Notes under the pieces: model-generated
Seen by the model: only the letters and a program-made list of their open reading frames with translations
The model's database searches: none
Told to the model about the DNA's origin: nothing
Source: a virus
Lineage: Duplodnaviria; Caudoviricetes
Direction: 5' to 3' (one strand)
IMG/VR virus record: IMGVR_UViG_3300020577_012633
Location: 32,001 to 96,000 of that record
DNA length: 64,000 bases
In this document: one piece after another, positions 1 to 64,000 of the stretch
How positions within the stretch are numbered: position 1 is the first letter of the stretch
Layout of the letters: each line of letters begins with the position of its first letter
Program-made: the position numbers and the translations under genes

Positions 1-1
1 T

Positions 2-859
2 ACGCAAGGTTGCGCCAAGAGGCATGTTAGGAAGAAGCGCAGCCCAAACCTTCGGGTCGTTGGCGACTTCCTTTGGAACCAACTCGTGAGGAAGCTGATA
101 TTCCTCAACAATCTTAGCAACAATATTCGCGTTCGTCTGGCCCTTGATCTTGTTTGCTCCTTCGAGGATAGACAAACTCTCAGGAACCTTCTTAGGAAGT
201 TCACCGTCCTTGGTTACATAGTTATAGATCATATTGTGAAGTTCATCACCATGAGCGTGACACTTACGCAAGAGATCTGAGTGAGACCAGGCTGACTTTG
301 CGTTACCTTCCTCGGCTGTACGCTGAGGATACTTGACAACCTGAAGCGCAAGGCGATCAGGAGTCATACCGTTGTACCAGTTAGAGAATGCGTTACGAAG
401 TCCTGAACCCCAGCCACGAAGACCGTCAACATAGTGAGCGAATTGGAAAAGATGAGTACCAATACGCGCAACCTTTGGAAGAGAATCAAGAGCAAGGCGG
501 CGAGTAGGAAGATCTCCCTGAGAAGCACAGATTGCAAGCGCAAAGAGAGCAGGATCGTTCTTTGGAGCGCGACCTGAATCGCTAATCTCAACGATCTTCT
601 GAACGGTACGAGTACCGTTTTCTGCAACGCAATCAACGACATTCTTAGCGTTGTCAAGAGCCATCTTGTGCTGAGTGCAATACATAGTTGCACCATCAGT
701 ACCTAGGATGAGGAAGCGATCTAGGCGATCCCACTTGTCAATTTCATAAACATAACCACCTGCGTTATTCTTCACAGTGCCAGGAGTAGGGGTGGTTTGA
801 GAAGTGACCTTTGGGGTCTTGGTAGTAATCGCTGCTGACGCCTTGCTGAACTTTGCCAT
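2..859 (-). CDS. rsr: Ro60/Rsr TROVE-domain RNA-binding protein (C-terminal part runs off the window start)
   Basis: Not in the ORF track because it is truncated. Manual translation from ATG 859 (RBS AAGGAG): MAKFSK...VKNNAGGYVYEIDKWDRLDRFLILGTDG...EISDSGRAPKNDPALFALAIC...VARIGTHLFQFAHYVDGLRGWGSGLRNAFSNWY...LALQVVKYPQR...WSHSDLLRKCH...VWAALLPNMPLGATLR. These are typical Ro60 motifs. Confidence 0.95.
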   Translation of the reverse strand, partial: MAKFSKASAAITTKTPKVTSQTTPTPGTVKNNAGGYVYEIDKWDRLDRFLILGTDGATMYCTQHKMALDNAKNVVDCVAENGTRTVQKIVEISDSGRAPKNDPALFALAICASQGDLPTRRLALDSLPKVARIGTHLFQFAHYVDGLRGWGSGLRNAFSNWYNGMTPDRLALQVVKYPQRTAEEGNAKSAWSHSDLLRKCHAHGDELHNMIYNYVTKDGELPKKVPESLSILEGANKIKGQTNANIVAKIVEEYQLPHELVPKEVANDPKVWAALLPNMPLGATLR

Positions 860-872
860 ATCAAAACTCCTT

Positions 873-1436
873 CTAATCGACTTCAACAGGTGTTGTTGAA
901 GTATTCAAAACTGCCACCTCTGCTATTGAATTTGCAGATCGAGGTTCAGTATACGACTGAGCCTCATAGTGGTCAAGTATAAAATGATTGATTTCTTCTT
1001 TTGTCGGCCTCGGTGGTCTATTTATGAAATCTTCCACCGTATCCTTGAAAACAAAAATATCTTTTACTCTTACTTCTTTTCTCGGGTCAAATGGAGTAAA
1101 CCATTTTTCCTCAACATTTATTTCCATGTACCAGCTATATTGCCAATTTTCTATCGTAAATTCTCTAGGGTCTAAGAACTTTCTACCAGCTATATGAATA
1201 GCTGTAGCTCTATGAAGACCATCATGAACAAACAAAGCTCCATCTTCAAACCTGACAATCTTGATGAGATCGTCAATCTTGAGCAGTTTTGAAGTCTTTT
1301 CAATTTTCTTTTTAGGGAATATTGAAAGATTATCTTTTGTAAAGATTCCACCACTTTTAACAAAATTAACCATTTCTGGTATTTGTTCTGCGTTGCGCAG
1401 ATAATTTTGCATCGGAATGAGAGAATCTACTAGCAT
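873..1436 (-). CDS. ParB/Srx-like fold protein
   Basis: LFVHDGLHRATA resembles the ParB-N DGxHR motif; ends in TAG just upstream of the rsr RBS. Confidence 0.5.
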   Translation of the reverse strand: MLVDSLIPMQNYLRNAEQIPEMVNFVKSGGIFTKDNLSIFPKKKIEKTSKLLKIDDLIKIVRFEDGALFVHDGLHRATAIHIAGRKFLDPREFTIENWQYSWYMEINVEEKWFTPFDPRKEVRVKDIFVFKDTVEDFINRPPRPTKEEINHFILDHYEAQSYTEPRSANSIAEVAVLNTSTTPVEVD

Positions 1437-1440
1437 TTAA

Positions 1441-1564
1441 TGCGTCCGCCGGGATTCGAACCCGGACTATATCTTGGATAGAGATAACCTTTTCCTATCG
1501 ACCTGTTTTACCAGATGTGTTGTTGGTCAAGGGTTTTATGTGCTAGCCATTACACTACAGACGC
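1441..1564 (-). ncRNA. tRNA-like Y RNA (tRNA scaffold with a Y-type stem in place of the anticodon arm)
   Basis: Acceptor GCGTCTG/CGGACGC-A, D arm GTGT-AATGGCTA-GCAC, T arm CCGGG-TTCGAAT-CCCGG. The central ~70 nt has no anticodon arm but has TTGACC (1525-1530) pairing with GGTCGA (1498-1503), then GGTTATCT. Confidence 0.75.
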
Positions 1565-1575
1565 CTTATTCAATT

Positions 1576-1646
1576 GTCAAAAAGAAAACTCAGGTATGGT
1601 AATAGAAGACGGTTTAACTATGATCAGATAACCGTCTTCAATCGAC
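1576..1646 (-). ncRNA. Y-RNA-like module
   Basis: Terminal GTCGA/TTGAC stem, perfect GAAGACGGTT/AACCGTCTTC helix, GGTTATCT motif, pyrimidine-rich 3' linker. Confidence 0.65.
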
Positions 1647-1660
1647 TGGAATCTTCTTCT

Positions 1661-1695
1661 AAAACGGTTCTTGAAGTTGCCTTCAAAAACCGCTT
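1661..1695 (-). other. long GNRA-capped hairpin (processing site or terminator)
   Basis: AAGCGGTTTTTGAAG-GCAA-CTTCAAGAACCGTTTT. Confidence 0.6.
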
Positions 1696-1955
1696 GAATA
1701 TTTGGTTTACTGCTGTGCTTACTTAGGCCACCAAACAGTACGATGTAAGGGGTTCTCACCCTTTTTTGTCAAATCCTAAGACCTGACTTTGATCGTAAAC
1801 CGCCAAAATGCCACTTTTGACAATACCGTTCAAACCCTGGCTAGAGTCACCCTAGTCACCCGTCTACGACCTGTATAGGTTCAACACTATGCGTGTTTAC
1901 CATCGTTGCCCACTGTCCTTGAGCAATCAAGGACTTTCGAAAACCATCTATTCAA
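1694..1955 (-). ncRNA. unidentified multi-branched structured RNA (~260 nt)
   Basis: Closing stem TTGAATA..TGGTTT / AAACCA..TATTCAA; nested ACGATG/CATCGT and GGTCGTAGAC/GTTTACGATC helices; several local hairpins; no credible ORF. Confidence 0.55.
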
Positions 1956-1957
1956 AT

Positions 1958-2019
1958 GTCAAAGTACCGAATATGTTGTTGAAAAAAGACGTTTTTCAGG
2001 TTAATCTTTTCTCTTCGAC
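1958..2019 (-). ncRNA. Y-RNA-like module
   Basis: GTCGAAG/CTTTGAC terminal stem, GAGAAAAGAT/GTCTTTTTTC helix, GATTAACCT variant motif. Confidence 0.65.
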
Positions 2020-2051
2020 TCGATACAAATGCCTGCAAAGGCCGTCTAAGC

Positions 2052-2150
2052 CTAGGTCAGGAAAAAAGAATCGGAAAAGGTATTAATTGGCGAACGGGTG
2101 CCTTTCGGCGTACTTGCAAATTGTAAGTTAACCGTCCATCCTTCGACCAG
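2052..2150 (-). ncRNA. Y-RNA-like module
   Basis: CTGGTCGAAGG 5' end pairing with CCTGACCTAG, GGACGG/CCGTTC helix, GGTTAACT motif, GCC-GAAA-GGC hairpin, pyrimidine tract. Confidence 0.65.
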
Positions 2151-2206
2151 TTCCGTCTTATTCTATTTTACTGAAAGTTCTTTGGTAGGCGTTTCAGTAT
2201 TTCTTC

Positions 2207-2213
2207 TATCGGC
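2207..2213 (-). promoter_or_regulatory. GCCGATA putative promoter element upstream of the Y-RNA array
   Basis: TCAAG-N15-GCCGATA, similar to sigma28-type promoters; the motif recurs in other intergenic gaps. Confidence 0.5.
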
Positions 2214-2250
2214 AAGAATCAAAAAGAACTTGAATTCTTCCACGAATTTA

Positions 2251-3183
2251 TTATACGGCAGACAAAGAAGGGGAGTCAACAGTCCTCTCTATTTCTTGTG
2301 CTTTTTTGAGCGCAAAATCCTTGGCCTTAAACTCATAATCCAGATCTACATTATAGCCGTAAGTATTTGGAGTATATGTAGGATATTCTGCATGTTTTCT
2401 TGGATTATTTTGACCAGGAAGAGATTCGCAAAAATGAAACAAAGGTTTATAAGAACCCCAAGTCTGAGCGCAAAGCTCAAAAGCTTCTTTTTCTGTGAGT
2501 CCTCCACTATTGCAACGATGGTGCAAATAATCGAATGTTATTGGAATACCAGTAAGACTATGGATATATTCAACTAGATTGCGAGCGTTCCATATTCCTT
2601 TGTCCTCAGTCTCTACCACAAGACGGCTTTTAGCAGCCTCGTCAAGCCTCTCTAAACCATCTTTGAAGCGTTTGGCGATGTCTTTGGGGTCTCCGTTAGA
2701 ACCATTGATATGGATGTTTACAGGCGATTCTGGCGACAATGGAGAGCCAAGCTTAGACATGAACCAGCCATGATGATTCAATTCACGTATCGTGCTATCA
2801 ACTGATTTTTCATTTTTACTCGCAAGAACATTGAATTGGTCTGGATGACAAGAAAGTCTAACATGATTCAGTAAAGCTGCTTCTGCGCAACTAAGAAAAA
2901 GATTATCCAGTTCTTTTACGTTTGGAAGATTTTCCCATTTGATATTTGACTCAGGATGAGTCATAAGCGGGAAGATATCACTACTAACCCGATAGCACCA
3001 TCCATTTGCGATGCAATGAGTTAAAATTTTTCGTATAACTTTCAGATTGTTTTCGTATTTTTCTGAAAGAATAGAAAGAGCTTTATCTTCTAATTGAACG
3101 AATCGAGTCCATGTCATAGTTTGAAAACTATAACCAGACTCTTTTAGACCATTGTGAATGCAACAAAGACCTTTATTACCCAT
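2251..3183 (-). CDS. uvsE: UV-damage endonuclease UvsE/UVDE
   Basis: GLCCI start, YRVSSDIFP, RLSCHPDQFNVLAS, NIHING, LVVETEDKG, ITFDYLHH, PLFHFCES, RKHAEY, EFKAKD; start moved to ATG 3183. Confidence 0.93.
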   Translation of the reverse strand: MGNKGLCCIHNGLKESGYSFQTMTWTRFVQLEDKALSILSEKYENNLKVIRKILTHCIANGWCYRVSSDIFPLMTHPESNIKWENLPNVKELDNLFLSCAEAALLNHVRLSCHPDQFNVLASKNEKSVDSTIRELNHHGWFMSKLGSPLSPESPVNIHINGSNGDPKDIAKRFKDGLERLDEAAKSRLVVETEDKGIWNARNLVEYIHSLTGIPITFDYLHHRCNSGGLTEKEAFELCAQTWGSYKPLFHFCESLPGQNNPRKHAEYPTYTPNTYGYNVDLDYEFKAKDFALKKAQEIERTVDSPSLSAV

Positions 3184-3643
3184 TAGGTTCTTTCTTCTTT
3201 TTAATGCTTTCCATAAGAGAATCATAGGCTTGCAAATCGCTTGCAACCATAGATACAAGTGAATTATACTGTTCTGGAGCCAAATGTTCGAACAGCATTC
3301 GCCAATCTTCACAGGCTCTACTTGTGCCTTCGTATGAAGTTCCACAAGCCCAAACCGCTGTAGAAGCTTGACATGATTTATCAGGTTTTTCAGGCCAAGG
3401 ATAATCAGGGACATGTTTTTTAGCACAAAGATATGCGTTAGCAACATCGTTTTCAAGCGTTGCAAGTCTTGCCTGATCTACGTTAGCGAAATATCCACTA
3501 TTATAAACTGAATTCAAAAGAGAACATTCTTCTAGAGCTTCTCTTTCTGTATCCCATTTATTATCGCTTTGATATGGCCCTTCGCAAAACCATTTATGCC
3601 AAGAAGTTTTAACAACTTTAAATGGACTTGGACCAATAATCAT
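3176..3643 (-). CDS. hypothetical protein
   Basis: 155 aa ORF overlapping both neighbours in an operon-like way. Confidence 0.7.
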   Translation of the reverse strand: MIIGPSPFKVVKTSWHKWFCEGPYQSDNKWDTEREALEECSLLNSVYNSGYFANVDQARLATLENDVANAYLCAKKHVPDYPWPEKPDKSCQASTAVWACGTSYEGTSRACEDWRMLFEHLAPEQYNSLVSMVASDLQAYDSLMESIKKKKEPNG

Positions 3644-4347
3644 TTCGTGCCATTCCTTATTGCTGTTGAACTAAGCCTCAAAAGAGAATCATCAATTGGA
3701 AGACTAGAATCAAACATATTTTTTGGAGTTGCATAATACATATTTTGAATAGTTTCCAAAGAACAGACCTGACCACCAGTGTATCTTTTAGAAACAATGA
3801 AGTCAGCTTGAATACCTTGAACCCCAGCAATGCCGTGATGGTCCACAAGTCGTTGTGCTGTATCAAAACCGATGAAAAATGTAGGACGAATCCAATATGA
3901 AACTAGTCCTGCCTTTTCAAAGAAAAAAGATGCATTAGTAACCCAAACAGGAGCATAAGACTTAAATTGTTCAAGTCTTGCCCTAAGTTCTTCCAGCGAT
4001 AAATATGGCTTTTCTAATCTGTTTATAGATATTTCAAAAACCTTAGTTATTGGTTTTACCAAATGGCTAATACCTTTTAATGAAGTATTAGGATGAATGG
4101 TATCATAAATTTTGTCATAAATAAATTTATGAGCATCATGTAGAGGATTAAAACTTCCAGGAACAACAGCAAAGATTCCATTGTTCATTCCTCTATGACC
4201 CATATTAGGCAAGTCAAAATAAGAAAGAGGATTCTTGACAGAACCATCAGGAAGAACAACAAACGAATCGAGGCGACTGCGACTGCTCGCAATCACCTCA
4301 TAAAAAGATTCTAGCGTATCGTATGACATGGTTTTAGCAGGATGCAA
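3640..4347 (-). CDS. HIGH-superfamily nucleotidyltransferase, NMN/NaMN adenylyltransferase-like
   Basis: PGSFNPLHDAH, FEISIN, FFEKA, IGFDTAQRL, C-terminal LSSTAIR. Confidence 0.8.
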   Translation of the reverse strand: MHPAKTMSYDTLESFYEVIASSRSRLDSFVVLPDGSVKNPLSYFDLPNMGHRGMNNGIFAVVPGSFNPLHDAHKFIYDKIYDTIHPNTSLKGISHLVKPITKVFEISINRLEKPYLSLEELRARLEQFKSYAPVWVTNASFFFEKAGLVSYWIRPTFFIGFDTAQRLVDHHGIAGVQGIQADFIVSKRYTGGQVCSLETIQNMYYATPKNMFDSSLPIDDSLLRLSSTAIRNGTK

Positions 4348-4963
4348 GAATATCGTTATTGTTTACAACATATCCTGAACCTGAATTGTGCATACGCTGC
4401 ACAAACTCTCCATGTTCAAGTTTAGGGAAAAGAGAAACATCATTCATGATAATCGCAAGAGCAACTTGAGCAATACGACGATCTTCCTGAAAGCGAATAT
4501 CATCAATGTATCGCTGACCCTTAGCGGAAAGAATGTCGTATTCTTGCTGTTCTAGCTTGTTCATTTGGAAGATAAACATATCTCCCCTGCTTGTGGTAAT
4601 ATAAGCTCGATTATCTCCACGACGCCAGCGATCAGTAGTACAAGCACTGTTGATTACAACGTAAAGAAGATCCGGCTCACCACAGTAATTTGAAAGAGCG
4701 CGAAGAGCATCGTGCGTTCCTTCAGGATTTACAAAAGAGAATTTTTCAGGATCAGGGATATCCGATCCAGCATACTTGGTAAGGAAATTGGCTGTATCTC
4801 GGTTATACGGCTCAATAGCTGTATGATAAAGTCTGTTAGTGCCGGGGAAACGGCGGAAATCCAAGGCAGAGAAACCTCCGCCTGCGATGAAGAACGCAAT
4901 TTTTGGTCCCTGGTATTCAGTACGGAAAGTCGAAATTACTTGTTCAAGACTCGGCGAAATCAT
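4334..4963 (-). CDS. CinA C-terminal (PncC)-like domain protein
   Basis: FFIAGGGFSAL..FPGT..EPY..FVNPE..ACTTDRWRRGDNRAYI resembles the N-terminal half of proteins in which this domain is fused to the adjacent nucleotidyltransferase type. Confidence 0.55.
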   Translation of the reverse strand: MISPSLEQVISTFRTEYQGPKIAFFIAGGGFSALDFRRFPGTNRLYHTAIEPYNRDTANFLTKYAGSDIPDPEKFSFVNPEGTHDALRALSNYCGEPDLLYVVINSACTTDRWRRGDNRAYITTSRGDMFIFQMNKLEQQEYDILSAKGQRYIDDIRFQEDRRIAQVALAIIMNDVSLFPKLEHGEFVQRMHNSGSGYVVNNNDILASC

Positions 4964-5010
4964 AAATGTTTCCTTTGTTTTGGGGGTTCAACGTCTTATT
5001 TTTTGCGAAG

Positions 5011-5020
5011 AAGTCTAGAG
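5011..5020 (-). promoter_or_regulatory. conserved intergenic motif CTCTAGACTT (copy 1 of 7)
   Basis: Same 10-mer, same orientation, just upstream of seven minus-strand gene starts. Confidence 0.6.
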
Positions 5021-5033
5021 CCGTTTCCTAGAT

Positions 5034-6095
5034 TTACTCTACTCCAAAGTATCTCTGGTACAAAGCATCATAGACTCCATTCTCTTTCATCTTCAAAATG
5101 GAGTTGTCAATATCTCTGCGCAAATCACTTCCTTGAGGAAGCGCAATGCCATAAGGCTGTTGGGCGAAAACAGAACCAACAGCAGCAACTTTTCCAGCAC
5201 CAGCATTCTTTGCATAATACTGTAAAGTGGGAGCATCATAAACAATAGCGTCAACTTGACCAGCCATCAACATTTCATAAGCATCATTGATATCAGTAAC
5301 AGCTTTGATATTTGCGCCATATGAATTCAGAACAGGAACACTTGTTGTTCCAGAAACGGTAGCAACATTTTTACCGCGAAGATCCTTCGGTACAGAAAGC
5401 TGATATGTAAAATGGTCAGCAGTCATAGAGGAAGTCATAGACGCTATTGATAGAATGAGTATGAACGTAGTAGAAACAAATCCCACAAGCGTTAATAGTA
5501 TTTGTATAAAACGCATTGCTTTGGATTTTCTTTCTGCAACATCTTTTCCTTTGTAAAAAGCGCATTCTTTTTTAGAAAAAAATTGCTTATGCATCATACT
5601 GTCAATAAATAGCCAAATGAAAATAATAAATGCCAAAGAAAACAAATGAATCCAGGAATTTTCGATGCCTTTTGGAATGTCATTAGTAAAGAATGACTTT
5701 ACAGAATTAAGAACTGTATTAGAATCATTTTCTCGAACCATAATCATTAGACCGGAATTGAAGTATGGAGTCGAAAAATCCATAACTTTATGACGATCGC
5801 TGTTTATGGTAATACTGGACAAAGCAGCATCAGCTTTTTTATCCTTGATTCTATCGAGAAGATCAGGAAAGCTGTCAGTAGAAACAAAATTTGTTTGAAC
5901 TTTGAGATCTTGGGCAATTAGTCTCCAAAGCTCAATATCAAAACCAGAGTATTCTCCATTTGAGTTTTTCACTACAAAAGGATCTGTTTCGTATACTCCA
6001 ACATTTACTGTTCTTACAGGAACCTCTTGAGCTTTTACATTCTCAATAGAAAAAAGCGAAGAGATTGCTAGAACCGCAATACCGAAAATCTTCAT
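5034..6095 (-). CDS. GluR0/iGluR-like protein: split amino-acid-binding domain flanking two TM helices
   Basis: Signal peptide; S1 (GFDIELW, ITINSDRHKVMDFSTPYF); two TM segments; S2 (DLRGKNVATVSGTTS, VDAIVYDAP, YGIALPQGS). Confidence 0.85.
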   Translation of the reverse strand: MKIFGIAVLAISSLFSIENVKAQEVPVRTVNVGVYETDPFVVKNSNGEYSGFDIELWRLIAQDLKVQTNFVSTDSFPDLLDRIKDKKADAALSSITINSDRHKVMDFSTPYFNSGLMIMVRENDSNTVLNSVKSFFTNDIPKGIENSWIHLFSLAFIIFIWLFIDSMMHKQFFSKKECAFYKGKDVAERKSKAMRFIQILLTLVGFVSTTFILILSIASMTSSMTADHFTYQLSVPKDLRGKNVATVSGTTSVPVLNSYGANIKAVTDINDAYEMLMAGQVDAIVYDAPTLQYYAKNAGAGKVAAVGSVFAQQPYGIALPQGSDLRRDIDNSILKMKENGVYDALYQRYFGVE

Positions 6096-6130
6096 TGTTA
6101 CTTCCTTTTTGGTTTACTAACTATAGAGAA

Positions 6131-6161
6131 GACCCATCTCCAGTTTTACCCAGAGGTGGGC
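6131..6161 (-). terminator. possible intrinsic terminator after pspA
   Basis: GCCCACCTC...GAGATGGGTC imperfect hairpin followed by TTCTCT. Confidence 0.35.
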
Positions 6162-6170
6162 GTGGTGTTT

Positions 6171-6842
6171 TTAGTTACCAGTCGTTGATGGCTTCAGGTA
6201 CTTAGCCATTTCAGCATCAACATCTGCTGTGTCCTGGTATTTTTCAGTTAGGACCGCAGTTGAGTTTCCAGCACCTGCGAGTTCTTCCTTAGCCTCTGCA
6301 AGAGCCTCGTCCTTGTTGACTTTCTGCTCCCATTCATTGAGTTGAGCAAGAGCGCCGCCGGAAGCGTCGAGAGTGTTGCTTGCCATCGACTGACGAATCT
6401 TGGCGCTTTCCTGACGAACCTTGAGAGAATCGGCCTTAGCAGCGGAACGCGCGATAGAATCGCGAGTATCGCTCAACTGTTTACGCAGACGAGCCTCCAG
6501 CTCTCTGTCCTTCTCGATTTCTGCTTTAAGAGCAGTAACCTGAGTCTGGAAATTCAGCTTCTGTTTGACAGCCTCTCGAACATCATCAGCGTTACCAGCA
6601 GCGCCAGCCTTCTGAGCGATGTTATCGAACTTTTTGACGTTTGCTTCGAGAGCAGGAATCTGAGCTTCCTTCTGCTTCTTGCTAGCCATCAGACCAGCGA
6701 CGTTTCGCTCAAACTCATTGATCTGTTTGGTCGCATCTTCGATGACCTGACGACCTTTTTCAGGATCTGAAACATCTACAGACTTAGCTGCTTCGTTGTC
6801 AGCTTGGCGAAAACGACGAGCAATTGATTCCCAAAATTTCAT
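6171..6842 (-). CDS. pspA: PspA/IM30 family protein
   Basis: DPEK..QVIED, long coiled coil, EQKVNKDEALAEA, C-terminal DVDAEMAK. Confidence 0.85.
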   Translation of the reverse strand: MKFWESIARRFRQADNEAAKSVDVSDPEKGRQVIEDATKQINEFERNVAGLMASKKQKEAQIPALEANVKKFDNIAQKAGAAGNADDVREAVKQKLNFQTQVTALKAEIEKDRELEARLRKQLSDTRDSIARSAAKADSLKVRQESAKIRQSMASNTLDASGGALAQLNEWEQKVNKDEALAEAKEELAGAGNSTAVLTEKYQDTADVDAEMAKYLKPSTTGN

Positions 6843-6893
6843 GTCTTTTCCCTTTTGTTTAGTTCAAACTGTTATTGCGATTATTCTTGCACT

Positions 6894-7400
6894 TTAGGCG
6901 TTTGGCAGAATGATTGCAACTTGCTGGTTGTATGTCATGATCGCTTTACGAAGCGAGTTCATTTGATATGCAAGGTCATCCTGAACATGGCTGTGAATGC
7001 CAATATTGAATCGGTTTACCAAAACGATATTGACGTTATCTCCGACAGTCTTATCATCCTGAGGAGTGATAAGAGATGTAGCAAAGGGAGAAATAACGTC
7101 ATTCATGTTCACAAGAGTGAACAAAAAATCTCTTTGAACAAGAACCTGGTCATCAGGAATGTCGTTCAAGTTTCCAACATGGCAGCTAATGAAAACGTCT
7201 GTTCCATCTTCTGAAACCAAAAGGACTGTGTTCACCACCTTGTTGTCAACCTTATCCGCAACATTGATTGTATTGCGACCAGTTGAGGATACAGCATATC
7301 CAAGAGTGCTGAGCATCTGCGCAATAGCCTCTGCTTGCGGAGAAGGCTTAACTGGCTCTTTTGCTGTAACGATAACTTCATCAGATCCTGCACCGCCCAT
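6894..7400 (-). CDS. YjfI/DUF2170-like (T3SS-chaperone-fold) PspA-associated protein
   Basis: Adjacent to pspA; pattern VFISCHVG..DFLFTLVNMN..PFA; start at ATG 7400 with AGGAG RBS. Confidence 0.45.
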   Translation of the reverse strand: MGGAGSDEVIVTAKEPVKPSPQAEAIAQMLSTLGYAVSSTGRNTINVADKVDNKVVNTVLLVSEDGTDVFISCHVGNLNDIPDDQVLVQRDFLFTLVNMNDVISPFATSLITPQDDKTVGDNVNIVLVNRFNIGIHSHVQDDLAYQMNSLRKAIMTYNQQVAIILPNA

Positions 7401-7425
7401 TTTCATTCTCCTAAAAAGGACTCTC

Positions 7426-8094
7426 TCACTTCCGAACAATCGAAATCTCAAACTGGTTTACTTGATTTCCTACCAGGAAGAGAATTGAACCGCCATTTTT
7501 GTTCTTTACATTACCAACTTCAATGATCATCATTTCTGGTTCTGTTGCTTCAAGATCAGCAAGATATTCTGATACAGTTGCAATTAGCTTTTCATTTGCG
7601 AAATAATTTGGAGTATAAACAGCTTCTCCAGAAAATTCCATATTTCCCTTTTGGGTAAAAGGAATTTCTACTGGTCCTTTACCAAAATCAAAAGTCCAAT
7701 CAATCTTTTTAGCGTATTTTAGGCTAAGTAAATTGTTATGAGAATGCGGCTTGAAATTTTCAAACATGAATACATTTTGCGCATTTATCTGGTCTTTCCT
7801 GTCTCCAATAACAATGGATTCAGGATTGTAATACATTCGAAGATCTACGGCTTCTCCTACGATCTTTACAACCAGAAAAAGAACTTGTTTAGGATTTACA
7901 ATCTTGAAAACAAGCCATTCGCAAAGCTTGTTGCTTTCTTTGATAGAGAGTATTTCTTCGACAACAAAATCCATCCCTTGCATTCCTCTACCTTCTGCTT
8001 GCGAAGCTTCAAGCGCAGCAGTATCGGTAAGGTTTACCATGCTTTTTACAGTTACGGATTTCCAGAATTCTTTAGTTAGCTCAACCTTGTTCAC
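7426..8094 (-). CDS. hypothetical beta-rich protein in the pspA operon (YjfK/DUF4178-like?)
   Basis: Operon position; C-terminal MIIEV...LFLVG..V..EI pattern. Confidence 0.4.
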   Translation of the reverse strand: MNKVELTKEFWKSVTVKSMVNLTDTAALEASQAEGRGMQGMDFVVEEILSIKESNKLCEWLVFKIVNPKQVLFLVVKIVGEAVDLRMYYNPESIVIGDRKDQINAQNVFMFENFKPHSHNNLLSLKYAKKIDWTFDFGKGPVEIPFTQKGNMEFSGEAVYTPNYFANEKLIATVSEYLADLEATEPEMMIIEVGNVKNKNGGSILFLVGNQVNQFEISIVRK

Positions 8095-8096
8095 TT

Positions 8097-9041
8097 TTAG
8101 CTCCTAGAAGCTTTTACTACAGAAGCCATGCCGACAGCAACAAAAACAAGAACCGCAATAACCACAACAATCACTACGATTACGCCAAACGGAGTTTCAG
8201 AATATGGAGAAGGTCCGTAGTAGTATCCTTTTTGACTCATAAGTCGATCTCTTACAACCGCATCAGCCAAAGCATTATATAGTATGAATGAAGAACCATC
8301 CCAATATCCATATCCTCCATACTTCTGATTGTAAACAACGTTATAGCTGGTAGGTGAAGAACCTGTACTAGTTGACGGAGTGTATGTATTGGGTATATAG
8401 TTTGGTCTAGCTTTAGGCTCTTCCTTGAACGAAGTTTTGAATTCTTGAGCATATTTTGAAGAGAAAGATGCAACTGCTTTTTCTCTATCAGGGAAGGTAT
8501 TACCGCTTTTCTTTGCTCTATCATAAAGAGCTTTGTCAGCATCGCTCATTTTCGGAGCAGATGAAGATTTAGTTGAAGAATTCCTGCCACTACTATAGGC
8601 GTTACTTGGGGGAGGTCTTGGTCTTGTTTCGCCAGATAGTGCTGTTGCAGTTGGCTTTGGCGTACTCTTAGGAATAGATACATTTGAATTGCGACCGCTA
8701 CTGGTTGCATTATTCTTTGGAGCAGAAGGCAATGAAATCTCTGAAGGCTTACTTGGTTTGTTTGCAGGTTTAGTTACATTTGCACTAGAAGGTTTTGAAG
8801 CAGAAGAATTTCTACCAGAAGAAATAGCTGGACTATAAGGCTTAGATGACGGCTTGCTTACAGTCCTGGCTGGGCTTTTTGACGGAGTTGAAGGTTTAGA
8901 AGAAGGTCTAGATACAGATCTAGAAGGGCTTCCGCCTCTACTTCCTCTCTGCGCAAAAGCAGAATCAGTTAAAGAAAGAACAAAAACAATAGAGAAAAGT
9001 ATTGTGATCCATCTTTGGAAATTTCTTTTTCTATTAAACAC
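8097..9041 (-). CDS. membrane-anchored protein with Ser/Pro/Lys-rich low-complexity region
   Basis: Signal peptide (SAFA), repeated SKPS and SSGRNS units, YGGYGYW motif, C-terminal TM helix. Confidence 0.8.
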   Translation of the reverse strand: MFNRKRNFQRWITILFSIVFVLSLTDSAFAQRGSRGGSPSRSVSRPSSKPSTPSKSPARTVSKPSSKPYSPAISSGRNSSASKPSSANVTKPANKPSKPSEISLPSAPKNNATSSGRNSNVSIPKSTPKPTATALSGETRPRPPPSNAYSSGRNSSTKSSSAPKMSDADKALYDRAKKSGNTFPDREKAVASFSSKYAQEFKTSFKEEPKARPNYIPNTYTPSTSTGSSPTSYNVVYNQKYGGYGYWDGSSFILYNALADAVVRDRLMSQKGYYYGPSPYSETPFGVIVVIVVVIAVLVFVAVGMASVVKASRS

Positions 9042-9282
9042 TTTTTGCCTTTCTTGACCCGATCATTGCAGCAAGATCGAGACTTTGTGCTAACAATCGA
9101 GCGCATTCTTTCTTTGACGCTTTATTTTCTTTGCTATCGAATACGTCAAAGTAAGCACGAATAGCATCACGAATAGTTTTTGCTTTCTTGCGCTTTGATA
9201 GACCAGAAACGATAGCTTTGAAGTCTTGTTTTTTTGAATCTAAATTATTTTTTGGCATAAGCCCTCTTTTCGGTAAGCACAA
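9034..9282 (-). CDS. hypothetical protein
   Basis: Small basic ORF filling the operon gap. Confidence 0.55.
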   Translation of the reverse strand: MCLPKRGLMPKNNLDSKKQDFKAIVSGLSKRKKAKTIRDAIRAYFDVFDSKENKASKKECARLLAQSLDLAAMIGSRKAKSV

Positions 9283-9292
9283 GTATACTCAA

Positions 9293-10843
9293 TCAAGTAG
9301 CACTTGTAAGCTCTTTTAGTTCGGCATTCTTTCGTACTGCATCGAACATCCAATCGACAAGAATATCACCATCACGGAAGACCTCAGACAATAGGTCTCC
9401 AGATTCGTATTTTGAAGCATCTGCAAGTGGAACAGTTTTATGTTCTCCGTTTTCCAGAACAAGAGCCAATTGGCCTCTCTTGCTATTTTTCTTCGGGTCT
9501 GTCTTAGGCCTCTTGAATACTTCACGACCTTGGCCATCAAGGACAGCCCAGCAAGCTTTGAATGCAAAAGAAAACGTGTCTCTATTTACTTTTTGCAACA
9601 AGCCGCCGCCAGATCCAAAAGCGATATTCTCTACAGACCATCCAGCCTTGATAATAGCATCAAGGATATCTTTATGAGAAAAAACATTTACACCATCACC
9701 CTGGATAACTCTAACTTTATCATTCAGGATCTTGTATCCTTTATTGTTTGTTCGATATCCGAATTTGGAACCAATAGCTTCAAGAACCATAGGAACAATA
9801 ACAACCGGATCTCCAGAGTCCGGTCTAACGACCAGAACTCCGTTTCTATTAAGAACTTGATCCTTTAGTTTATTGCCCCAGATTTCTGTGATGCAATTGA
9901 AAAGATCAAATGAATCGCTGACGCAAGCAACAAATCCATCAGGGAATTCCTTAAGCAAGCTTTCACAAACTTGAGCTTCTCCCTCAGGACCGCGAATTGT
10001 CATTTGAGAATGTTCGGTTGCTGGAATGCTAAAACCAGGCATATGCTTGGCGTAGAAAGCATCCCACAATTCATAAGAACGATCATAATTCCACTCTTCA
10101 TCAGTCGAAGATGAATCATAATGGAAAATTTCTCTAAACTCATTTCCAGCATAGAATTGAGTAATCAATTCTACACCAACCGTAGTATCTGTTCCTGCAA
10201 AGTTCACCAAGTGAGCAGCACCGGATAGAGCAGCAGTCTCAGGAGAAGATACCCCTCGGAAACCAAAATCATGAACTCTTGAAGGCATAATCGCCTTAAT
10301 AAGAGCATCATCATCCATCGTTTCCTTCATTGCGACATACTGGTTTTTCTTCATTGCGCGAGACAAAGAAGCAACAGTAATCGTATTCCAAACTTCAACA
10401 AGAATAGTTTCCAAGAAATTAGTTAGCCAAGCGCATTCTTTATCAGTATTTTCAATAGTCATCATTACATGGCCAGTTTTCATAACTGTGCCTTCAGCAA
10501 CGGCCTTAATAGAAGCAGGAAGACGGCCTCCATGTTTCTCAATAATGTATTTCCATCCGTTTTCGTTAAAGAGACCATCAACTCCGTAGAAATGATGCTT
10601 GCAGAAAGCTCGAATTCTGGGAAGATCTCTATAAGTAACTACCTGACCAACAAGATATCGTTTGATAAAATACTGCAAACCAAAGAAGCAGGTTTCGTCG
10701 GAAAAATCAGAATCAGAACGCGCTTCCAAATAAGAATAAACCTTCGTCAAGCCTTTCGGCTTAAATCTCCAGTGAGTCAGCTTATAGCTGTCAGTCATAT
10801 TAGCTGCACAGATTTCGAGAAGTTGCGCCATCTTGTTGAACAT
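9293..10843 (-). CDS. nadV: nicotinamide phosphoribosyltransferase (NAMPT/NadV)
   Basis: TDSYKLTH, FFGLQY, HDFGFRGVSS, AHLVNFAGTDT, SIPATEHS, VSDSFD, VRPDSGDP, IQGDG, FGSGGGLLQKVNRDT, KNSKRG. Confidence 0.96.
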   Translation of the reverse strand: MFNKMAQLLEICAANMTDSYKLTHWRFKPKGLTKVYSYLEARSDSDFSDETCFFGLQYFIKRYLVGQVVTYRDLPRIRAFCKHHFYGVDGLFNENGWKYIIEKHGGRLPASIKAVAEGTVMKTGHVMMTIENTDKECAWLTNFLETILVEVWNTITVASLSRAMKKNQYVAMKETMDDDALIKAIMPSRVHDFGFRGVSSPETAALSGAAHLVNFAGTDTTVGVELITQFYAGNEFREIFHYDSSSTDEEWNYDRSYELWDAFYAKHMPGFSIPATEHSQMTIRGPEGEAQVCESLLKEFPDGFVACVSDSFDLFNCITEIWGNKLKDQVLNRNGVLVVRPDSGDPVVIVPMVLEAIGSKFGYRTNNKGYKILNDKVRVIQGDGVNVFSHKDILDAIIKAGWSVENIAFGSGGGLLQKVNRDTFSFAFKACWAVLDGQGREVFKRPKTDPKKNSKRGQLALVLENGEHKTVPLADASKYESGDLLSEVFRDGDILVDWMFDAVRKNAELKELTSAT

Positions 10844-10868
10844 TTTTCTTTATCCCTTATCGAAAGCC

Positions 10869-11876
10869 TTATTCGCCGGTTGCGTCATAGTCGCCGCACA
10901 TAAAGTCATCTGAAATGCACTTCAGTATAACTCTACCAATTTTCTCATCCAGTCTTTCTTTTACTGGACGAGTTACATTACCTTCTCTGATATGGTTTGC
11001 CCCATTAATCAAAGAATTTCCCTTGCTTAGTTCAATAATTTTTGCAAGACTGAACGGTCCTCTATACAATACTGGTACTATTTCTACTCCGCATGAAAAA
11101 GCCAATTGGCAAGTAGTATCCCAATCAAGATAAGAACCATCAATCATTATATCAAAAAGTCTAAAGCCTTTCGTTTCGGAAAGACCATAACGCATTTTCT
11201 TTTGAGTACCGTAAAGTTCTCCAAAAATAACAATTTGGCTTCTCGGGTCTCTTGCAAGCAAGCTACCAGCAAGAAGATTTATTTCAGGAGTTGACCAAGG
11301 AAGCCAGTGTGTAGATCCATCAATATTTTTACGCTGAACAGTCCTTCCACCAGCTACTTTTTCCCAATTTCCTTCTTCATTTAGAATAAGCCCAAGCCGG
11401 CAATTTTTGCCATGTATTTTTTCAGTAACAATAACTTCTTCATCATCTTTGAAGACTGCTGGGAAATTGCGAATATTTTCAATATCAGTATAAGTAGAAA
11501 AGAAAGGATTGCTAGGCATAGCATCCTTATCTCTAGAATCAAATGGAGGCTGATATCTGGTAATTCCAAGTTGATCTGCTACGTTGTCTCCTTCAGAGCC
11601 AACAGGATCAATAATAAGTCCAAAAGAAGGCTCATTACGGAGTCTCTTTGGGATTACTCTTCCGTTACTTAGCAATTTAGAAACACCAAGTTTTTCTGCT
11701 AGTTCAATCGGGATTATGGAATCTGGAGGAATGTATGTAACCAAATCTCCAGATTTATAGTTCCCTTTTTGTACGCAGCATTGCCAACCACCAACAACTG
11801 CCAGATCCAAACGATCTGCATTCGGGTGTGGAGAGACTTTTGTTATTTTGCAAGTCTTTACAATCGTGCTGCTCAT
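10869..11876 (-). CDS. RNA ligase, DRB0094-like family with N-terminal OB fold
   Basis: HPNADRL N-terminus, motif I TEKIHG, FGELYG, FRLFDI, REGNV, RVILK. Confidence 0.9.
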   Translation of the reverse strand: MSSTIVKTCKITKVSPHPNADRLDLAVVGGWQCCVQKGNYKSGDLVTYIPPDSIIPIELAEKLGVSKLLSNGRVIPKRLRNEPSFGLIIDPVGSEGDNVADQLGITRYQPPFDSRDKDAMPSNPFFSTYTDIENIRNFPAVFKDDEEVIVTEKIHGKNCRLGLILNEEGNWEKVAGGRTVQRKNIDGSTHWLPWSTPEINLLAGSLLARDPRSQIVIFGELYGTQKKMRYGLSETKGFRLFDIMIDGSYLDWDTTCQLAFSCGVEIVPVLYRGPFSLAKIIELSKGNSLINGANHIREGNVTRPVKERLDEKIGRVILKCISDDFMCGDYDATGE

Positions 11877-11896
11877 GTTTTATATGTCCCTTCAAG

Positions 11897-11906
11897 AAGT
11901 CTAGAG
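11897..11906 (-). promoter_or_regulatory. CTCTAGACTT motif (copy 2)
   Basis: 20 nt upstream of the RNA ligase start. Confidence 0.6.
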
Positions 11907-11912
11907 TAGATT

Positions 11913-13382
11913 TCAGACAGACGAGTTTTTTGGCCTCATAAACGGGAAAGCAATTACATCTCTTACACTGGTCTGCCCAGTGAATATCATGACCAATCTA
12001 TCAATTCCAATTCCAAGACCTCCAGTTGGAGGCATACCAACCTTCAATGCTTCGATAAAATCATCATCCATAGTTCGATGAGTTGATTCTTCGTCATCAT
12101 TCGATACCTGGTTTGAAAAGACTTCGTGTTGTATTTTTGGATCATTTTGTTCTGTATAGATAGTGCCTATTTCCATTCCTCCAATGAAAAGATCAGCACG
12201 TTGAGCAAATAGCGGCTGCTCAATAATAGCTTTTGTAAGAGGAGAAATAGCGCATGGATAACCATAAACAAATGTCGGAATTGTTGGATCAATCAAAGGT
12301 TCCGCCAATTGTTCAAATCTTTTATTTGCAGAAATCAAATCATCTGCATCTTCTTGAATATTTCTTCCTGTTGCTTTCTTATATAGATGAGAATATGCAA
12401 CAACTTGGAATTTTTCATGCAAATTGATTTTATGACCATTATATTCAAAAATAAGATCATTTACTGGATCTTCAGATCTAATAATAGAAGCAACTGACCT
12501 TATTATTGTTTCTACCATAACCATTAAAGTAGAAGCATTATGGGAAGTAGAATAAGCTTCAAGTGCTGTGAACTCAGGATTGTGAGTTGCATCAATCCCC
12601 TCATTTCTGAAATTTCGATTAATCTCAAAAACATTATTCATTCCGCCAACAATCAATTTCTTCAAGTAAAGTTCGGGAGCGACTCTAAGAAAAAGAGGAA
12701 TACCAAGGGCATTCAAATGAGTTTGGAAAGGACGAGCAGCAGCTCCTCCTGCTATAGAATGCAGCATTGGAGTTTCAACTTCAGTGAAGTTTATTTCCTC
12801 AAATTCTTTGCGAAAAAGATTTATGATTTTGGAACGGGTCTTTAAAACGTTGATAAATTCGCTATTAAAAGCCATATCAAGGTAACGCTGGCGATACCTT
12901 GTTTCTACATCTTGAATTCCTGCATGCTTATCTGGAGGGTGCGACAAGCTCTTGCATGCAATAGTTACGCCATGCGCCCAAATAGTTATTTCTTGGGTTT
13001 TTGTTCTACGGATATTTCCCTGAACAGTTATAATATCTCCAAGATCAAGAAGCTTTGCAAGCTGAAATGTTTTTTCGTTAATTACATCTTTCTTACTAAT
13101 AGCAACCTGTATCTCTCCGCTTTCGTCTCTAATTTTAAGCCATATAAGACCGCCATTATCCCTTAAAAGAACAATGCGACCTTGAGCAATAGGCTTTCTA
13201 TCCTGTATATTATTAGATGATATCTGATCAGGTGTTAAAGAAGATTCAATTGAAGTAAATTGAGCAATAATTGACTTTATTGAATCAATTCCTTGAATGA
13301 CCCTGCCATAAGGATCAAAGCCAAGATCAACGATTTTAGATAGCCGATCTTGCCTTACTTTTTCCAGATCAGTGAGATTCAT
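11913..13382 (-). CDS. lysS: lysyl-tRNA synthetase (class II)
   Basis: OB anticodon-binding domain, RYRQRYLD, GGAAARPF, LRVAPELYLK, FRNEGIDATHNPEF, GMPPTGGLGIGIDRL. Confidence 0.97.
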   Translation of the reverse strand: MNLTDLEKVRQDRLSKIVDLGFDPYGRVIQGIDSIKSIIAQFTSIESSLTPDQISSNNIQDRKPIAQGRIVLLRDNGGLIWLKIRDESGEIQVAISKKDVINEKTFQLAKLLDLGDIITVQGNIRRTKTQEITIWAHGVTIACKSLSHPPDKHAGIQDVETRYRQRYLDMAFNSEFINVLKTRSKIINLFRKEFEEINFTEVETPMLHSIAGGAAARPFQTHLNALGIPLFLRVAPELYLKKLIVGGMNNVFEINRNFRNEGIDATHNPEFTALEAYSTSHNASTLMVMVETIIRSVASIIRSEDPVNDLIFEYNGHKINLHEKFQVVAYSHLYKKATGRNIQEDADDLISANKRFEQLAEPLIDPTIPTFVYGYPCAISPLTKAIIEQPLFAQRADLFIGGMEIGTIYTEQNDPKIQHEVFSNQVSNDDEESTHRTMDDDFIEALKVGMPPTGGLGIGIDRLVMIFTGQTSVRDVIAFPFMRPKNSSV

Positions 13383-13611
13383 GATTTTCCTTAGCCCTTC
13401 TCTTTTCTAGTCTTTCTGCTTCTTTTTTATGATATTCAATAATGTATACAGAAAGAGTTATGATAAATAAAATGATACCAGCAAGACCAATCAATCCAAA
13501 TATGCATAGCAAAATGAAAGAATCAAATTCTATTGAGAATCCGTTTGGACAGATCATCTGAAATATATGTTCTTTTTCCATAAAAATCCAGGCAAGTTTA
13601 AACGTGTTCAC
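13369..13611 (-). CDS. hypothetical membrane protein
   Basis: Single hydrophobic helix. Confidence 0.55.
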   Translation of the reverse strand: MNTFKLAWIFMEKEHIFQMICPNGFSIEFDSFILLCIFGLIGLAGIILFIITLSVYIIEYHKKEAERLEKRRAKENHESH

Positions 13612-13951
13612 AAAGAATTAATTCATTCATTGTTTTTTCAAATTCTTTATCTGTTTCGGAAATCAAATCATTACAATGAATTTGCATAAAAGATCGACCA
13701 TTTTCAATAATTTTAAGTATATCCTGATTTTTGCCAAATAAGGCTTTCAAAAATCTTTCATGGTTGCCTTTGCTGACTTTCTTTATTTCTTTTCCATTAC
13801 TGTCAAAGCCTTGGAATTTATAACCAGAATTAAGCATTGCTTTAATGGTAATTCGAATTGAATCGCCAAACCTTTTAGCAGGACTTTTGCCAAAAGAAGC
13901 GTAAACGCAAGCATCGAATTCATTATTATTGAGGTAATCGCTTAGTGGCAT
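13598..13951 (-). CDS. hypothetical protein
   Basis: Operon-packed ORF. Confidence 0.65.
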   Translation of the reverse strand: MPLSDYLNNNEFDACVYASFGKSPAKRFGDSIRITIKAMLNSGYKFQGFDSNGKEIKKVSKGNHERFLKALFGKNQDILKIIENGRSFMQIHCNDLISETDKEFEKTMNELILCEHV

Positions 13952-13953
13952 AT

Positions 13954-14301
13954 TTATCCTTCAACGAATTGCTTTTTGATCTTGTCGTATTGCTCTATCA
14001 TTGGAACAATAGTTTTCCACTCTGTATCAGTAAGAGTTTGACAAGAAAAGAAACATGGATATCCGTTGATTGACATTGGACCAGCTTTGTTTATGTCTTC
14101 AAACAAGACTGTTACTTTTTCAGAGACCAGTTTGTCGAGATCTTTTTTCTCCATAAAAGTCAACACCATAAACACACTGTTAAGCATGCTTTTTTGCTCT
14201 GATGGACGAATTTGCATAGAACAAAAAATATTGCCGTCAGCAATGCCAACAGCAATCTTTTTTAATTCTTCAACTGGTCTATCTTTTCTTTCATCAGACA
14301 T
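13954..14301 (-). CDS. hypothetical protein
   Basis: Operon-packed ORF, AGPMSINGYPCFFS. Confidence 0.7.
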   Translation of the reverse strand: MSDERKDRPVEELKKIAVGIADGNIFCSMQIRPSEQKSMLNSVFMVLTFMEKKDLDKLVSEKVTVLFEDINKAGPMSINGYPCFFSCQTLTDTEWKTIVPMIEQYDKIKKQFVEG

Positions 14302-14314
14302 AAACTCTTCCGAG

Positions 14315-14668
14315 TTACAGATCTAGTTCAGGATTATGTTTTTCACCATGACAATTACTGCATAGCAAATCGCATTTATCCAATTCTTCTATTATTCTTT
14401 TCCAGCTTCTCAACCTCATCTTTGTCCAATCAAAGTCCTTAGTTTTAGGATCTCTGTGATGAAATTCTAAGGTTCCGTAATTTTTACAGTATCCGCAAAT
14501 CTGGCACTTGCCGCCTTTATAATTTACTGCATCTTTTTTCCTTTGAATCCATCTTTGGACGCAGTATTCATTAAAGCAGTTCTTACAAAGACTATTCTTT
14601 CTATCAGCTCTTTTTTCGTAAAAATATGAATCTTCTTTTTCTACCAAACATTTGGAACAGTTTTTCAT
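14315..14668 (-). CDS. HNH endonuclease
   Basis: CxxC pairs, GGKCQICGY, LEFHHRDP, KCDLLCSNCH; next to a tRNA gene. Confidence 0.88.
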   Translation of the reverse strand: MKNCSKCLVEKEDSYFYEKRADRKNSLCKNCFNEYCVQRWIQRKKDAVNYKGGKCQICGYCKNYGTLEFHHRDPKTKDFDWTKMRLRSWKRIIEELDKCDLLCSNCHGEKHNPELDL

Positions 14669-14730
14669 AAATCACCTCATAGAAGTGATTACGAACAAAC
14701 TGCTTAGAAATCCTCTTTCTATTCCAAAAA

Positions 14731-14804
14731 TATCCCCGACAGGACTCGAACCTGTGACTTTCGGTTTAGAAAACCGATGCTCTATCCAACTGAGCTACGG
14801 GGAC
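14731..14804 (-). tRNA. tRNA-Arg(TCT)
   Basis: GTCCCCG/CGGGGAT acceptor, anticodon arm TCGGT-TTTCTAA-ACCGA, T arm ACAGG-TTCGAGT-CCTGT; CCA not encoded. Confidence 0.95.
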
Positions 14805-14812
14805 AAATTATA

Positions 14813-14840
14813 CTGCTCTATCCAACTGAGCTACCGGGAC
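14813..14840 (-). repeat. 28-bp tRNA 5'-fragment direct repeat, copy 1
   Basis: GTCCCGGTAGCTCAGTTGGATAGAGCAG, identical to 15060-15087. Confidence 0.9.
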
Positions 14841-14845
14841 TCTTT

Positions 14846-15058
14846 TTACTTTTTGCTTTGTTCATACAGCCGTCTAATTACGGCTGCGTTAAGACTTTGA
14901 GAACAATATCCTCCCGTTAAATCCCGAATGGTTGGATGTTCTATCGTTATACCTTCCTGATGAATTTTATCCAAATTCTTTTTAGCTTCTACTGGTGTCA
15001 TTTTTGCGATTTTAGCAGCATAACGCCTTCGCACCGTTGTTAGTTCTGATTCTTTCAT
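14846..15058 (-). CDS. hypothetical protein between the tRNA-fragment repeats
   Basis: 70 aa ORF whose ATG directly follows repeat copy 2. Confidence 0.55.
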   Translation of the reverse strand: MKESELTTVRRRYAAKIAKMTPVEAKKNLDKIHQEGITIEHPTIRDLTGGYCSQSLNAAVIRRLYEQSKK

Positions 15059-15059
15059 G

Positions 15060-15087
15060 CTGCTCTATCCAACTGAGCTACCGGGAC
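15060..15087 (-). repeat. 28-bp tRNA 5'-fragment direct repeat, copy 2
   Basis: Identical to 14813-14840. Confidence 0.9.
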
Positions 15088-15267
15088 AAATGTTATTGAT
15101 TATTTTTTCTTTTCAAGGCTTTTTTCAAGGATCTTTATCATTTCTTTTTTGACTTTAATCCTTTTTTCCATATTACGGACTTCATCCTTGAACATTTTTA
15201 GCCAAAATTTTCTTTGCGGCTTACTGGCTCTTTTTATCAGCTTTTCCATATATTATTACGGTCGCAA

Positions 15268-15277
15268 AAGTCTAGAG
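15268..15277 (-). promoter_or_regulatory. CTCTAGACTT motif (copy 3)
   Basis: Upstream of a short ORF and the tRNA-fragment/tRNA-Arg region. Confidence 0.6.
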
Positions 15278-15318
15278 TCGATTTCATGACACTCTCAACC
15301 ACAAAACATGAATACATT

Positions 15319-15906
15319 CTAGCATGCATTTCGATTTTGACTAGAGAAAATGTGCTTTTTACGAAACTCCTGTTTCTTCAAAACAAATTGATCAGGTTTC
15401 CATCTTTTAGACCATTTCTGATAGTCTTGCTCAGAATTAAGCCATGTAATTCCTAATTGTTTTCTCAATGATGCTAAAGTCATATTTTGATAATTTTCAA
15501 AAGCAAAAGAAGAAAGATCTCTAACTCTTGATTTATGTGAAAGAATAAAGCCTCTTGCAAATTGCAGTAAATGGCGACTATCTAATCTGTAATTTTTAGG
15601 ATAGAACCAGGTTGTTAACCACATAAAGAATAGAGCTGATTTTCTGGTTAGTCTAGTATCGCTACCCATAGTAAAACCAATAACAAAAGCTTCATCCAGA
15701 GGATGAAATGAAGAGCAAGTTATAGCATGAATACAATCGTGTCTAAAAAGAGAAATTGCACCTGGAAATGCTATGGGGCTTTTTGGATTTTCAAGAAGCC
15801 ATATTTGCCAAGGAATTTTATCAGGAGTTACTCTTGGCATCTTAGCCAGAATATTCCCTAAAGTTTCCTGAGGATCGAGTTTAGGTTTCCATTCTTTCCA
15901 GTGCAT
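15319..15906 (-). CDS. Coq4-like HDxxH...E metal-binding protein
   Basis: RHDCIHAI-x7-DEAFVIGFTMG. Confidence 0.5.
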   Translation of the reverse strand: MHWKEWKPKLDPQETLGNILAKMPRVTPDKIPWQIWLLENPKSPIAFPGAISLFRHDCIHAITCSSFHPLDEAFVIGFTMGSDTRLTRKSALFFMWLTTWFYPKNYRLDSRHLLQFARGFILSHKSRVRDLSSFAFENYQNMTLASLRKQLGITWLNSEQDYQKWSKRWKPDQFVLKKQEFRKKHIFSSQNRNAC

Positions 15907-15917
15907 TGTTTGAAACC

Positions 15918-16331
15918 TTAAACAGAACTTGGCCCAATTATCTTGATTATTTCTAATCTGTTTTCTTCAACTTTTATTTCTACTTCTATTCCTTGTTCGC
16001 CATTATCTACAGCATTCTCAAGCAATTCTTTAAGATTATTAACAATATTGTGATCTCCCTGGCCTCGCATAGAAATACAAATGTATCCACATTCATTACT
16101 TATTAGTGCTTTCATTTTGACAGTTGACGTATTGACCAGCTTTTTCCCGCACCAAGGACAAAAACTAATCCCAATAGAGCTATCTCCTCCATCCCTAACA
16201 GGAAGGCCAAAACCACTACTATTTTGAACAACAACAAAATCAGGACAATTTATTTTATTAAGATGCTTTTCGCATTTTCCGCTAAGTTGTTCATTCATCA
16301 TTTCACAACAAGCGGTTATTTGAACTGTCAT
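15918..16331 (-). CDS. Cys-rich protein (DUF6980-like)
   Basis: CCEMM..CPD..GLPVRDGG..ISFCPWCG. Confidence 0.6.
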   Translation of the reverse strand: MTVQITACCEMMNEQLSGKCEKHLNKINCPDFVVVQNSSGFGLPVRDGGDSSIGISFCPWCGKKLVNTSTVKMKALISNECGYICISMRGQGDHNIVNNLKELLENAVDNGEQGIEVEIKVEENRLEIIKIIGPSSV

Positions 16332-16385
16332 TGTAATCTTACTCCGTTATTCTAATGAAATAGAAATGACGTACAATTATGGGTT

Positions 16386-16844
16386 TTATTTGTTTATAAT
16401 TTTAAAAGTAAATTTTTCAACTAGTGTTTCAACATCTTCTCTTATATGATTTTTACGAATATCATGTTTTTCTCTTTTAAATAACTCTATAGGACATATT
16501 GTTTCTTTAGGATTTTCATCAAACCATTTAATGCAATGAAAAATACTCTTTTCTGCAACTTCTCTAAGCATTTTTTCTGGAATATTTTTACTAAAAGGTT
16601 GGTCCTCTCCTGTAATCCATATATTAGTTATTTTATTACTATCTACGCTGTACCGTATATCAATGTCTCTTGCTATTTCAATAGCAGCTTGCTGAGAATC
16701 TGGAACAGATAAACTGGTTAATCCATACTTTTCAAAAAGTTCATTTGTTGCTATTGTGTAATCTAGTCCAATATATTTTTCTAAAAATTGATTATTTATT
16801 TCTGGATTTTTCATTTCATAATTCCTCAATAAAAATGATGCCAA
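16386..16844 (-). CDS. hypothetical protein
   Basis: 152 aa ORF. Confidence 0.6.
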   Translation of the reverse strand: MASFLLRNYEMKNPEINNQFLEKYIGLDYTIATNELFEKYGLTSLSVPDSQQAAIEIARDIDIRYSVDSNKITNIWITGEDQPFSKNIPEKMLREVAEKSIFHCIKWFDENPKETICPIELFKREKHDIRKNHIREDVETLVEKFTFKIINK

Positions 16845-16861
16845 TAATAGGCATCATTTAT

Positions 16862-17071
16862 TTATGGTTTTTCACATTTTGGGCAATACCAGTATCCGCA
16901 TTCTGGTCCAGCTTCAAGTATCAAATCCAAATTGTGTCTTTTGCATTTTCCTGCATATCTATCTCTTCTAAAAGCGATAAGTATCACAGCAAAAATCAAT
17001 AAACAAGTATATATGTCCATAAAATTTCCTAATATAAGTATTATTTTATCGACAGTATTTAGATACTCCAA
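16862..17071 (-). CDS. small membrane protein with Cys motif
   Basis: TM helix followed by CGYWYCPKC. Confidence 0.45.
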   Translation of the reverse strand: MEYLNTVDKIILILGNFMDIYTCLLIFAVILIAFRRDRYAGKCKRHNLDLILEAGPECGYWYCPKCEKP

Positions 17072-17826
17072 TGAACAAAATGGACAATTGATACTCCATC
17101 AGGGAGAATGTCTTTTACCTTTTTAGAAGAATCCATCACAAGAGGTTGCTCATTTAAAGCAAGTGTTGATTTGAACTTATTCAGTCCGCCTTCAACAATT
17201 TTGTCTTGGATATTCTGAGGCTTTCCTTGCGCCTTTTTAATAAAGAATTCGCGCTCATTTTGAATAAGACTATCAGGAACTTCCTCAGGCGTAATACAAA
17301 TAGGAGAAGGAGTAGTTGCAACGATATGCATAGCAATGGACTTTTTTACATCATCGCTAACTTTTCCTGAAAACAAAACAATCGAAGCTGTCTTTCGATT
17401 GTGATGAATGTAAAAAGATCCATCAGAAGCTTGAATAGTTTTATTTTCAAATTCTCTGACTACTATATTTTCTCCTGTAGAAGATCGAAGATCCTTTATA
17501 ATTGAATCATCAATTTCAGGACATTCTACAAGCTGTTGACAACCAGATATAACAGTTTGATTATTTGCAGAAAAATCTGTTTCCGTACCAATCTTGACTA
17601 TACAATATCTTATGTTACCAATTCCATATTCCAGATTAACAGCAATAAGTCCCTCTGAGCCATTATCTGGTTTTGTGGTATCAAGACTACCAAGTCTTTC
17701 ACGAAGAAGCTTTTTAGCTATATCAAAGTCGCCATTAGCGTCAATTAAAGCCTGTTTGCAATCAAGCATTGGACAATTGGTTTGAGAACGTAAATCTTTA
17801 ACGGAAAGTGCTGTGATGGTTGACAT
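17059..17826 (-). CDS. tsf: translation elongation factor Ts
   Basis: VKDLRSQTNCPMLDCKQAL, EGLI, ETDFSA, GENI, IAMHIVA, GKPQNIQDKIVEG, LNEQP. Confidence 0.95.
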   Translation of the reverse strand: MSTITALSVKDLRSQTNCPMLDCKQALIDANGDFDIAKKLLRERLGSLDTTKPDNGSEGLIAVNLEYGIGNIRYCIVKIGTETDFSANNQTVISGCQQLVECPEIDDSIIKDLRSSTGENIVVREFENKTIQASDGSFYIHHNRKTASIVLFSGKVSDDVKKSIAMHIVATTPSPICITPEEVPDSLIQNEREFFIKKAQGKPQNIQDKIVEGGLNKFKSTLALNEQPLVMDSSKKVKDILPDGVSIVHFVHWSI

Positions 17827-17828
17827 TT

Positions 17829-18050
17829 TTACTTCTTTCTTTTTATGTGTTCTCTTTTTAAGAGAATATTCTTAACTTCTTGAATGTTTTTTGCTCGTTT
17901 ATCGTTTTCGTTATTGAACCTATCCAGTTCGTATTTATCTAAACTATCTGTATTATAATTTTTGCGCGGATAAGGAAGGCTTTTTTTGTACGCTATCAAT
18001 CGAGAAGTAGATAACTTTTCTAATTCTTCTCTTGAAAGGATCTTCTTCAT
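17829..18050 (-). CDS. hypothetical protein
   Basis: 73 aa ORF. Confidence 0.6.
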   Translation of the reverse strand: MKKILSREELEKLSTSRLIAYKKSLPYPRKNYNTDSLDKYELDRFNNENDKRAKNIQEVKNILLKREHIKRKK

Positions 18051-18053
18051 AAG

Positions 18054-18127
18054 TGAGGCAGGCGGGACTTGAACCCGCTAGGACATGATTGAAAGTCATG
18101 GCACTCGACCACTTTGTATTCTGCCCC
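18054..18127 (-). tRNA. tRNA-Glu(TTC), atypical D arm
   Basis: GGGGCAG/CTGCCTC, CATGA-CTTTCAA-TCATG, GCGGG-TTCAAGT-CCCGC; A at position 8 and a weak D stem. Confidence 0.8.
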
Positions 18128-18131
18128 GAAA

Positions 18132-18206
18132 TGACCCTGGAGGAATTTGAATCCTCGTTACCGCCGTGAAAGGGCGATGTCCTAAACCAGTCTAGACGAC
18201 AGGGCC
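18132..18206 (-). tRNA. tRNA-Glu(TTC)
   Basis: GGCCCTG/CAGGGTC, TCGCC-CTTTCAC-GGCGG. Confidence 0.93.
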
Positions 18207-18223
18207 AAATATATTCAATTGAA

Positions 18224-18295
18224 TGACCCTGACGGGATTCGAACCCGTACTTTCTGACTGAGAATCAGAAATCCTAGCCGTTAGACGACAGGGCC
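18224..18295 (-). tRNA. tRNA-Glu(CTC)
   Basis: GGCCCTG/CAGGGTC, TCTGA-TTCTCAG-TCAGA, ACGGG-TTCGAAT-CCCGT. Confidence 0.93.
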
Positions 18296-18433
18296 AAAAT
18301 AAATCAGTTTTAGGTCTGTTGCTCAAGCCTTTAGGCGAGCCGAACCGCTTCCTTGCGCCTTTTACTGGCGTTCTAGGAAGTTCCTCTGTTCAGATTCTTT
18401 GAGGTTGCGGTTCATGGTAATATCCTTATACAA

Positions 18434-18462
18434 AGGATATCGGCTGAATTCCTCTGTGTCAA
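18434..18462 (-). promoter_or_regulatory. putative promoter for the tRNA-Glu cluster
   Basis: TTGACA-N17-TATCCT overlapping a GCCGATA element. Confidence 0.6.
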
Positions 18463-18470
18463 GTCAAAAA

Positions 18471-18857
18471 TCACCAAACGTCAGCAATTTTTATAGTTGG
18501 ATTTTTCTCCACATCAACAGATTCGCCAATCTTCAGCTCTCCAAAAGTGGAAGCATTTACTTCATAATAAGATCTATAATGAATTTTGCTATTATTCGGT
18601 AAAACTTCAATATTTTCAAGTGTTATGATAAACATTTCCGGAGTTTTTGCATAAACGCCGAAATCATAAAGCTGACCATTAACCAACCTGTTTTGTAATA
18701 CATTTAAAACTTTATGATTTGTAGGAGAAACAAAATTCTTTTCAATCAATGTTCCTTTTGTAATAGCAGGACTGGCTACTTTATATTGCTCAGTAGGCAT
18801 GTCGCAACCATTTATTATGGTTATAGCCAAAAGAGCAAAAGGAGCTAACTTTTTCAT
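18471..18857 (-). CDS. putative lipoprotein
   Basis: MKK + hydrophobic core + INGC lipobox-like site. Confidence 0.65.
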   Translation of the reverse strand: MKKLAPFALLAITIINGCDMPTEQYKVASPAITKGTLIEKNFVSPTNHKVLNVLQNRLVNGQLYDFGVYAKTPEMFIITLENIEVLPNNSKIHYRSYYEVNASTFGELKIGESVDVEKNPTIKIADVW

Positions 18858-19135
18858 TGCAGGTATTCCTTGAAGTCTAAATCTGATTTACGCTGTTGAA
18901 TTGTGGGAACGTTGTATATTTTATCAAAATGACAAAAATAACAGTTTGCATGTCCACAATCTAATGGGTGACGATTTCTACACTGTCCTATTCTTTTTTC
19001 AGGTATTTCGTATAATAAGCCTTTTATCTTACGAGAACTATACATTCTTTTAAGAAAAGCGATTCTTTTACGAACGATCTTGCTGGTACGATACAGTCTT
19101 TCTGCTTTTTTCATTACGGTTCTCCATGCGCCCAT
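18854..19135 (-). CDS. basic Cys/His-rich hypothetical protein
   Basis: HPLDCGHANCYFCH. Confidence 0.65.
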   Translation of the reverse strand: MGAWRTVMKKAERLYRTSKIVRKRIAFLKRMYSSRKIKGLLYEIPEKRIGQCRNRHPLDCGHANCYFCHFDKIYNVPTIQQRKSDLDFKEYLQ

Positions 19136-19189
19136 GCGAATTATTTCGCATGGGCATTGTCATGAAGAACTGGTTTTCAATTAAGTGTT

Positions 19190-20164
19190 TCATTGTAAAA
19201 AATAAACTCCGCCATTTTCGGCCCTGAAAACTAAACCTTTTTGCTTTATATATTTTGCAATAGCAGGAGGAACAAACTTTTCCCAAGAATAATCTCTATT
19301 TTGTACCTTTTCCCTAATGTCTGTTGCAGAAATACCTGCAATGTTTTCTGGAACTTTGTATTCATTTACTGCATAGCCTACATTCCTTCCTATGTTGACA
19401 CTTTCAATATCAGGTATTGGTATAACCTGAACATCTTCGCCTACATAGGTTGCTCGTATCATATCCACTCTTTCTTTCACAGTAAATGGGTTTTTTTCAT
19501 CAATCGGAGTATCCCTTACTGCAATAAGAACTGGAATACCTTCGTCCAATTTTTGACGAATAATGAAATCGTGTCCATTATGAAATGGTTGCCAACGTCC
19601 AATAAACAATGCTCTAGGAGAAGAAAATAATGGAAAAATATTTAAGCTTGTAATATGTAAAATTATTTCATTTACGCATTGATCTAACGTCAAAGAGTCA
19701 GTTTTAAGATGAATATCAGGATTTGTAGGAGGTTCATACGGGTCATTTATTCCAGTGAAATTTGATATTTCACCTGCCAAAGCTTTCTTATAAAGACCCT
19801 TTACATCTCTTTTGATACATTCTTCAACCGGGGCATCAACAAACACTTCAACGAAAGTGCAACCTTCAGCTTCTACGGCTTTGCGGGCATGTTCTCTCAT
19901 TACAGCGTATGGAGATATAAGACTGACAACGGCAATACCGCCATGCTTAACAATCTTAGATGCCAGGAAAGAAACAGTTTTACCGTTTTCTATCCTATCT
20001 TCCTTAGAGAAGCCTAGCGATTTTGTATACATCGCTCTAAGCAGGTCTCCATCAAGAAGGTCATGTTTAATACCTTCATCCTCAAGATATTGGCATATTT
20101 CTTGAGCTATTGTCGTTTTACCAGAAGAGGGAAGTCCAGTTAACCATATGCAGCATCCTGACAT
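19190..20164 (-). CDS. cysC: adenylyl-sulfate kinase fused to an HxGH nucleotidyltransferase
   Basis: WLTGLPSSGKTT, LDGD, SLISPY, RDVKGLYKKA, FTGINDPYEPP; C-terminal FIGRWQPFHNGH and ISATDIR. Confidence 0.92.
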   Translation of the reverse strand: MSGCCIWLTGLPSSGKTTIAQEICQYLEDEGIKHDLLDGDLLRAMYTKSLGFSKEDRIENGKTVSFLASKIVKHGGIAVVSLISPYAVMREHARKAVEAEGCTFVEVFVDAPVEECIKRDVKGLYKKALAGEISNFTGINDPYEPPTNPDIHLKTDSLTLDQCVNEIILHITSLNIFPLFSSPRALFIGRWQPFHNGHDFIIRQKLDEGIPVLIAVRDTPIDEKNPFTVKERVDMIRATYVGEDVQVIPIPDIESVNIGRNVGYAVNEYKVPENIAGISATDIREKVQNRDYSWEKFVPPAIAKYIKQKGLVFRAENGGVYFLQ

Positions 20165-20184
20165 GTTTTGTTCCTTTTCCTTTT

Positions 20185-20191
20185 TATCGGC
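20185..20191 (-). promoter_or_regulatory. GCCGATA element upstream of cysC
   Basis: GCCGATAA 20 nt before the ATG. Confidence 0.5.
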
Positions 20192-20216
20192 AAAGAAACA
20201 AAACTGATTTTTAGTA

Positions 20217-20738
20217 TCACTTACTTTTAAGTATTTCTTGACGCATTTTCACCCATTCTCTCATTTCGTCTTTCGCCACTTGAATATCAAAGAAATATCG
20301 AGAGAAGCCTTCTTGTTCGTCAGGAGACTCACAGCAAAGTCCATCAACCCCGACAATCCATCTTCCTCGATCGCAATAAGAAGGTCTCTGAGTAATCCAA
20401 ATTAACCATTCACCTTTTACCCCGTTTACCATAACAGGAAATTTAGCATACCAGGTTAAATCTCTTGAAACCCATTCCCAACTTATTCCAAGTTCTTTAT
20501 CAGGTTCATCTGTAGCATGATGAATATTGTGCAATGAATAATCAAGAATAGTCCATCCAAACAATTCAAATTTCAATTTGAATTGCGGAGTATGATCTAT
20601 CTCTTTATTAATTTCAATCCAGGTTGAAAAATTGAAAAAAGACCCTAGTTTTTGAAACAGGGTCAATTCAGTTGAGTAGTTCTTTCCAAGCATTGTTGAA
20701 AAGAACAATAGTTTTCCATCAAGAAAAGAAAATTTCAT
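20217..20738 (-). CDS. hypothetical protein
   Basis: RPSYCDRGRW...RYFF. Confidence 0.65.
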   Translation of the reverse strand: MKFSFLDGKLLFFSTMLGKNYSTELTLFQKLGSFFNFSTWIEINKEIDHTPQFKLKFELFGWTILDYSLHNIHHATDEPDKELGISWEWVSRDLTWYAKFPVMVNGVKGEWLIWITQRPSYCDRGRWIVGVDGLCCESPDEQEGFSRYFFDIQVAKDEMREWVKMRQEILKSK

Positions 20739-21013
20739 GGTTCATCCATTAGACATTCGGAAAGAGAACTTGCAACTCCCCATATAGCAGCAACCGCTAT
20801 ATCAACAAGTTCATCTCTTCTTTCGGGAGTTTCTTTTTGAACTTCAACCAGAAGTTCATGATGTTCTTCGTTGATCTTTCCAAGGATTTCGTGCCATGAA
20901 ACAAATCCGCCATTCCCATGCTTGTCTATGGCTTTTTTCAGCCTTGCTCTAGCGAGTTTGAATGCTGCTTCAAACGAGGCTTTATTGATTGGAGGGCGAA
21001 TAGGCTTCGGCAT
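20735..21013 (-). CDS. MazG-like all-alpha NTP pyrophosphohydrolase
   Basis: EEHHEL..E..RDELVDIAVAA (EExxE / ExxD pattern). Confidence 0.65.
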   Translation of the reverse strand: MPKPIRPPINKASFEAAFKLARARLKKAIDKHGNGGFVSWHEILGKINEEHHELLVEVQKETPERRDELVDIAVAAIWGVASSLSECLMDEP

Positions 21014-21392
21014 TAGAGAAATCCTTGAATAAGCATTGAGGCAATCCTTCTACCTCATTGTAGCCCAAGCCTTTTAGTTTGTCCATAATGATTGGGTTCA
21101 AAATTGATTCAACGTATACACAACAATTTCTTCTCGTTGCATCAACTTCACACGCTTTCAGTATTGAAGAAAAAACTCCTTTTCTTTGTTTGTCAGGAGA
21201 GACATCTATAGATGCTATGTCGATAGACGTTCTTTTTTTGCCATTTATATACCTTAGAGTAATCCTCAGGTACAATTTATACCCAAGAGATTCATTCTCA
21301 AACCATCCTCGTAATATAGGACCAAATTTGGGAGTTTTTATAGGTACAGATTCTAAAATGTTTTTAATACCAGAAAATACTTGATTATTCAT
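20982..21392 (-). CDS. GNAT-like acetyltransferase
   Basis: IDIASIDVSPDKQRKGVF (Q/RxxG acetyl-CoA motif), LGY. Confidence 0.65.
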   Translation of the reverse strand: MNNQVFSGIKNILESVPIKTPKFGPILRGWFENESLGYKLYLRITLRYINGKKRTSIDIASIDVSPDKQRKGVFSSILKACEVDATRRNCCVYVESILNPIIMDKLKGLGYNEVEGLPQCLFKDFSNAEAYSPSNQ

Positions 21393-21705
21393 TTACAAGA
21401 TCCTCTGGTGGGTCAAAATGATTACGAGGAACTGACAAAGCTATTGATATTTTCACTAGAGCAATATTGGATGGGCTTATTTCTGCGTTTGTTATTTTTA
21501 CTATATATTCTTCTGGTAAACCTGAAAGTAAGGATAGCATTCCGGTGCTAAACTTATTTTCATCCATGATAGTTGTGATTTTTCTGGAAATCCACATCTT
21601 CCATGCCAAGAATTTTTCACTTGGAGGATTACTTCCAAAATTGTCAAACGAATTAATTTGATCGTCCATAAGAATCCAATCTAGCCGCATCTTGGGAAAT
21701 TGCAA
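21385..21705 (-). CDS. XRE-family HTH protein
   Basis: LSLLSGL..YIVKI....SPS..LVKISIALSV. Confidence 0.6.
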   Translation of the reverse strand: MQFPKMRLDWILMDDQINSFDNFGSNPPSEKFLAWKMWISRKITTIMDENKFSTGMLSLLSGLPEEYIVKITNAEISPSNIALVKISIALSVPRNHFDPPEDLVNE

Positions 21706-21708
21706 GCT

Positions 21709-22380
21709 TTATTTTTTAGAATTACTGTCAGTCGAATCAAAAGACAGGTCTTCAGCGACTCCTCTAAAGACAAAGTTGGATACATATTGATAGGAACTAG
21801 AAACAAGGCGGTACATGGTTTCCCAGATACGACGGAAAACATCATCCATCAAAGACCAAAATGCGACAAAAGGCCAGTATCCCATCCAACCTATAATGCG
21901 GGCCTTATTATCCTTAGCACTGGGAATGATTTCTGCAATTCTAACTGGAGTTGGCTTAAAATCATCTTGTTCAAAATGATTCTTATGGGGATACTTTGAA
22001 CGAAGATGACGAATCCATTCATTCTTCAAATTATCTGGAATTGATTTTTCGCCTTTTTGTCCATTACGTTCAAGAAAATTTTCTTTTATTTCATCAAATG
22101 AATCTCTGGCGTCTCGAACATAGAAGTACCATTTTAGAAAAGAAGTAATCAATGCTCCAAGCAGGTAGGCGATTCCTCCGTAAATCAAAACTTGTTTATT
22201 TTCAGTGAAGAATGACCATTTTACTCCGCTAAACGCGAACAGAATGGCAAAGAATCCAAGTACGGTAAAGAAAGCAATACTGAATTTTTCATATACAACC
22301 TGAGAAAGCACTGCAATAAAAAATACAGCGACCAAAACCCAGAAGAATACTCCACCAAAAGTGAAAAGTTCATAGATCAT
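21709..22380 (-). CDS. multi-pass membrane protein
   Basis: Three N-terminal TM helices, NKARIIGWMGYWP. Confidence 0.75.
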   Translation of the reverse strand: MIYELFTFGGVFFWVLVAVFFIAVLSQVVYEKFSIAFFTVLGFFAILFAFSGVKWSFFTENKQVLIYGGIAYLLGALITSFLKWYFYVRDARDSFDEIKENFLERNGQKGEKSIPDNLKNEWIRHLRSKYPHKNHFEQDDFKPTPVRIAEIIPSAKDNKARIIGWMGYWPFVAFWSLMDDVFRRIWETMYRLVSSSYQYVSNFVFRGVAEDLSFDSTDSNSKK

Positions 22381-22383
22381 GTT

Positions 22384-23370
22384 TTATCTCTTAACCCCTG
22401 CCGTTCTTACGAAGAGTTCACTAACAGACAGGTTGTTATGAACTCTATAAATGGCTTCTGCAAGAAGTTGACTTACGCACAAGTCAATAAACTTCTCACA
22501 GACACGAGATGCATTTGATGCGGTCGGTATAGTGTTTGTTGTTACTATCTGGTTGATGGGACTTGCTACAAGCCTTTCAATTGCAGGACCAGAAAACAAG
22601 CCATGAGTTGCGCCTGCAATTATCTTTACCGCCCCTTCATTCATGACAAGATTAGCAGCTTCACAAACTGTTCCTGCTGTTGAAATCATGTCATCAAACA
22701 TTAGGACAGTTTTGCCTTTTACATCACCAATAATACGACGATCAATAGACACTTTAGATCCACTAACTCTCTTTTTATTGATAATCGCAAGATCACCATC
22801 AAGCATATTAGCCATAGCTTCTGCGACCTTGACATTTCCAACATCAGGAGAAACTAGGCAAAGATCTCCAAGTTCTTCTCTATTCTTAGTAAAATACTCA
22901 AGAAATACTGGAGTTGCGCTCAAGTGATCAACTGGGATATCAAAGAAACCTTGAATCTGCGCCGCATGCAAATCAATAGCAATGATTCTATCTGCGCCTG
23001 CTTCTGTTAATAGGTTCGCAACCATTTTAGCAGTAATTGGCACTCGTCCTTTATCTTTACGATCTTGACGACCATATCCAAAATAAGGTATAACAGGAAT
23101 AATCTGCTTCGCAGACGATCTGCGAAGGCAATCAATAAATATCATCAATTCCATCAAATTGTCATTTGTTGGATTTGAAGTTGAAAGTATGACGAAGCAA
23201 TCTCTTCCTCTTACATCTTCATCAATACTTACTATTATTTCGCTGTCAGGGAATATTTCTGTTCTGGACTTACCAACATCTATCATCAAGTGGTCACAAG
23301 TCTTAGTAGCAAGATTGGACGAATGTAGACCAGAAAATACTTTAACTTTATTTTGGCTAAGATTCTTCAT
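22384..23370 (-). CDS. prs: ribose-phosphate pyrophosphokinase (PRPP synthetase)
   Basis: FPDSE, PYFGYGRQDRK, DLHAAQIQGFFDIP, VSPDVG, DDMISTAGT, ATHG. Confidence 0.96.
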   Translation of the reverse strand: MKNLSQNKVKVFSGLHSSNLATKTCDHLMIDVGKSRTEIFPDSEIIVSIDEDVRGRDCFVILSTSNPTNDNLMELMIFIDCLRRSSAKQIIPVIPYFGYGRQDRKDKGRVPITAKMVANLLTEAGADRIIAIDLHAAQIQGFFDIPVDHLSATPVFLEYFTKNREELGDLCLVSPDVGNVKVAEAMANMLDGDLAIINKKRVSGSKVSIDRRIIGDVKGKTVLMFDDMISTAGTVCEAANLVMNEGAVKIIAGATHGLFSGPAIERLVASPINQIVTTNTIPTASNASRVCEKFIDLCVSQLLAEAIYRVHNNLSVSELFVRTAGVKR

Positions 23371-23438
23371 ATGCCTTCTTTCTTTTTTGATGATCTCTCA
23401 AAGGCGTATCGCCTATAAGCGAAAAGAAAGCATTCCTT

Positions 23439-24419
23439 TTACACAAGACAATTAAAGAATCTACGAGCCTCAGATGCAAAGGGTTTTACATCATCAGGGA
23501 AGGGATTCATTACGTTAAGAAGTTCAATGCCAGCTTGAGCGTATCTTTTTACTCTTTCAGGCTTCCAGTCCCATATTGCATCAGCAAGATTGTCATATCT
23601 ATCAGCAAGTTTAACTCGCTTAGCAATGTCATTGTAGTGTTTCGCATGCTCAAGCATGGAAGCTGTTTTTACCTGAAAACTTGTTCCGTCAGGAACAATA
23701 TTTGTGAGCTGCATAACAGCTTCTAAAACATTTTTACCAGCAACTTTTTCTATTTCTTCAGGAGTGATTTTAGTATCTTCAATAAGGTCATGGCAATAAG
23801 CAGTAGCCAATACTTCCTCATCTTGTATGCCGCAATTTTTGAGACGATTAACGACAGAAATAGGATGGGTTATATAAGGCTTTCCATTACTACGAGATTG
23901 GCCTTCATGTCCTCTTGTAGCAAGAGCCTGAACTTTTTCCAGGTATGTCTGTGGAGCAATAACTACTGATTTATTTTCATCAACACTAAGAAGATTCATA
24001 ATATGATTTTTGATTTGCTCTGGTGTTATTCCAATATCTTTAAAAAGAATTGAAGTAAGACCGTATTCAATTCTTGCCATTCCGAGCAGGATATGCTCAG
24101 TACCAATGTAATTATGATTCAATTCTTTAGCTGATTCTAGAGCTTCTAGAATAACTTTTTTCGCATGAGGAGTTTGAGGCAGATTCCTACTAAATACCGT
24201 AGGCTCTCCTGCTGGAACTACAAGTTTTGCGATTCTTGATCGCAAATCTTCCAACTGTATTCCCATGTTCTTTAGAACGTGAGCGGCGACTCCTGAACCC
24301 TCCTTGAGAAGTCCAATCAATATATGTTCAGGAGCTAGATACTCAAATCCAAGATTTGAAGCTTCAGATTGTGAAAACGCCATGACTTTTCTTGCGCGAT
24401 CAGTAAATCTCTCGTACAT
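23439..24419 (-). CDS. ClpC-type N-terminal domain fused to a RelA/SpoT-like HD (small alarmone hydrolase) domain
   Basis: MYERFTDRARKV..EHILIGL..HNYIGTEHILLG; then HEGQSRSNGKPYITHP, HDLIEDT, VKLADRYDNL. Confidence 0.88.
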   Translation of the reverse strand: MYERFTDRARKVMAFSQSEASNLGFEYLAPEHILIGLLKEGSGVAAHVLKNMGIQLEDLRSRIAKLVVPAGEPTVFSRNLPQTPHAKKVILEALESAKELNHNYIGTEHILLGMARIEYGLTSILFKDIGITPEQIKNHIMNLLSVDENKSVVIAPQTYLEKVQALATRGHEGQSRSNGKPYITHPISVVNRLKNCGIQDEEVLATAYCHDLIEDTKITPEEIEKVAGKNVLEAVMQLTNIVPDGTSFQVKTASMLEHAKHYNDIAKRVKLADRYDNLADAIWDWKPERVKRYAQAGIELLNVMNPFPDDVKPFASEARRFFNCLV

Positions 24420-24456
24420 GATTCACTATTCCTTTATACAGATAAAATCTTGCAAA

Positions 24457-24466
24457 AAGTCTAGAG
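24457..24466 (-). promoter_or_regulatory. CTCTAGACTT motif (copy 4)
   Basis: Overlaps the upstream stop codon; precedes the ClpN-HD gene. Confidence 0.6.
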
Positions 24467-24925
24467 GCGAGTTTTGAGCCAATCTTTTATTTGGATATTT
24501 AAAGATTCCAGACTTTCAACAACCTGTATCTCAGGATTTCTCAATCTCAATTGTATGCGAACATCTCTTATTCTTGCATAAGCAGGATCACAACCAACAA
24601 AGATTTTTTGGTTAGGGTTTTTATGACAAACAGTACCTAACTCAAATAGAGTAATAGGGCAAAAAGTTTGCGGGGTAAACCAAAAAGAAATAGCATCTGC
24701 CTTTATCAGATGAAAATGTTCCCAGGTTATCTGTTCTTCTTCCATTTCTTTATTGGAAGAATCAAAGTCATTTCTTCTTGGATTAAAAATGACAAGATCT
24801 TCTCCAGAAAGCATTTTCACAAGATTTTCTTGCCAATCTGGAGTGGAAGATATGCCTCCCGCCATAAAAAGGGTTGGAAGTTTGTTGTAATTGTAATATC
24901 TTGCTGGAGCTTTTATTTGAAACAT
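24461..24925 (-). CDS. nucleoside 2-deoxyribosyltransferase-like protein
   Basis: LFMAGGI..WQ, FNPRR, QITWE, CPITLFELG. Confidence 0.85.
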   Translation of the reverse strand: MFQIKAPARYYNYNKLPTLFMAGGISSTPDWQENLVKMLSGEDLVIFNPRRNDFDSSNKEMEEEQITWEHFHLIKADAISFWFTPQTFCPITLFELGTVCHKNPNQKIFVGCDPAYARIRDVRIQLRLRNPEIQVVESLESLNIQIKDWLKTRL

Positions 24926-24929
24926 TTGA

Positions 24930-25841
24930 TTATGCTTTTAGCAAAGACTGTACGATATCGCTGATTGTTTCCTGTCTTATCTGGTTGATAAAAGTTTTAT
25001 TGCTACGATTCTTTTTGGAAGCAGCTACTTCAACAAATGCCGAAGGTACAGAAATTGTTTTCTGCTTAGACAAAACTATGGCTTCATCAAGAATGCCTGC
25101 CCATTCCAATCTTTCTTGGGCTTCTTGACTAATGTTTTTAGCAGTATCTGCAACTACAGCAACACTATCTGTAACATTAGTTGTTATTGAATTGATTCTG
25201 TCTTTTACAGAAGAAGGCAAAGAATCAACAGCATCTTTAATGGAGACTGGAATAGCTTGAGCAACTTGATTTACAGTATCAACAGCTATGTCTTTGAGAG
25301 ACTTTTTTGTTCTGCTTGTGTTTTTGCAACCGCAATTAGTTGGACCGCAAGCAGTATTAGTCTTTGCTGTATCAGTTTTGGCAAACTCATCAAGTGAAGC
25401 TTTGACTCTGCTGTAATTTATGCCAAAATATGAGAGGTACATTCCTGCACCAGTATGGGGAGATCTCAGCATTGCCAAAACAATATGATCAACATCAATT
25501 ACTGTCTTATTGGAATGCTTTCTTTCAATCTCTGCATCTTCAATAAGCTTATTCAGTTCTTGTGAAAATTGTACAATCCCAGTGAATGCACTTGTTGAAG
25601 GAAGAGAGGTTACAGACCTGCTCAATGCGTTCTGTAGATCGGCCAAGTTAGTATGTTTTGAACACGCAGAATGTATTGCCTGAATTAGAGGATTAGAACC
25701 GGCTACACAAAAAATGACATAAAGCAAGTGCTGAGGATATACATTTGGAGACGAATCATGTTGAGCCTTTGTATTTGCTATGTCAATAATAGTCTTGAGA
25801 AGAGGGGAAAATTGAGTTGTTTTATCAGTTTTGACAGACAT
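24930..25841 (-). CDS. Clp N-terminal repeat domain protein without ATPase
   Basis: Two repeats VYPQHLLY / IDVDHIVLAML; no Walker motifs. Confidence 0.7.
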   Translation of the reverse strand: MSVKTDKTTQFSPLLKTIIDIANTKAQHDSSPNVYPQHLLYVIFCVAGSNPLIQAIHSACSKHTNLADLQNALSRSVTSLPSTSAFTGIVQFSQELNKLIEDAEIERKHSNKTVIDVDHIVLAMLRSPHTGAGMYLSYFGINYSRVKASLDEFAKTDTAKTNTACGPTNCGCKNTSRTKKSLKDIAVDTVNQVAQAIPVSIKDAVDSLPSSVKDRINSITTNVTDSVAVVADTAKNISQEAQERLEWAGILDEAIVLSKQKTISVPSAFVEVAASKKNRSNKTFINQIRQETISDIVQSLLKA

Positions 25842-25854
25842 TTTTTACCTTTCT

Positions 25855-26304
25855 TTACCAGTCAGCTTGGCTGTGAGTTCCGAAATCTATGGCAACAAGT
25901 TTATTCTTCAAAATACCACAATTTGGAGCGGCGAAATCTCCGCCAAGCCCTATTTTACGAAGTTTTTTCTGAAGACCTGATTGTTGTCTTTTGAATATTA
26001 GGTCGTTATCTTTTACGCTAATTGCCTTTTCTGTTTCATATCCATAGCAAGGCTGATTATTATTAGTCGGTTCTTTTACGCAAACAAATTTACCTACTTG
26101 AGGTCCAAGCCCATGCTGAGCAGCCAATCTTTGTCTTTCATAGCTTTTATAAGCGATTGAGAAAGATTTATATAGTTTGAGGCCATATTTCCTGTTACCT
26201 AGTTTATAGAAATAAGCTTCTGCTCCGCTATCAGAATGAATACCAGAAATTTCTATAAGAGATATTTCTAAATCAGATAGTTTTTTGATCTTTTGAAGTG
26301 GCAT
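25855..26304 (-). CDS. minimal protein-kinase-like protein
   Basis: SGAEA, GLKLY, GLGP, GDFAAPNCG, LVAIDFG. Confidence 0.6.
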   Translation of the reverse strand: MPLQKIKKLSDLEISLIEISGIHSDSGAEAYFYKLGNRKYGLKLYKSFSIAYKSYERQRLAAQHGLGPQVGKFVCVKEPTNNNQPCYGYETEKAISVKDNDLIFKRQQSGLQKKLRKIGLGGDFAAPNCGILKNKLVAIDFGTHSQADW

Positions 26305-26359
26305 ATTTTCCTCGTTTATTTTTGGATCACGAGGAAATCGGAAAAGTTCAAACCACTTT

Positions 26360-26848
26360 TTATTCTATCACGCTATTTTGGTTTTCCGATCTAATCTCTT
26401 CTCTGATATCCATCCACGCTTTTCCTAACAGATTTTTACCACTTCCATCAGCGCCAATACCCCATATATAATCATACGGAGTGTCTTCTGCTATTATCTC
26501 ATCACCTGTAGAAAGCAATTCAAATTTTATATCATTATGCTGGTCAACTTTGTATCTAAGCGCATCTTTCATTATTTCATATTTTACGCTTTCCCAATCA
26601 GCTCTTATGGTAGGCATTTTAATTTCTGTGCCATTTTCTATGTAGGGCTTGTCATTAGATGCTATGTCTTTAGCTTCTCTGGGAGTTTTAAGCAAACGAA
26701 TTATTTCCTGAAATTTTGGGTCTTCAAATTTCTTTGATTGATAGTAATGCTCAGTAGTTGAATACATTTTACCATCAACAAGAATTGAATGTTTTGAGAA
26801 ATTGCTAAAACAACCGTATTTTTCTCTTGTTTTCCAGAATTTTATCAT
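26360..26848 (-). CDS. NADAR family protein (YbiA-like)
   Basis: FSNFS, TTEHYYQSKKF, WESVKYEIM, LLSTG, DYIWGIG..GSGKNLLGKAWM. Confidence 0.93.
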   Translation of the reverse strand: MIKFWKTREKYGCFSNFSKHSILVDGKMYSTTEHYYQSKKFEDPKFQEIIRLLKTPREAKDIASNDKPYIENGTEIKMPTIRADWESVKYEIMKDALRYKVDQHNDIKFELLSTGDEIIAEDTPYDYIWGIGADGSGKNLLGKAWMDIREEIRSENQNSVIE

Positions 26849-26853
26849 GTTAA

Positions 26854-27024
26854 TCAATCGTCTTTATTTGAACTGTTTTTTATATTTTCACGAAGAATCA
26901 TTTGAGATTCTCCATAGTTTAGAATTTGGAGTTCTCCCAATTCATCCTCTACAACAGCATTGCAATTAGAAAGATCAGTCCAGCATCCGCAATTTACATA
27001 GTGCTTATTGTGAAGCATTTTCAT
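26854..27024 (-). pseudogene. C-terminal fragment of an LpxH-like metallophosphoesterase
   Basis: 56-codon ORF MKMLHNKHYVNCGCWTDLSNCNAVVEDELGELQIL resembles the YxNxGDW..CxAxVE..G C-terminus. Confidence 0.4.
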
Positions 27025-27045
27025 TAGCAATTAATATTTTTCATT

Positions 27046-27432
27046 TTATCGTCTACGCATAAAAAATACTGAAATCCATAATAATAAAATTATTCCTGGA
27101 CATGGTATAAATATTGGTGGAGGATTCAAAACAATGCTACTTGGAGTTAAAATAAAAGCATTATCATGTATTACAGGAATAAAGCCTTGAAAATGGATAT
27201 TATCAAAATCCGAAGGATTCATGGCTTCATAAACTCTAATCGTGCCTTTCGAAGAATGTATGAACCAATCTTGATTGAAAACCTGCAAAACGATACAATT
27301 ATAATTAGGCGTTGATAAAAGATCATTACCAGAAAGCTGAGTAATCTGAGAAATCGGAATTTTCGTCAAATTTGTCTGCCAGTTCTGCAAGAACAACGGC
27401 GTGACATCCTTTGGGTAAGCAAAAACAACCAA
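27046..27432 (-). CDS. protein with a PEP-CTERM-like tail (5' end uncertain)
   Basis: Ends IPCPG + hydrophobic helix + RRR; 5' part overlaps the DUF4326 gene. Confidence 0.4.
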   Translation of the reverse strand: MVVFAYPKDVTPLFLQNWQTNLTKIPISQITQLSGNDLLSTPNYNCIVLQVFNQDWFIHSSKGTIRVYEAMNPSDFDNIHFQGFIPVIHDNAFILTPSSIVLNPPPIFIPCPGIILLLWISVFFMRRR

Positions 27433-27643
27433 GTCTTTTTCCTTTTATTTCATGAAGATCTGCTATTAAATTTGGCTGGGCTAATATCCAAAAAGAATAT
27501 AGTCTAATCGCTTCGTCTCTTGACTCAACTATAAACTTAGCTTTGCTTTTAGGATCATGACTGTATGGATTTCCCCACTTCGATCCTCTGCCAACATCAA
27601 TATCAAAAGGTTCTTTATACCGATTTACAGCTATTGTTAGCAT
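27326..27643 (-). CDS. DUF4326 family protein
   Basis: VGRGSKWGNPY, LHEIKGKRLGCFCLPKGCHAVVL. Confidence 0.88.
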   Translation of the reverse strand: MLTIAVNRYKEPFDIDVGRGSKWGNPYSHDPKSKAKFIVESRDEAIRLYSFWILAQPNLIADLHEIKGKRLGCFCLPKGCHAVVLAELADKFDENSDFSDYSAFW

Positions 27644-28256
27644 TTTCGTCAGCCCATTCAGATTCTTCTGTCTTATGTTCTGGTCTATGATGATCAAAAG
27701 GTTTCCATAAAGAACCTTCTTTGGCCCATTTAATTCTTGGATCTTCCCATTTCTTTTTAGACATGATATTTTTAACTTCATCAATATTTATTGGAGAATA
27801 ATTATGGCAATCAACTCCTACATCAAATGCTTGAGCAGATTCATCATCAGGTAATCCTCCGTGACTATGACCATAAAGATGCCAAGATCCATAATGGGAT
27901 TTATTCCAAACTTTCAAAGCATAATGACAAAGAACAATATCTTTGTGTTGACCATCAATTTCTGTCTTCAATGTCAACATATCATAAACACCAGAGAACA
28001 AGGGGCTATTGTATCTTATTCTGTCATGATTTCCTAAAATGAGTACAATAGTTTTACAATTGATAGCATTTCTAAAATACTCTACTCTATTTTTAGCAAA
28101 ATCTCCCAAATGAAATAATCTATCATTGGGGTTGACTTTTGAATTAATATTTTCTATAAGCTTTTCATTCATTTCATCTACAGAGACAAATGGTCTCTTT
28201 GAATATTTAATAATATTTGCGTGATCAAAATGAGTGTCTGAAATAAACCAGTCCAT
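27615..28256 (-). CDS. calcineurin-like metallophosphoesterase
   Basis: FISDTHF, HLGDF, GNHD, LCHYA, HLYGHSH, DVGVD. Confidence 0.92.
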   Translation of the reverse strand: MDWFISDTHFDHANIIKYSKRPFVSVDEMNEKLIENINSKVNPNDRLFHLGDFAKNRVEYFRNAINCKTIVLILGNHDRIRYNSPLFSGVYDMLTLKTEIDGQHKDIVLCHYALKVWNKSHYGSWHLYGHSHGGLPDDESAQAFDVGVDCHNYSPINIDEVKNIMSKKKWEDPRIKWAKEGSLWKPFDHHRPEHKTEESEWADENANNSCKSV

Positions 28257-28322
28257 AAACAAAATCCTTTCATTGGCGAGTTTCATCTTCTGCCTCGCCT
28301 TTTTACATTGTTATTGAGTTAT

Positions 28323-28367
28323 TATCGGCAACGTGGTTGCAAAAGAACAAATAAACACAAGCCGATA
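28323..28367. promoter_or_regulatory. divergent pair of GCCGATA elements
   Basis: Minus-strand copy at 28323-28329 and plus-strand copy at 28361-28367, each pointing into its own gene. Confidence 0.55.
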
Positions 28368-28375
28368 TTTGTGTC

Positions 28376-29092
28376 ATGGAAACAATTATACCAAAAATAT
28401 TTCACCAAATATGGCTCAATGGGAAACTTCCTGAAGAACATTGTTGTTTTAGAGATCATATGTTAGAACTGCATCCTGGATGGGAATATAAACTTTGGAC
28501 AAAAAGAAATATGCCCAAACTCATAAATCAAGATATTTTTGACAAATGGCCTGAAATGTGTTTCAAAGCTGATGTACTTAGATATGAAATATTGTACAAA
28601 TTTGGAGGGATTTACATAGATACTGATTTTTTGTTCTACAAAAATATAGAAGAATGTATGCAAAAGGAATATCTTATAGTCAATGAATTTGATGAACCGT
28701 ATTTTCATGCGGGTTGTTATCATATGACGAATAATTGTCTTATAGGAGCTGTTCCAAAAAGCGCATTAATGCAATATGTTGTATACAAACTAAGAGAAAG
28801 TATGCAAAGATATGAGGAATTAAAGAACAAATATAATCATTTTGATGCAGGTCTTTCAACTGTTGGTCCATATTTTTTTGACAAATGCGTAGAAGAGATT
28901 ATTGGAAGAAGTTTCTCTTACGATACAAAATATTTCTGTCCATTTAGACCTCATGATTTGCCTCATAAACAATATGAAAATTTTCCTGATGCATACGCAA
29001 TTCATTTATGGAATAATAACTGGAGAACCTATGGTGGAGCTGAAGTTTATAAAACTCTTCCATGTTACAAAAGAAAACATGGAATAAAATGA
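28376..29092 (+). CDS. DXD glycosyltransferase (GT32/Gly_transf_sug)
   Basis: IPKIFHQIW, ADVLRYEILYKFGGIYIDTD, VGP, AIHLW. Confidence 0.9.
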   Translation: METIIPKIFHQIWLNGKLPEEHCCFRDHMLELHPGWEYKLWTKRNMPKLINQDIFDKWPEMCFKADVLRYEILYKFGGIYIDTDFLFYKNIEECMQKEYLIVNEFDEPYFHAGCYHMTNNCLIGAVPKSALMQYVVYKLRESMQRYEELKNKYNHFDAGLSTVGPYFFDKCVEEIIGRSFSYDTKYFCPFRPHDLPHKQYENFPDAYAIHLWNNNWRTYGGAEVYKTLPCYKRKHGIK

Positions 29093-29766
29093 TACCAAAA
29101 ATATTCCATCAGATATGGTTTGAAGGTAAAATTCCAGAACCGTTTTTTTACTTTTCTGAACATTTAAAACAACTTCATCCTGGATGGGAATATAAGTTTT
29201 GGAATATAAATAATATGCCAGAACTTATTAATCAAGAAGCATTTGAATTTTACAACAATGTAATATTCAAATCTGATATTCTTAGATATGAAATGCTTCA
29301 TAAATTTGGAGGAATATATGTCGATTTTGATTTCCTGTTTTATAAAAATATAGAACCGTTAATAACAGATGATTATTTTTTAGTTTTTGATGTTGACAAC
29401 TTGCATATAAATAACTGCATTATGGGATTCTCAAAAGAAAATGAAATAATAAAATCAGTAATTGATGAAATACCAAAATCACTCGCAATTGCTAAACAAA
29501 TAAAAAACGGAAGAGACAATTTACAAGTTGGATTAAATGCAGTTGGTCCAAGATTCTTACAAAGAACTATTTCAAAGTTTGATAAAATCAAATTTATTGA
29601 CAGAAAATTCACTCATCCATTCGGAACAGAAGAGGTAATAGAAAAACAATTAAATGAGTTTCCAGACTCTTACGGAGCGCATTTTTGGAGTTCTCATAAT
29701 GGAACATATTTTATAGAAGCTCATAAAAAGCTTCCATGCTACATCATGCGTGAGAATGTTCACTAA
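29089..29766 (+). CDS. DXD glycosyltransferase (GT32), tandem paralog
   Basis: IPKIFHQIW, SDILRYEMLHKFGGIYVDFD, VGP, AHFW. Confidence 0.9.
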   Translation: MIPKIFHQIWFEGKIPEPFFYFSEHLKQLHPGWEYKFWNINNMPELINQEAFEFYNNVIFKSDILRYEMLHKFGGIYVDFDFLFYKNIEPLITDDYFLVFDVDNLHINNCIMGFSKENEIIKSVIDEIPKSLAIAKQIKNGRDNLQVGLNAVGPRFLQRTISKFDKIKFIDRKFTHPFGTEEVIEKQLNEFPDSYGAHFWSSHNGTYFIEAHKKLPCYIMRENVH

Positions 29767-31012
29767 GAGATACAGGTCCACCAGTTTTATCATCGAGATC
29801 AAAATTGGCGTCTATGAAATTTATTACCTCTTGAGGATCAATGCCTTTGTTAAAGACAATATTTGGTCCATGATTGTCAAGATATACTGCATATAGATTG
29901 CCAAACTTAGCAAGCCCATTTGAAGTATTTTGACCGCACTGGTGAGAGCCACATTCGTATTCTCTTTGAGAAACAGTAGGAACAAGATCTCTTGGGTTTT
30001 GTTTCAACGGACAATGAAAATGTACAATACAATCGCAATCTGGATGTTCTGCAAAAACAATACGTTGAGATTGTCCGCCTACGGAAGGTTTAGCGCCATA
30101 AGCAATAACTCTATCCGGCCCATCAGTCTCAATCTTTACAAGACCATTCTTTTCAATATCATTGAAGTTTGTTTTGCGAATAGAAGTCAAGAAAGTTGTT
30201 GGACCAATTTTTGCAGCAAAATGGCCGACAGTCGCCCCACTAGGACCAACCTTATATGCTCCATTTGCAACACAATAGTCTACAACCGTTCTAAGAACCT
30301 CAGGAACAAGATCTGACTTCCAAGGAATAGGATCGCCAGCTATGACAGTAGAACGAGTAAAAGTAAGATGAGAACGAAGTTTAGTCATTTCAACAAGACC
30401 GCGAAGAGCTGCATCTCTGTCAAAGGTAACGTGATATCTTGCTTCTTCTGGCGTGATGACCATATTCAATCGCGTCTTTACGTCATTTGCAAGGACAAGG
30501 TTACAAGAAGCTTTCTTGCAAAGATCAAGACCTGCAATATATTGTTCATCTTCTGTTGCGTTACAGGTAGTCTTAAATCCAACAAGGAAAATATCCTTGC
30601 GACTATATTTTTCTGCGCGGAAAAATTTAATCACTTTCTTTTTCATGGATAGATCAATTTTATAACCATTCAAATTCCTTGAATTTAATCTGGTTTCATA
30701 TTTACCAGGAGAATTTTCTCCAACCTTTCCTTCATAATCACACATAGCGCAAGAAAAGAAAACAATCTTGACGTTCAAATCAGAGACTATATCCTTTACC
30801 CATGCTTCAACATCTTCATTTGTTTCCATAGCAGAGCCAGGATCTGCCATTTTAGTTAGGCACATTGAGGTAGTCATGCTAGGAATCAATTCTTCGCAAA
30901 GAGATTGAAGCTTTCGTGCTGTTTTACCATAAGCAGGAGCGCACAAAGCTAAATGAGCAGTGACATGAGAAACAGTTCCGCCGCCAAAGATAGCGATTTT
31001 CTTGGGGTTCAT
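29744..31012 (-). CDS. CoaB-like ligase domain fused to a class II aldolase/adducin-like domain
   Basis: GGGT..APAYGKTA, CAMCDY, LVGFKT, LVLANDV (CoaB pattern); C-terminal GHFAAK..FLTS, CIVHFH, NHG (aldolase II pattern). Confidence 0.7.
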   Translation of the reverse strand: MNPKKIAIFGGGTVSHVTAHLALCAPAYGKTARKLQSLCEELIPSMTTSMCLTKMADPGSAMETNEDVEAWVKDIVSDLNVKIVFFSCAMCDYEGKVGENSPGKYETRLNSRNLNGYKIDLSMKKKVIKFFRAEKYSRKDIFLVGFKTTCNATEDEQYIAGLDLCKKASCNLVLANDVKTRLNMVITPEEARYHVTFDRDAALRGLVEMTKLRSHLTFTRSTVIAGDPIPWKSDLVPEVLRTVVDYCVANGAYKVGPSGATVGHFAAKIGPTTFLTSIRKTNFNDIEKNGLVKIETDGPDRVIAYGAKPSVGGQSQRIVFAEHPDCDCIVHFHCPLKQNPRDLVPTVSQREYECGSHQCGQNTSNGLAKFGNLYAVYLDNHGPNIVFNKGIDPQEVINFIDANFDLDDKTGGPVSLSEHSHA

Positions 31013-31016
31013 TATT

Positions 31017-31862
31017 TTAACTCCAATAAGTGTAAATGCAGGGACGCAATTCGTTTACGGTTTTTGCCCAATCTTTGAATAATCCAACGTAATAAGTCCA
31101 CAGAATGACAGATGCATGAATTTCAGGTCGATATGTTTCATTCATTTTAATAATATCAGCATTAGAAAGAGATGGTCTTATTTTTTCGCTGAAACGTCCT
31201 GTAAGAATATTATATGTTCCGCCATTTATTCGATCAGGAAAAAATTCAAGATTATTTTCCATTAAAAAAGGAAGATCATGTACTAGATTTTCTTTAACAA
31301 TTCTGATTTTATCTTTGTACGGAATTCTTATCATCATTCCATAAGGGTATATACCACAGAGACCAGTCCTTTGATCAAGCCATTGAATCTTTACATCTAC
31401 TGAACCACCAGCTTCATAGTAATCAATCATATCATCGCTGCGATAAAATGATTTTTGTTCTGGAGGTATAATACCAAAAACGTTTGGAAATCCGAACTCT
31501 CCGCAGTAAGCAAATCCTAGATGGAAAATGCTTTCTATTTTAGACTTCTTTTCATTTTCAGGTAAAGCCATGAAATCTTTGGCATATTGATAAATACCCC
31601 AATTTATGCCAGAAATATCTCCTTCCGAAGGACCATTTGCTTGCGCAAGTATTTCTTTGTGTTCTGAAAGCTTAGACTCGTCTAATATCCATTGAAGAAA
31701 TGGAATAAACATCCTACGAGGACGCTCATAATCTTCATCATCATATTCCTCTTTTATTCCAAGCATCCATTCCTGGAATCTTGAATCTGCTAGTCTTGTT
31801 TTTTTGTTTGTTACAACGTTATCAAGAGCATAGCAAAGGTGTTTTTTAATCCTCATTCCCAT
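31017..31862 (-). CDS. hypothetical protein
   Basis: 281 aa, YRSDDMIDYYE, LRPCIYTYWS. Confidence 0.75.
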   Translation of the reverse strand: MGMRIKKHLCYALDNVVTNKKTRLADSRFQEWMLGIKEEYDDEDYERPRRMFIPFLQWILDESKLSEHKEILAQANGPSEGDISGINWGIYQYAKDFMALPENEKKSKIESIFHLGFAYCGEFGFPNVFGIIPPEQKSFYRSDDMIDYYEAGGSVDVKIQWLDQRTGLCGIYPYGMMIRIPYKDKIRIVKENLVHDLPFLMENNLEFFPDRINGGTYNILTGRFSEKIRPSLSNADIIKMNETYRPEIHASVILWTYYVGLFKDWAKTVNELRPCIYTYWS

Positions 31863-32521
31863 TAGGATCTCATCCTTAGTCCTTCAACAGCCCATTTTCC
31901 ACTAACAAACTGTGGATTTAATATTTCATGTTTCAAACCAATCGTAACGATACTACAATTCCCAGGAGTATCAATTGAGTCAAATTGCTCAACTGACAAA
32001 TGCATAAATCTCATTACAAAACATTTAATAATCATGCCGTGAGTAACAATTACAACGTCTTTCGTTGAGCCGTTTGGACCAATTTTTCTTTTCAGTTGTC
32101 TCATCATTGAATCAAGGAAGGTTGCGCATCGCTCAAAGCAATCTGCTCCGCTTTCGCCACCATCCATACGATACCAAAAGAAACCTTCATGTTCTCTTTT
32201 GTCTTTTTGGCTTTCAGGATCTCCATAGCCAAAATCAACCTCTCGCAAACGAGGATCTTCATAGACTCTTAGATTGTCTGTGTCTTCAGTAAAACCTGCT
32301 CCAACTTTTATGAAATGCATTGTTTGTCTTGTTCTTTTGTAAGGAGAACAATATAGTAATGAGTCCTGTAGGAATTCTTTTCCTAGTAATTTGCCAGCAT
32401 TTAAAGCTTGATCTACGCCTTCAGGTTCCACAATAGGAATCTGATGGTTTGGCATATCTTGATGCTTAATAAGCTTAGCATTTAATGCAGAAAGAGCATG
32501 ACGCACAAGTTTAATCTGCAT
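31862..32521 (-). CDS. histidine phosphatase (phosphoglycerate mutase-like)
   Basis: LVRHA, CSPYKRTRQT, LREVDFG, GGES, VTHG. Confidence 0.92.
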   Translation of the reverse strand: MQIKLVRHALSALNAKLIKHQDMPNHQIPIVEPEGVDQALNAGKLLGKEFLQDSLLYCSPYKRTRQTMHFIKVGAGFTEDTDNLRVYEDPRLREVDFGYGDPESQKDKREHEGFFWYRMDGGESGADCFERCATFLDSMMRQLKRKIGPNGSTKDVVIVTHGMIIKCFVMRFMHLSVEQFDSIDTPGNCSIVTIGLKHEILNPQFVSGKWAVEGLRMRS

Positions 32522-32526
32522 GATAT

Positions 32527-32985
32527 TTATCCAAGTTTCGCAGGATCAAAATTAAACTGTTTTTTGTATTTTACTTTAAGATCCTCGAAAACTTCTTTCG
32601 AGATCTGTTCCCATTCTGATTGCTTAATTCCTTTTACACCTTGAACACTTGAAACAAAATCAGTAGTTCCACTTATCATAAAATCTGAGGGCAAATAAAT
32701 ATTTGCAATAAGCATTTTTGTATTATTTTCATCGTTCATGAATCCCATTACATACAAAAGAGCAGGGTTTTGATTTTCTGTATTTTTAAACTTATAAAAA
32801 CAACCTTCTTTAAAGTTGTAGACACGAGTAGTTGGATCATCTTTTGTTGGGTCTATATTATCTGTGCCGCAATCTTCGCATGGATAAGACTGAGGATGTC
32901 TTTTTTGTACTACAGTACAATCTTCGTCTCCATACTTACAACCATGAACGATGCAACAATGTTCTGTGTGAACGTCTTTAGCCAT
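32527..32985 (-). CDS. hypothetical protein with Cys/His N-terminus
   Basis: HTEHCCIVHGCKYGDEDC; start moved to ATG 32985. Confidence 0.65.
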   Translation of the reverse strand: MAKDVHTEHCCIVHGCKYGDEDCTVVQKRHPQSYPCEDCGTDNIDPTKDDPTTRVYNFKEGCFYKFKNTENQNPALLYVMGFMNDENNTKMLIANIYLPSDFMISGTTDFVSSVQGVKGIKQSEWEQISKEVFEDLKVKYKKQFNFDPAKLG

Positions 32986-33153
32986 TGTTGTTTTTTCTTT
33001 TCTGTATAAGTATGCCAAGAACAGAATCGGCACGGACAGCAAGTATTTTATCATATACCCCTGTTTCTTTATTCCAAACAGGAACATGAAGCATTTTTAC
33101 CGTCTTAGCCTCGGTTCTGCAAATAGGACAGATTTTGGTTTCTTGTTTTTCCA

Positions 33154-34731
33154 TTATGCGGAAAATTCGACCAGGTAACGAAGCTGATGCTGATCTCGAT
33201 CAAAAGTAATGAACTCGTTGTTCATAACCTGACTTACATTTGCCTTTCCAAAAATACAGTGGTGGCCCTTTGGAGGTTCAGTATAACCGCGAGGACCAGG
33301 AGCTACGAAAGGATTGCCAAGTGCAGTATCAGAGACGAACATGAACGCATGGCGACCAGCAACGGAACCTCCTCCGCCGCCCCAACGAGAATATCCAGAA
33401 GTATAGCCAGCGCTCTTTTTCCAGTCATCAGCCCAATATAGACCGCCTCCGAACATAGCACCAGTAATAACAACGCCAACGAGAGTCTTAGGAAGGCGAA
33501 GGTTCTCTCGAAGAATACCAGGAACGTTCACAGAGCGAGTTCCGTGGAACATCATAGAAACGTTAGCTTTTTCATAGAAAGGAGCTTCATTCGGGTCAAC
33601 ATCATTGCGAGAATGAGGTTGGTGCAAAGCTTTTTCTGAAATCTTTGATTTACTGGCAGCGATTTCTTTGATAGCCTTTCGCCATCCATCAACATGAGCA
33701 AGCTGACGAACAGCCCACATGTTATGAATCTTCATTCCTCCAACGTCACTATGACGATTTCGCGTAGCATTAGGCATCCATCCAAGAATAAACTTGCCAC
33801 GCTCCGATTTAGGATCAATATAGGCCATTTCAATGTTGAAACCAGCAAGAGGATCAACATCTTTATCAAGGCCCATGTCAACAGCATATAGAGCAGACTC
33901 GAAAGCATCGAGATCCTGGTCCCATGCAGTAATGTTGTCTTTATTCAAAATCCAGTTAACATCGCCAACTCGCTTTACCTTCGGAATACGAGAGTAAAGA
34001 TGGTTGGTGAGAGCCTTAAGCTCTGTATCATTCATCTGGTCTTTTTCATTATCGCCAACTGCTTTGACCCGCTTACGAGCTTCGGTCAAGATTTCTCGAC
34101 CTTCATCAAGAGATGCCTGAGTTGGGATATTGCCACCTTGAACAACAGTCTTTGCATAAGCAACAGTACCTACGTTCATATCTCTCATCAATTTGAGAGT
34201 CTGCTCGTCCCATTTTGGCTTTGTATTTACGTTAGCTGTTGAAGTATTTGTAACCTGAGCCGTCTTTTTTGCTCCGTCATTGAAAGCAATCTTTTTTGCA
34301 TCAGGAAGACCAGTTGTACGAGTTGCAAGAGGACGAACAAGATAGCAATCCTCTCCAGATTTTGCTTGGAGAACTTTGCGACCAGCAATGGTTGTCCATT
34401 CACCTCTTTTATCATTCTTGGAATGAAGCTGTTTTTCGTATTCGCGTTGCGCTTCATCTTCACTACCGCATTCAACAAAAGTGAAATCAGCTTTTGTTGC
34501 GCCAGTGCGACCCCATTCAAAATATGCGAACCAGGAATTGGTTTTTTTACTCTTTACCACTGATCCGTGGTAATATTTGTTTGAATCTTTTCCGTCCTGC
34601 GTAAAGCAACCCATGTCAGCAAGTTTAGTGCCTGAGAAATTGCCGTCTTGGGTAGCGGGAGGACCAAAGCATTCAAAATCATCAACCGTGTGACCTTTAG
34701 GAAGCGTGCCTCGACCAAGTTTGGTTGCCAT
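33154..34731 (-). CDS. PARP-like ADP-ribosyltransferase with WGR and helical regulatory domains
   Basis: SNKYY..EWGRTG (WGR); LTNHLYSRIP; catalytic MFHGTR, GAMFGGGLYWADDWKKSAGY, NNEFI (H-Y-E triad). Confidence 0.9.
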   Translation of the reverse strand: MATKLGRGTLPKGHTVDDFECFGPPATQDGNFSGTKLADMGCFTQDGKDSNKYYHGSVVKSKKTNSWFAYFEWGRTGATKADFTFVECGSEDEAQREYEKQLHSKNDKRGEWTTIAGRKVLQAKSGEDCYLVRPLATRTTGLPDAKKIAFNDGAKKTAQVTNTSTANVNTKPKWDEQTLKLMRDMNVGTVAYAKTVVQGGNIPTQASLDEGREILTEARKRVKAVGDNEKDQMNDTELKALTNHLYSRIPKVKRVGDVNWILNKDNITAWDQDLDAFESALYAVDMGLDKDVDPLAGFNIEMAYIDPKSERGKFILGWMPNATRNRHSDVGGMKIHNMWAVRQLAHVDGWRKAIKEIAASKSKISEKALHQPHSRNDVDPNEAPFYEKANVSMMFHGTRSVNVPGILRENLRLPKTLVGVVITGAMFGGGLYWADDWKKSAGYTSGYSRWGGGGGSVAGRHAFMFVSDTALGNPFVAPGPRGYTEPPKGHHCIFGKANVSQVMNNEFITFDRDQHQLRYLVEFSA

Positions 34732-34803
34732 TTGAGATTCTTTCAAAACAGGTTTTAGTTGGAGATCTCAAACGATCTCTCGCACACCATATTTTAGCCA
34801 AAA

Positions 34804-34813
34804 AAGTCTAGAG
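34804..34813 (-). promoter_or_regulatory. CTCTAGACTT motif (copy 5)
   Basis: Upstream of the PARP gene. Confidence 0.6.
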
Positions 34814-34865
34814 TCAAAGGCTGAGCAAGTGACAGAACAATAAAGTTTCTTCAGGTTCTTTTATT

Positions 34866-35141
34866 TTACTTCATTTTATTTTTAAAATATCCAATACTAA
34901 ATCCCATGCTTAGGAATTCAGAAAGATTTCTTTTTGCATCTTTATTATTTATTCCAGAAAAAACAACGCCCTTTGTATCTATCCCTTCAGGGAATCTTGA
35001 TAAGCATTGATCAAATATGTCTTTTATAGAATCTCCAACAAGAGTTATAGAATCATCTGAATCTGTAACGAGTTGGCATACAAACCTTGGAGGGCCAGGA
35101 ATTTTTAAGATTTCAAAATCAAAAGCTTTCATTCTTTTCAT
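34866..35141 (-). CDS. hypothetical protein (paralog of 35592-35840)
   Basis: Shares DSITxxGxS..IF....xFPE....FSG. Confidence 0.65.
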   Translation of the reverse strand: MKRMKAFDFEILKIPGPPRFVCQLVTDSDDSITLVGDSIKDIFDQCLSRFPEGIDTKGVVFSGINNKDAKRNLSEFLSMGFSIGYFKNKMK

Positions 35142-35328
35142 TATTGTTTTCTTTTATATGAGCATCATAGAGATCAGATACTAGCTTTATCAAATCTTCT
35201 TTTGAGTTGAATTCAATAGAAAATCCAGGAATCCACAATTCCATATCTCCATCTTTCTCTTTTACTATAAATCTATTTACGTCTTTCATTTCTCTATCAG
35301 TAATTCCAAGACCACCATTTATAAACAT
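35119..35328 (-). CDS. hypothetical protein
   Basis: Small operon-packed ORF. Confidence 0.55.
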   Translation of the reverse strand: MFINGGLGITDREMKDVNRFIVKEKDGDMELWIPGFSIEFNSKEDLIKLVSDLYDAHIKENNNEKNESF

Positions 35329-35337
35329 AAATACTCC

Positions 35338-35595
35338 TTATACTAGATCATTGAATCCTATATCATTTTCTATATATTTATCTTCGCAAGATTTATATAT
35401 AGCATCATAAAGCAATTTAGGAATACTTAGAAGAAACTTTTTCCCATCTTTCTTTTCGACAATAATAGTTCTTTCTTTATCATCGGTAGATATAATAGAT
35501 TTTATTTCATTCCAATCAGATTGACTAAAACTATTTAATTTTAGTGGAAATGGACATTCCAGAGATCCTAAATCTATATCAAGATGCTTATTCAT
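35338..35595 (-). CDS. hypothetical protein
   Basis: Small operon-packed ORF. Confidence 0.55.
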   Translation of the reverse strand: MNKHLDIDLGSLECPFPLKLNSFSQSDWNEIKSIISTDDKERTIIVEKKDGKKFLLSIPKLLYDAIYKSCEDKYIENDIGFNDLV

Positions 35596-35840
35596 TGTTG
35601 ATTGTACCTGCTAATAAGATGCAAAAACTCATTAAGATACTGTTGTGATTCTTCTTTCGTTTGTCCAGAAAACCCAATAGCTTTGAATGGAAATTTTTCT
35701 GGAAATTTGCGAGAAAATTCAAAAAATATATGAGATACGGAATTTCCTCCTATTGTTATAGAATCATTATTTTCTAATATGAATTGTAAAACAATCGGAA
35801 ATTCAAATTGCTCATCATATTCATGTATATTATTTTCCAT
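35592..35840 (-). CDS. hypothetical protein (paralog of 34866-35141)
   Basis: Same shared motif as 34866-35141. Confidence 0.65.
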   Translation of the reverse strand: MENNIHEYDEQFEFPIVLQFILENNDSITIGGNSVSHIFFEFSRKFPEKFPFKAIGFSGQTKEESQQYLNEFLHLISRYNQQ

Positions 35841-36444
35841 TGTGATTTTGTTGACAATATGAATACATCGCTATCCCTGAAGCAACTCCAACATTTAAAC
35901 TTCTAACACTTCCAAATTGCTTAATATATACAATCTCTTTACATTCATTTATTACATCAGATGTAAGACCTACAGTTTCCTGACCAAAACACATAATAAC
36001 ATGTTTTTCTTTTGGCCAAACGTATTCGTCTAATGGTTTGGCATTAGGCAGATCATCAAATCCTATAAATACATTATCGCCCATAATATCTTTGATACTA
36101 TCAATATGTATTATGTTTTCATAATGATTTGTTCCTACCGCCCCTCTGGAATCAAATTTTCTTTTGCCCAAAACATAAAGATTCTTACCTAGAAACGCAT
36201 TTGAATTTCTGATAACGCTACCTATATTGAAATCATGAAAATGATTTGTTATAAGGACTGAAAAATTGTGTCTCTTTGTGTCAAGCTTTACCTTGATAGC
36301 ATCTGTTGTCCAATATTTATATACATCAATTATGTTTCTTTTATCTACCTGACATTTCTTTTTACATTCATAAGCTTCATCTATAGTGCTATAACGCTTC
36401 TTACAAGAAGTGCATTGAAATTTTATTGTTATTTCAGTTGTCAT
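35830..36444 (-). CDS. SpoU/TrmH-family RNA 2'-O-methyltransferase
   Basis: FNIGSVIRNSNAF, FGQETVGL, VRSLNVGVASGIAMY. Confidence 0.9.
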   Translation of the reverse strand: MTTEITIKFQCTSCKKRYSTIDEAYECKKKCQVDKRNIIDVYKYWTTDAIKVKLDTKRHNFSVLITNHFHDFNIGSVIRNSNAFLGKNLYVLGKRKFDSRGAVGTNHYENIIHIDSIKDIMGDNVFIGFDDLPNAKPLDEYVWPKEKHVIMCFGQETVGLTSDVINECKEIVYIKQFGSVRSLNVGVASGIAMYSYCQQNHNGK

Positions 36445-36503
36445 AAAAGAATAACGACCAAACAAAAAGAAAAGACCATGAATTCACCTTATAAATTTTG
36501 CAC

Positions 36504-36534
36504 AAAAAGAACAAGACTGCTCTCGCAGTCTTGT
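36504..36534 (-). terminator. intrinsic terminator after the porin gene
   Basis: ACAAGACTGC-GAGA-GCAGTCTTGT followed by TCTTTTTT. Confidence 0.8.
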
Positions 36535-36556
36535 CTTTGGATAATCTTATAAACGA

Positions 36557-37741
36557 TTAGAACAAAAGTTGGAACTGCATACGGAATGACATTTCGCCAT
36601 CGCCAGTAGATCCAAGAAGTCCTGTATTAGAAAAATTCGTCATATTTGCGAGATTCGAAGTATCATCGAATGAATAGACCATATCCGTAGTAATCTTTGC
36701 AGCCTGCCCATAAAGGTAGTAATTCAAACCAACAGTTGCAAATGCGAAATTGTTATTTGAAAAGCCTCTTGCCGAATCAGCAAAAACTTCATCATAGCGA
36801 ACAAATGGTTCAATTCTTTCTGTAACTCTGTATCCGCCTTGAGCAGCTAATCCAAAGTCTTCATATGTTGCAGCAGGATCTTCAACACTTCGTCCAACGC
36901 CAGAAACAAACGCATTCCATCCATGATTCTTCCAAGTCAAATCACCTGTGTAAGAATATGAAGTGCTTTGAGTTGAGCCTTCTTGATAATGGAATGCAGC
37001 TCCAGCTAGCAAAGCATTCTCGTCATTAGTTTCAGAAGTAAACTGGCTAAAATCTCCGTTATTTCCCAAAATGGAATATTCGCCTCTTACAGTAAGAGCA
37101 GTATTAGATTCAGAAGGATCTGTATATTCTGTGTTGACTGTATTAAAGCCATCAGAAACAGCTCCAACCAAACGGAAACTATCAGTATTGTAAGATAGCT
37201 GAACTCCCTGAGAACGTCCTTGACCAAAAACGTAAGAAACGATAGAACGATCTATTGCAAGCTGATAGCGATCAGAAACATTAACTTCCTTCATAAAAGG
37301 AAGCTTAAACTGTCCAACCTGGAATCTGCCACCATCAAAAGCCCTAATACCTGCATAAGCATCAAACAAAGTAAAATTTCCGCCTTGGCGATTAAATCCG
37401 CCTTCTAGCATGAAATCAATTTGTTCATTTATATTTCCGCTAAAACGGATTCGAGCAAGAGGATCACTAAATCCTACATTGTTATCACTATTGCCTTCGC
37501 GGTTTGTATTCCAAGTATAACGGAACTGCACATCACCGCCGATATTCAATCTCGCTCCATTGCCATTAGTAATGAAAAAGCCGTTGGCATCATGACCTGA
37601 ACTATTCAAATTAGAACGAGACTGAGCATCTGCTACCAAAGCAGCATTCTGCAATCTTGCAACATCTGAAGTCTGTCCGATTGCAACAGAACCAAGAAAA
37701 ACAGAAATCCCAAAGAAACCTAAACTAGAAATCTTTCTCAT
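36557..37741 (-). CDS. outer-membrane beta-barrel porin (OprO/OprP-like)
   Basis: Signal peptide, RLNIGGDVQFRY, DAY, VGQFKLPF, GRSQGV, alternating beta strands, C-terminal FRMQFQLLF. Confidence 0.85.
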   Translation of the reverse strand: MRKISSLGFFGISVFLGSVAIGQTSDVARLQNAALVADAQSRSNLNSSGHDANGFFITNGNGARLNIGGDVQFRYTWNTNREGNSDNNVGFSDPLARIRFSGNINEQIDFMLEGGFNRQGGNFTLFDAYAGIRAFDGGRFQVGQFKLPFMKEVNVSDRYQLAIDRSIVSYVFGQGRSQGVQLSYNTDSFRLVGAVSDGFNTVNTEYTDPSESNTALTVRGEYSILGNNGDFSQFTSETNDENALLAGAAFHYQEGSTQSTSYSYTGDLTWKNHGWNAFVSGVGRSVEDPAATYEDFGLAAQGGYRVTERIEPFVRYDEVFADSARGFSNNNFAFATVGLNYYLYGQAAKITTDMVYSFDDTSNLANMTNFSNTGLLGSTGDGEMSFRMQFQLLF

Positions 37742-37982
37742 TTCAAAATCCTTTAATTGGGTAATTACAAAAATTATACTAAACCTACCCTGGTCTAATA
37801 TAAATAAACTAAGCCATACGAAAAGGTATCGGCTGATAGCGAACGCTAACTCCTTAGCATTCACACAATCTCTTTCGGCTTTTGATGATATTTTTCTTTA
37901 GGAATAGAAACAGTCACATTTGGGTATGTTGTACATAAATCTTTACAAAATGAAATTTTAGGCTAAATTTTGCCAAAAATCA

Positions 37983-38192
37983 TTATTTTATTTTTTCATT
38001 TGGATTGTATTCGGTTCTTCCAGACTTAAGAGAATCCTTGATATAAGGAAAGCACAGTCTGCATTTTGTGCCGCATTTTAAGTTTTCTTGAACTTCCTGT
38101 GCGGACCAATTTTTTTCTTTTGCAATAGAAAGAATTTCGCTAAAAGTTTTGTTGAAGCATATACATTTGTTTATCATTAAAAAGCCATTCAA
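37983..38192 (-). CDS. Bfd-like [2Fe-2S] protein
   Basis: CIC..x..CGTKCRLC. Confidence 0.75.
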   Translation of the reverse strand: MNGFLMINKCICFNKTFSEILSIAKEKNWSAQEVQENLKCGTKCRLCFPYIKDSLKSGRTEYNPNEKIK

Positions 38193-38218
38193 GATTTCTC
38201 TTGAGTGGCCCTTGTGTT

Positions 38219-38671
38219 TTAGGACTCGAATTCTTCAAGATGAGCAAGCATATTGTCGATCTGATCAGGAGTCAGCCCAATAGATTTCACATCATCAGGA
38301 GTTGCATACGGATATCTTGCGATTGCGTAAGCAGCTTCAATGCCCATGCTATTAAGGGCATGGCATCCTTCAGGAACAAAATTCAATTTTCCAAAAACAG
38401 GATATCGCTGAGGCTCAGGCTTAGGACCAACAATTTCAAAGCCGGTTTTCTGACCATTCTCATTACGATACCACTTACGAAGAATGCGATTCTGGGGTTC
38501 TTTGCGATTCCATCGCTCCCATTCTGCATTACGACGAAGAGCCTTCCAGTAGAAGCTATAGAGTTTCTTGAGCTTCTTGAAAGTATCGAAATCGCAAGCA
38601 TGATAACCCCAACGACCTTGATAAGTATTCTGGTTGAACTTATTCTTCTGTGCATTCTGAATCGTAGTCAT
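38219..38671 (-). CDS. hypothetical protein
   Basis: GRWGYHACD, WERWNRKEPQNR; good RBS. Confidence 0.75.
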   Translation of the reverse strand: MTTIQNAQKNKFNQNTYQGRWGYHACDFDTFKKLKKLYSFYWKALRRNAEWERWNRKEPQNRILRKWYRNENGQKTGFEIVGPKPEPQRYPVFGKLNFVPEGCHALNSMGIEAAYAIARYPYATPDDVKSIGLTPDQIDNMLAHLEEFES

Positions 38672-38691
38672 AAATTTTCCTTTTTCTAAAA

Positions 38692-39255
38692 TTACTGGTT
38701 TCCGTACTTTTCTTTGAGACGAGCATATTCTTGTTTATCATGCTCTTCATTTAACAGTTTCATTCTTTCTTTTTCTTGCTGTTCTTCTTGTTTCTTTTTT
38801 TGCTCCTTTTCTAGTTTTTGTTTTTCCTCGTTTGCAAGCCTAATTGCTGTCGCATTTTTCTTTTTCTGGTTAACTATATTTAAGAGTTCTTCCCGATGTT
38901 CCCAGTCAGTCGGAGTATCTAGAGTTCCGTTTTCTCCGCTAATACAAAAATTTTCATCAGTGAAGCTATATTTTGAAATAATCAGGTGTGAATATTCGTA
39001 TTCAGGATCATGTTCTTTGGTCCGAGACTTAGCGATGCTTTCTTCAAACTCGCTATAGTATTTGCATCTGTGAACTTCATCATAGAATTCTCTATCAAGT
39101 TTAACAATATGATTGGCGATATCTTCAAGAGAATTGAAAATTTCAGTTACCATATTGGCATCCTTGGAGTGCCGCCAATCGCACTCGCCTCTGAAATAAC
39201 TTGCAAGTTCGCAGTTATTGATATGACTGATAACGATGACAGGAAAACTGTTCAT
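38692..39255 (-). CDS. hypothetical protein with C-terminal coiled coil
   Basis: 187 aa. Confidence 0.7.
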   Translation of the reverse strand: MNSFPVIVISHINNCELASYFRGECDWRHSKDANMVTEIFNSLEDIANHIVKLDREFYDEVHRCKYYSEFEESIAKSRTKEHDPEYEYSHLIISKYSFTDENFCISGENGTLDTPTDWEHREELLNIVNQKKKNATAIRLANEEKQKLEKEQKKKQEEQQEKERMKLLNEEHDKQEYARLKEKYGNQ

Positions 39256-40421
39256 GATCTATTCTCCATATTTGATAAGTTCAAAAGTTGATATTTACGA
39301 AAAAGATTTCTCTTTTTAGAATCAGCAGGAATCGGTTCTGTGGCAATGGCAGTCACTTCGTAATCCTCACAATTATTGTTTATTGATGAAACAGTCGATA
39401 CTACATTGTATGGAGGTTTATTATGACAAACATTACCGTTGGATCTTCCTTTGGGAAATGGAAAGTCATCTCTGTTGGGCATAGACCCGAAGGAAGCCTT
39501 TCTAGGGCCAAATATTTTCTTTGTGAATGCCAATGTCCTGCTAAAACTAGAAGAATGGTTATAGGGCGTAGTCTTCGCGAGGGAACTAGCAAAAGTTGTG
39601 GATGCATTGGTCCATCTCAAAATACTGGGAAAAATGAAATTAACAAAACGTATGGAAAATGGACGGTTCTTGATGAAGCTAAAAAACCTGTTCATATAAC
39701 TGGAAGAGGTAAGTATTTTTTGTGCGAATGTTCTTGTATTCATAAGACTAGAAGAATCATTTCTGGTCACGCACTCCGTAGCGGAGGATCTAATAATTGT
39801 GGCTGTAAATGGAGATATTCGATTAGAAATGTAGACGCTCCATTTAATATGTTGCTTGGAAATTATATAAACAGCGCGAATAAAAGAAACAAGTCTTTTA
39901 ACTTGTCTTTGGATGACATTAAGCGTCTTTCGCAAGATATTTGTTTTTATTGCGGACAACAACCAATGGCAACTTTGAAGCCATTTGGCAAGCATAATTT
40001 TGTTTATAATGGTATTGACAGGATAGACAATTCTCTTGGATATACCATTAAAAATTGTGTTTCTTGTTGCAAGAACTGCAATACCGCAAAACTTGACATG
40101 AACGTTGACCAGTTTAAGAATTGGATTACATCGGTCTACCTGAGACTTTGTAAGTGAATTCGAATTTCTTGGTCTATCAGGTTCTTGAAACTTGGCGACC
40201 TGAATGCCATAATATTGGAGACGATCGTGAGCTTTCAAAAGCTCGCTTTCGTTCTTTACGCCAATAAGAACAAGATGAGGATGTTCTTGGTTCTAACCAG
40301 GAGCAAAAGCTCTGATTGCCTCAATCACAGCGTGTGCGCTTTGAACAGCGATCTGCGACTGCGAGAGGTCTTCTCTAACGAGAACGTACATGTAAACAGT
40401 TTGTGATTGTACCTACGTCAT
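39252..40421 (-). CDS. Pth2-like peptidyl-tRNA hydrolase with two in-frame TAG codons and an 807-nt in-frame insertion
   Basis: AGGAG RBS, ATG 40421: MT*VQSQTVYMYVLVREDLSQSQIAVQSAHAVIE...PG*NQEHPHLVLIGVKNESELL...FQEPDR [insert 39366-40172] DYEVTAIATEP...LFRKYQLL. TAG at 40413-40415 and 40293-40295. Confidence 0.85.
39394..39400 (+). promoter_or_regulatory. GTCGATA element upstream of the HNH gene
   Basis: Followed by a GGAGG RBS and ATG 39423. Confidence 0.5.
39423..40157 (+). mobile_element. HNH homing-endonuclease-like gene inserted antisense inside the Pth2-like gene
   Basis: Two CECxC..SCGC repeats, CFYCG, GIDRIDNSLGY..NCVSCCKNCN. Confidence 0.9.
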
Positions 40422-40438
40422 ATTTTGTCTCCTAAGTA

Positions 40439-40466
40439 AGTCTATCGTCATTTTTCCCAAAGTCAA
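40439..40466 (-). promoter_or_regulatory. putative sigma70-like promoter of the Pth2-like gene
   Basis: TTGACT-N16-TAGACT, containing GACGATA. Confidence 0.5.
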
Positions 40467-40523
40467 GCCTTGTTGGAATTTTTTGTGAAAATTATTAGTG
40501 TTAGTAATCTATTTTTACAAGAT

Positions 40524-41441
40524 TTACGAAAGAATCCAGTTGCAAATTCTTTCCAGCAAACTTTTCTTTTTTACTTCCGGTTTTGGTGACACTGAAGGAT
40601 TCATTGAGAATTTGCCTTCATTTAGTCCATCTCTTATCATTTTAAGACCAATTAGGTGGGATTGAACTCTCAAAGATATTGTTTTGCCAATATCTGCATA
40701 TTCGTAATATTCTGAACCAAAAAAATCATCGCCATAATCTGACAAAAATTGCACCCAATTAAATTCGGTTTCACAAGCTCCGATTGCCTCGTGACGCAAA
40801 TCTTCAAAAACGTTTTTATTTTTAATGACTTCGTAACGATAATCAGTCTTATTCAAAGACTCCCACTTCCCGCTCGTATAAAGATCTCTGAGATAATCTT
40901 TAGAAACGGAAATTATTTTATTTTTCTCGTCAGCAGAAAGATCTTTCCAAGCTTTATAACCATCTTCAGTATAAAGAACAGCCATTTCAGGATATTTATT
41001 TTTCAATACATCTTCAATATGTCCATCAAGATAAAGATCGCTAAACAAAGAATCGCCTTGATCTTCTCCAAAAGTATGAGTTTCAATGTATTGTTTTACA
41101 AAATCAATAGCAACTTCTTGATTCCAGGTTTTGCCTCTTTCTCCACAAGAACTTGCTCGGCATTTCCCGTCAAAATAGTCCAAATCACAACCGCCTAAAA
41201 AGTTTATACTAATAGGAGAACCCCAACTATATACAGCTTCTCCCAGATCACCAGAAACAAAAAGAGTAGCAGAATTCTGGTCAATATAGTAAATAACAGC
41301 AAAGTTCCAATCGCCGGGCTTTTTCCATTTAATTTTAATTATGTTACCATCTTCAGAATAAGTAAAAGTAGGAACATGGTCTTTAAACCAGTTTTCTCGT
41401 ATATTTTTATCTTCTCTTTTGTAAATCTCATACTTGCTCAC
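40524..41441 (-). CDS. hypothetical phage protein
   Basis: WKKPG, LFVSGDLGEAVY, YFDGK. Confidence 0.75.
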   Translation of the reverse strand: MSKYEIYKREDKNIRENWFKDHVPTFTYSEDGNIIKIKWKKPGDWNFAVIYYIDQNSATLFVSGDLGEAVYSWGSPISINFLGGCDLDYFDGKCRASSCGERGKTWNQEVAIDFVKQYIETHTFGEDQGDSLFSDLYLDGHIEDVLKNKYPEMAVLYTEDGYKAWKDLSADEKNKIISVSKDYLRDLYTSGKWESLNKTDYRYEVIKNKNVFEDLRHEAIGACETEFNWVQFLSDYGDDFFGSEYYEYADIGKTISLRVQSHLIGLKMIRDGLNEGKFSMNPSVSPKPEVKKKSLLERICNWILS

Positions 41442-41656
41442 AGATCAATTCTCCGAGTTTCTGAGTATGGAGTCTGGTCACAAGAAGGACATGCAGGATA
41501 AACGAAACCATCACATGAAACCATGTTCTTGTCAAGTCTCAAAGAAAAATCATAAATCTTTCCACAAGCACAATGAATAGAACCTTCTCCTGCATCATTA
41601 TCTGAAATAGTTCTATGATCAAATTTGGTAATATTGACTTTACTTACGATCTTCAT
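41438..41656 (-). CDS. small zinc-ribbon protein
   Basis: CACG..CPSC. Confidence 0.55.
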   Translation of the reverse strand: MKIVSKVNITKFDHRTISDNDAGEGSIHCACGKIYDFSLRLDKNMVSCDGFVYPACPSCDQTPYSETRRIDL

Positions 41657-41766
41657 TGGATATGACCTTTTTAGGCTTGTGTTTTCTGAAAATAAACTTA
41701 ACAGGCTTTGGAACTTCCTTTTTCGGTTCTTCTTTATTATTTTGAGAATCTTTCACAGATTATTCC

Positions 41767-41976
41767 TTATTTTTTGTGTCCTAATTTATTGAAAATAGAA
41801 AGAGCTTCTTCAACAGAAACTCCATGTCCTGCAATTGCTATTTTGTCCTTTGGAAATTCAAAACCAACACGGATTTTTCCTTGTCCAATACTGACAATTT
41901 TTATTTCTCCAATCTTCTTACCGTCTTTAGTATAAAGAGTTGAAGTTTCCTCAGGTTTCATTGTAAAAACCAACAT
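41767..41976 (-). CDS. CsrA/RsmA-like protein
   Basis: MLVFTMKPEE..IKIVSIGQGKIRVGFEFPKD follows the CsrA beta pattern; the conserved HREE is absent. Confidence 0.65.
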   Translation of the reverse strand: MLVFTMKPEETSTLYTKDGKKIGEIKIVSIGQGKIRVGFEFPKDKIAIAGHGVSVEEALSIFNKLGHKK

Positions 41977-41981
41977 AACTT

Positions 41982-42359
41982 TTACTCCTTCAAAGAAGCA
42001 AGATATGCATAAAGATCTTCAACAGAATCAAACACTGGAATTTTTAGAAAATTTGCAATATTAATTTCTCTTTCAACACCAGAGCTTTCTCCTGGAAGGC
42101 GAAGGACCGCATGACAAAGAGGAAGGAAAGACATGCAATAAGCAAGCCAATCTTCATAGCTACGAGGTATGATGCAATGGTAAAAATGCGTCCACAACAT
42201 ATTGACAGGAACGCATTTTCCTTCATCCATCAACCTGTTAAACATCTTTACTGAAATGTTAATGTTTACAGCAGGATCAGGCTTGGTGTATGGAGAACAA
42301 ATGAAAACACGTTTCTTGTTCTTTGAATTCAGCAGGATTTGTTCAGCAGTAAGTTCCAT
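41982..42359 (-). CDS. DUF4406/N-deoxyribosyltransferase-like protein
   Basis: VFICSPYT, CHAVLRLPGESSGVERE. Confidence 0.75.
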   Translation of the reverse strand: MELTAEQILLNSKNKKRVFICSPYTKPDPAVNINISVKMFNRLMDEGKCVPVNMLWTHFYHCIIPRSYEDWLAYCMSFLPLCHAVLRLPGESSGVEREINIANFLKIPVFDSVEDLYAYLASLKE

Positions 42360-42373
42360 TTTAACCTTTCAAA

Positions 42374-42448
42374 TGCCCTCGGCGGGACTCGAACCCACAA
42401 CTCTCAGAATTTTAGAGATTCCGGTTCTGCCAATTGAACTACGAGAGC
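42374..42448 (-). tRNA. amber suppressor tRNA (anticodon CTA)
   Basis: GCTCTCG/CGAGGGC-A, D arm GTTC-AATTGGCA-GAAC, anticodon arm GGAAT-CTCTAAA-ATTCT, T arm GTGGG-TTCGAGT-CCCGC. Confidence 0.9.
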
Positions 42449-42452
42449 AATA

Positions 42453-42965
42453 TCAGTCACCTTCAAACGAAAGAGAAAAAGGCTTTCTCCACATTCCGTA
42501 ATTGTTCTTAATTTTCATACCATCAATAACTTCCTGGGGAGGAGAATTTGGAATGATAGTACACTGGTCTTCATGAACATTGAAGTCTCTATCTCCTTCG
42601 GCAGTTTTCGGGTCCATGACCTTGTAAATAGCGCCAAACCAGGAGAAAGCAAACTTACCGTCATCACACTTCCACCAGCCAATATCTCCAATTGCATCAC
42701 GATTCTTGCGAATCCTTCGCATAAGAGAAAGCGCCTCTTTAGAAACTTTAACCATTTCCTTAGAGTTTATAACAACGCATCCAAGGTTATCGTTCCCAGT
42801 AGGAAAGAAACCTTTGTTCTTCTTATGAGAAGAAGGACAAAAGACAATCTTGCCATCAATAGCAAAAATATTTACAGTAAATGGATTTGCCTTTTTTGTT
42901 GGTTTTTTGGTTTTTGTTTTACTGGTTAGAATTTTTGAACCAACATTTTTATTTTTTACTGTCAT
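42453..42965 (-). CDS. hypothetical protein
   Basis: DAIGDIGWW, FSWFG; start moved to ATG 42965. Confidence 0.7.
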   Translation of the reverse strand: MTVKNKNVGSKILTSKTKTKKPTKKANPFTVNIFAIDGKIVFCPSSHKKNKGFFPTGNDNLGCVVINSKEMVKVSKEALSLMRRIRKNRDAIGDIGWWKCDDGKFAFSWFGAIYKVMDPKTAEGDRDFNVHEDQCTIIPNSPPQEVIDGMKIKNNYGMWRKPFSLSFEGD

Positions 42966-42969
42966 ATTC

Positions 42970-43383
42970 TTATTTCCCGTACCAAGCCGCGATTGGTTTA
43001 ATAATAGCAAAAGCTGACCAACAATGATAAACATAGCCAAAATCGTGACAATTCATTCTAAAACCTTTACCAATCGTCCCGTCAAAATCTTTAATTTCTT
43101 TTTCCCAATTATTATCTAGATCAAAGTCATTCAAGTTTGCATTTTTCAACCATGCAATTACAAAATCTTTCCAGTCGATATCAAAAGTTTTTACTTCTAT
43201 TTTTCTGGCTTCAGAATTAATCGTAAAATATTGGTCTTTTGGGTCAGTCCAAAAAAGAACAAGACCTTTTCTTGGTACAATAGTATAATGAGAGGCTCCT
43301 TTAGGACAAAGAGCAGACAAATAATCAAGACACGCATTTAGTGTCTTATAATCGCCTCTAATATCGAATAATATGTTATTCAT
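42970..43383 (-). CDS. hypothetical protein
   Basis: DFDGTIGKGF..AWYGK. Confidence 0.7.
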   Translation of the reverse strand: MNNILFDIRGDYKTLNACLDYLSALCPKGASHYTIVPRKGLVLFWTDPKDQYFTINSEARKIEVKTFDIDWKDFVIAWLKNANLNDFDLDNNWEKEIKDFDGTIGKGFRMNCHDFGYVYHCWSAFAIIKPIAAWYGK

Positions 43384-43384
43384 T

Positions 43385-43735
43385 TTATTCTGGATCTTTT
43401 TCAATAGCGACAGAATGACCTGCTAATCCAAAGAAAACAACATCCGCAATTGAAAGCATGAACTCTCTATGTGGAGTCCTCTTAAACTCATGCAGGAATA
43501 CTTCGCAATTTTCAGCCTGAACGGCAGCTTGTTCCAGCCTAGCTTTGATCTTTTCAATTTGACCGCTATTTATGGCGATAGAACGATCAGCAAGAAGCTG
43601 TGTCATCTTGCTTCTAAAATATTCTTCTTGCTCTTTGTAAAAGGAAACTTTTTTAGTAGCAGCCTCTATCAGCAAAGAACCTGGATATGTAAATTTCCAT
43701 GTTTCCCGATTTCTGTCTTTGAATTCACTGTACAT
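43385..43735 (-). CDS. hypothetical protein
   Basis: 116 aa, AAGGA RBS. Confidence 0.7.
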   Translation of the reverse strand: MYSEFKDRNRETWKFTYPGSLLIEAATKKVSFYKEQEEYFRSKMTQLLADRSIAINSGQIEKIKARLEQAAVQAENCEVFLHEFKRTPHREFMLSIADVVFFGLAGHSVAIEKDPE

Positions 43736-43781
43736 TTTAAATTCCTTTTTGAAGTTTTTCTTACTCTAAATTCGCCTTGAA

Positions 43782-43791
43782 AAGTCTAGGG
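43782..43791 (-). promoter_or_regulatory. CCCTAGACTT motif (copy 6)
   Basis: Upstream of the gene run that includes the suppressor tRNA. Confidence 0.6.
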
Positions 43792-43832
43792 CCAATTTTG
43801 TTGATGGAGGCAATCTCAATAACCAGTCTGTA

Positions 43833-45065
43833 CTAAATGGTAATTTTATCTTTTGCTACCAGCATTGATTTTACGCAATCTCTTCGAGATCCTGAACTAA
43901 CATAAACTCTCAACACATTGCAAGATTTTGCAACAGTATGTATAAGATCATTATACCCTGAAACTTTTACAATTTCATTGTTATTCTTTATTTCTACATC
44001 AGGAGGAATTTGATCAATATGAGTTATTGCAACCTGATGTGAAACTGAAATTTTACTTGTATATGTTTGCTGCAAATCATTTTCTATGGTTTTTGACAAA
44101 AGATCCACATCCAGACATCCAAAACGCAATTTTCCCTGAAATTCATTTGGAACATTAGTGCTATCTTTATAGGAAAGATTAGGATCTTCTGTTGGAAATG
44201 GACCAAGACCATGACGAGTCATGTAAGCTCTAGTTACATATACCGTATCAAGATTTTTGATTTCAAATTCTTTGCAAAGACTAAGTACATTTTTTAGACC
44301 TGTTTTACTTCTTGTTACATGCGGGAAAAATTCATGATCTTCATCTAACAGAAGACCTTGAGCGCCTTCAAAAACAACAGATTCTGCTTGAGAGTCTTCA
44401 AGAACCTCTTTATCGTCAACTATTGTGCTATTTTCAATAAAAAGCTCAATATCACTAATGAAATTCTCTAAAAGATTATCTGAATCAAATATTTCAAAAA
44501 ACTTTTTATCTGGTTTTAGGTTAAGCTGTTCAATACGATTTCGGAAATACCCGTCTCTTAGATGTTCGTATTGTCTTTTTCTTTCTATACGATCTAAATA
44601 TGTTGCAATAGTTGTATGATATGTATCGTTTATATTTTCTATTCCACCAAGAAATCTGGTGACGGTTTCATTAATACCCATTCCACAAGAACCATGTTTA
44701 TTATTTCTTTCTCTCTCAACCTGTTGATTTATCAACATATCATATGGAAGAGTCATGCAAGCAAGATCAGAAACAAACAATTTAGGTTTTTTTATGCCTA
44801 TTCCATTGAGTATTTTGAATTCTTTTTTCCAGAGTATTGGATTGATGATAAAGTAATGACTTAGAAAAGTAGCAGCCCCAGCTAAGGAGCCGCTACCAAA
44901 GTGACTGAAAACATGGCGCAAACCTTCAGGAGTAACAACAGTATGTCCTGCTTGAGCGCCACCGTTATATCTGACAACCAGCGTATCATTGGAGCTAAAA
45001 TAATCGGTCATAAGGCCTTTGCCTTCATCACCAAAGTTCGCTCCAATGATCGCTGTAGCCTTCAT
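43833..45065 (-). CDS. purA: adenylosuccinate synthetase-like protein
   Basis: GANFGDEGKG, RYNGGAQAGHT, HGSCGMG, FEGAQG, TRHG, TNVPNEFQG. Confidence 0.88.
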   Translation of the reverse strand: MKATAIIGANFGDEGKGLMTDYFSSNDTLVVRYNGGAQAGHTVVTPEGLRHVFSHFGSGSLAGAATFLSHYFIINPILWKKEFKILNGIGIKKPKLFVSDLACMTLPYDMLINQQVERERNNKHGSCGMGINETVTRFLGGIENINDTYHTTIATYLDRIERKRQYEHLRDGYFRNRIEQLNLKPDKKFFEIFDSDNLLENFISDIELFIENSTIVDDKEVLEDSQAESVVFEGAQGLLLDEDHEFFPHVTRSKTGLKNVLSLCKEFEIKNLDTVYVTRAYMTRHGLGPFPTEDPNLSYKDSTNVPNEFQGKLRFGCLDVDLLSKTIENDLQQTYTSKISVSHQVAITHIDQIPPDVEIKNNNEIVKVSGYNDLIHTVAKSCNVLRVYVSSGSRRDCVKSMLVAKDKITI

Positions 45066-45080
45066 AACGATTCCTTACGA

Positions 45081-45986
45081 TTAGAGGCGAATGAGGTCGG
45101 TATTTGAACTAGAAGCCTTATCGAGGTTCTTGATTGCGTTACGAACAACAACAGAAGTAGTCCCGTCCCAGCTATCCGCAACCTTATCAGCATCCTCGCC
45201 TTCGATAACCTGAATGGTTGAAACAATTACTTCTGCCAACTTGGATTCGTCAGGAATTACAATAGCTCGCTGGCCAAGCAAGTCACGCCATACTTTTATA
45301 GCGCCCTGTGTTTCGGTAGCGCCGGTCTTAACAATGATATGGAAGACTTCCCAGTTCTTCTCAGCCAACTTGAGAAGATCTTTAATGGACATATCCGACT
45401 CAACATCATCACCAAAAAATTGCTTGATTTGGCTCTTGGAAAGCTTGATTGGGCATTCGTCGCCAACGGTAAAGAGATAACCCTTGCGCTTGCGCTTGGT
45501 GATGGCATCGCATTTGGTCTTATTAGCAGCAAAATACCATAGAATCGGGTACGATTCGCCACCGTTTCCTCCGCCGTTTCCTTCGATGTATATTTTTTCA
45601 ACCTGCTTGGTGATTTCGGTAACACCAGCTTCAAATTGAGTCACTTGAATCGGAGCGCGATCACAAGTTGCGTCTCCAATACCTGCAATAAGAATATGAG
45701 GATCAGATACAGGCTTTCTCTCGTAAATTTCCTTCATGACAATACCAAGACCTTTCTTGATAATGTCTTCCGCAAGACGACCCATAGAGCCAGTTTCATC
45801 AACGCCAATAATGAGAGGAGTTGAATTAGGATTCTTGTCTGAATCAACAGATTCACGGAACTTGAACTTAGAAGGATCAAGTCCGTTATCCATGCCAGAA
45901 CTTGTAAAAATAGCAGATGCTGGTTTAGATGAAACTGAAGAACTATAGCTGGTCCAATCACTTGCGTCAAAACGTGTGCCGCCCAT
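45081..45986 (-). CDS. vWA-domain protein
   Basis: MIDAS DETGSM, GIGD, QFE, EGNGGGNGGESY, FTVGDE. Confidence 0.85.
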   Translation of the reverse strand: MGGTRFDASDWTSYSSSVSSKPASAIFTSSGMDNGLDPSKFKFRESVDSDKNPNSTPLIIGVDETGSMGRLAEDIIKKGLGIVMKEIYERKPVSDPHILIAGIGDATCDRAPIQVTQFEAGVTEITKQVEKIYIEGNGGGNGGESYPILWYFAANKTKCDAITKRKRKGYLFTVGDECPIKLSKSQIKQFFGDDVESDMSIKDLLKLAEKNWEVFHIIVKTGATETQGAIKVWRDLLGQRAIVIPDESKLAEVIVSTIQVIEGEDADKVADSWDGTTSVVVRNAIKNLDKASSSNTDLIRL

Positions 45987-45989
45987 AAA

Positions 45990-47018
45990 CTACTCCTTGT
46001 AAATGTCGCTATCTTTTACCGTCATTTCAACGAAGCGACGTTCGCCGAAACTTTTATCTCTTACTTTTTCCCATTTTTTATATTCTTCAAAAGCATTACC
46101 GTTATTTGAATTTCTTAAGAAGTTTATAAATGGCTTCGGAAAAGAATCGTCATGTAATAGATTCATACCTGTTGAATCACCAAGACATTCTAAACCCACT
46201 TGTTTAATCAAAGTTAGATCCAAAACAGGATCAGCTATTTTTTTATCAAATATATCTGATGGACAATTATTCTTGGAATGAGCTGGTAAAGCAACAAGAT
46301 TTTTGCCGGCAGTTTGAGAATACCACCATCCTCCATAGAGCAATACACTATGGAATTTTGGAGAAATAAAACAAGTTGTAGTTGAAATGGCATTATGCGT
46401 AATGCCAATTGTTCGCATATAACATGCTAAGTTATGCAAAGAACTCATAATCCAAGCAACATGCTTTGGGTCAATCGGACCAAGAAAATCAATTACATCT
46501 TGAAGCAAGAAAACATCTGGAGTTTTCGCCAACACTAGAACAGATTTGCCGTCAGATGTTTCAAAATTATCAAGAACTACAGGCAAATATTTTTCAATTT
46601 CTTTTTTCAGTTTATCATCTTTGTAAACAAAGGAATGTTTTATAGTTTCAAGACCTCTACCGAATAGGTCTTTTGCAGAATTGTCAACAATATAACAAAG
46701 GACTCTTTTACCATAGGCGACTTCACCTAGTTCAAAAGCCCTTTTGCGAAGATATTTTATTGTTCTGATTTTACTATCAGCGCCTTTGAGTACAAGAGTA
46801 TTAGGTTCTGCCCAGGTTTTGTTTTTTATTTTTGAATTAACGAGATCGTATAATTGTCTAATATGTTCTACTATTTTACCTGAATTTTTTGATTTATTTA
46901 CATCAGGATGCCATTTTAGGAGAAGCTTCCTAAAAACAGCTTTAGCATCTTCTTCTGAATTAGGAAAAAGACGTTCTGGTTCGCTATTTGGGATACTAAG
47001 AATTTCTTCTTCTGTCAT
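45990..47018 (-). CDS. J-domain fused to a degenerate protein-kinase-like domain
   Basis: FRKLLLKWHPD; KHVAWI, ITHNAIS, LLYGGWWY. Confidence 0.8.
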   Translation of the reverse strand: MTEEEILSIPNSEPERLFPNSEEDAKAVFRKLLLKWHPDVNKSKNSGKIVEHIRQLYDLVNSKIKNKTWAEPNTLVLKGADSKIRTIKYLRKRAFELGEVAYGKRVLCYIVDNSAKDLFGRGLETIKHSFVYKDDKLKKEIEKYLPVVLDNFETSDGKSVLVLAKTPDVFLLQDVIDFLGPIDPKHVAWIMSSLHNLACYMRTIGITHNAISTTTCFISPKFHSVLLYGGWWYSQTAGKNLVALPAHSKNNCPSDIFDKKIADPVLDLTLIKQVGLECLGDSTGMNLLHDDSFPKPFINFLRNSNNGNAFEEYKKWEKVRDKSFGERRFVEMTVKDSDIYKE

Positions 47019-47066
47019 ATAGGCTAATGCTTTCCTAAAAAAGTCATTTTCAAAGACTCATCTCTT

Positions 47067-47327
47067 CTACGGATTTTGAGTCTCTTTTCTTGTTTCTTTG
47101 TTTTTTTTCGCTTTGACAACAGTTTTGTGTCTTATTTGCATTATGTTACTGGATGTTCTACCGCTATGCGATTTAATTATACTTGCAACAAAAGCAAACA
47201 CAGCCGCTATTATACAAGTAAAAAGAATCCAAATAACAATTTTTATCTGGTCTGCGGTCAACCCGTAAGGGTGAAGTTCGGAAAACTTTTCGTTCATTTC
47301 ATGTAAGTGTATCAAAGACATTTCCAC
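47067..47327 (-). CDS. small membrane protein
   Basis: One TM helix, basic tail. Confidence 0.5.
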   Translation of the reverse strand: MEMSLIHLHEMNEKFSELHPYGLTADQIKIVIWILFTCIIAAVFAFVASIIKSHSGRTSSNIMQIRHKTVVKAKKNKETRKETQNP

Positions 47328-47553
47328 TTTTTTGATATTTCGTGTCTATTTGAGCATTTACAAACGAATGGGATAGTCAGTAGAAATAAAGTAAGAAATC
47401 AGGAAATAAAATACAAAAAAAACAATACATATAATTATAGCAACTATAATTGATGAAGCAAATAAAAATAAACTAAACATCAAAGTCTTTTCAAGTTCTT
47501 CTATGAAGTTTTTCATCTAACAATCCTGAGTTTTTTCTCTAATACTTCTATTT

Positions 47554-47808
47554 TTAGTTTCGATGAAATATTTTTGCCAGCAAAATTCTATATTGACTTA
47601 GAATTTGAGCTGACTGTTCTATTCCCTGGTCTTTTGTTTCCAGTGACGAAAACTCATTCCAATCTTTTCCAGCCAATTCTCCAGCTTTATGATACAAATT
47701 GAGCAACAATTCCCTTTCTTCTGGGCTACCTTGTGATTCTATCCAAGCTTCTTTTCGAGCTTGAATATAAGCACATAAACTTTCGTTGTCTCCATATCCA
47801 ACATTCAT
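47554..47808 (-). CDS. hypothetical protein
   Basis: 84 aa. Confidence 0.6.
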   Translation of the reverse strand: MNVGYGDNESLCAYIQARKEAWIESQGSPEERELLLNLYHKAGELAGKDWNEFSSLETKDQGIEQSAQILSQYRILLAKIFHRN

Positions 47809-47825
47809 TTATTTCACCAAAAAAT

Positions 47826-48053
47826 GAGCAAGAACAACAAGGCCTCATAAATGCCGTTCTGTTTTTATCCTATCATTTCTCTAATGGCCTCAACCCGTCC
47901 TCATAGAGCCACCGACACTCTCAGACTGTTTGAGTTGCTACTTAGGTTGTTCAATCGACTTTTCAGGTCTCCAACCGTAGGTGGAGTAGCGGCAATTTTC
48001 CTCACGTCTTTTTCAAGATGGTGCGATAGGCCGGGCCTCGTTGTCCTATGCTC
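47826..48053 (-). ncRNA. rnpB: minimal RNase P RNA
   Basis: P1 GAGCATAGGACAACGAGGCC/GGCCTTGTTGTTCTTGCTC; P2 CCTATC/GATAGG; GAGGAAAATTGCCG and ACAGAACGGCATTTAT forming P4 with a bulged U; P5 GCTAC/GTAGC followed by AA; P6 CCACC/GGTGG; P15 CTCA/TGAG with GGGT; AGAGAAAT before the P2 3' strand. Confidence 0.88.
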
Positions 48054-48070
48054 GTAAATATCTTAGCGAT

Positions 48071-48078
48071 TTATCGAC
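48071..48078 (-). promoter_or_regulatory. GTCGATAA element upstream of the RNase P RNA
   Basis: About 18 nt upstream of P1. Confidence 0.5.
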
Positions 48079-48131
48079 AAGAAAGCAATCCTTATTGCAT
48101 TTTTTGTGGTTTTCTAAAAAATCGGGATTTA

Positions 48132-48443
48132 TCAACATTCAAGTATTGAATTTTCATCTGGTTTTGGTTGCATAGGAAGGTTTTCCGGTTTATAAAAAAC
48201 ACCTATCATAGAATGATTAACTAAAAATCTATAATATTTATATTTATCATTAAAGACTGACCAGCAACCAGTTTGATTCAGTTTCAGATTCATAAAAAAT
48301 ACAATATCTTTTTCGTTACTGGAAATGTTATAAGAAGAACCTCCAAATAATAAATCATTATAAAGACTATTAGCTTTACCTCCAACTACTATTTGGTTAT
48401 AATTAGAATCTGAATTTCCGCCATTCAAAATAAAGTTTTCCAT
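48132..48443 (-). CDS. hypothetical protein
   Basis: Repeated GG motifs. Confidence 0.6.
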   Translation of the reverse strand: MENFILNGGNSDSNYNQIVVGGKANSLYNDLLFGGSSYNISSNEKDIVFFMNLKLNQTGCWSVFNDKYKYYRFLVNHSMIGVFYKPENLPMQPKPDENSILEC

Positions 48444-48449
48444 TTTATA

Positions 48450-49082
48450 TTACTCTATTTTATAAATTAAATAACTTCCTGAAACAATAGTTGAGCTAAA
48501 ATCCATAGGATATATTCTTGATTGTTTTGTTTTCAAAGATATAATTCCAGAAGAAGATGTTTTAACAATACCGTCTATGTAAAAATAAAAATACTCATTT
48601 TCAGCATGAGACTCTAAATTAATTGAAGTTCCATAATCGGTTTCAATTAAATAATTGCCTTTAGGTCTTGTTGAATTTGAAATTATTTCATTAGTTAAAA
48701 TTCCTGAACTTCCAATTGGGGAATTAATTCCAAACAAAAAACTTGCATTAAAACTTGAATAATAGTTTGTATTTATTTTTATATAAGATTGAATGCGATA
48801 ATTTTTATTAGCTTCAGCTTCAAATGACAATTCATTAATAGAATACCATTCTGAATCCAAAACTATATTTTGATTATTTTGTTTTACTATTTTTGAAAAT
48901 AAACCAGGAATAAATTGAGAAGGAGGTAATACATAAGACAAAGAGTTCCATCTAGAAACTCCGTCTCCAATCTTGAAAAAATTTGAGCTAGTTTCAAATC
49001 CTATTTCTCCGCTTAGAAGAATAGGATTATGTAAAGACCAATTTGCAGCAGAATCGTGTCGAATTTGTATATTTGTTGCCAT
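48450..49082 (-). CDS. Mtd-N/hyaluronidase N-terminal-like domain protein (virion fibre-like)
   Basis: IQIRHDSAANW..NPILLSGEIGFET..FKIGDGVSRWNSLSY. Confidence 0.82.
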   Translation of the reverse strand: MATNIQIRHDSAANWSLHNPILLSGEIGFETSSNFFKIGDGVSRWNSLSYVLPPSQFIPGLFSKIVKQNNQNIVLDSEWYSINELSFEAEANKNYRIQSYIKINTNYYSSFNASFLFGINSPIGSSGILTNEIISNSTRPKGNYLIETDYGTSINLESHAENEYFYFYIDGIVKTSSSGIISLKTKQSRIYPMDFSSTIVSGSYLIYKIE

Positions 49083-49101
49083 ACTACATATTACTGTAGT
49101 A

Positions 49102-49443
49102 TTAATTATTCATCCTTCTTGCGAAAAGAAAAATTTGGTTTCCATCCATTTTTAAAAGCTCTAATTCAAATTTTAGTATTTCCCTATGGCAATTTACACC
49201 ATTTTCAACAATATCTCCGTAAACCATCATACTTCGCAATGGATCTTGTGCATGTTCAGATTTAAGTTCTTTTCTTATTCTTTCTTTTATATGTTCAGGA
49301 AGTTGATTATAAAATTTTCCTGGTTTTCTTTGTGGATCTAAAATATTTCTTTTGATAGATGAAAGATATCCAAATTTTACTTCACCATCATTTCGTGCTT
49401 GTTCGCAAATATCTAAAAACAAAGATTGTATGCTTATTTCCAT
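49102..49443 (-). CDS. hypothetical protein
   Basis: 113 aa. Confidence 0.6.
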   Translation of the reverse strand: MEISIQSLFLDICEQARNDGEVKFGYLSSIKRNILDPQRKPGKFYNQLPEHIKERIRKELKSEHAQDPLRSMMVYGDIVENGVNCHREILKFELELLKMDGNQIFLFARRMNN

Positions 49444-49449
49444 ATTAAT

Positions 49450-50535
49450 TTATATTCCCAATTTATTCGTCTCTCCAGAATTTCCAAAGAACCAATGTTC
49501 ATTTGCTGTAACGTGTCCTTTTCTAACAAATTTTGCTATAGACCTTGAAAAATCTTTATAATGAAAACTATCGGCCAACCGAACAACGTATCCCTCACAG
49601 TCCTCACCATTTATTACTGGTTTATAAAGTTCTTTAATCGTTTTTTCATTCCATATTCCTCTATAAATAATCGGTACTATTGGAATGCCAAGAAGTTGAA
49701 ACCATTCGTTAGTTGTATCCCAATCAAGACAAATTAGATTGTTCCAAGCTGAAATCCCATAGCAATAACTTTCCAAATTCTTATATGGAATGGAATGTTT
49801 TGCATAAAGATTTTCTACAACAAATCTCATGTTCTCAGGAATATCATGACAAATATTCCCGTGAAAATTCTTTATCCAACTTTTTGACCAGTGTTTCTTA
49901 TCTGCTAAAGAACGAGCATGAATATAGTCATTATACATTGTTGTATTTTCACCATCCATCTTGATGGTTACTACAACCTCTTTGCCATTAAATATGTCTA
50001 TATTCTTTATAATGCGATCATCGTCAGTAGCTCCAGGAGACCAAGGCAAATGCCAAGTTCTTGGATACTTTACATAACGACTAAATAAATTAAGTACATT
50101 GCCTTCGTTCAATACTTTTTGAACAGAAATATCATCAAAAAGCTCGCCTCTGAGTCTTGTCCCATTGGGCATAATAGGATTAGCCCATTTATCATACACT
50201 TGATCATCGTAAAGATGTTCTGGTATAATCTTATCTTTTTCTAGGATTCCGCAAGCTGCTCTAATCTCTTCAACACATAAAATTGTCATTTCAGCTTTGA
50301 TATGACATTCAGGGCAAAGGCTAGAGCCGTTGTTGATTAGATATCCACCGAAAGTTTCCGGGTCTATCCATAGTCGTCTTTCTAAGATATGATGAGCATC
50401 GAGATTCGTCTTAGTTGATGTCTTAAGACAAATAACGCATTTGTGATCATCACGAGCAAAAACCTTCTCTCTAAATTCGTTTCTAGAAAGAATTTTCCGT
50501 GACCGATTTACATAGTTGTTTGAATTTGACTTCAT
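49450..50535 (-). CDS. HNH-domain/RNA ligase fusion
   Basis: N-terminal RDDHKCVIC..DAHHI..LCPECH; KYPRTWHLPWSPG, motif I KMDGEN, EGYVVR, AKFVR. Confidence 0.88.
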   Translation of the reverse strand: MKSNSNNYVNRSRKILSRNEFREKVFARDDHKCVICLKTSTKTNLDAHHILERRLWIDPETFGGYLINNGSSLCPECHIKAEMTILCVEEIRAACGILEKDKIIPEHLYDDQVYDKWANPIMPNGTRLRGELFDDISVQKVLNEGNVLNLFSRYVKYPRTWHLPWSPGATDDDRIIKNIDIFNGKEVVVTIKMDGENTTMYNDYIHARSLADKKHWSKSWIKNFHGNICHDIPENMRFVVENLYAKHSIPYKNLESYCYGISAWNNLICLDWDTTNEWFQLLGIPIVPIIYRGIWNEKTIKELYKPVINGEDCEGYVVRLADSFHYKDFSRSIAKFVRKGHVTANEHWFFGNSGETNKLGI

Positions 50536-51214
50536 CAAAATTTCTTTTCATTAGGTTAATGTCCTTATGCGTCCATTGAACATTGCCCTCGATATATCCT
50601 TTACTTGAGTCTATGCGATCAAGAGAAGCAGTTGCGCTACCGTGACTGGTTTTTGGAAAGGAAATCTCCAAACCCGAAAGTGCGCATTTCCCTTTTTGGT
50701 CAAGATAGAGTTTCCAACCATATTGAATAGAAATGGAAAAGTCTAATTTTCGTTTTGATGCCTGAATTCTATACAAGGACCATCTACTTGCATTAATGTC
50801 TCCACAACCTTTGAATAGCGGATTGCTTTCACCGAATCTGCGAATTTCATTTCTGGCACAGCCGCAAGACTTGACTTCGTTTCGAAGAAGAACCCCAGGT
50901 AATCTTTCTACATTTTTCTTTCCGCAAGAACAATCACACATTGCGATCCATCGTCTTCCCCATTTACCCTCCTTGACTCGCATATCAATGACGGATAATT
51001 TACCAAAAACTTTACCGATAAGTTCTCCGTTGTATTCAGGAACATCTCGATTTTTTCTATCTATTGCTGAACAATTTTTGCGTTTTCTTAATCTATTTAG
51101 GGTGGTTTTACTAATATCAAATTTTGAACATATTTCTTCTATAAACTCCCCTGAACGATAAGCTTCTACTATCGCCTTTTCCTGCGATTCCGTAAGTCTC
51201 TTTCCTTTAACCAT
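50483..51214 (-). mobile_element. HNH homing-endonuclease-like gene
   Basis: N-terminal HTH, CDCSCG..KSCGC, GKCALSG, SLDRIDSSKGY..NVQW; AAGGAG RBS before ATG 51214. Confidence 0.88.
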
Positions 51215-51300
51215 AAATGCTCCTTTCGACAACATGAAAGGAATACAAAAATGATTAGTCTCATTCCTTCTTAGAAGATATCATTTTTACAAATTGCCAT

Positions 51301-51696
51301 TCACTTGCCATTAATTTGTTTATTTGCTTCAATGGCGTAATATGGTTGACTCCATTGACGATTTTTCTTGTCTATAGAAAACAATAAACCCCATATACGA
51401 TATACAGGAATATCCCCATCATCAAGATATCTTCCTACAAATCCTCTTGGATTTTCTATCCATCTTTTAATTATTTCTATATCGTTTGGATTATACTTTT
51501 CAAGAAGTCTAAGTCCTTCTTGTTCAAGATATTTAATCTCTATTTTGCTTCTTTGAATAAATTGACCAGAAGCTATTTTAACCTTCAAAAAGGGCGCAAC
51601 AACAGCATCAACATCTTTAATATATCTATCTCTTCTTGCAGCTTCTTTTATATCAGAATAAACTGAACCATCATCAGCTTGGAATACTTTTTTCAT
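51301..51696 (-). CDS. hypothetical protein
   Basis: RQWSQPYYA. Confidence 0.7.
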   Translation of the reverse strand: MKKVFQADDGSVYSDIKEAARRDRYIKDVDAVVAPFLKVKIASGQFIQRSKIEIKYLEQEGLRLLEKYNPNDIEIIKRWIENPRGFVGRYLDDGDIPVYRIWGLLFSIDKKNRQWSQPYYAIEANKQINGK

Positions 51697-51956
51697 ATTC
51701 TCTTACCGTCCTTTGTTACCGCACAAGTTTTTTGTTCAGCTTCAATATAAGGCAAACCCTTAATCCTAGACTCATGATATTTTTCACAATTAGCTAAAAA
51801 TTCTGATTTACCAGGAACTGTATCATGATTATATTGAGCATTAGGATCAATAACTCTCCAAAGTTCAAGATCATTTTCCCAGCAAAGACCATTGCCGCTT
51901 TGTTCTTTGTGTTTTTTAATAGCATTAACCAGTATCTCAACTGTTAGTTTTTGCAT
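51693..51956 (-). CDS. hypothetical protein
   Basis: CWENDLELW. Confidence 0.65.
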   Translation of the reverse strand: MQKLTVEILVNAIKKHKEQSGNGLCWENDLELWRVIDPNAQYNHDTVPGKSEFLANCEKYHESRIKGLPYIEAEQKTCAVTKDGKRI

Positions 51957-53010
51957 TTTTCTTAGCTTTCTTTTTAGGTTTATTAGAAATGATTACTTTC
52001 TTTTCAGGAGTAGCGTTATAGCCGTACAAATTATACGGTTGATATTTTTCTTCATGTGTTCTATTTGAATCTTTATCATATTCTATCTTAGCATTTTTGC
52101 AGGCTTTAAACTCTGCTGATAAAGCTGAAAGAAATTTCTTGTCAGAAAAATCCTTGTCTTTGCTAATAATTTCAATAAGATTTTTATGCTGATGATCATA
52201 ATAATGACGACGACCAGACATTCGCAAAGCAACAAGTATACGATTCCTTTTAAGCTCAACACCTTCTGAACCAAGCAAAATAAGATGCTGATTAACAATC
52301 CATTCTATATCTTCACCAGTGTCTGAAATGACTCTAGTTATGTCATGATGCATATTTTGATAATGCAACCATTCGTCAACAACATCTTTGTATTTATCCT
52401 GATAATTAATTCTATAATGATCCGCATAAAGAATCTTACATATTTGATGTACAATATAACATTTAGAAAAATCTGGATTTTCATAAAGAATAGAAAAACA
52501 GGTTCCCTGAATATTGGCTATTAAATCAGAAAACTCTTTCTTTTGTTCCAAGTATTCATCATTATATCTCCTAAGAGCATAAATGATATTTTCTACTAAC
52601 TCATATATTTCACAAATACATGCAATATCTTTTTTATCAGAGTCCACAAGCAATGACGGAATAGTAAGAACGTCTTTTATTGGATTATATCCATCATTAT
52701 CTGGTGTAATATCTTTACTAATTTTACCTTCATCTACCCTTGGAATTGAAGAAGTAACAGCAACAGACCACAAATCTTCATTATCAATAACTACTGGATT
52801 ATGGCTTGAAGAACCAAGTAACCAATGAACAGAATTACTTTCTGATCCGAGCAAAGTAGGCCAAAGGTTATTACAGAAAACAATTAATCTTTCAATCTTA
52901 TCCTTACAGGAATAAGATAAAGAAAATCCTTTAAGGCTTTCTGCCTTTTCAATTATTTCACGAACACAATAAAGAATTTTACCTGTACGTTCTCTGTTGC
53001 TCAGTCCCAT
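51937..53010 (-). CDS. hypothetical protein
   Basis: 357 aa, no recognised motif. Confidence 0.75.
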   Translation of the reverse strand: MGLSNRERTGKILYCVREIIEKAESLKGFSLSYSCKDKIERLIVFCNNLWPTLLGSESNSVHWLLGSSSHNPVVIDNEDLWSVAVTSSIPRVDEGKISKDITPDNDGYNPIKDVLTIPSLLVDSDKKDIACICEIYELVENIIYALRRYNDEYLEQKKEFSDLIANIQGTCFSILYENPDFSKCYIVHQICKILYADHYRINYQDKYKDVVDEWLHYQNMHHDITRVISDTGEDIEWIVNQHLILLGSEGVELKRNRILVALRMSGRRHYYDHQHKNLIEIISKDKDFSDKKFLSALSAEFKACKNAKIEYDKDSNRTHEEKYQPYNLYGYNATPEKKVIISNKPKKKAKKNAKTNS

Positions 53011-53037
53011 TTGATGCTTTCTCTTTTTAATGACTTT

Positions 53038-53496
53038 TTATACTATCTCAGGAGCCATTACATAAATACCTTCATATTCATGACCCGATCTATGAGAAAG
53101 AATTGAATATGCTGACCATCCATCATTATTTGAAAGTGCTGATTGAATGCTATTCCAAACAATTTTATTTTTCTCATGATATTTCAATTCGCCTTCGTAT
53201 AATTCCCATATATTCAAAAGAGCTTCTCTTAATATTTTAGGAGAAGCCTTGCCAGCTTCTTCTTTACTTATTGATGGAAGTTTAGGAAGTTCACTCTTTT
53301 CAGGATTTATGTAATACATTTCGCTTTCCAAGCGATCTTTCAATACGCTTAAGCAATATTTTAAAAAATTATCTTCACTTTTGATAAGAACTTCATGATC
53401 TCCATGCTTCCCATTAAGTACAAAAAGAATGATAGAACCTTCAGAAAACCATTTCTGAATATGTTTTTTAGATGGAGTATACGGTGTGAATCCCAT
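53038..53496 (-). CDS. hypothetical protein
   Basis: KHGD..HEYEG. Confidence 0.7.
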   Translation of the reverse strand: MGFTPYTPSKKHIQKWFSEGSIILFVLNGKHGDHEVLIKSEDNFLKYCLSVLKDRLESEMYYINPEKSELPKLPSISKEEAGKASPKILREALLNIWELYEGELKYHEKNKIVWNSIQSALSNNDGWSAYSILSHRSGHEYEGIYVMAPEIV

Positions 53497-53499
53497 AAT

Positions 53500-54099
53500 T
53501 TATCCTGGTTTTACAGCAATATGCCTTGTCCAGAAATCAACTGATTCCATGTACTTATTGCGGTCCAGAGGAACACCAGAGCCTCCCTCAGCTACCCCAA
53601 GCGCATTACGCATCATAGTTATAGGAGGCAAAGGAGGCTCTTCCAAGGTCATTGTACGAAGAATATTGACTACCGCAAAATCTCCATCAATAGGAGATCC
53701 CTCCTTCGCCATTTGATCTTTGTCATAAACAATAACACAAAGATATTTAGCGCGAAGAATTAAATTACCATCACTAGAATCTCGTATCAACGCTGGAAGT
53801 TCCAAATATCGCGTCAACACTGGAAGTTCAGTTTCACGACGTGCTTCATATTCGGTCCTAATAAATGGCAAAGCTTCATTTGTAAGTGGAACAATGCCAG
53901 CTTGAGCATTCGTCCAATTTTCAAACCATATAAGAGAACAAAAAGGCGCATATCCTTTTTCAACCTGAACAGGAACTCTTTCGTTTATTTCAGTCCTAAA
54001 CTGTTCGGGTGTAATGCCAGGAATAGCTGGGCTATGTTTTGTCCCATCAAAATGACTAAGAGCGAATTCTGGCAATACGATTTTTAGATAAGCCGCCAT
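53500..54099 (-). CDS. DUF3228 family protein
   Basis: GYAPFC, YEARRETELPVLTR, PITMMRNALG..GGSGVPLDR..SVDFW. Confidence 0.85.
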   Translation of the reverse strand: MAAYLKIVLPEFALSHFDGTKHSPAIPGITPEQFRTEINERVPVQVEKGYAPFCSLIWFENWTNAQAGIVPLTNEALPFIRTEYEARRETELPVLTRYLELPALIRDSSDGNLILRAKYLCVIVYDKDQMAKEGSPIDGDFAVVNILRTMTLEEPPLPPITMMRNALGVAEGGSGVPLDRNKYMESVDFWTRHIAVKPG

Positions 54100-54109
54100 A
54101 AAGATCCTT

Positions 54110-54337
54110 TTATGACATGATTGCTGCATGACGTTTTTGAAAAGCCAAATGAATCAAATCTACAGCGTTTATTGCTGATTCAAGTTCAAGTTTTTGATCT
54201 GTAGTAAGTCCTGAAGTATTTAGAACCTTTTCTTTTGTTGATTCTCCTTGCCTGCATATTTTATAGTCAAAATATTCTGCCGCAAGATTTGCAACATCCA
54301 TTATTTGTTCTTGCGATAAAGAAGTACCAGATTTCAT
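54110..54337 (-). CDS. hypothetical protein
   Basis: 75 aa. Confidence 0.6.
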   Translation of the reverse strand: MKSGTSLSQEQIMDVANLAAEYFDYKICRQGESTKEKVLNTSGLTTDQKLELESAINAVDLIHLAFQKRHAAIMS

Positions 54338-54377
54338 GTTTTTCCTTTAATTTTCTCAGACTCTTACTACTATGATA

Positions 54378-54866
54378 TCAAATAAATGATATCCTGTCAA
54401 AGAAGTGAACGCCTTCAGCAGATCCATCCTTAGCTGTAAATGTTTCCAATATTTTAAAATCTCGTCCAACAAAAATCCAGAGGCCACTTCTTTTTAATTT
54501 GCCTGGTTCATTTTTGGCAAAACCTTCCCAGCTTTTTCTTACTTCATCTTCTTTTTCGCCATATACAAAACAATTCCAACGTTGATCTGCTTTTGTCTTG
54601 CAGAATATAAAACATCTTTCTTTTCTCCATTTTGCATAATGATTTACAGCATCATTTATTGAAGTAAATCGAGTAGAAGAAATAAAATTATCTGTTCTAT
54701 TCGATGGACTGCTTTCATGTTCCCATTCACCAGTGTTCTTATCTAAGCAACGGCTCCAATGAACCAACGCCCAGGTATTTTCACTTCTACGTTCAAGCGT
54801 AACGTCGAAAAGAGGGTCAATGATAAATGAATTAGCCATTTCTAGAAATTCATCGTTTGTAAACAT
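54378..54866 (-). CDS. hypothetical protein
   Basis: GEWEHESSPSNR..TRF. Confidence 0.7.
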   Translation of the reverse strand: MFTNDEFLEMANSFIIDPLFDVTLERRSENTWALVHWSRCLDKNTGEWEHESSPSNRTDNFISSTRFTSINDAVNHYAKWRKERCFIFCKTKADQRWNCFVYGEKEDEVRKSWEGFAKNEPGKLKRSGLWIFVGRDFKILETFTAKDGSAEGVHFFDRISFI

Positions 54867-54868
54867 TT

Positions 54869-55501
54869 TTACCTCGTAAATTTAGACCACCCTTTTCCTA
54901 ACACAAAACCGTCTTTTTGCATCATTTTTTTAATTGATTTATAACCAGCAGGAGTATTTGAAAAACAAATAACATTGATAGGAGAAAGATCCAAACGAAG
55001 ATGATGAATACTATAATTTTCGTTTAATTTCTTTAATTCTGCTTGGATCTCTTCAAGAGATTTACCTCTAAAATCACCAACATCTTCAAATTCGGTTTTG
55101 TCTATAGGACTTTGATTTGAATAACGACAAGGAGCAAGAATCCTGTTTTGTTTAGCAAGAATTTTTAAATCACGGATTATTTCTTCTTTGCTACTAAAGA
55201 TTTCAGGAGAAGTAACATTGAAAGAAGACAAGAAGCCAAATAAAGAGTAGTCATTACATGAATAAAGCTTATCAAGTTTCCAATCAAGAACTACCAATCC
55301 GTATCCATTAGGAGCAACCCTATTTTGAGATTCAGGAGCAGCGTAAATGTTTGGTCGATTAATAACCTCATCTACAACAGAACGGTCTTTCTGGTATATC
55401 CTAGGGTCCATTAAGACATAAGGCATGGAATTAGTCCATGTCAATCTTTTATGAACAGACCCATCAGTATCTCGAAATACAAATTGAATAGTTCCGCCCA
55501 T
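54869..55501 (-). CDS. hypothetical protein
   Basis: MGG..WTN..APNGYGLVVLD. Confidence 0.7.
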   Translation of the reverse strand: MGGTIQFVFRDTDGSVHKRLTWTNSMPYVLMDPRIYQKDRSVVDEVINRPNIYAAPESQNRVAPNGYGLVVLDWKLDKLYSCNDYSLFGFLSSFNVTSPEIFSSKEEIIRDLKILAKQNRILAPCRYSNQSPIDKTEFEDVGDFRGKSLEEIQAELKKLNENYSIHHLRLDLSPINVICFSNTPAGYKSIKKMMQKDGFVLGKGWSKFTR

Positions 55502-55503
55502 TA

Positions 55504-55746
55504 TTACTTCTTTCTCAGGAAAGGATGATTATCAGCACTAATGTCATAATTGAGCATAAATTCATGCGCCCAATCTTGAGTGTATCCGCATTTATCTGGA
55601 CAAATCCAGCCTTCATTAGTAGCAACAAGGATTGAACGACAATATTTGCCGTCTTTTTGACCGCCGCAAGTGAATGGATGATAAACACCACAGTTTTGGT
55701 AATCATTTAGATTTTTAACTTGTTTATCTGTCCAATTTGCAGGCAT
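55504..55746 (-). CDS. small zinc-binding protein
   Basis: HPFTCG..C..GWICP.C.YTQDWAH. Confidence 0.65.
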   Translation of the reverse strand: MPANWTDKQVKNLNDYQNCGVYHPFTCGGQKDGKYCRSILVATNEGWICPDKCGYTQDWAHEFMLNYDISADNHPFLRKK

Positions 55747-56024
55747 TAAAACCTTCCTCCAGACCAAACACATTCGGCTTTGTCGTTATAAACATAGGCT
55801 TTGAGCATTTCACCAGAATGTTGTCTAGCGATTTCGATAGCTTTTTCTAGAGTTTTTTCATCTCCATGATTCAAATCAGATCCATCAAAAGTATCTACGG
55901 AAACAACTCTAAATTTCCCCTTAGGAGCTTTTAATTCAAATTCTTCTCCTGCTGCTCTATTACCACCTTTGCTTATTGGTCTTGGATCGTATGGCATGTT
56001 ATTTCTCGCTTTCATTGTTAGCAA
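55746..56024 (-). CDS. hypothetical protein
   Basis: KFRVVSVDTFD. Confidence 0.6.
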   Translation of the reverse strand: MLTMKARNNMPYDPRPISKGGNRAAGEEFELKAPKGKFRVVSVDTFDGSDLNHGDEKTLEKAIEIARQHSGEMLKAYVYNDKAECVWSGGRF

Positions 56025-56301
56025 TAGGCAATCTTGTTGGGTCTGTTATTCCTCTTTCAGCATTAGAAAGAATAACAGCATCAATTCCTAACATTTCAGC
56101 TTCTTTTCTAAGCGTATTACCTCTCTGTAGTCTATCTTTTCTCATTGTATTACCCAAATGAATCCAGGTTTCTTGAACATCAGGTACTTCTCCTGATTCT
56201 TCGCAACGATAACATGGTATAGAATCAATAAATTGTCCATATCTATTATATTTTGGTATAATAGCTATTTCTTTTGCGCCTTGACAATCAGGACATATCA
56301 T
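55999..56301 (-). CDS. DnaJ-type zinc finger plus XRE HTH protein
   Basis: CPDCQG, CYRCEESG, TLRKEAEMLGI..LSNAERG. Confidence 0.75.
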   Translation of the reverse strand: MICPDCQGAKEIAIIPKYNRYGQFIDSIPCYRCEESGEVPDVQETWIHLGNTMRKDRLQRGNTLRKEAEMLGIDAVILSNAERGITDPTRLPIANNESEK

Positions 56302-56567
56302 TTTTTGAACTCCCTTTTTATATTAAAATCAATAAGCATATCTCTAGCGTTTTTTAAATGATCTTTTACTTCTTGTGGTAACTCTGAAAATTCTTGTGGT
56401 GTAAGTTCCTCTAGTTGTAAATCTTTATTGAATCTAGCTATGGTCGTACAATACATACAAATTGAAATGTCGCCTGGAGATGGAGAAACATCTTCTCCTT
56501 TTGACTCCGTAGCTCCATTTAAGGACTTGCCACAACAAAGGCAATTATGAGTTTTATCAAGTTTCAA
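56298..56567 (-). CDS. zinc-ribbon protein
   Basis: CLCCG..PSPGDISICMYC. Confidence 0.65.
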   Translation of the reverse strand: MKLDKTHNCLCCGKSLNGATESKGEDVSPSPGDISICMYCTTIARFNKDLQLEELTPQEFSELPQEVKDHLKNARDMLIDFNIKREFKK

Positions 56568-56571
56568 AATA

Positions 56572-57057
56572 TTAGTCCTTTCTTTTTTGAACTAATCTAT
56601 TCCCTCTCCAATAAAACCTTTTAAAAGGAATATCTGATTTTTCCCAGCTTTTATCTATTTCATCATATGTATCAAGATTCCAAAAACTTTTCTTTTTTCC
56701 AGCCAAATTATTGGCAATTTTCCAAAGTTCAGGAACAACTTGCTTATGCCAATTTATTCCTTTTCCAGGAATACGAACCAAAACAAAATTGAGATTCGTT
56801 TCTCCATATGAGAATTCTCCGTACATCAAAAATGTATGATATTTAGGAGGCGGAGGTTTGATCTCAATTTCTTTTTTCCAGCACTTTAATTCAGCATTCC
56901 AAAAATAAGAAGTTCTATCAGTTCCAAATCCTTCGCCATCAGGTCTTGTCTCTGGAGGTTTTTTACCAAATGAAAAATCCATAAAATCTTTCTCAACTGC
57001 TCTATTCTTTGCAGGAGAAAGATCAACTAATTTAGTTTCAGGAAGTTTCCAGCCCAA
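56572..57057 (-). CDS. hypothetical protein
   Basis: 161 aa. Confidence 0.65.
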   Translation of the reverse strand: MGWKLPETKLVDLSPAKNRAVEKDFMDFSFGKKPPETRPDGEGFGTDRTSYFWNAELKCWKKEIEIKPPPPKYHTFLMYGEFSYGETNLNFVLVRIPGKGINWHKQVVPELWKIANNLAGKKKSFWNLDTYDEIDKSWEKSDIPFKRFYWRGNRLVQKRKD

Positions 57058-58974
57058 TCAAACTCCTGCCATTCTTAGGAATTGATCCTCAGTAATAAGC
57101 TTGATCCCAAGCTTACGAGCTTTTACTGCCTTGCTAGAAGTGCTATTCAAATCAGCAATTACAAGGTAATTCAAAGTATTATCAACACTGTCATACGGAG
57201 TTCCGCCATTATCTTCAACAATCTTCAGAAGTTCCTTACGAGGCTTATTGGCCGCGCCAGTAAAGCAGAACGAAAGACCTGACAAAGATCCCTTAGAATG
57301 AACCTTAGGAGCAGCCTGACCCTCTTTTACATTAAGAATAGATGCCAATTCTTCAATAGTCTTCCAGTTTGCCTTAAGACTCTTATGAATTCTGCCAGCT
57401 TTCGTGTCTTGAAAACCACCAAGCTTCAGCAAATCAGATTCTTCCATATTGCGCCAACTGGCAATAGTATAGAATCCTCCATCGACAATATTCTCTGCCT
57501 GAGATCTTCCAAGCAAATCAATAGACAAAGAACCAATCAAATCAGCGAGCGTAACATCCATAGATTTCTTGATTTCATCAAGAATCTTTTTGGACATTTC
57601 TTCTCCAAGACCAGCTTTGACCATTGATTCAACAGTAAGGAAATACAAATCCTTAACGCAAGTTACCGAACCAGCATCAATAAGCTTGTCAAGAGCAGAA
57701 TCGCCAAGGAACATGATTTCACGTTTCTTGATATACTTCATAATGCGTTTATTCAAAACGCCTTCGCAATTGTCGTTAGTGCAACGAAGGAAAGGCCCAT
57801 CCTGCTTGACAGAGCTATCACAAGCAGGACATTTTGAACAAGTAATAGTTTTGCGAATTGATCCTTGCTTGACAACGCGAACAATCTTTGGAATAACATC
57901 GCCAGCTCGAACAACTTCAATATCATCGCCAATTTGGATGCCAAGACGATCAATCTCGTCCATGTTATGAAGCGTTACATTTCGGATTGTTACGCCACCT
58001 ACTTCGACAGGCTCAATCAATGCCACTGGATTGATAGTCCCACGAGTTCCTACGTCCCATGAAACATCAAGAAGCTTACTGAAGCCTCCCATTGATGGAA
58101 ACTTCCAGGCTCTTGCCCAATAAGGCAAACCGTCTTTTTCTCCAAGACGATCTTGATGAATTACGTTATCTACGCTAATAACCAGACCGTCAATCTCATA
58201 AGCAAGATTGGCACGGTTAGCTAAAGTCTGATCAACAACCTGTTTTACCAAATTAGAAGTAACAAAATATGTTTGGCTCACTTCAAAACCATTATCATTC
58301 AACCAAGTGAGTTTTTCTTTATAGGTTTGCCATTTTTTCGCGCCAAGAATATTGAAAGCAACACAATGAATGTGTTCAGAATTGCGAGAATCTGTTCTAC
58401 GAACTGTTCCAGCACAGGCATTACGAGGATTCTTGCCTTCTTTATGAAGAAACTTATTCCAGTCAGAAAGACGAAACAAGGCTTCTGCTCGAACAGAAAT
58501 ATCAACTTTCTCATCAAGTTGTTTAGGAAAGCCTTTTGCGTTTTTAATCGTATGAGTTACATCTTCTCCGACTTCGCCATCGCCTCTGGTAATCGCTTGT
58601 ACAAATTTACCAGCTTTGTAGACAAGCTCAATGCTTGATCCATCTAGTTTCCAGTTTACAGAAAGAATAGGATTAGCACCAGTAACAGGAATAATCGAGT
58701 TCAACCAAGTTTGATATTCGCCTTCTGAGTTGTTGATCTTTTTCAACGAACCCATAGGAATTTCGTGCTTTACTTCTGTCAATTTATTATCAGAGACAGG
58801 AGCGCCAACCGTTTTCAAAAACGGGTTAGAAGGATCTAATGAAACCAGTTCGTCTTTTGCTATATCAAAAGCAGCATCAGACATTATAGGAGCATCGCTA
58901 TTGTAGTAGGCGTTACAGGCTTCTTTGAGCTTTGAAACCAGATTTTCTACTTTTGCTTTTGTCGTAGAGTCCAT
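57058..58974 (-). CDS. ligA: NAD+-dependent DNA ligase
   Basis: AYY..SDAAFD, KLDG, TRGDG, NPRN, IDGLV, AWKF, TLHN, RAGDVIP, zinc finger, HhH, BRCT FCFTG. Confidence 0.97.
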   Translation of the reverse strand: MDSTTKAKVENLVSKLKEACNAYYNSDAPIMSDAAFDIAKDELVSLDPSNPFLKTVGAPVSDNKLTEVKHEIPMGSLKKINNSEGEYQTWLNSIIPVTGANPILSVNWKLDGSSIELVYKAGKFVQAITRGDGEVGEDVTHTIKNAKGFPKQLDEKVDISVRAEALFRLSDWNKFLHKEGKNPRNACAGTVRRTDSRNSEHIHCVAFNILGAKKWQTYKEKLTWLNDNGFEVSQTYFVTSNLVKQVVDQTLANRANLAYEIDGLVISVDNVIHQDRLGEKDGLPYWARAWKFPSMGGFSKLLDVSWDVGTRGTINPVALIEPVEVGGVTIRNVTLHNMDEIDRLGIQIGDDIEVVRAGDVIPKIVRVVKQGSIRKTITCSKCPACDSSVKQDGPFLRCTNDNCEGVLNKRIMKYIKKREIMFLGDSALDKLIDAGSVTCVKDLYFLTVESMVKAGLGEEMSKKILDEIKKSMDVTLADLIGSLSIDLLGRSQAENIVDGGFYTIASWRNMEESDLLKLGGFQDTKAGRIHKSLKANWKTIEELASILNVKEGQAAPKVHSKGSLSGLSFCFTGAANKPRKELLKIVEDNGGTPYDSVDNTLNYLVIADLNSTSSKAVKARKLGIKLITEDQFLRMAGV

Positions 58975-59024
58975 TGCTTTTTCCTAAAAAATTTCGCTGA
59001 CCCATATCCTAAATATTGTATAAA

Positions 59025-59034
59025 AAGTCTAGGG
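59025..59034 (-). promoter_or_regulatory. CCCTAGACTT motif (copy 7)
   Basis: Upstream of ligA. Confidence 0.6.
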
Positions 59035-59177
59035 ATAAGTCATCAAGATTTTCGTCCAAAAACAGAAGACTTTTTACGAAACACAAATAACACTTCCTGA
59101 AGAATAGTATAAAAACAAAAGATATGCTGTAGTAAGCATATCCTTGGTTGATTTTATTTTCCACTTTTTGTGCAGAT

Positions 59178-60338
59178 TCAAATAACTGTAAATTCAATCC
59201 AATTTGTAATGCTGGATGTTTTAAAAACATTTGTATCTGGAAAACTATAAGCAGATCTTATCGCATAACGATATTTTCCAGGACTTCTAGGAGACCTAGT
59301 ATAAGAACTTCTATTTGAGGGTATTCTTATCATATCTTGTCTAATCCATGAATTATTTATCCATTTTTCTTCAAGTAAATGAAAGACAGTTTCATCTTTT
59401 GAATTATCTTGCCAAACAAAATAAATACTCTTATCAGATTTAGATGTTCCTCCAAAATTTGAAGGAGAAACTGGTTCTTTAAAATTTCCGTCTACTAATA
59501 TATAAACATAATCACTAATAGCAGAATATGTTATTGAAGAATCTGTTTTAAAAGTTACCTTTTGTAATGGATCTTTTGGATTTACAGATACTTTTCTATT
59601 AAAAGACCAATTATCTTCAGGAGTGGAAATAGCTGAACGTATAGAAAATCTATAATAACCCGGTTGAATAGGATATTCTAATTCTGTTGTATTAGCATTT
59701 GCTCTTATATATGAAGGTAGTCTTGTCCATTTGTCTCCAATATATTGATCTACAATTATATGGAAAGCAGTTTCATTATTTAAAGTATCATTCCATGAAA
59801 TTTTTACTTTTTGTTGACCAATACTCTTAACAGATAAACCAGTAGGAGTAATAGCTGTAATAACTCTTGTATCAATTACGAAACTCTCAGTTACTAGATT
59901 TGGTCCTCTTGACTGTATATAATAAACTCCTGACTGAGGAAGAGTTATGTCAAAAAATCCATTTATATTAAGATCAACATCATTAACTGTTGTTTGTTGT
60001 TTAAAAACTGTTTTTACTTCTTGAGAAGGCAAAGCATACCAATATTTACACTTTCCATCTACAATCACTTCATTTACTGTTTTCATATTAGAGCAAATGG
60101 GTTTTTCTTTTTGAGGAGTTAAGCAGTATATCTGAACAAAATGAGGGCTATTTAATCTTATGACATTATTGCCTAATTTTTCAAAAAGAGGTTTTGAATC
60201 ATAATTTTCTTGTATTGGCATCATTGAAACAAATAATGGAAAATCAAAACCATATAGTTCTGGATCTAATGCAGGATTTTCTACTTTAGATACAGTAGAT
60301 TTTGAAACCGATACCATTTTAATTTTGTCTGATTTCAT
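59178..60338 (-). CDS. protein with two fibronectin type III-like domains
   Basis: ISWNDTLNNETAFHI..PGYYRFSIRSA and FVWQDNSKDETVFHL..PGKYRYAIRSA. Confidence 0.75.
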   Translation of the reverse strand: MKSDKIKMVSVSKSTVSKVENPALDPELYGFDFPLFVSMMPIQENYDSKPLFEKLGNNVIRLNSPHFVQIYCLTPQKEKPICSNMKTVNEVIVDGKCKYWYALPSQEVKTVFKQQTTVNDVDLNINGFFDITLPQSGVYYIQSRGPNLVTESFVIDTRVITAITPTGLSVKSIGQQKVKISWNDTLNNETAFHIIVDQYIGDKWTRLPSYIRANANTTELEYPIQPGYYRFSIRSAISTPEDNWSFNRKVSVNPKDPLQKVTFKTDSSITYSAISDYVYILVDGNFKEPVSPSNFGGTSKSDKSIYFVWQDNSKDETVFHLLEEKWINNSWIRQDMIRIPSNRSSYTRSPRSPGKYRYAIRSAYSFPDTNVFKTSSITNWIEFTVI

Positions 60339-60678
60339 TTATATTTCCTTGATCTTTTTGCATTTTATTTATACCGATAACATCTTGAAATAGCTTTATT
60401 GAGGCTTTACTTCCTCCAGCAATAGCAGCAGCAGTTAGAATAAAACCAAGAGTTTTAACTCCTTGAGTATTTGTCATAAAAGATATTACATCTATTTGCC
60501 AAAGTTTACATACAAAAAAGCAAACAGAAAATGCTATAATTTCTTTTATAGCTTTATTCTTTATAAGTTTTATTATATGTTTTTGTTCAAATACTAAAGC
60601 TAGTGACCTTTCTACAAGGACTGCCAATATTGTTAATAACATAAAAGAATCAAGTATTGCAGTGGTGTTTATTTGCAT
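60319..60678 (-). CDS. three-TM membrane protein (holin-like topology)
   Basis: LVERSLALVFE, IAGGSKASIKLF. Confidence 0.6.
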   Translation of the reverse strand: MQINTTAILDSFMLLTILAVLVERSLALVFEQKHIIKLIKNKAIKEIIAFSVCFFVCKLWQIDVISFMTNTQGVKTLGFILTAAAIAGGSKASIKLFQDVIGINKMQKDQGNINEIRQN

Positions 60679-60760
60679 ATATTCCCTTTTGTTTAGGCAA
60701 TAAATCTCTAAGTCTTTATATTCAAGACAAAAAGATTAACAACCTCCAAGGAAATATCTA

Positions 60761-61168
60761 TCAATTATGATGGAATCTATTACCCATATTCCAGGATCTA
60801 GGCCAAGGACATACAAAAATATCCCATAATTCATGCCTATAAACAAAAAGACCGACTCCGCTACCATCAGGAATCTTCGGAGGAGGGCTTTCTATATTTA
60901 GGCCATTATTTACAGATTCTTCGTATTGATCACGAAAATCTTGATCTGCTATATCTTGTTTTCTTTGGTTCCCGCCCAAGCAATATTCGCAACGACAGCG
61001 CCAAGAATATCTACGATCCTTGCACTGTCCTTTTTTTCTTGCTTGTTCTTGCGCGTTATATCTACGAAAAAACCAGGATTCTGGAGTTCCATGATATCCA
61101 CAAAACAACTGACGAAATCGTTTTTCAGCAACGATTCGCGTTCTAAATCGACGTTCAGCTCTGTTCAT
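60761..61168 (-). CDS. basic hypothetical protein
   Basis: MNRAERR..CRCEYC. Confidence 0.6.
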   Translation of the reverse strand: MNRAERRFRTRIVAEKRFRQLFCGYHGTPESWFFRRYNAQEQARKKGQCKDRRYSWRCRCEYCLGGNQRKQDIADQDFRDQYEESVNNGLNIESPPPKIPDGSGVGLFVYRHELWDIFVCPWPRSWNMGNRFHHN

Positions 61169-61227
61169 TCATTTTTCCTTTGTAAGTTAAACAACCTACA
61201 AAGGAGCAAATGTTATCCACCTTTTCA

Positions 61228-62466
61228 TTATGACAATTTCCTAACTATTTTAACGTTTTTCTTTCCCTTTTTAATTATCAAAAATTTATCATAGAAAAAC
61301 TGATTAATTTTTACGATTGGTTCATTTACTTTTGCGCCATTTATTGTTATACCGCCAGATTCGATTATTCGAACTGCATCTGATTTGCTAGTCGCTAATC
61401 CGCTTTGAATAAGGACTGACACAACCGGAACAGTTTCGCTATCAATGTTTGCAGATCCAAGAACCTTACATGCCAACTCAAATTCTTCTTGGGTTAAATT
61501 ATCCCAATCTTCGTAGTACATTGATCTAGAAATATTCCTACATTTGTAGGCTGAATCTTTACCGTGAACAAGTTCTGTCATTTCTATTGCTAGCGCATTT
61601 TGCAAAATTCTAGCAGATTTGTCTTTATTATGTAGTTCTATATTTGTATCAAGCTGTTCATCTGAAGACAGACTAAACATTTTAAATACATTTTCAATTT
61701 CATCATCTTCAATATTCATCCAAAACTGGAAAAAATCCCATACTGAAGTTTTGGAAGAATCTAGCCAAACTGCTCCTTCAGAAGACTTGCCAAATTTTGT
61801 TCCATCTTTTTTAGTTAGAAGAGGGAAAGTTAATCCGAAAACTTCATTCTTTTTCTTTCTACAAAGCTGTATTCCAGAGCAAATGTTTCCCCATTGGTCA
61901 TTGCCTCCAATTTGAAGTATGCATCTAAATTTTTCAAATAGCATATCAAAATCTGAAGCCTGAAATAAAGTATAACTCATTTCGCCAAAGGTAAGTCCAC
62001 CATTTGACAATCTCGCATGAATAGCTTCATTTTCTAGCATGTTATTAACAGAAAATCTACAAGCAACATCTCTTATAAATTCTAGTATGCTCACATTTTC
62101 GTAAAATGAACCATTAAAAACAATCTGAAAAGGCGCTCCAACAATAAGAGAACACTGTACTGCAATCTTCTGAGAATTTATATGAATTTCATGTTCAGTA
62201 AGTTGAGGCCTATCAGTTCTCCGACCAGTTGGATCTCCAATCATTGCAGTAAAATTACCAACTAAAATTATTGGCATATGGCCATGCTTAGAAAACCTTT
62301 TAAGGGTTATCAATGCAAGAAGATTGCCTACAGTGAGGCTATCTGAAGTTGGATCAAATCCACAATAGACAGGTATAGTTCTATTATCAATGATTTGAGA
62401 GACTTTATCAAAGTCTGAACATTGAGCAATAAGATCTCTAGACTGTAGTTCTTTAAATAAACTCAT
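61228..62466 (-). CDS. tyrS: tyrosyl-tRNA synthetase
   Basis: YCGFDPTSDSLTVGN (HIGH variant), TAMIGDPTG, QIGGNDQWGNI, KFGKS, C-terminal S4 domain. Confidence 0.97.
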   Translation of the reverse strand: MSLFKELQSRDLIAQCSDFDKVSQIIDNRTIPVYCGFDPTSDSLTVGNLLALITLKRFSKHGHMPIILVGNFTAMIGDPTGRRTDRPQLTEHEIHINSQKIAVQCSLIVGAPFQIVFNGSFYENVSILEFIRDVACRFSVNNMLENEAIHARLSNGGLTFGEMSYTLFQASDFDMLFEKFRCILQIGGNDQWGNICSGIQLCRKKKNEVFGLTFPLLTKKDGTKFGKSSEGAVWLDSSKTSVWDFFQFWMNIEDDEIENVFKMFSLSSDEQLDTNIELHNKDKSARILQNALAIEMTELVHGKDSAYKCRNISRSMYYEDWDNLTQEEFELACKVLGSANIDSETVPVVSVLIQSGLATSKSDAVRIIESGGITINGAKVNEPIVKINQFFYDKFLIIKKGKKNVKIVRKLS

Positions 62467-62756
62467 TTTACCTGCCATTCAACTTCAACTGTTTCTGTAT
62501 CAATTTTGTACTTGCCAGAATTTGATCCATACAATTCTGTATCAAGTCCTCTCCAACTTAATGCAATGTTGTGCTTTATTGCAGTCTTTACAAGATGATC
62601 TTCTGGAACTTCTTCAATAGGAACAATGTCCCAAAATGATATATTATTTTTTGAAGAATAATTTATAAGTTCGCAAAGAATACTTCTTTTTGCAGTAAGT
62701 GTCCCAAAAATTCCTTGAATTTTTACTCTTCCTGATTTAGGAGGAATTTCAGCCAT
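62463..62756 (-). CDS. hypothetical protein
   Basis: 97 aa. Confidence 0.6.
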   Translation of the reverse strand: MAEIPPKSGRVKIQGIFGTLTAKRSILCELINYSSKNNISFWDIVPIEEVPEDHLVKTAIKHNIALSWRGLDTELYGSNSGKYKIDTETVEVEWQVK

Positions 62757-62757
62757 T

Positions 62758-63516
62758 TTAATTCCTGTTATTTACAACAAATGGTTCTGCTACTTCAAGA
62801 AAACGAGTTACCTTGTCTAAATCAAGTTTAGAATCATCTTCTGAACGAACTCTTCTTTCGACATCAATCCAAATACGAGAATCTCCAGCCACTAACTTGA
62901 TCTTTTCAATTTGTTCTGCTACATTATCTGGAGAAAGGCCTCCAGCATAGCCAGTATAAGATTCCTTAGCCTCAGGCCAATAGGATGGAAGGATTCCAGC
63001 TCCTCCTGATAGATCAAACAATGGGCTTGCGATAATCCCCATTTTCTTAGCTTCATCAAGAAGAGAATTATTTACGTTATCCATCTGAAAAATCAAAGAC
63101 GAATTATATACTTGAAGGAATTCTATTCCTCCATAGAAAAACTTTTCCCTATTCAAATTGTGAACTTGAGCATGAAAATTAAGCTGAAATCTTTGGAAAG
63201 AATGTAAAATATCAGACAAATCTGGAACCATAGGTAATTTATCTTTAACAATAGTCCAGTTACCTTCGCAAATATCTCTTACCCAACGACCACAAATATG
63301 ACCAGATAGATTTATAGTATTAGAATGTTTTCTTTCTTTAATTGCGTTTATAAGACTTTGTATCCACGTTCTTGTTGGGAAACGAAAAGATCCTTCGCTA
63401 CTCTTTGAAAAAAGTATACCCCACTCAACAAAAGGAAATCTAATAGAAAGTTCTATTAGATCCTCTGGTCTAGTGCTATCATCTGCTCCCGTAACGGTTA
63501 CTCTATCAAGTATCAT
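62758..63516 (-). CDS. phosphoribosylanthranilate-isomerase-like TIM-barrel protein
   Basis: VTGADD, EWGIL, RFQLN, LFDLSGGAG, GYAGGLSPDNV, WIDVE. Confidence 0.75.
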   Translation of the reverse strand: MILDRVTVTGADDSTRPEDLIELSIRFPFVEWGILFSKSSEGSFRFPTRTWIQSLINAIKERKHSNTINLSGHICGRWVRDICEGNWTIVKDKLPMVPDLSDILHSFQRFQLNFHAQVHNLNREKFFYGGIEFLQVYNSSLIFQMDNVNNSLLDEAKKMGIIASPLFDLSGGAGILPSYWPEAKESYTGYAGGLSPDNVAEQIEKIKLVAGDSRIWIDVERRVRSEDDSKLDLDKVTRFLEVAEPFVVNNRN

Positions 63517-63899
63517 CTTTCTTCTTTCTTTTTCGGATAAACCCAATATCTCTTTTTTACACATTGTTCAAATGGAATAACCCAGGATGTTCCTTCGCTA
63601 TCATTAAAGGAATAACATTCTAAGTTGCCACTATCCCATCCTCTATTCGGGAAGATGTCTCCACCTTCCCAAACAAACGACATTTCTTTCCCTTTATACA
63701 TAAAAGATAATTCTGTTCTTATATACGGAGCATCTTGTGGATTTGACACAGATTTAGTATCTTTTGTATCTAATACATTAAAAGAATGAATTGCAAGAAT
63801 TGCAAAAATTACACTACATAACGCAACGAATACATAAAATATTACATTTTTTGTTTCTAACCAATTAGATTTTGGAGTTCTTGAAACTAAAGTTGGCAT
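63513..63899 (-). CDS. membrane-anchored hypothetical protein
   Basis: N-terminal TM helix. Confidence 0.6.
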   Translation of the reverse strand: MPTLVSRTPKSNWLETKNVIFYVFVALCSVIFAILAIHSFNVLDTKDTKSVSNPQDAPYIRTELSFMYKGKEMSFVWEGGDIFPNRGWDSGNLECYSFNDSEGTSWVIPFEQCVKKRYWVYPKKKEER

Positions 63900-63913
63900 C
63901 GTGAATTTCCTAA

Positions 63914-64000
63914 AGGGGTTGACGGGACTCGAACCCGCATCTTCTTCGTTATGAACAGATGCTTTCGGCTTATTACGCCTTTTCCTTGGAGTCTTTTCTA
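63914..64000 (-). ncRNA. 3' part of a tRNA-like RNA (5' part beyond the window)
   Basis: T arm GCGGG-TTCGAGT-CCCGT and acceptor 3' strand CAACCCC; no complementary GGGGTTG within the 87 nt visible. Confidence 0.5.

What the first reader, a model, noticed from the sequence alone, without database searches (positions are those of the whole stretch)
2..2150. Ro60 gene preceded by an array of at least four Y-RNA-like modules
Seen: a Ro60/TROVE ORF (2-859, absent from the ORF track) and, upstream on the same strand, four spaced copies of a GTCGA...GRTTAWCY motif (near 2150, 2019, 1646 and 1503). Each has a partner YTGAC able to close a stem, plus a second helix. The copies differ in sequence but keep the pairing. 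Established: Ro60 binds a GUC(C)GA/UUGAC-type stem in Y RNAs; human Y1 has GGUCCGAAGG..GUUAUCU; bacterial rsr genes are flanked by Y RNA genes, usually one or two. Inference: this phage expresses a set of different Y RNAs sharing a Ro-binding stem but with different effector ends, making several distinct Ro60 RNPs from one transcript.
Basis: partly seen in the sequence, partly recalled or inferred. Interest (0 to 1): 0.85.

Follow-up and report, generated by a model that had tools for sequence, protein, structure and literature searches.

The report
Phage Ro60 gene with Y-RNA array
A large freshwater phage carries, just upstream of its Ro60 RNA-binding protein gene, four small RNA genes that share the docking "handle" of bacterial Y RNAs. 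One of them is built in normal tRNA gene order, a layout I did not find described in the papers I could search.

Summary
A TROVE/Ro60 gene lies at window 1-859 on the minus strand. Upstream on the same strand are four copies of GTCGA-N8-9-GRTTAWC, against none in shuffled sequence. The motif is the published YrlA 5' signature (GNCGAAN0-1G plus YUAY).

Comparison with related phage contigs shows one shared handle. It consists of stem P1, an internal loop (CGAW opposite AACAACAUA), stem P2, then UUAWC. Compensatory changes support it in all four modules.

- **Modules A-C** are simple Y RNAs of the YrlB/Yrl type.
- **Module D (1441-1564)** is a YrlA in tRNA gene order. It has an open 7-bp acceptor stem, D and T arms, and the Ro handle as a capped arm in the anticodon position.
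- **Spread of the D design:** a model built from D-type elements finds it beside Ro60 in about 20 phage contigs and 12 times beside bacterial Ro60 genes. A second copy lies in this phage's tRNA array.
- **RNA M:** an unidentified structured RNA of about 290 nt sits between B and C.

Y RNAs next to phage Ro60 are known, and three or more modules are common in phage Ro60 loci. The tRNA-order form is a new variant relative to the literature I could search. This scan has already noted it on other DNA. Expression and Ro60 binding remain untested.

The parts
1..859 (-). 5' part of the Ro60 (TROVE + vWA) gene. ATG at 859-857, Shine-Dalgarno AAGGAG at 872-867. The gene runs off the window; the full product is 546 aa.
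   Evidence: Pfam TROVE; full ORF in L001; PDB 9NEN/2NVO/1YVP at E about 1e-113; PHROG 850 RNA-binding protein
873..1436 (-). 187-aa ORF between module D and Ro60, with a DGLHR motif. Possibly a ParB-N-like fold. It has no Shine-Dalgarno sequence and starts 4 nt after the 3' end of module D. It is conserved in L053, L057, L058 and L067 and absent from L054.
   Evidence: no Pfam or PHROG hit; ParB-like clusters in the atlas are a lead only
1441..1564 (-). Module D, a YrlA-type Y RNA in tRNA gene order. Acceptor 1564-1558 pairs with 1448-1442. D arm 1555-1540. P2 strand 1532-1525. AACAACAC 1524-1517. Capped P1 hairpin 1516-1501. CGAUA 1500-1496. P2 strand 1495-1488. UUAUC begins a V hairpin. T arm 1465-1449.
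   Evidence: Rfam tRNA 43 bits with a 65-nt replacement of the anticodon arm; ARAGORN makes no call; covariation; model R1 scores 111.7 bits
1577..1660 (-). Module C, a simple Y-like RNA. It has a 12-bp P1 (1660-1649 with 1588-1577), a CGAUU loop, a 10-bp P2 hairpin, and a UAUUACCAUACC strand.
   Evidence: 13 of 25 pairs with changes on both sides in 3 sequences
1661..1946 (-). RNA M, an unidentified structured RNA. The closing helix pairs 1946-1941 with 1708-1703. It ends in a terminator-like hairpin at 1694-1665 followed by UUUU at 1664-1661. It is not a standard Y handle.
   Evidence: 70 predicted pairs, 18 compensatory, in the two-sequence alignment with L058; no Rfam hit; no other homologue found
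1964..2026 (-). Module B, a simple Y-like RNA. P1 pairs 2026-2018 with 1974-1964. It has GUCGAAG, a 9-10-bp P2 hairpin whose loop starts UUAAC, and a CAACAACAUA strand.
   Evidence: 12 of 20 pairs with changes on both sides in 5 sequences
2072..2155 (-). Module A, a Y-like RNA. P1 pairs 2155-2151 with 2076-2072. It has GGUCGAAGG, a P2 stem, and a distal three-way junction that includes a conserved tetraloop hairpin (GCC-GAAA-GGC).
   Evidence: 8 of 17 pairs with changes on both sides in 6 sequences
2182..2279 (-). Promoter and leader region. A sigma-70-like TTGACT-18-TATAAT lies at 2279-2250. Three blocks are conserved in relatives: TTCAAGTT (2234-2227), GCCGATAGA (2213-2205) and CGCCTACCAA (2191-2182).
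   Evidence: function inferred only

Best explanation
The stretch 1441-2279 (minus strand) is a battery of non-coding RNA genes that leads the phage's Ro60 operon.

Four of the RNAs (A, B, C, D) are Y RNAs of the bacterial YrlA/YrlB kind. Each presents the same Ro60-docking handle: stem P1, an internal loop with (G)NCGAW on the 5' side and AACAACAUA on the 3' side, stem P2, then UUAWC. Beyond P2 each carries a different distal domain.

Module D carries a complete tRNA-like L-shape in ordinary tRNA gene order, with the handle as a capped arm where the anticodon arm would be.

Inferred mechanism:
- The RNAs are made as precursors from a promoter at the end of uvdE.
- They are cut apart by host tRNA and RNA processing enzymes. 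RNase P would cut at the 5' end of D, which would also free the 3' end of C.
- Each RNA is then bound by phage Ro60 through the handle. The distal domains would gate the Ro60 ring or tether it to different partners, such as PNPase or tRNA-binding enzymes.

Shown here: motif, structures, conservation and linkage to Ro60. Inferred: transcription, processing, Ro60 binding and tethering.
For: - Four motif copies against 0 expected.
- The motif matches the published YrlA features GNCGAAN0-1G and YUAY (PMC4201824).
- The published mycobacteriophage ET08 locus carries the same handle three times.
- The same motif lies only on the Ro60 strand upstream of Ro60 in related phage contigs: 136 hits on that strand against 3 on the other, in 64 loci.
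- P1 and P2 are kept through compensatory changes in A, B and C and in D.
- Thermus phage phiLo Ro60 binds two upstream RNAs of the same stem / CGAA-bulge / stem design in vitro (PMC12135203).
- D scores 43 bits on Rfam tRNA.
- Model R1 finds 32 D-type elements in 26 phage Ro60 loci. Of all cells, 90% are paired, and no shuffle of 500 reaches that. The acceptor stem is 96.8% paired, with all 7 pairs covarying.
- 12 more D-type elements lie beside bacterial Ro60 genes, with the acceptor stem 100% paired.
- A second copy lies in this phage's own tRNA array.
- Five D-type elements (four independent) encode CCA directly after the discriminator, against about 0.7 expected by chance.
- M. smegmatis YrlA is cut by RNase P and receives CCA in vivo (PMC4201824).
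- One 201-nt contig from a wastewater metatranscriptome is identical to window 1612-1812. This is a weak hint only.
Against: - There is no direct evidence of discrete small RNAs, of processing, or of Ro60 binding.
- Modules C and D read GUCGAU rather than GNCGAA.
- Rfam YrlA (RF02553) and Y_RNA give no match in the array. The published ET08 YrlA also fails RF02553's cut-off, at 37 bits against 69.
- A terminator-like hairpin after M argues against one simple transcript.
- The metatranscriptome contig could come from DNA in the library.
Confidence: 0.8

Rival explanations
1. The modules are not separate small RNAs. They are a structured 5' leader of the Ro60 operon, and Ro60 binds its own leader handles to autoregulate translation or mRNA stability.
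For: All modules lie on the operon strand, with gaps of only a few nt down to the first ORF. That ORF has no Shine-Dalgarno sequence and starts 4 nt after D. No small-RNA ends were observed.
Against: - Four more handle-bearing modules sit 75-84 kb away in the tRNA array, far from Ro60.
- D-type elements also lie downstream of bacterial Ro60 genes.
- Module content varies among close relatives while the operon stays the same.
- Known YrlA and YrlB are stable RNAs (PMC4201824).
Confidence: 0.1
2. Module D is a real decoding tRNA gene interrupted by an intron that happens to look like a Y RNA.
For: Rfam tRNA 43 bits; a perfect 7-bp acceptor stem and D and T arms.
Against: - No anticodon stem-loop remains, and ARAGORN makes no call.
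- The hairpin after UUAUC changes register and loop size among relatives.
- The insert is the conserved Ro handle with its own covariation. It is found beside Ro60 in over 30 elements.
- The 65-nt insert is far smaller than the group I introns known in bacterial tRNA genes (my own knowledge).
Confidence: 0.03
3. The repeats are protein-binding DNA sites or chance repeats, such as promoters, operators or recombination sites, and not RNA.
For: TTGACA-like hexamers follow B and C, and a promoter-like site lies upstream.
Against: Compensatory changes on both sides of long helices and strict strand bias are signs of RNA structure, not of DNA sites.
Confidence: 0.02

Closest known systems
YrlA (Rfam RF02553; S. 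Typhimurium, M. smegmatis, mycobacteriophage ET08; Chen et al. 2014, PMC4201824; structure in Wang et al. 2018, 10.1101/312249)
   Same: It is linked to Ro60 on the same strand. It shares the 5' GNCGA...YUAY signature, the handle on the anticodon side of a tRNA-like L-shape, D and T arms with tRNA-invariant nucleotides, and a V hairpin.
   Different: Published YrlA runs T arm, closed acceptor stem-loop, D arm, with its ends in the handle, so it is circularly permuted relative to tRNA. Module D runs D arm, capped handle, T arm, with a free 7-bp acceptor stem. It gives no RF02553 match.
YrlB (Salmonella, M. smegmatis) and Yrl1/Yrl2 of Thermus phage phiLo (PMC12135203)
   Same: These are small RNAs upstream of Ro60 with a terminal stem, a CGAA-bearing internal loop and an inner stem. 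The phiLo RNAs were shown to bind phage Ro60 and PNPase in vitro. Modules A-C have this design.
   Different: Four such handles lie beside Ro60 here, and at least eight in the genome fragment, rather than two. There is no sequence similarity outside the handle. Binding was not tested.
Deinococcus radiodurans Yrn1 and metazoan Y RNAs (Rfam RF00019)
   Same: They are Ro60 partners with a modular design of a handle plus an effector domain. Yrn1 also has a T arm.
   Different: In those RNAs a two-stranded bulged helix (GGUCCGA/UUGACC) formed by the RNA ends is the Ro site. In Yrn1 that helix takes the acceptor position. Here that helix is not conserved and there is no Rfam match.
Circularly permuted tRNA genes of algae and archaea (discussed in 10.1101/312249)
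   Same: They show that tRNA-shaped RNAs can exist in two gene orders.
   Different: Those are precursors of decoding tRNAs. Here both orders exist for a non-decoding Ro60 partner. This genome has the canonical order at about G000:C1:115860-116010 and the tRNA order twice.

Membership tests
YrlA (RF02553; Chen 2014) | Encoded within 4 kb of a Ro60 orthologue on the same strand | tested here: met
   Modules lie 582-1300 nt upstream of the Ro60 ATG on the minus strand.
YrlA (RF02553; Chen 2014) | GNCGAAN0-1G near the 5' side of the handle, with YUAY about 15 nt downstream | tested here: inconclusive
   A and B read GUCGAAG(G). C and D read GUCGAU, one base off. UUAU is present in C and D, UUAA in A and B.
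YrlA (RF02553; Chen 2014) | tRNA-like D and T arms with invariant tRNA nucleotides | tested here: met
   Module D only: Rfam tRNA 43 bits. U8, A14, GG in the D loop and a UUCGAAU T loop are present. Both arms are 100% paired with covariation. A-C lack them.
YrlA (RF02553; Chen 2014) | Order T arm, closed acceptor stem-loop, D arm, with the RNA ends in the handle | tested here: not met
   D has the order acceptor-5', D arm, handle, T arm, acceptor-3'. The window holds only one D arm and one T arm in this region, so the canonical order is impossible.
YrlA (RF02553; Chen 2014) | Score at or above the Rfam gathering cut-off (69 bits) | tested here: not met
   No match in the array at E<=10. This is a weak test: the published ET08 YrlA scores only 37.4 bits.
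Y RNA in general | Bound by Ro60 | not testable with these tools
   Needs EMSA, RIP or a solved complex.
tRNA (RF00005) | Cloverleaf with a 5-bp anticodon stem and a 7-nt loop | tested here: not met
   A 65-nt handle replaces the 13 model positions of the anticodon arm. ARAGORN makes no call.
Simple Y RNAs (YrlB; phiLo Yrl1/2) | Terminal stem, internal loop with CGAA, inner stem | tested here: met
   Consensus folds with compensatory changes for A, B and C.
Metazoan/Deinococcus-type Y RNA (RF00019) | Conserved bulged helix GGUC(C)GA/UUGACC | tested here: not met
   56.7% paired against 53.9% in shuffles; no Rfam hit.
Ro60/TROVE protein | TROVE HEAT-repeat ring plus vWA domain, full length | tested here: met
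   PF05731 and PF25045; 546 aa; E about 1e-113 to 2NVO, 1YVP and 9NEN over nearly the whole length.

The most novel reading that the evidence does not exclude
The tRNA-order Y RNA (module D and its copy in the tRNA array) is matured like a tRNA by RNase P, 3' trimming and CCA addition. This yields a Ro60-bound RNA with a free, tRNA-like acceptor end that engages tRNA-specific proteins such as synthetases, EF-Tu, repair enzymes or host anticodon-nuclease defences. The phage would then use a panel of eight or more Y RNAs to point Ro60, and perhaps PNPase, at different targets during infection. In evolutionary terms this form would be the missing link between a tRNA and the permuted YrlA.
Probability: 0.2. 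Interest if true: 0.8.

Novelty: new variant of a known kind. Interest (0 to 1): 0.6.

Why it matters
Ro60 and Y RNAs are conserved from bacteria to humans, yet the purpose of the tRNA-like domain of bacterial Y RNAs is unknown.

A natural version with a free acceptor end opens direct tests: is it processed, does it receive CCA, is it charged? It occurs in many phages and bacteria and sits in a tRNA operon in this very phage.

The wide module repertoire (at least eight handles in 123 kb) suggests that phages diversify Ro60 particles much more than the one or two Y RNAs studied so far. The same locus also holds an unclassified structured RNA of about 290 nt.

Tried and rejected
- **Rfam.** At gathering and at E<=10, only tRNA matched module D. 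There was no Y_RNA or YrlA match.
It is not conserved.
- **DNA pattern CCTTGACC..GGTCGA..GGTTA in viral contigs.** It gave 50 hits. Apart from the known relative, those inspected (L007, L034, L042, L043) looked like chance matches in coding sequence.
- **Homologues of RNA M.** nhmmer over all loci and a 25-nt pattern scan of viral contigs found only L058's contig.
- **Metagenome scan with a leader plus module A pattern.** It returned only 4 loci, one of them new (L134).
- **blastn of window 1-4000 against GenBank phages.** The only match was a short Ro60 stretch in Sinorhizobium phage Phosso.
- **Pfam and PHROGs for the 187-aa ORF and two upstream ORFs.** Nothing significant.
- **Reads.** The runs are contigs only. 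Apart from one RNA-library contig (1612-1812), the rest of 1-2400 had no near-identical RNA cover, and that absence is not evidence.
- **Some R1 hits are not true tRNA-order elements.** L096 is one: the D arm of one canonical YrlA and the T arm of the next are read together.
The closest Ro60 relatives (86%, and 75-78% from ENA/Logan) could therefore not be fetched.
Full report
**Setting.** The window is bases 32001-96000 of a 123-kb IMG/VR virus record that CheckV rates 24% complete, so it is probably a jumbo phage. DNA runs that hold the stretch come from river and aquifer metagenomes. On the minus strand the order is: uvdE (UV endonuclease, Pfam E=8.7e-36, stop at 2251), an 810-nt non-coding stretch, a 187-aa ORF (1436-873), and Ro60 (ATG at 859, running off the window). 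The whole Ro60 protein is 546 aa with TROVE and vWA domains. It matches human, Deinococcus and Xenopus Ro60 structures at E about 1e-113.

**Observation.** GTCGA-N8-9-GRTTAWC occurs four times in 64 kb, all on the minus strand, at 2147, 2019, 1646 and 1502. None occurred in 100 shuffles. This part of the finding is confirmed.

**What the motif is.** Chen et al. 2014 define YrlA by a 5' GNCGAAN0-1G, and by a YUAY about 15 nt downstream that begins the V arm (PMC4201824). The repeat is exactly this pair of features. The published mycobacteriophage ET08 locus shows the same arrangement three times upstream of its Ro gene: one canonical YrlA flanked by two simple modules.

**Conservation.**
- A profile of Ro60 relatives fetched 79 phage loci.
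- The strict motif occurs only on the Ro60 strand upstream of the gene. Counts are L053 4, L054/L055 3, L057 3, L058 2, L059 5 and L087 5.
- A looser form gives 136 hits on the Ro60 strand against 3 on the other strand in the 2 kb upstream of 64 loci.
- Copies per locus are distributed as 0:17, 1:8, 2:11, 3:13, 4:9, 5:5 and 6:1.
- Arrays are therefore common in phages, although the papers I read describe one to three RNAs.

**Common architecture.** Alignments with the closest relatives (Ro60 identity 62-78%) give the same fold for every module. The closing stem P1 has a 3' end that overlaps the G(G)U of the motif. An internal loop carries CGAW(N) on the 5' side and AACAACAUA-like sequence on the 3' side. 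Stem P2 follows, then UUAWC.
- Module A: 8 of 17 pairs changed on both sides.
- Module B: 12 of 20.
- Module C: 13 of 25, with three sequences.

**Module D.**
- Rfam tRNA matches 1441-1564 at 43 bits, with 65 nt in place of the anticodon arm. ARAGORN does not call it.
- Reading 5' to 3', it has a 7-bp acceptor strand, U8, a D arm, a P2 strand, AACAACAC, a capped P1 hairpin, CGAUA, the other P2 strand, UUAUC starting a V hairpin, a T arm (UUCGAAU loop), the acceptor strand, and A73.
- Six sequences gave 89% paired cells and 15 pairs with double changes, and no shuffle of 500 did as well.
- A covariance model (R1) found 32 long elements in 26 phage Ro60 loci, all on the Ro60 strand. Paired cells were: acceptor 96.8% (7 of 7 pairs covary), D and T arms 100%, P1 99%, P2 86%.
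- 25 elements have 7 of 7 acceptor pairs. A few low scorers are false, for example L096, where the D arm of one canonical YrlA is read with the T arm of the next.
- Beside bacterial Ro60 genes the model found 12 more long elements, with 100% acceptor pairing. They come from Polyangia, a Deinococcaceae MAG, Verrucomicrobiota and a Patescibacteria MAG.
- Five elements (four independent) encode CCA right after the discriminator.

**Relation to published YrlA.** Published YrlA has the order T arm, closed acceptor loop, D arm, and is described as resembling a circularly permuted tRNA (10.1101/312249). Module D has the same parts in un-permuted tRNA order. I found no description of this form in three full-text searches. 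Earlier notes of this scan report the same design on other DNA.

**More modules in the same genome.** Outside the window, on the same strand, there are four further modules.
- A second tRNA-order element lies at G000:C1:108506-108627, directly after tRNA-Lys (R1 85.8 bits).
- Two handle-type modules without tRNA arms lie among tRNA genes at about C1:111.5 kb (with a large distal insert) and 114.1 kb. The latter sits directly in front of tRNA-Ala.
- A canonical-order YrlA lies at about C1:115.9-116.0 kb.
- The genome fragment therefore holds at least eight handles and both gene orders.

**Other elements of the stretch.**
- *RNA M.* Between B and C lies a structured RNA of about 290 nt (1946-1661), shared only with L058. 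The two-sequence alignment gives 70 predicted pairs, 18 of them compensatory. It ends in a strong hairpin followed by UUUU. It has a CGAAA next to its closing helix but lacks P2, UUAWC and the ACAACAUA strand, so I do not file it as a Y RNA. No Rfam family matches.
- *Promoter and leader.* A sigma-70-like promoter (11 of 12 matches) overlaps the uvdE stop. Three leader blocks are conserved in relatives.
- *Linker.* An AU-rich linker, UGAAUAR, precedes both M and D in the window and precedes D in relatives.
- *Variable content.* Module content differs among relatives. The window has A-B-M-C-D, L053 has A-B-C-D, L054 has A, a long B, C and D, L057 has A-B-D, L058 has A-B-M, and L067 has A-B.

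**Expression.** The only RNA-library signal is one 201-nt contig from a wastewater metatranscriptome, identical to 1612-1812. It is a weak hint and could come from DNA.

**Mechanism.**
- Shown: a conserved, covarying handle linked to Ro60, with variable distal domains.
- Inferred: transcription from the uvdE-proximal promoter, partial termination after M, and RNase P cleavage at the 5' end of D, as for M. smegmatis YrlA. Also inferred are Ro60 binding through the handle, and gating or tethering of Ro60 to different partners by the distal domains.

**Verdict.** This is a real Y-RNA array. The tRNA-order YrlA and RNA M are the new parts.

Noticed in passing
window 1661-1946 (-): RNA M, a structured RNA of about 290 nt between modules B and C. 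It is shared only with L058 (18 compensatory pairs), matches no Rfam family, and ends in a terminator-like hairpin.
   Followed up: partly
G000:C1:108506-108627, about 111476, about 114064 and about 115860-116010 (outside the window, same strand): Four more Y-handle modules lie among the phage's tRNA genes. They include a second tRNA-order YrlA directly after tRNA-Lys and a canonical-order YrlA.
   Followed up: partly
window 42373-42449 (-): A tRNA with anticodon CUA, which ARAGORN labels 'tRNA-Pyl'. This is an amber-suppressor-type tRNA and might point to TAG recoding in this phage.
   Followed up: no
window 2251-3465 (-): A UvdE UV-damage endonuclease gene lies directly upstream of the Y-RNA array and Ro60. 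Bacterial Ro60 is linked to survival after UV exposure (PMC12135203 introduction), so the pairing may be functional. It is conserved in L053 and L054.
   Followed up: no
window 873-1436 (-): The 187-aa ORF with a DGLHR motif (ParB-N-like lead) has no Shine-Dalgarno sequence and begins 4 nt after the 3' end of module D. Its N-terminus is conserved in relatives. 3' processing of the tRNA-like RNA might create a near-leaderless mRNA.
   Followed up: partly
L134 (FRDC01001772.1), reverse strand about 5220-5900: In a relative, the D-type module loses its recognisable T arm after the handle and is followed by an HNH endonuclease ORF. This may be a mobile-element insertion into the Y-RNA gene.
   Followed up: no
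window 1951-1964 and 1565-1580 (-): A repeated linker, TTGACAWTTGAATAR, follows modules B and C and precedes M and D. The UGAAUAA part precedes the 5' end of D in all relatives. It may be a processing signal.
   Followed up: no
L001 2-775 (-), i.e. downstream of Ro60 and outside the window: A LAGLIDADG homing-endonuclease-like ORF (Pfam E=8e-11) follows the Ro60 gene.
   Followed up: no
L096/L125 3620-3900: Two tandem canonical YrlAs have acceptor and P2 strands that can also cross-pair: the D arm of the first with the T arm of the second (6 of 7 and 7 of 8 pairs). This is a possible route between the two gene orders.
   Followed up: partly

What the first reader, a model, noticed from the sequence alone, without database searches (positions are those of the whole stretch)
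1441..1564. tRNA whose anticodon arm is replaced by a Y-RNA stem (circular permutation of YrlA)
Seen: canonical acceptor, D and T arms in normal tRNA order over 124 nt. The anticodon region is an extended stem where TTGACC comes before GGTCGA. Established: YrlA RNAs are tRNA mimics whose 5' and 3' ends form the Ro stem and whose acceptor stem is closed by a loop. Inference: this is the opposite permutation, with free tRNA-type ends. It could be matured by RNase P and CCA addition, perhaps aminoacylated, while binding Ro60. It may be an evolutionary intermediate between tRNA and YrlA, or a decoy for anticodon nucleases.
Basis: partly seen in the sequence, partly recalled or inferred. Interest (0 to 1): 0.85.

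Follow-up and report, generated by a model that had tools for sequence, protein, structure and literature searches.

The report
tRNA-shaped Y RNA beside phage Ro60
Just upstream of a phage's Ro60 gene lies a 124-base RNA gene built as a complete tRNA, except that the anticodon loop is replaced by the module Y RNAs are thought to use to dock Ro60; it is a back-to-front version of the known bacterial YrlA RNA, and I found no description of it in the papers I could read.

Summary
On the minus strand, 1564->1441 is a tRNA-like gene (Rfam tRNA 43 bits) with a 7-bp acceptor stem, D arm, variable arm and T arm in normal tRNA order. About 50 nt replace the anticodon stem-loop.

The insert carries the YrlA hallmarks (GNCGA(A/U)NG, then GGUUAUC). 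It lies 555 nt upstream of a full-length Ro60 gene on the same strand.

It belongs to a family:
- About 21 distinct units in 14 viral contigs and about 10 in 6 bacterial MAG contigs.
- Nine loci lie directly beside Ro60, on the same strand wherever strand was checked.
- 24 of 26 modelled base pairs show compensatory changes, including all seven acceptor pairs.

Both halves align collinearly with closed-acceptor YrlAs, so only the connectivity differs. The "circular permutation of YrlA" reading is therefore supported.

It is lower stem, CC/GG stem, a CGAUA/A-C-rich internal loop, and a small capped hairpin.

tRNA-type maturation is likely, because the 3' trailer matches the phage's own CCA-less tRNA genes. 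Nothing supports aminoacylation. With no anticodon loop, a decoy role against anticodon nucleases is unlikely.

Ro60 binding and expression are untested. Rfam's YrlA model misses the gene. This scan met the same design before on other DNA (e1-5486589, e1-5753165).

The parts
1441..1564 (-). Whole tRNA-order YrlA-type Y RNA gene (124 nt; RNA position p = 1565 - coordinate)
   Evidence: Rfam tRNA 43 bits. Own covariance model R1 scores 102.9 bits, E 5e-19.
1558..1564 (-). Acceptor stem 5' strand GCGUCUG, pairing with 1442-1448
   Evidence: 7 of 7 pairs in the window. All 7 pairs show double compensatory changes across 24 family members.
1540..1555 (-). D arm GUGU-AAUGGCUA-GCAC (A14, A15, G18 G19, A21 present); U8 at 1557
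   Evidence: D stem: 4 of 4 pairs covary.
1533..1539 (-). A-rich linker AUAAAAC between D stem and module (tRNA has a single nucleotide here)
   Evidence: Conserved A-rich linker in both tRNA-order and closed-acceptor YrlAs.
1488..1532 (-). Putative Ro60-docking module replacing the anticodon stem-loop. Lower stem CCUU (1529-1532) / AAGG (1488-1491). Mid stem CC (1525-1526) / GG (1494-1495). Internal loop AACAACAC (1517-1524) opposite CGAUA (1496-1500). Capped hairpin AUCUG-GUAAAA-CAGGU (1501-1516).
   Evidence: MFE fold. RNAalifold consensus. Helices 3 and 4 are 90-100% paired with double changes. GUCGAUAG fits GNCGAAN0-1G of Chen 2014 except A->U at position 6.
1466..1487 (-). UUAUC junction (the YUAY motif of YrlA) plus variable-arm hairpin UAUCU-CUAUCCA-AGAUA and UAGU (U48 opposite A15)
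   Evidence: GGUUA invariant in 15 of 15 seeds. YUAY begins the V loop in YrlA. A15:U48 or G15:C48 in most members.
1449..1465 (-). T arm CCGGG-UUCGAAU-CCCGG
   Evidence: The loop sequence was fixed by my search pattern, but the stem covaries.
1441..1448 (-). Acceptor 3' strand CGGACGC plus discriminator A (1441). No encoded CCA. The trailer UUAA runs into the ATG of the next ORF (1436).
   Evidence: 23 of the phage's 24 ordinary tRNA genes are also CCA-less with a UU trailer.
1579..1660 (-). Neighbouring open-ended Y-RNA-like unit. It has the same CGAU / ..CAUAC module, but its terminal stem is formed by its own 5' and 3' ends, and it has no tRNA body.
   Evidence: Motif hit 1627-1646. Stem of 14 of 16 pairs read. 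No Rfam hit.
1964..2155 (-). Two further Y-RNA-like units carrying GUCGAAG..GRUUAAC (motifs at 2000-2019 and 2127-2147)
2250..2279 (-). Sigma-70-like promoter TTGACT-18-TATAAT at the head of the ORF-free block. No minus-strand terminator was found before Ro60.
   Evidence: 11 of 12 consensus match. Consensus match only.
873..1436 (-). ORF of 187 aa between the RNA and Ro60; no Pfam or PHROG family; HDGLHR motif
   Evidence: Homologues in the same position in L052 (60% identity) and L045 (43%). The Atlas points to ParB/Srx-like families as a lead only.
2..886 (-). 5' part of the Ro60 (Rsr) gene. It runs off the window; the full ORF is 555 aa at G000:31219-32886.
   Evidence: TROVE 6e-33 and Ro60 vWA 1e-60. 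E about 1e-113 to solved Ro60/Rsr structures 9NEN, 2NVO, 1YVP.

Best explanation
This is a non-coding Y RNA of the YrlA (tRNA-mimic) class in an unpermuted, tRNA gene order.

Architecture (shown): the RNA keeps a complete tRNA body: a 7-bp acceptor stem with free ends, D arm, variable arm, T arm and an intact elbow. In place of the anticodon stem-loop it has the module that YrlA RNAs carry at their paired 5'/3' ends. That module is two short stems, an internal loop with CGA(A/U)N opposite an A/C-rich strand, and a terminal stem that is here closed by a small loop.

Likely life cycle (inferred):
- It is transcribed from the promoter-like site at about 2250 as part of a precursor. The precursor holds three other Y-like RNAs, a 187-aa ORF and rsr.
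- It is cut out like a tRNA, by RNase P at G1 and by an RNase Z-type cut after the discriminator. It then receives CCA and tRNA-type modifications.
- The distal module docks the phage Ro60 ring.
- The tRNA-like end serves as the handle for a partner that recognises tRNA.

What is shown and what is not: the architecture, the family, the covariation and the linkage to Ro60 are shown. Ro60 binding, processing and the partner are inferred.
For: (1) tRNA body: Rfam tRNA 43 bits with a 65-nt insert at the anticodon core.

(2) A full-length Ro60 gene lies 555 nt downstream on the same strand. The motif GTCGAW..GRTTAWC occurs 4 times against 0.08 expected, and only in the block upstream of Ro60.

(3) Published YrlA hallmarks are present in the published order before the T arm: GNCGAAN0-1G near the Ro-binding end, YUAY opening the V region, and a V arm (Chen 2014).

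(4) Family. A pattern scan gave 69 viral loci. Model R1 finds about 21 distinct tRNA-order units in 14 viral contigs and about 10 in 6 bacterial MAG contigs from Myxococcota, Acaryochloris, Gemmatimonadota and Anaerolineales.

(5) Covariation. 96% of cells are paired against 70% in shuffles and 32-46% when the partners are slid. 24 of 26 pairs show double changes, including 7 of 7 acceptor pairs. Capping loops include UUCG, GCGA, GUAA and GCAA.

(6) Same module, other connectivity. The D-side and T-side halves align collinearly with closed-acceptor YrlAs from cultured Herbidospora and Streptosporangium and from phages. The alignment includes the ..A(C/U)AU(A/C)C motif, which my search pattern did not impose.

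(7) Ro60 linkage. Nine loci have the units directly beside Ro60; strand was checked and is shared at the window, L010, L052, L045, L050, L143, L098, L145 and L104. Every sufficiently complete carrier contig encodes Ro60.

(8) tRNA-type processing.
- The trailer UUAAA matches the UU trailer of 23 of the phage's 24 CCA-less tRNA genes.
- A second unit sits 3 nt after tRNA-Lys.
- Tandem arrays have 3-7-nt spacers.
- M. smegmatis YrlA, which has a 7-bp acceptor stem, is cut by RNase P and gains CCA in vivo.
Against: - There are no expression, end-mapping or binding data, and no RNA run holds the sequence.
- The window's motif is CGAU, not the published CGAA.
- Rfam's YrlA model RF02553 gives no hit at the locus at E<=10. 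This is expected for a permutation, but it means membership rests on my own model.
- Ascertainment. The T loop, GTCGA and GGTTA were fixed by the search pattern. Seeds were chosen with at least 6 of 7 acceptor pairs. The covariation alignment was fitted to the model.
- Several units lie far from rsr inside tRNA clusters, so a Ro60-independent role is possible.
- The bacterial examples are all MAG contigs. These could be phage or prophage DNA.
Confidence: 0.75

Rival explanations
1. A Ro60-independent tRNA mimic. The tRNA-shaped RNA works with another partner, for example the conserved 187-aa ParB/Srx-like ORF or a tRNA enzyme, and merely shares ancestry with YrlA.
For: Units also sit in tRNA clusters tens of kb from rsr. 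The ORF187 homologue lies between the RNA and rsr in three contigs. Other agents of this scan reported YrlA-like RNAs with non-Ro60 partners; those notes are unchecked.
Against: The conserved internal-loop motif is the one that Ro60 protects in Yrn1 and that YrlA/YrlB share. Nine loci are directly beside Ro60. L010 has the RNA about 40 nt from Ro60 with no ORF187 between them.
Confidence: 0.1
2. Mainly a processing signal. On this reading the tRNA-like fold serves as punctuation, so that RNase P and RNase Z release the neighbouring Y RNAs and the ORF187-rsr mRNA. It has no function of its own.
For: It sits between Y-RNA unit C and the ORF, 4 nt before the ATG. tRNA-like punctuation of precursors is a known principle (own knowledge). 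The Y RNAs of D. radiodurans are co-transcribed with tRNA-Asp.
Against: Punctuation would not require the conserved, covarying 50-nt module. It would not explain tandem arrays of up to four such units, or copies inside tRNA clusters where ordinary tRNAs already do that job.
Confidence: 0.07
3. A decoding tRNA gene (Ser/Leu type with a long variable arm) that is interrupted by an intron or insert. The insert would be removed to give a normal tRNA.
For: With introns allowed, ARAGORN calls tRNA-Ser(GGA) or tRNA-Leu(UAA) with a 33-35-nt intron. CUUGA.. could supply a UGA anticodon (read).
Against: - The genome has phage gene content, a tmRNA and Ro60-adjacent relatives in bacterial MAGs, so the host is most likely a bacterium (inferred). 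No bulge-helix-bulge splicing is known in bacteria, and 50 nt is far too short for a group I intron (own knowledge).
- ARAGORN's anticodons and intron positions for relatives disagree with one another: Arg, Gln, Ala, Pro, Ile, Asn, His, at positions 31-40.
- The supposed intron is the most conserved, covarying part and carries the Y RNA motif.
- The capping loops of 2-11 nt are not anticodon loops.
Confidence: 0.03
4. A decayed tRNA gene or pseudogene that picked up an insertion; no function.
For: Default ARAGORN does not call it, and its Rfam score is the second lowest of the six tRNA matches in the window.
Against: There is a family of about 30 units with compensatory changes in every helix, with conserved genomic context and intact tertiary-contact nucleotides.
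Confidence: 0.02

Closest known systems
YrlA (Y RNA-like A; Rfam RF02553; Chen et al. 2014 PMC4201824; structure in Wang et al. 2018, 10.1101/312249)
   Same: Encoded next to and on the strand of Ro60/Rsr. Shares the GNCGA(A/U)NG motif, the GGUUAUC/YUAY junction, the V arm, tRNA-like T and D arms with elbow nucleotides, the A-rich linker and the ..AUAUCC-type 3'-side motif. Both halves align collinearly.
   Different: Connectivity. In YrlA the T arm precedes the D arm, the acceptor stem is closed by a loop, and the 5'/3' ends form the Ro-binding stem. Here the D arm precedes the T arm, the acceptor stem is open with tRNA-type ends, and the Ro-type stem is capped by a 6-nt loop. RF02553 does not detect it.
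Mycobacterium smegmatis YrlA after processing (Chen et al. 2014)
   Same: A YrlA with a 7-bp acceptor stem that RNase P opens and that gains CCA. It is therefore a Ro60-bound RNA with tRNA-type acceptor ends.
   Different: That RNA becomes two pieces (82 + 65 nt) held together by pairing, with four ends. The RNA here would be a single chain with only the tRNA-type ends.
Deinococcus radiodurans Yrn1
   Same: A Ro60-bound Y RNA with a T arm whose arm order differs from YrlA. This shows that topology varies among bacterial Y RNAs.
   Different: In Yrn1 the Ro-binding stem takes the place of the acceptor stem and an anticodon-like arm remains. Its D arm is doubtful. It keeps both strands of the metazoan-type GGUCCGA helix.
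Ordinary class II tRNA (Ser/Leu) and tmRNA tRNA-like domain
   Same: Acceptor, D, V and T arms in tRNA order, no encoded CCA, and the same UU trailer as the phage's own tRNA genes. Like tmRNA, it has a tRNA-like end with free acceptor termini joined to a non-tRNA domain.
   Different: It has no anticodon stem-loop. Across the family there are no conserved identity elements in the acceptor stem or discriminator.
Thermus phage phiLo Yrl1/Yrl2 with phage Ro60 (PMC12135203)
   Same: Phage-encoded Y-like RNAs upstream of a phage Ro60, identified by a CGAA motif in an internal bulge. They are shown to bind the phage Ro60 and host PNPase.
   Different: Those are described as 5'-3' stem / bulge / stem RNAs with open ends. 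No tRNA body is described.

Membership tests
YrlA-type Y RNA (Chen 2014; RF02553) | Encoded within about 4 kb of a Ro60/TROVE gene, on the same strand | tested here: met
   The unit's 3' end at 1441 is 555 nt upstream of the Ro60 start on the same strand.
YrlA-type Y RNA (Chen 2014; RF02553) | GNCGAAN0-1G motif at the Ro-binding end | tested here: met
   GUCGAUAG at 1495-1502, with one deviation (A->U at position 6). Family members carry CGAA, CGAU or CGAC.
YrlA-type Y RNA (Chen 2014; RF02553) | YUAY junction, V region, then tRNA-like T arm; tRNA-like D arm with elbow nucleotides | tested here: met
   UUAU at 1484-1487. V hairpin, T arm UUCGAAU, D loop AAUGGCUA.
YrlA-type Y RNA (Chen 2014; RF02553) | T arm 5' of D arm, acceptor stem closed by a loop, 5'/3' ends forming the Ro-binding stem | tested here: not met
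   The order is acceptor 5' - D - module - V - T - acceptor 3'. No D arm lies downstream, because an ORF starts 4 nt later. The module is capped by a loop.
YrlA-type Y RNA (Chen 2014; RF02553) | Scores at or above the gathering threshold (69 bits) of the Rfam model | tested here: not met
   No hit at the locus at E<=10. The best hit in the genome is 23.8 bits, at a junction between tRNA-Lys and a unit.
YrlA-type Y RNA (Chen 2014; RF02553) | Bound by Ro60/Rsr | not testable with these tools
   Only gene linkage is available.
tRNA (RF00005) | Cloverleaf with 7-bp acceptor stem, D arm, T arm and conserved tertiary nucleotides | tested here: met
   43 bits against a gathering score of 29. The acceptor stem covaries.
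tRNA (RF00005) | 5-bp anticodon stem with a 7-nt loop presenting an anticodon | tested here: not met
   65 nt stand in place of the 13-nt core. The capping loops are 2-11 nt of unrelated sequence. ARAGORN's anticodon calls are inconsistent.
Intron-containing tRNA (archaeal BHB or bacterial group I) | An intron at a splice-competent site whose removal restores an anticodon arm | tested here: not met
   No bulge-helix-bulge is seen in the folds. 50 nt is too short for a group I intron (own knowledge). The insert is the conserved, covarying part.
Ro60/Rsr protein (partner gene) | TROVE HEAT-repeat ring plus C-terminal vWA domain | tested here: met
   PF05731 6e-33 and PF25045 1e-60. E about 1e-113 to 9NEN, 2NVO and 1YVP.

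The most novel reading that the evidence does not exclude
The tRNA-order form is the ancestral state of YrlA. On this view a tRNA first turned its anticodon arm into a Ro60 handle. Tandem copies, as seen in arrays of 2-4 units, then gave rise to the permuted YrlA by read-through across two units. This would supply the missing step in the published dimeric-tRNA origin model. In today's cells and phages the form is also functionally distinct. It would be a single-chain, CCA-tailed and possibly chargeable Y RNA that brings Ro60 to machinery needing a free acceptor end (CCA-adding and repair enzymes, synthetases, EF-Tu or the ribosome).
Probability: 0.2. Interest if true: 0.85.

Novelty: new variant of a known kind. 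Interest (0 to 1): 0.66.

Why it matters
Y RNAs tether Ro60 to effectors, but the partner of the tRNA-like YrlA domain is still unknown. A natural version with open, tRNA-type acceptor ends matters for four reasons.

1. It narrows and makes testable what that domain must do: RNase P, RNase Z, CCA addition, and perhaps charging.

2. It may account for Ro60-encoding cyanobacteria and delta-proteobacteria where the published model found few YrlAs. The tRNA-order units I found in bacteria come from those groups, among others.

3. It gives a concrete intermediate for the published idea that YrlA arose from dimeric tRNA transcripts.

4. Current annotation misses or mislabels these genes. Rfam calls them weak tRNAs, ARAGORN calls them intron-bearing tRNAs with arbitrary anticodons, and RF02553 is blind to them. 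tRNA counts in large phages are therefore slightly inflated, and Ro60 partners go unseen.

Tried and rejected
- Archaeal or spliced tRNA with an intron was my first idea. I rejected it after finding phage gene content, Ro60 next door and conservation of the "intron".
- AACC/GGUU as an anticodon-stem analogue: replaced by CCUU/AAGG, which covaries.
- Close relatives of the Ro60 protein in IMG/VR by peptide patterns: none.
- blastn of the locus and of the 124-nt unit against isolate phages: only a weak Ro60 hit to Sinorhizobium phage Phosso, and nothing for the RNA.
- Sequencing runs: 8 holders, all DNA or unknown (riverine and aquifer metagenomes). No RNA holder is listed, so no reads were laid.
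- R1 hits of 50-62 bits in Herbidospora, Streptosporangium and Nonomuraea, and in GC-rich actinophage contigs, turned out to be junctions between two tandem closed-acceptor YrlAs (acceptor 3-6 of 7 pairs). I excluded them and kept them as a control.
- My first hairpin-finding script picked spurious long-range pairs and crashed on variant T loops. Only its acceptor, N15/N48, discriminator and short-hairpin columns were used.
- Two reviews by Sim and Wolin (2018, 2020) could not be read, so prior description there cannot be excluded.
- Rfam at permissive thresholds finds nothing for the other units of the block, or for the first-stage "RNase P" candidate.
- Pfam and PHROGs give nothing for ORF187.

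Full report
**What is in the sequence**

Read on the minus strand (RNA 5' end at 1564), 1564->1441 is GCGUCUG-UA-GUGU-AAUGGCUA-GCAC, then about 70 nt, then CCGGG-UUCGAAU-CCCGG-CGGACGC-A. Rfam's tRNA model matches exactly these borders at 43 bits (gathering score 29). It skips 65 nt where 13 are expected.

Default ARAGORN does not call the gene. With introns allowed it reports tRNA-Ser(GGA) or tRNA-Leu(UAA) with a 33-35-nt "intron" and a long variable arm.

**Context**

- The genome is a 123-kb virus record. CheckV rates it 24% complete.
- It has phage-type genes, 24 or more tRNA genes and a tmRNA.
- The unit is the last element of an 800-nt ORF-free block.
- A promoter-like site (11 of 12 consensus matches) sits at the head of the block, at 2279-2250.
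- A 187-aa ORF starts 4 nt after the unit.
- A full-length Ro60 gene follows. It has TROVE and Ro60-vWA domains and matches solved Ro60/Rsr structures at E about 1e-113.
- The motif GTCGAW-N5-11-GRTTAWC occurs four times in the window against 0.08 expected. All four lie in this block, on the Ro60 strand.

**What the insert is**

Chen et al. 2014 define YrlA by four things:
- a GNCGAAN0-1G motif near the end that binds Ro60;
- a YUAY that opens the variable region;
- a V stem-loop;
- then the T arm, a closed acceptor stem-loop and the D arm.

The window reads GUCGAUAG-GAAAAGG-UUAU-(V hairpin)-T arm. That is the same series. However, the acceptor 5' strand and the D arm lie upstream rather than downstream, and the two strands of the module are joined by a loop.

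**Relatives**

A scan of IMG/VR for GTCGA..GGTTA..GGTTCGAATCC gave 69 loci. The same scan of species-representative genomes gave at least 120.

Fifteen clear tRNA-order units were aligned (A1) and turned into covariance model R1. R1 recovers the following:
- The window unit, at 102.9 bits.
- A second unit in the same genome, 3 nt after tRNA-Lys (G000:108506-108627).
- Non-seed units in tandem arrays, for example four in L050.
- Units in bacterial MAG contigs: four in a Myxococcales contig, two in Acaryochloris, and singles in Kofleriaceae, Gemmatimonadota, Anaerolineales and an unclassified MAG.

Ordinary tRNAs score about 30-45 bits with R1. True members score 54-120 bits.

**Structure and covariation**

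RNAalifold and pair counting on 24 members give 96% paired cells. Column shuffles give 70%, and sliding the partners gives 32-46%. Double compensatory changes occur in 24 of 26 pairs, including all seven acceptor pairs.

The conserved fold of the insert has five parts:
- a lower stem (CCUU/AAGG in the window);
- a 2-3-bp stem (CC/GG);
- an internal loop with CGA(A/U)N on the 3' side;
- an A/C-rich strand ending ..A(C/U)A(U/C) on the 5' side of that loop;
- an upper stem closed by a short loop.

The window's cap is AUCUG-GUAAAA-CAGGU. Relatives use UUCG, GCGA, GUAA and GCAA loops, or longer hairpins.

It is 3.3 kcal/mol worse and absent from most relatives.

Caveats on this analysis: the T loop and two motifs were fixed by the search pattern. 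Seeds were picked with at least 6 of 7 acceptor pairs. The alignment was fitted to the model.

**Is it really a permutation of YrlA?**

I split eight closed-acceptor YrlAs into a T-side half and a D-side half. They came from cultured Herbidospora and Streptosporangium and from phage contigs, each next to Ro60. I aligned each half with the matching half of eight tRNA-order units.

Both halves align collinearly. The D-side half shares the A-rich linker, CCCG(U/A)U, and the ..AUAUCC / ..AUACC motif that leads into the terminal stem. My search pattern imposed none of these.

The only difference is where the chain is open. The window's neighbour, unit C (1579-1660), carries the same CGAU / CAUAC module with open ends and no tRNA body. 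Both connectivities therefore occur in one operon.

Tandem closed-acceptor YrlAs give spurious R1 hits across their junctions. These have only 3-6 of 7 acceptor pairs and long "loops". They serve as a useful negative control.

Rfam's own YrlA model finds nothing at the locus.

**Linkage to Ro60**

Nine loci have tRNA-order units directly beside Ro60, on the same strand at each locus where I checked. The other units sit in tRNA clusters. Where those genomes are complete enough to judge, they encode Ro60 elsewhere.

**Likely maturation**

- The acceptor stem is 7 bp and covaries.
- CCA is not encoded.
- The trailer after the discriminator begins UU. The same is true for 23 of the 24 ordinary CCA-less tRNA genes of this phage, and for most family members.
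- Arrays have 3-7-nt spacers, as tRNA operons do.
- M. smegmatis YrlA, the one YrlA with a 7-bp acceptor stem, is cut by RNase P and gains CCA in vivo.

I therefore consider tRNA-type end formation likely (about 0.6-0.7). This is inference.

The discriminator (U, A, G or C) and the acceptor sequence vary freely across the family. No conserved synthetase identity is visible. The lack of any anticodon loop argues against a decoy role for anticodon nucleases.

**Comparison with the literature**

Wang et al. 2018 describe YrlA as resembling a circularly permuted tRNA. They cite a model in which it arose from a dimeric tRNA transcript. A tRNA-order Y RNA that occurs in tandem arrays is the form from which that route would be simplest.

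I found no description of this topology in the papers I could read.

Other agents of this scan reported the same design on other DNA (e1-5486589, e1-5753165).

**Verdict**

- It is a new topological variant of a known kind. It is moderately to highly interesting for Ro60/Y RNA biology and for tRNA annotation in large phages.

Noticed in passing
G000:108506-108627 (-) = L003:12506-12627: A second tRNA-order Y-RNA unit in the same genome. It lies 75 kb from rsr, 3 nt downstream of tRNA-Lys inside the tRNA cluster. R1 scores it 99.6 bits, and its cap is ACC-GAAUA-GGU.
   Followed up: yes
G000: about 115,850-116,010 (-) (L004 about 5850-6010): A closed-acceptor (canonical YrlA-like) RNA in the same phage. 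It has a terminal stem UAGCUAGU/ACUAGCUA, GUCGAAUGG..GGUUAAC, a T arm, a 7-bp closed acceptor stem and a D arm. Rfam does not call it.
   Followed up: partly
G000:99826-99957 (-) (L003:3826-3957): Another 130-nt tRNA-like gene (Rfam tRNA 43 bits) with a 57-nt insert in the anticodon region. It lacks the GGUUAUC motif and carries GGUCCGCCGAU. It is either a different or a very divergent module; unexplained.
   Followed up: no
window 873-1436 (-): A 187-aa ORF between the RNA and Ro60, conserved in the same position in two other phage contigs (L052 60% identity, L045 43%). It has no Pfam or PHROG family. An HDGLHR motif and Atlas neighbours point to a ParB/Srx-like fold (lead only). It could be a partner of the RNP.
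   Followed up: partly
window 1579-1660, 1964-2026, 2072-2155 (-): Three further Y-RNA-like units share the CGA(A/U)..GRUUAWC module but have open ends and no tRNA body. They sit between the promoter-like site and the tRNA-order unit. Rfam finds nothing there.
   Followed up: partly
whole genome G000: None of the 24 ARAGORN tRNA genes encodes CCA, and 23 are followed by TT (often TTATG). This is a uniform 3'-trailer signature that the Y-RNA unit shares.
   Followed up: yes
L003:1317-1667 (-) (G000:97317-97667); window 61228-62478, 43833-45065, 42374-42448: The phage encodes a tmRNA (Rfam 125.8 bits), a tyrosyl-tRNA synthetase, a PurZ-like adenylosuccinate synthetase homologue and a CUA-anticodon (amber suppressor-type) tRNA.
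   Followed up: no
window 47826-48053: The stretch that a first-stage note called a minimal RNase P ribozyme has no Rfam match, even at E<=1 on a 700-nt search.
   Followed up: partly
L116, L132, L118, L130 (Herbidospora, Streptosporangium isolates): Cultured actinobacteria carry two or three tandem closed-acceptor YrlAs upstream of Ro60. Junctions between them mimic the tRNA-order model at 50-62 bits but lack acceptor pairing. This is a trap for automated searches.
   Followed up: yes
window 18054-18127 (-): A sixth tRNA match (Rfam 40.6 bits) next to the two tRNA-Glu genes. ARAGORN does not call it.
   Followed up: no

What the first reader, a model, noticed from the sequence alone, without database searches (positions are those of the whole stretch)
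39252..42448. Amber-gated peptidyl-tRNA hydrolase next to an amber suppressor tRNA
Seen: a Pth2-like frame with promoter and AGGAG RBS has TAG at codons 3 and 43. Both lie outside the conserved blocks (YVLVREDL, QIAVQSAHA, LVLIGV, FQEPD, TAIA), which are intact. A well-formed CUA-anticodon tRNA lies ~1.95 kb upstream on the same strand. Other genes in the window are uninterrupted in code 11 and several end in TAG (873, 15319, 24461, 43833, 47067, 50483), so TAG is not globally reassigned here. Inference: a targeted switch in which Pth is made only when UAG is read through, because the suppressor is active or RF1 is limiting or inhibited. That is the condition in which peptidyl-tRNA would accumulate. 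Two stops would sharpen the response.
Basis: partly seen in the sequence, partly recalled or inferred. Interest (0 to 1): 0.9.

Follow-up and report, generated by a model that had tools for sequence, protein, structure and literature searches.

The report
Suppressor-tRNA-gated phage Pth2 gene
A fragment of a huge phage that otherwise uses the normal genetic code keeps two UAG stop codons inside a small tRNA-hydrolase-like gene and carries its own UAG-reading tRNA 2 kb away; dozens of distant phages pair an early stop with a matching tRNA, so the enzyme is probably made only while that tRNA overrides the stop, and here the gene is also read straight through a backwards selfish nuclease gene.

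Summary
A Pth2-fold gene (ATG at 40421, minus strand) has TAG at codons 3 and 43. A covarying, well-formed tRNA-CUA lies 1.95 kb upstream on the same strand.

It is not a pseudogene. Seven close relatives keep TAG at the same two codons and keep the tRNA, and exon 1 has dN/dS of 0.08-0.24.

Across 44 distinct viral loci and 8 bacterial-MAG loci, an early in-frame stop (usually codon 3) goes with a suppressor tRNA within 5 kb. The anticodon matched the stop in 23 of 23 clear cases, including one TGA/UCA pair. Cultured phages ME3 and Arash carry the module under wrong annotation.

A 98%-complete 494-kb relative is not TAG-recoded.

The gene is also split by an 813-nt insert carrying an antisense, codon-aligned HNH gene. 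Three diverged copies have none of the codons (TTA, CTA, TCA) that would stop the host frame; 18 other HNH genes carry them at 5.4%. So the host frame is evidently translated through the insert.

Dependence on the tRNA is well supported. Why it exists (coping with read-through, or limiting it) is inference.

I found no paper describing the gated module. This scan has met both features before on other DNA.

The parts
42374..42448 (-). Amber suppressor tRNA (anticodon CUA): class I, G1-C72, A73, short variable loop
   Evidence: ARAGORN. Rfam RF00005, 51.7 bits. In an alignment of 35 homologous suppressor tRNAs, all 20 cloverleaf pairs show compensatory changes.
40439..40466 (-). Sigma-70-like promoter match, TTGACT-16-TAGACT (weak)
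   Evidence: Consensus scan, 9/12. Not evidence of function.
40429..40433 (-). Shine-Dalgarno AGGAG, 7 nt before the ATG
   Evidence: Read directly from the sequence. SD-like sequences also precede the ATG in relatives.
40173..40421 (-). Pth2-like gene, first part (codons 1-83, ending FQEPDR), with TAG at codon 3 (40413-40415) and codon 43 (40293-40295)
   Evidence: dN/dS against relatives is 0.08-0.24. pLDDT is about 95.
39360..40172 (-). In-frame, stop-free insert of 271 codons in the hairpin loop between the FQEPD strand and the TAIA strand. It is the antisense reading of the HNH cassette.
   Evidence: No Pfam family, intein included, at E<=1. No Rfam intron. Low pLDDT. Antisense-frame dN/dS is 1.26.
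39423..40157 (+). HNH homing-endonuclease gene (244 aa), codon-aligned antisense to the Pth2 frame, with no TTA, CTA or TCA codons
   Evidence: PHROG 1035/3118/374, E down to 1.8e-15. Sense dN/dS is 0.19. 0 forbidden codons in 244, against 3.5% in window genes and 5.4% in 18 HNH relatives.
39252..39359 (-). Pth2-like gene, last part (EVTAIATEPIPADSKKRNLFRKYQLLNL...), ending in TGA that overlaps the next gene's ATG (ATGA)
   Evidence: It aligns with the C-terminal strand and helix of solved Pth2 structures. pLDDT is about 96.
38219..38671 (-). 150-aa protein of unknown fold (WGYHxCD...W.RW.RK.PQNR). In 11 of 44 loci its homolog lies on the same strand just downstream of the Pth2-like gene (median offset 383 nt).
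   Evidence: AF2 pLDDT 88. No informative structural match.

Best explanation
This is a two-part translational module: a phage amber-suppressor tRNA and a functional Pth2-fold hydrolase gene that can be translated only if UAG is decoded at codon 3, and here also at codon 43.

Without the tRNA, ribosomes that start at the SD-driven ATG release the dipeptide Met-Thr. With the tRNA, they continue. Output therefore rises steeply (roughly with the square) with the level of UAG read-through.

In this phage and two relatives the ribosome must also read through 271 codons that are the mirror image of a selfish HNH endonuclease gene. That gene is kept free of the three codons that would stop the host frame. 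The insert sits in a surface hairpin loop, and the last strand and helix of the enzyme are still made.

Shown by comparison:
- the stops are conserved;
- the tRNA matches the stop and lies nearby;
- the gene is under purifying selection;
- TAG is otherwise a stop;
- the mirror frame is kept open.

Inferred:
- the tRNA is expressed and charged (amino acid unknown);
- the protein hydrolyses peptidyl- or acyl-tRNA;
- the coupling serves to match hydrolase supply to the amount of stop-codon read-through, whether to clear its by-products or to limit it.
For: (1) L001-L007 keep TAG at the same two codons, and each has a tRNA-CUA 2.3-3.1 kb upstream on the same strand.

(2) Family-wide, 44 distinct viral loci:
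- 23 clearly gated with a suppressor tRNA within 5 kb, plus 8 more whose start is ambiguous;
- 5 gated without a tRNA in the locus;
- 3 ungated with a tRNA;
- 4 ungated without.
The anticodon matched the stop in 23 of 23 cases. L019 pairs TGA with tRNA-UCA. In most loci there is no start codon between the stop and the conserved core. The gene's real terminator was TAA or TGA in every locus where one was found, apart from L058, whose TAG reads as a further in-frame stop.

(3) 8 of 8 loci from bacterial MAG contigs show an early TAG plus a tRNA-CUA within 3 kb.

(4) Cultured phages carry it: ME3 (MT*, tRNA-CUA 450 nt upstream) and Arash (ML*, tRNA-CUA about 1 kb downstream).

(5) Exon 1 dN/dS is 0.08-0.24 at dS 0.7-1.5.

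(6) The fold is Pth2. The top Foldseek hits are all Pth2 (3erj, 2zv3, 1wn2, 1q7s, 1xty). The family profile against PDB entry 2zv3 gives E=8e-9 over the full length, last part included.

(7) There is no global recoding. In G001 (98% complete) TAG ends 24 of 209 long ORFs, reading TAG through gains less ORF length than the TAA and TGA controls, and no other gene is convincingly bridged by TAG. G001 has 71 tRNAs; its single tRNA-CUA lies about 38 kb from the nearest tRNA cluster and 2.7 kb upstream of pth2.

(8) The stop context suits read-through. The base after the stop is G or A in all but one of about 44 gated stops, and the second TAG follows PG, PP or DP.

(9) HNH: forbidden codons are 0/244, 0/247 and 0/248 in three copies that are 70-86% identical in DNA, against 246/4530 in 18 HNH relatives, none of which has zero. 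The last part of the gene is conserved and in frame.
Against: Nothing here is experimental. Expression, charging and decoding by the tRNA were not observed, and I could get no sequencing-run data.

About 12% of ORFs of 150 or more codons in G000 and G001 end in TAG, and their backup stops are no closer than those after TAA or TGA. Strong suppression should therefore be costly.

Five gated loci show no suppressor tRNA within 5 kb, and three ungated ones have one. With so few ungated loci the Fisher test is weak (p=0.055).

The family lacks the canonical Gly-Lys loop of Pth2 and has Glu where Pth2 has the DAG Asp. It falls far below the NCBIfam Pth2 equivalog cut-off (21 against 126 bits). Peptidyl-tRNA hydrolase activity is therefore not assured.

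A 271-residue junk loop might impair folding.
Confidence: 0.72

Rival explanations
1. Pseudogene: the Pth2-like gene died after the HNH insertion, and the TAGs are decay mutations.
For: The gene is interrupted and has two stops. Gene callers truncate or skip it in GenBank records of relatives.
Against: The same two TAGs occur in uninterrupted relatives. dN/dS is 0.08-0.24. Both stops are TAG and match a nearby tRNA. The frame is kept open over 271 inserted codons in three diverged copies.
Confidence: 0.02
2. Ordinary phage code switch (TAG read as an amino acid in many late genes, as in crAss-like and Lak phages). Pth2 would be just one recoded gene, with the others in the missing 76% of this genome.
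For: The record is only 24% complete. The phage also encodes an RF1-like protein and many tRNAs. Borges et al. describe such code-change modules.
Against: The 98%-complete relative G001 shows no TAG recoding. The stop sits at a conserved position (codon 3-8) across relatives only 30-50% identical, which scattered recoding would not give.
Confidence: 0.05
3. Negative-feedback homeostat. The Pth2-fold enzyme removes the amino acid or peptide from the suppressor tRNA itself. More read-through then makes more enzyme, which lowers read-through. The tRNA's real job lies elsewhere.
For: The pair is tightly linked and is the only visible client relation. Unrestrained suppression should be costly. Ungated family members occur without the tRNA. 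The active-site region departs from canonical Pth2.
Against: There is no evidence of substrate specificity. No other role for the tRNA was found.
Confidence: 0.13
4. The early stop ends a real two-codon leader ORF (a minigene), and the hydrolase is made by re-initiation or from an internal start. The tRNA would then be irrelevant.
For: A strong SD drives ATG-ACG-TAG, and an ATG lies 8 codons later in this window. Some relatives have possible starts after the stop.
Against: Most loci have no start codon between the stop and the core. The residues between the stop and the core are conserved in close relatives. The second TAG at codon 43 would still block. The stop type tracks the tRNA anticodon.
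Confidence: 0.04
5. The 813-nt insert is removed before or after translation, by an unrecognised intron or an intein, rather than being read through.
For: Homing endonuclease genes usually live in introns or inteins.
Against: No Rfam intron at E<=1. Only about 13 nt and 62 nt of the insert lie outside the HNH ORF. There is no Hint or intein domain in the host frame. A spliced intron would not need a stop-free mirror frame, yet three copies keep one.
Confidence: 0.04

Closest known systems
Stop-codon recoding in phages with phage-encoded suppressor tRNAs (Borges et al., preprint 10.1101/2021.08.26.457843; crAss-like and Lak phages)
   Same: A phage tRNA reads a stop codon, and in-frame stops hold back translation of chosen genes until the tRNA acts.
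   Different: There, 26-71% of genes (family means) carry in-frame stops, scattered within each gene, mainly late and lysis genes. Here the code is otherwise standard. One small gene is the only visible client, its stop sits at a conserved position (codon 3), and the tRNA is linked to it. Pth is not mentioned in that paper.
Phage PTH2 genes in jumbo phages (Iyer et al. 2021, PMC7824862)
   Same: Archaeo-eukaryotic-type Pth2 fold encoded by large phages, proposed to recycle peptidyl-tRNA.
   Different: That paper says nothing about in-frame stops or suppressor tRNAs ('suppressor' occurs 0 times). This family is a divergent branch (phrog_1866, 'unknown function').
prfB (RF2) autoregulation through an in-frame UGA (from my own knowledge)
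   Same: An in-frame stop early in a translation-factor gene makes its output depend on how efficiently that stop is terminated.
   Different: prfB escapes by +1 frameshifting and senses its own product. Here escape is by a dedicated tRNA, and no feedback has been shown.
ShiLan domain: hidden HNH insertion in actinophage DNA methylase (Arsenault, Gosselin and Gogarten 2025, PMC11855218)
   Same: An HNH gene sits inside a host gene with no intron or intein. The host frame has no stops across it and is predicted to loop out.
   Different: ShiLan's HNH is on the same strand in another frame. Here it is on the opposite strand and codon-aligned, so staying open means avoiding TTA, CTA and TCA.
Lambda bar minigenes and Pth (from my own knowledge)
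   Same: A strongly initiated two-codon ORF followed by a stop, linked to peptidyl-tRNA hydrolase biology.
   Different: In lambda the minigene is toxic to Pth-deficient hosts. Here the 'minigene' is the head of the hydrolase gene itself. The link is only an analogy.

Membership tests
Pth2 peptidyl-tRNA hydrolase (PF01981) | Sequence match above the curated threshold | tested here: met
   27.6 bits against a cut-off of 23. The family profile against solved Pth2 entry 2zv3 gives E=8e-9. The NCBIfam equivalog is not reached (21 against 126 bits).
Pth2 peptidyl-tRNA hydrolase (PF01981) | Pth2 alpha/beta fold | tested here: met
   The core has pLDDT of about 95. The top 13 Foldseek hits are Pth2 or Bit1, with TM 0.50-0.57 normalised to the target.
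Pth2 peptidyl-tRNA hydrolase (PF01981) | Catalytic residues as in characterised Pth2 | tested here: inconclusive
   The Q..HA motif is kept. The invariant Glu80 aligns with the Asp of DAG. The Gly-Lys loop is absent. Which residues are catalytic is from my memory, not checked here.
Pth2 peptidyl-tRNA hydrolase (PF01981) | Hydrolysis of peptidyl-tRNA | not testable with these tools
   Needs an enzyme assay or complementation of a pth(ts) strain.
Nonsense suppressor tRNA | Cloverleaf with a CUA anticodon in a 7-nt loop, under selection | tested here: met
   (20 of 20 pairs covary).
Nonsense suppressor tRNA | Charged, and decodes UAG in vivo | not testable with these tools
   The discriminator base differs between close relatives (A here, G in G001). 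Nearest-neighbour comparison gives no clear isotype.
Genome-wide TAG-recoded phage (code 15 type) | Many genes with in-frame TAG, and TAG rarely a terminator | tested here: not met
   G000 fragment and the 98%-complete G001.
HNH homing endonuclease | HNH family match, intact ORF, purifying selection | tested here: met
   PHROG hits. dN/dS 0.19. The DNA flanking the insert is mosaic between alleles (L081's last part resembles this window's, while its HNH resembles L001's), which suggests homing with co-conversion.
Group I/II intron | Recognisable ribozyme core | tested here: not met
   No Rfam match at E<=1 in 38500-43500 other than the tRNA. The non-HNH flanks of the insert are about 13 and 62 nt.
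Intein | Hint splicing domain in the host frame | tested here: not met
   No Pfam family in the 271-aa in-frame insert at E<=1. Host-frame dN/dS is 1.26.
Read-through endonuclease insertion (ShiLan type) | Host frame free of stops across an HNH gene encoded in another frame, beyond chance | tested here: met
   P(0 in 244) = 1.5e-4 from window codon usage. Three copies have zero, against 5.4% in controls. The orientation differs from ShiLan's.

The most novel reading that the evidence does not exclude
The tRNA and the hydrolase form a closed feedback loop. The Pth2-fold enzyme acts on the suppressor tRNA's own acyl or peptidyl form, so the pair holds UAG read-through at a set low level in a standard-code infection. 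That would give 'orphan' suppressor tRNAs of large phages, and of some bacterial chromosomes, a defined regulatory partner.
Probability: 0.13. Interest if true: 0.9.

Novelty: new variant of a known kind. Interest (0 to 1): 0.8.

Why it matters
Many large standard-code phages carry suppressor tRNAs with no known target. The XacN1 authors looked for targets and found none; XacN1's own homolog of this gene happens to be ungated.

A conserved, dedicated client gene gives these tRNAs a testable role. It also corrects a recurrent annotation error: the gene is truncated, split or missing in GenBank records.

It offers a compact natural switch that reports stop-codon read-through, and it can be studied in cultured phages of Acinetobacter and Salmonella.

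The backwards HNH gene shows a third way for a selfish endonuclease to live inside a gene, besides introns and inteins: shaping its own synonymous codons so that the host reads through it.

Tried and rejected
- blastn of the locus against the phage collection found nothing.
- A single-protein HNH scan found nothing. The two-sequence alignment worked.
- I rejected the Gln shown at the TAG positions in database homologs as evidence for glutamine. The DNA has TAG there, so the Q reflects the code used to predict those proteins.
- I looked at the phage TyrRS (window 61228-62478) as the charging enzyme. G001 lacks a TyrRS and has its own long-arm tRNA-Tyr, so it is not tied to the module.
- Isotype assignment of the tRNA by nearest neighbours was inconclusive.
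- I tested whether TAG-ending genes keep closer backup stops. There was no difference.
- A scan for other early-stop-gated genes in G000 and G001 found no more with TAG than with TAA or TGA. It also missed G001's own gated pth2, so its sensitivity is limited.
- A pattern search for a tRNA-CUA in GAP32 was too rigid to be informative.
- The conserved 150-aa neighbour gave no Pfam, PHROG or structural lead.


Full report
**What is in the window.** On the minus strand, AGGAG is followed after 7 nt by ATG (40421). The frame then reads Met-Thr-TAG, continues through the Pth2 motifs, meets a second TAG at codon 43, and runs on to FQEPDR. Pfam calls this part PTH2 (27.6 bits, cut-off 23).

After codon 83 the frame does not stop. 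It stays open for 271 codons that are the exact codon-aligned mirror of a plus-strand HNH endonuclease ORF (39423-40157; PHROG HNH families). It then resumes with EVTAIATEPIPADS...LLNL and ends in TGA, overlapping the next gene's ATG.

A tRNA with anticodon CUA lies at 42374-42448 on the same strand, 1,953 nt upstream. The qualifier is that 'TAIA intact' holds only across the insert.

**The stops are programmed.** A protein search found uninterrupted homologs of 119-137 aa that show Q at both TAG positions. Their DNA, fetched from viral contigs, has TAG at both positions in all seven close relatives (L001-L007). Each relative has a tRNA-CUA 2.3-3.1 kb upstream on the same strand. The Q is thus an artefact of the code used to predict those proteins.

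Exon 1 has dN/dS of 0.08-0.24 at dS 0.7-1.5. The stops have therefore survived saturating synonymous change in a gene under purifying selection.

**The pattern across the family.** Relatives are 30-55% identical.

- Of 44 distinct viral loci, 23 have ATG, then 1-7 codons, then a stop about 19-22 codons before the AVQ..HA core, with no later start codon and with a suppressor tRNA within 5 kb.
- 8 more are the same except for a possible downstream start. These include L001-L006, which also carry the second TAG.
- 5 are gated with no tRNA in the locus, 3 are ungated with a tRNA, and 4 are ungated without.
- The anticodon matched the stop in 23 of 23 cases. L019 pairs TGA with tRNA-UCA.
- The second stop recurs at the same loop in L010, L016 and L023, after PP or DP.
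- The base after the stop is a purine in all but one of about 44 cases.
- All 8 loci found in bacterial MAG contigs, one of them a 1.6-Mb Gemmataceae contig, show an early TAG plus a tRNA-CUA.
- The 35 suppressor tRNAs fold as a cloverleaf in which all 20 pairs covary.

Cultured phages carry the module under wrong annotation. In Acinetobacter ME3 the CDS is started after the stop. In Salmonella Arash the gene is split and the tRNA-CUA is called tRNA-Phe. Cronobacter GAP32 has MAQ-TAG, and I did not find its tRNA.

**Not a recoded genome.** The record is only 24% of a genome. I therefore fetched the 98%-complete 494-kb relative G001.

- TAG ends 24 of 209 long ORFs.
- Reading TAG through gains less ORF length than the TAA and TGA controls.
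- Only three TAGs are bridged by coding sequence, and the two with no start codon just downstream do not look like real genes.
- A scan for other early-stop genes finds no more with TAG than with TAA or TGA, though it missed G001's own gated pth2.
- G001 has 71 tRNAs. Its single tRNA-CUA stands about 38 kb from the nearest tRNA cluster and 2.7 kb upstream of pth2.

In the 123-kb record, pth2 is the only gene with credible in-frame TAGs.

**What the protein is.** AlphaFold2 on the 389-aa read-through gives a core (residues 9-84 plus 354-380) at pLDDT of about 95 and a low-confidence insert. The top Foldseek hits are all Pth2 or Bit1. The family profile aligns along the whole of solved Pth2 chains, last part included (2zv3, E=8e-9).

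The invariant Glu80 sits where Pth2 has the Asp of DAG. The Gly-Lys loop is missing, and the NCBIfam equivalog threshold is not met. It is a divergent Pth2-fold family (phrog_1866, function unknown). Its substrate has not been tested.

**The HNH insert.** The host frame is open because the HNH gene has no TTA, CTA or TCA among its 37 Leu and Ser codons.

- Window genes use these codons at 3.5%, so P(0 in 244) = 1.5e-4.
- The copy in L001 (66% protein and 70% DNA identity) has 0 in 247.
- A third copy, in L081, sits in a markedly different Pth2 allele that is also TAG-gated, and has 0 in 248.
- Eighteen more distant HNH genes have 246 in 4530, and none has zero.
- HNH sense dN/dS is 0.19, while the mirror frame has 1.26. 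The insert is therefore kept open but is not conserved as protein.
- The insert is not an Rfam intron and has no intein domain.
- It lies in the hairpin loop between two strands.
- L081's last part resembles this window's while its HNH resembles L001's, as expected from homing with co-conversion.

The published precedent is the ShiLan insertion. That one is on the same strand in another frame.

**Mechanism and its limits.** Comparison supports dependence of translation on the tRNA. Its purpose is inferred.

A negative-feedback loop on the suppressor fits the data equally well. About 12% of ORFs of 150 or more codons end in TAG, with no special backup stops, so read-through is probably kept low or brief.

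The phage also encodes an RF1-like protein that lacks domain 1 and has PPS in place of the PxT codon-reading motif. This may bear on UAG termination, but I did not pursue it.

**Literature and earlier scan notes.** I found PTH2 reported in jumbo phages and recoding by suppressor tRNAs. I found no paper on a stop-gated Pth2 paired with a tRNA. The XacN1 authors could not find targets for its tRNA-CUA.

This scan has recorded the gated module on other DNA many times (a word search returned 335 notes from at least 238 genomes), including an ochre version, and has also recorded the antisense read-through HNH. My tests agree with those notes.

Noticed in passing
L096:1432-2154 (G000 111965-112687; outside the window, at window coordinate 79965-80687): Phage-encoded RF1-like protein of 240 aa. 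It lacks domain 1, keeps GGQ, and has PPS where RF1 has the PxT codon-recognition motif and GRRHTS as in RF2. A homolog is in G001 at about 162 kb. It may alter UAG/UAA termination during infection.
   Followed up: partly
window 61228-62478 (-): Bacterial-type tyrosyl-tRNA synthetase (TIGR00234, 325 bits). No homolog was found in the complete relative G001, which has its own tRNA-Tyr genes. It is not tied to the suppressor module.
   Followed up: partly
window 38219-38671 (-): 150-aa protein (WGYHxCD...W.RW.RK.PQNR). Its homologs lie on the same strand, typically just downstream of the Pth2-like gene, in 11 of 44 loci and in one MAG locus (L130). The AF2 model is confident (pLDDT 88) but there is no Pfam, PHROG or structural match. 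It could be a third part of the module.
   Followed up: partly
window 40227-40246 (+): Terminator-like hairpin with a T run about 70 nt after the HNH stop codon, lying inside the first part of the Pth2 gene on the opposite strand. It could end the HNH transcript.
   Followed up: no
L093 (Acinetobacter phage ME3), L094 (Salmonella phage Arash), L092 (Cronobacter phage GAP32): GenBank annotation misses the gated gene. In ME3 and GAP32 the CDS starts after the stop; in Arash it is split in two. Arash's tRNA-CUA is labelled tRNA-Phe, and ME3's 'tRNA-OTHER'.
   Followed up: partly
L125 (Gemmataceae MAG, 1.64-Mb contig), L129 (Planctomycetaceae MAG, 499-kb contig): The gated Pth2 plus tRNA-CUA module also lies in large bacterial contigs, mostly Planctomycetota. 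It may be a prophage or a cellular copy; I did not resolve which.
   Followed up: no
window 41767-41976 (-) and 41982-42359 (-): Between the tRNA and pth2 lie a CsrA-like 69-aa ORF (E=6e-5, below the Pfam cut-off) and a nucleoside 2-deoxyribosyltransferase-like ORF (phrog_355, E=5.9e-15).
   Followed up: no
window 28376-29092 (+) and 29062-29766 (+): Two paralogous plus-strand ORFs (both begin ...IPKIFHQIW...HPGWEYK.W) in a genome where nearly all genes are on the minus strand. Unlike the HNH gene, they carry normal numbers of TTA, CTA and TCA codons (6 and 12).
   Followed up: no
G001 149451-149532; L024 near 2372: ARAGORN reports tRNA-like genes with four-base anticodons (aggt, tttt) in relatives. 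They could be frameshift-suppressor-like tRNAs or artefacts.
   Followed up: no
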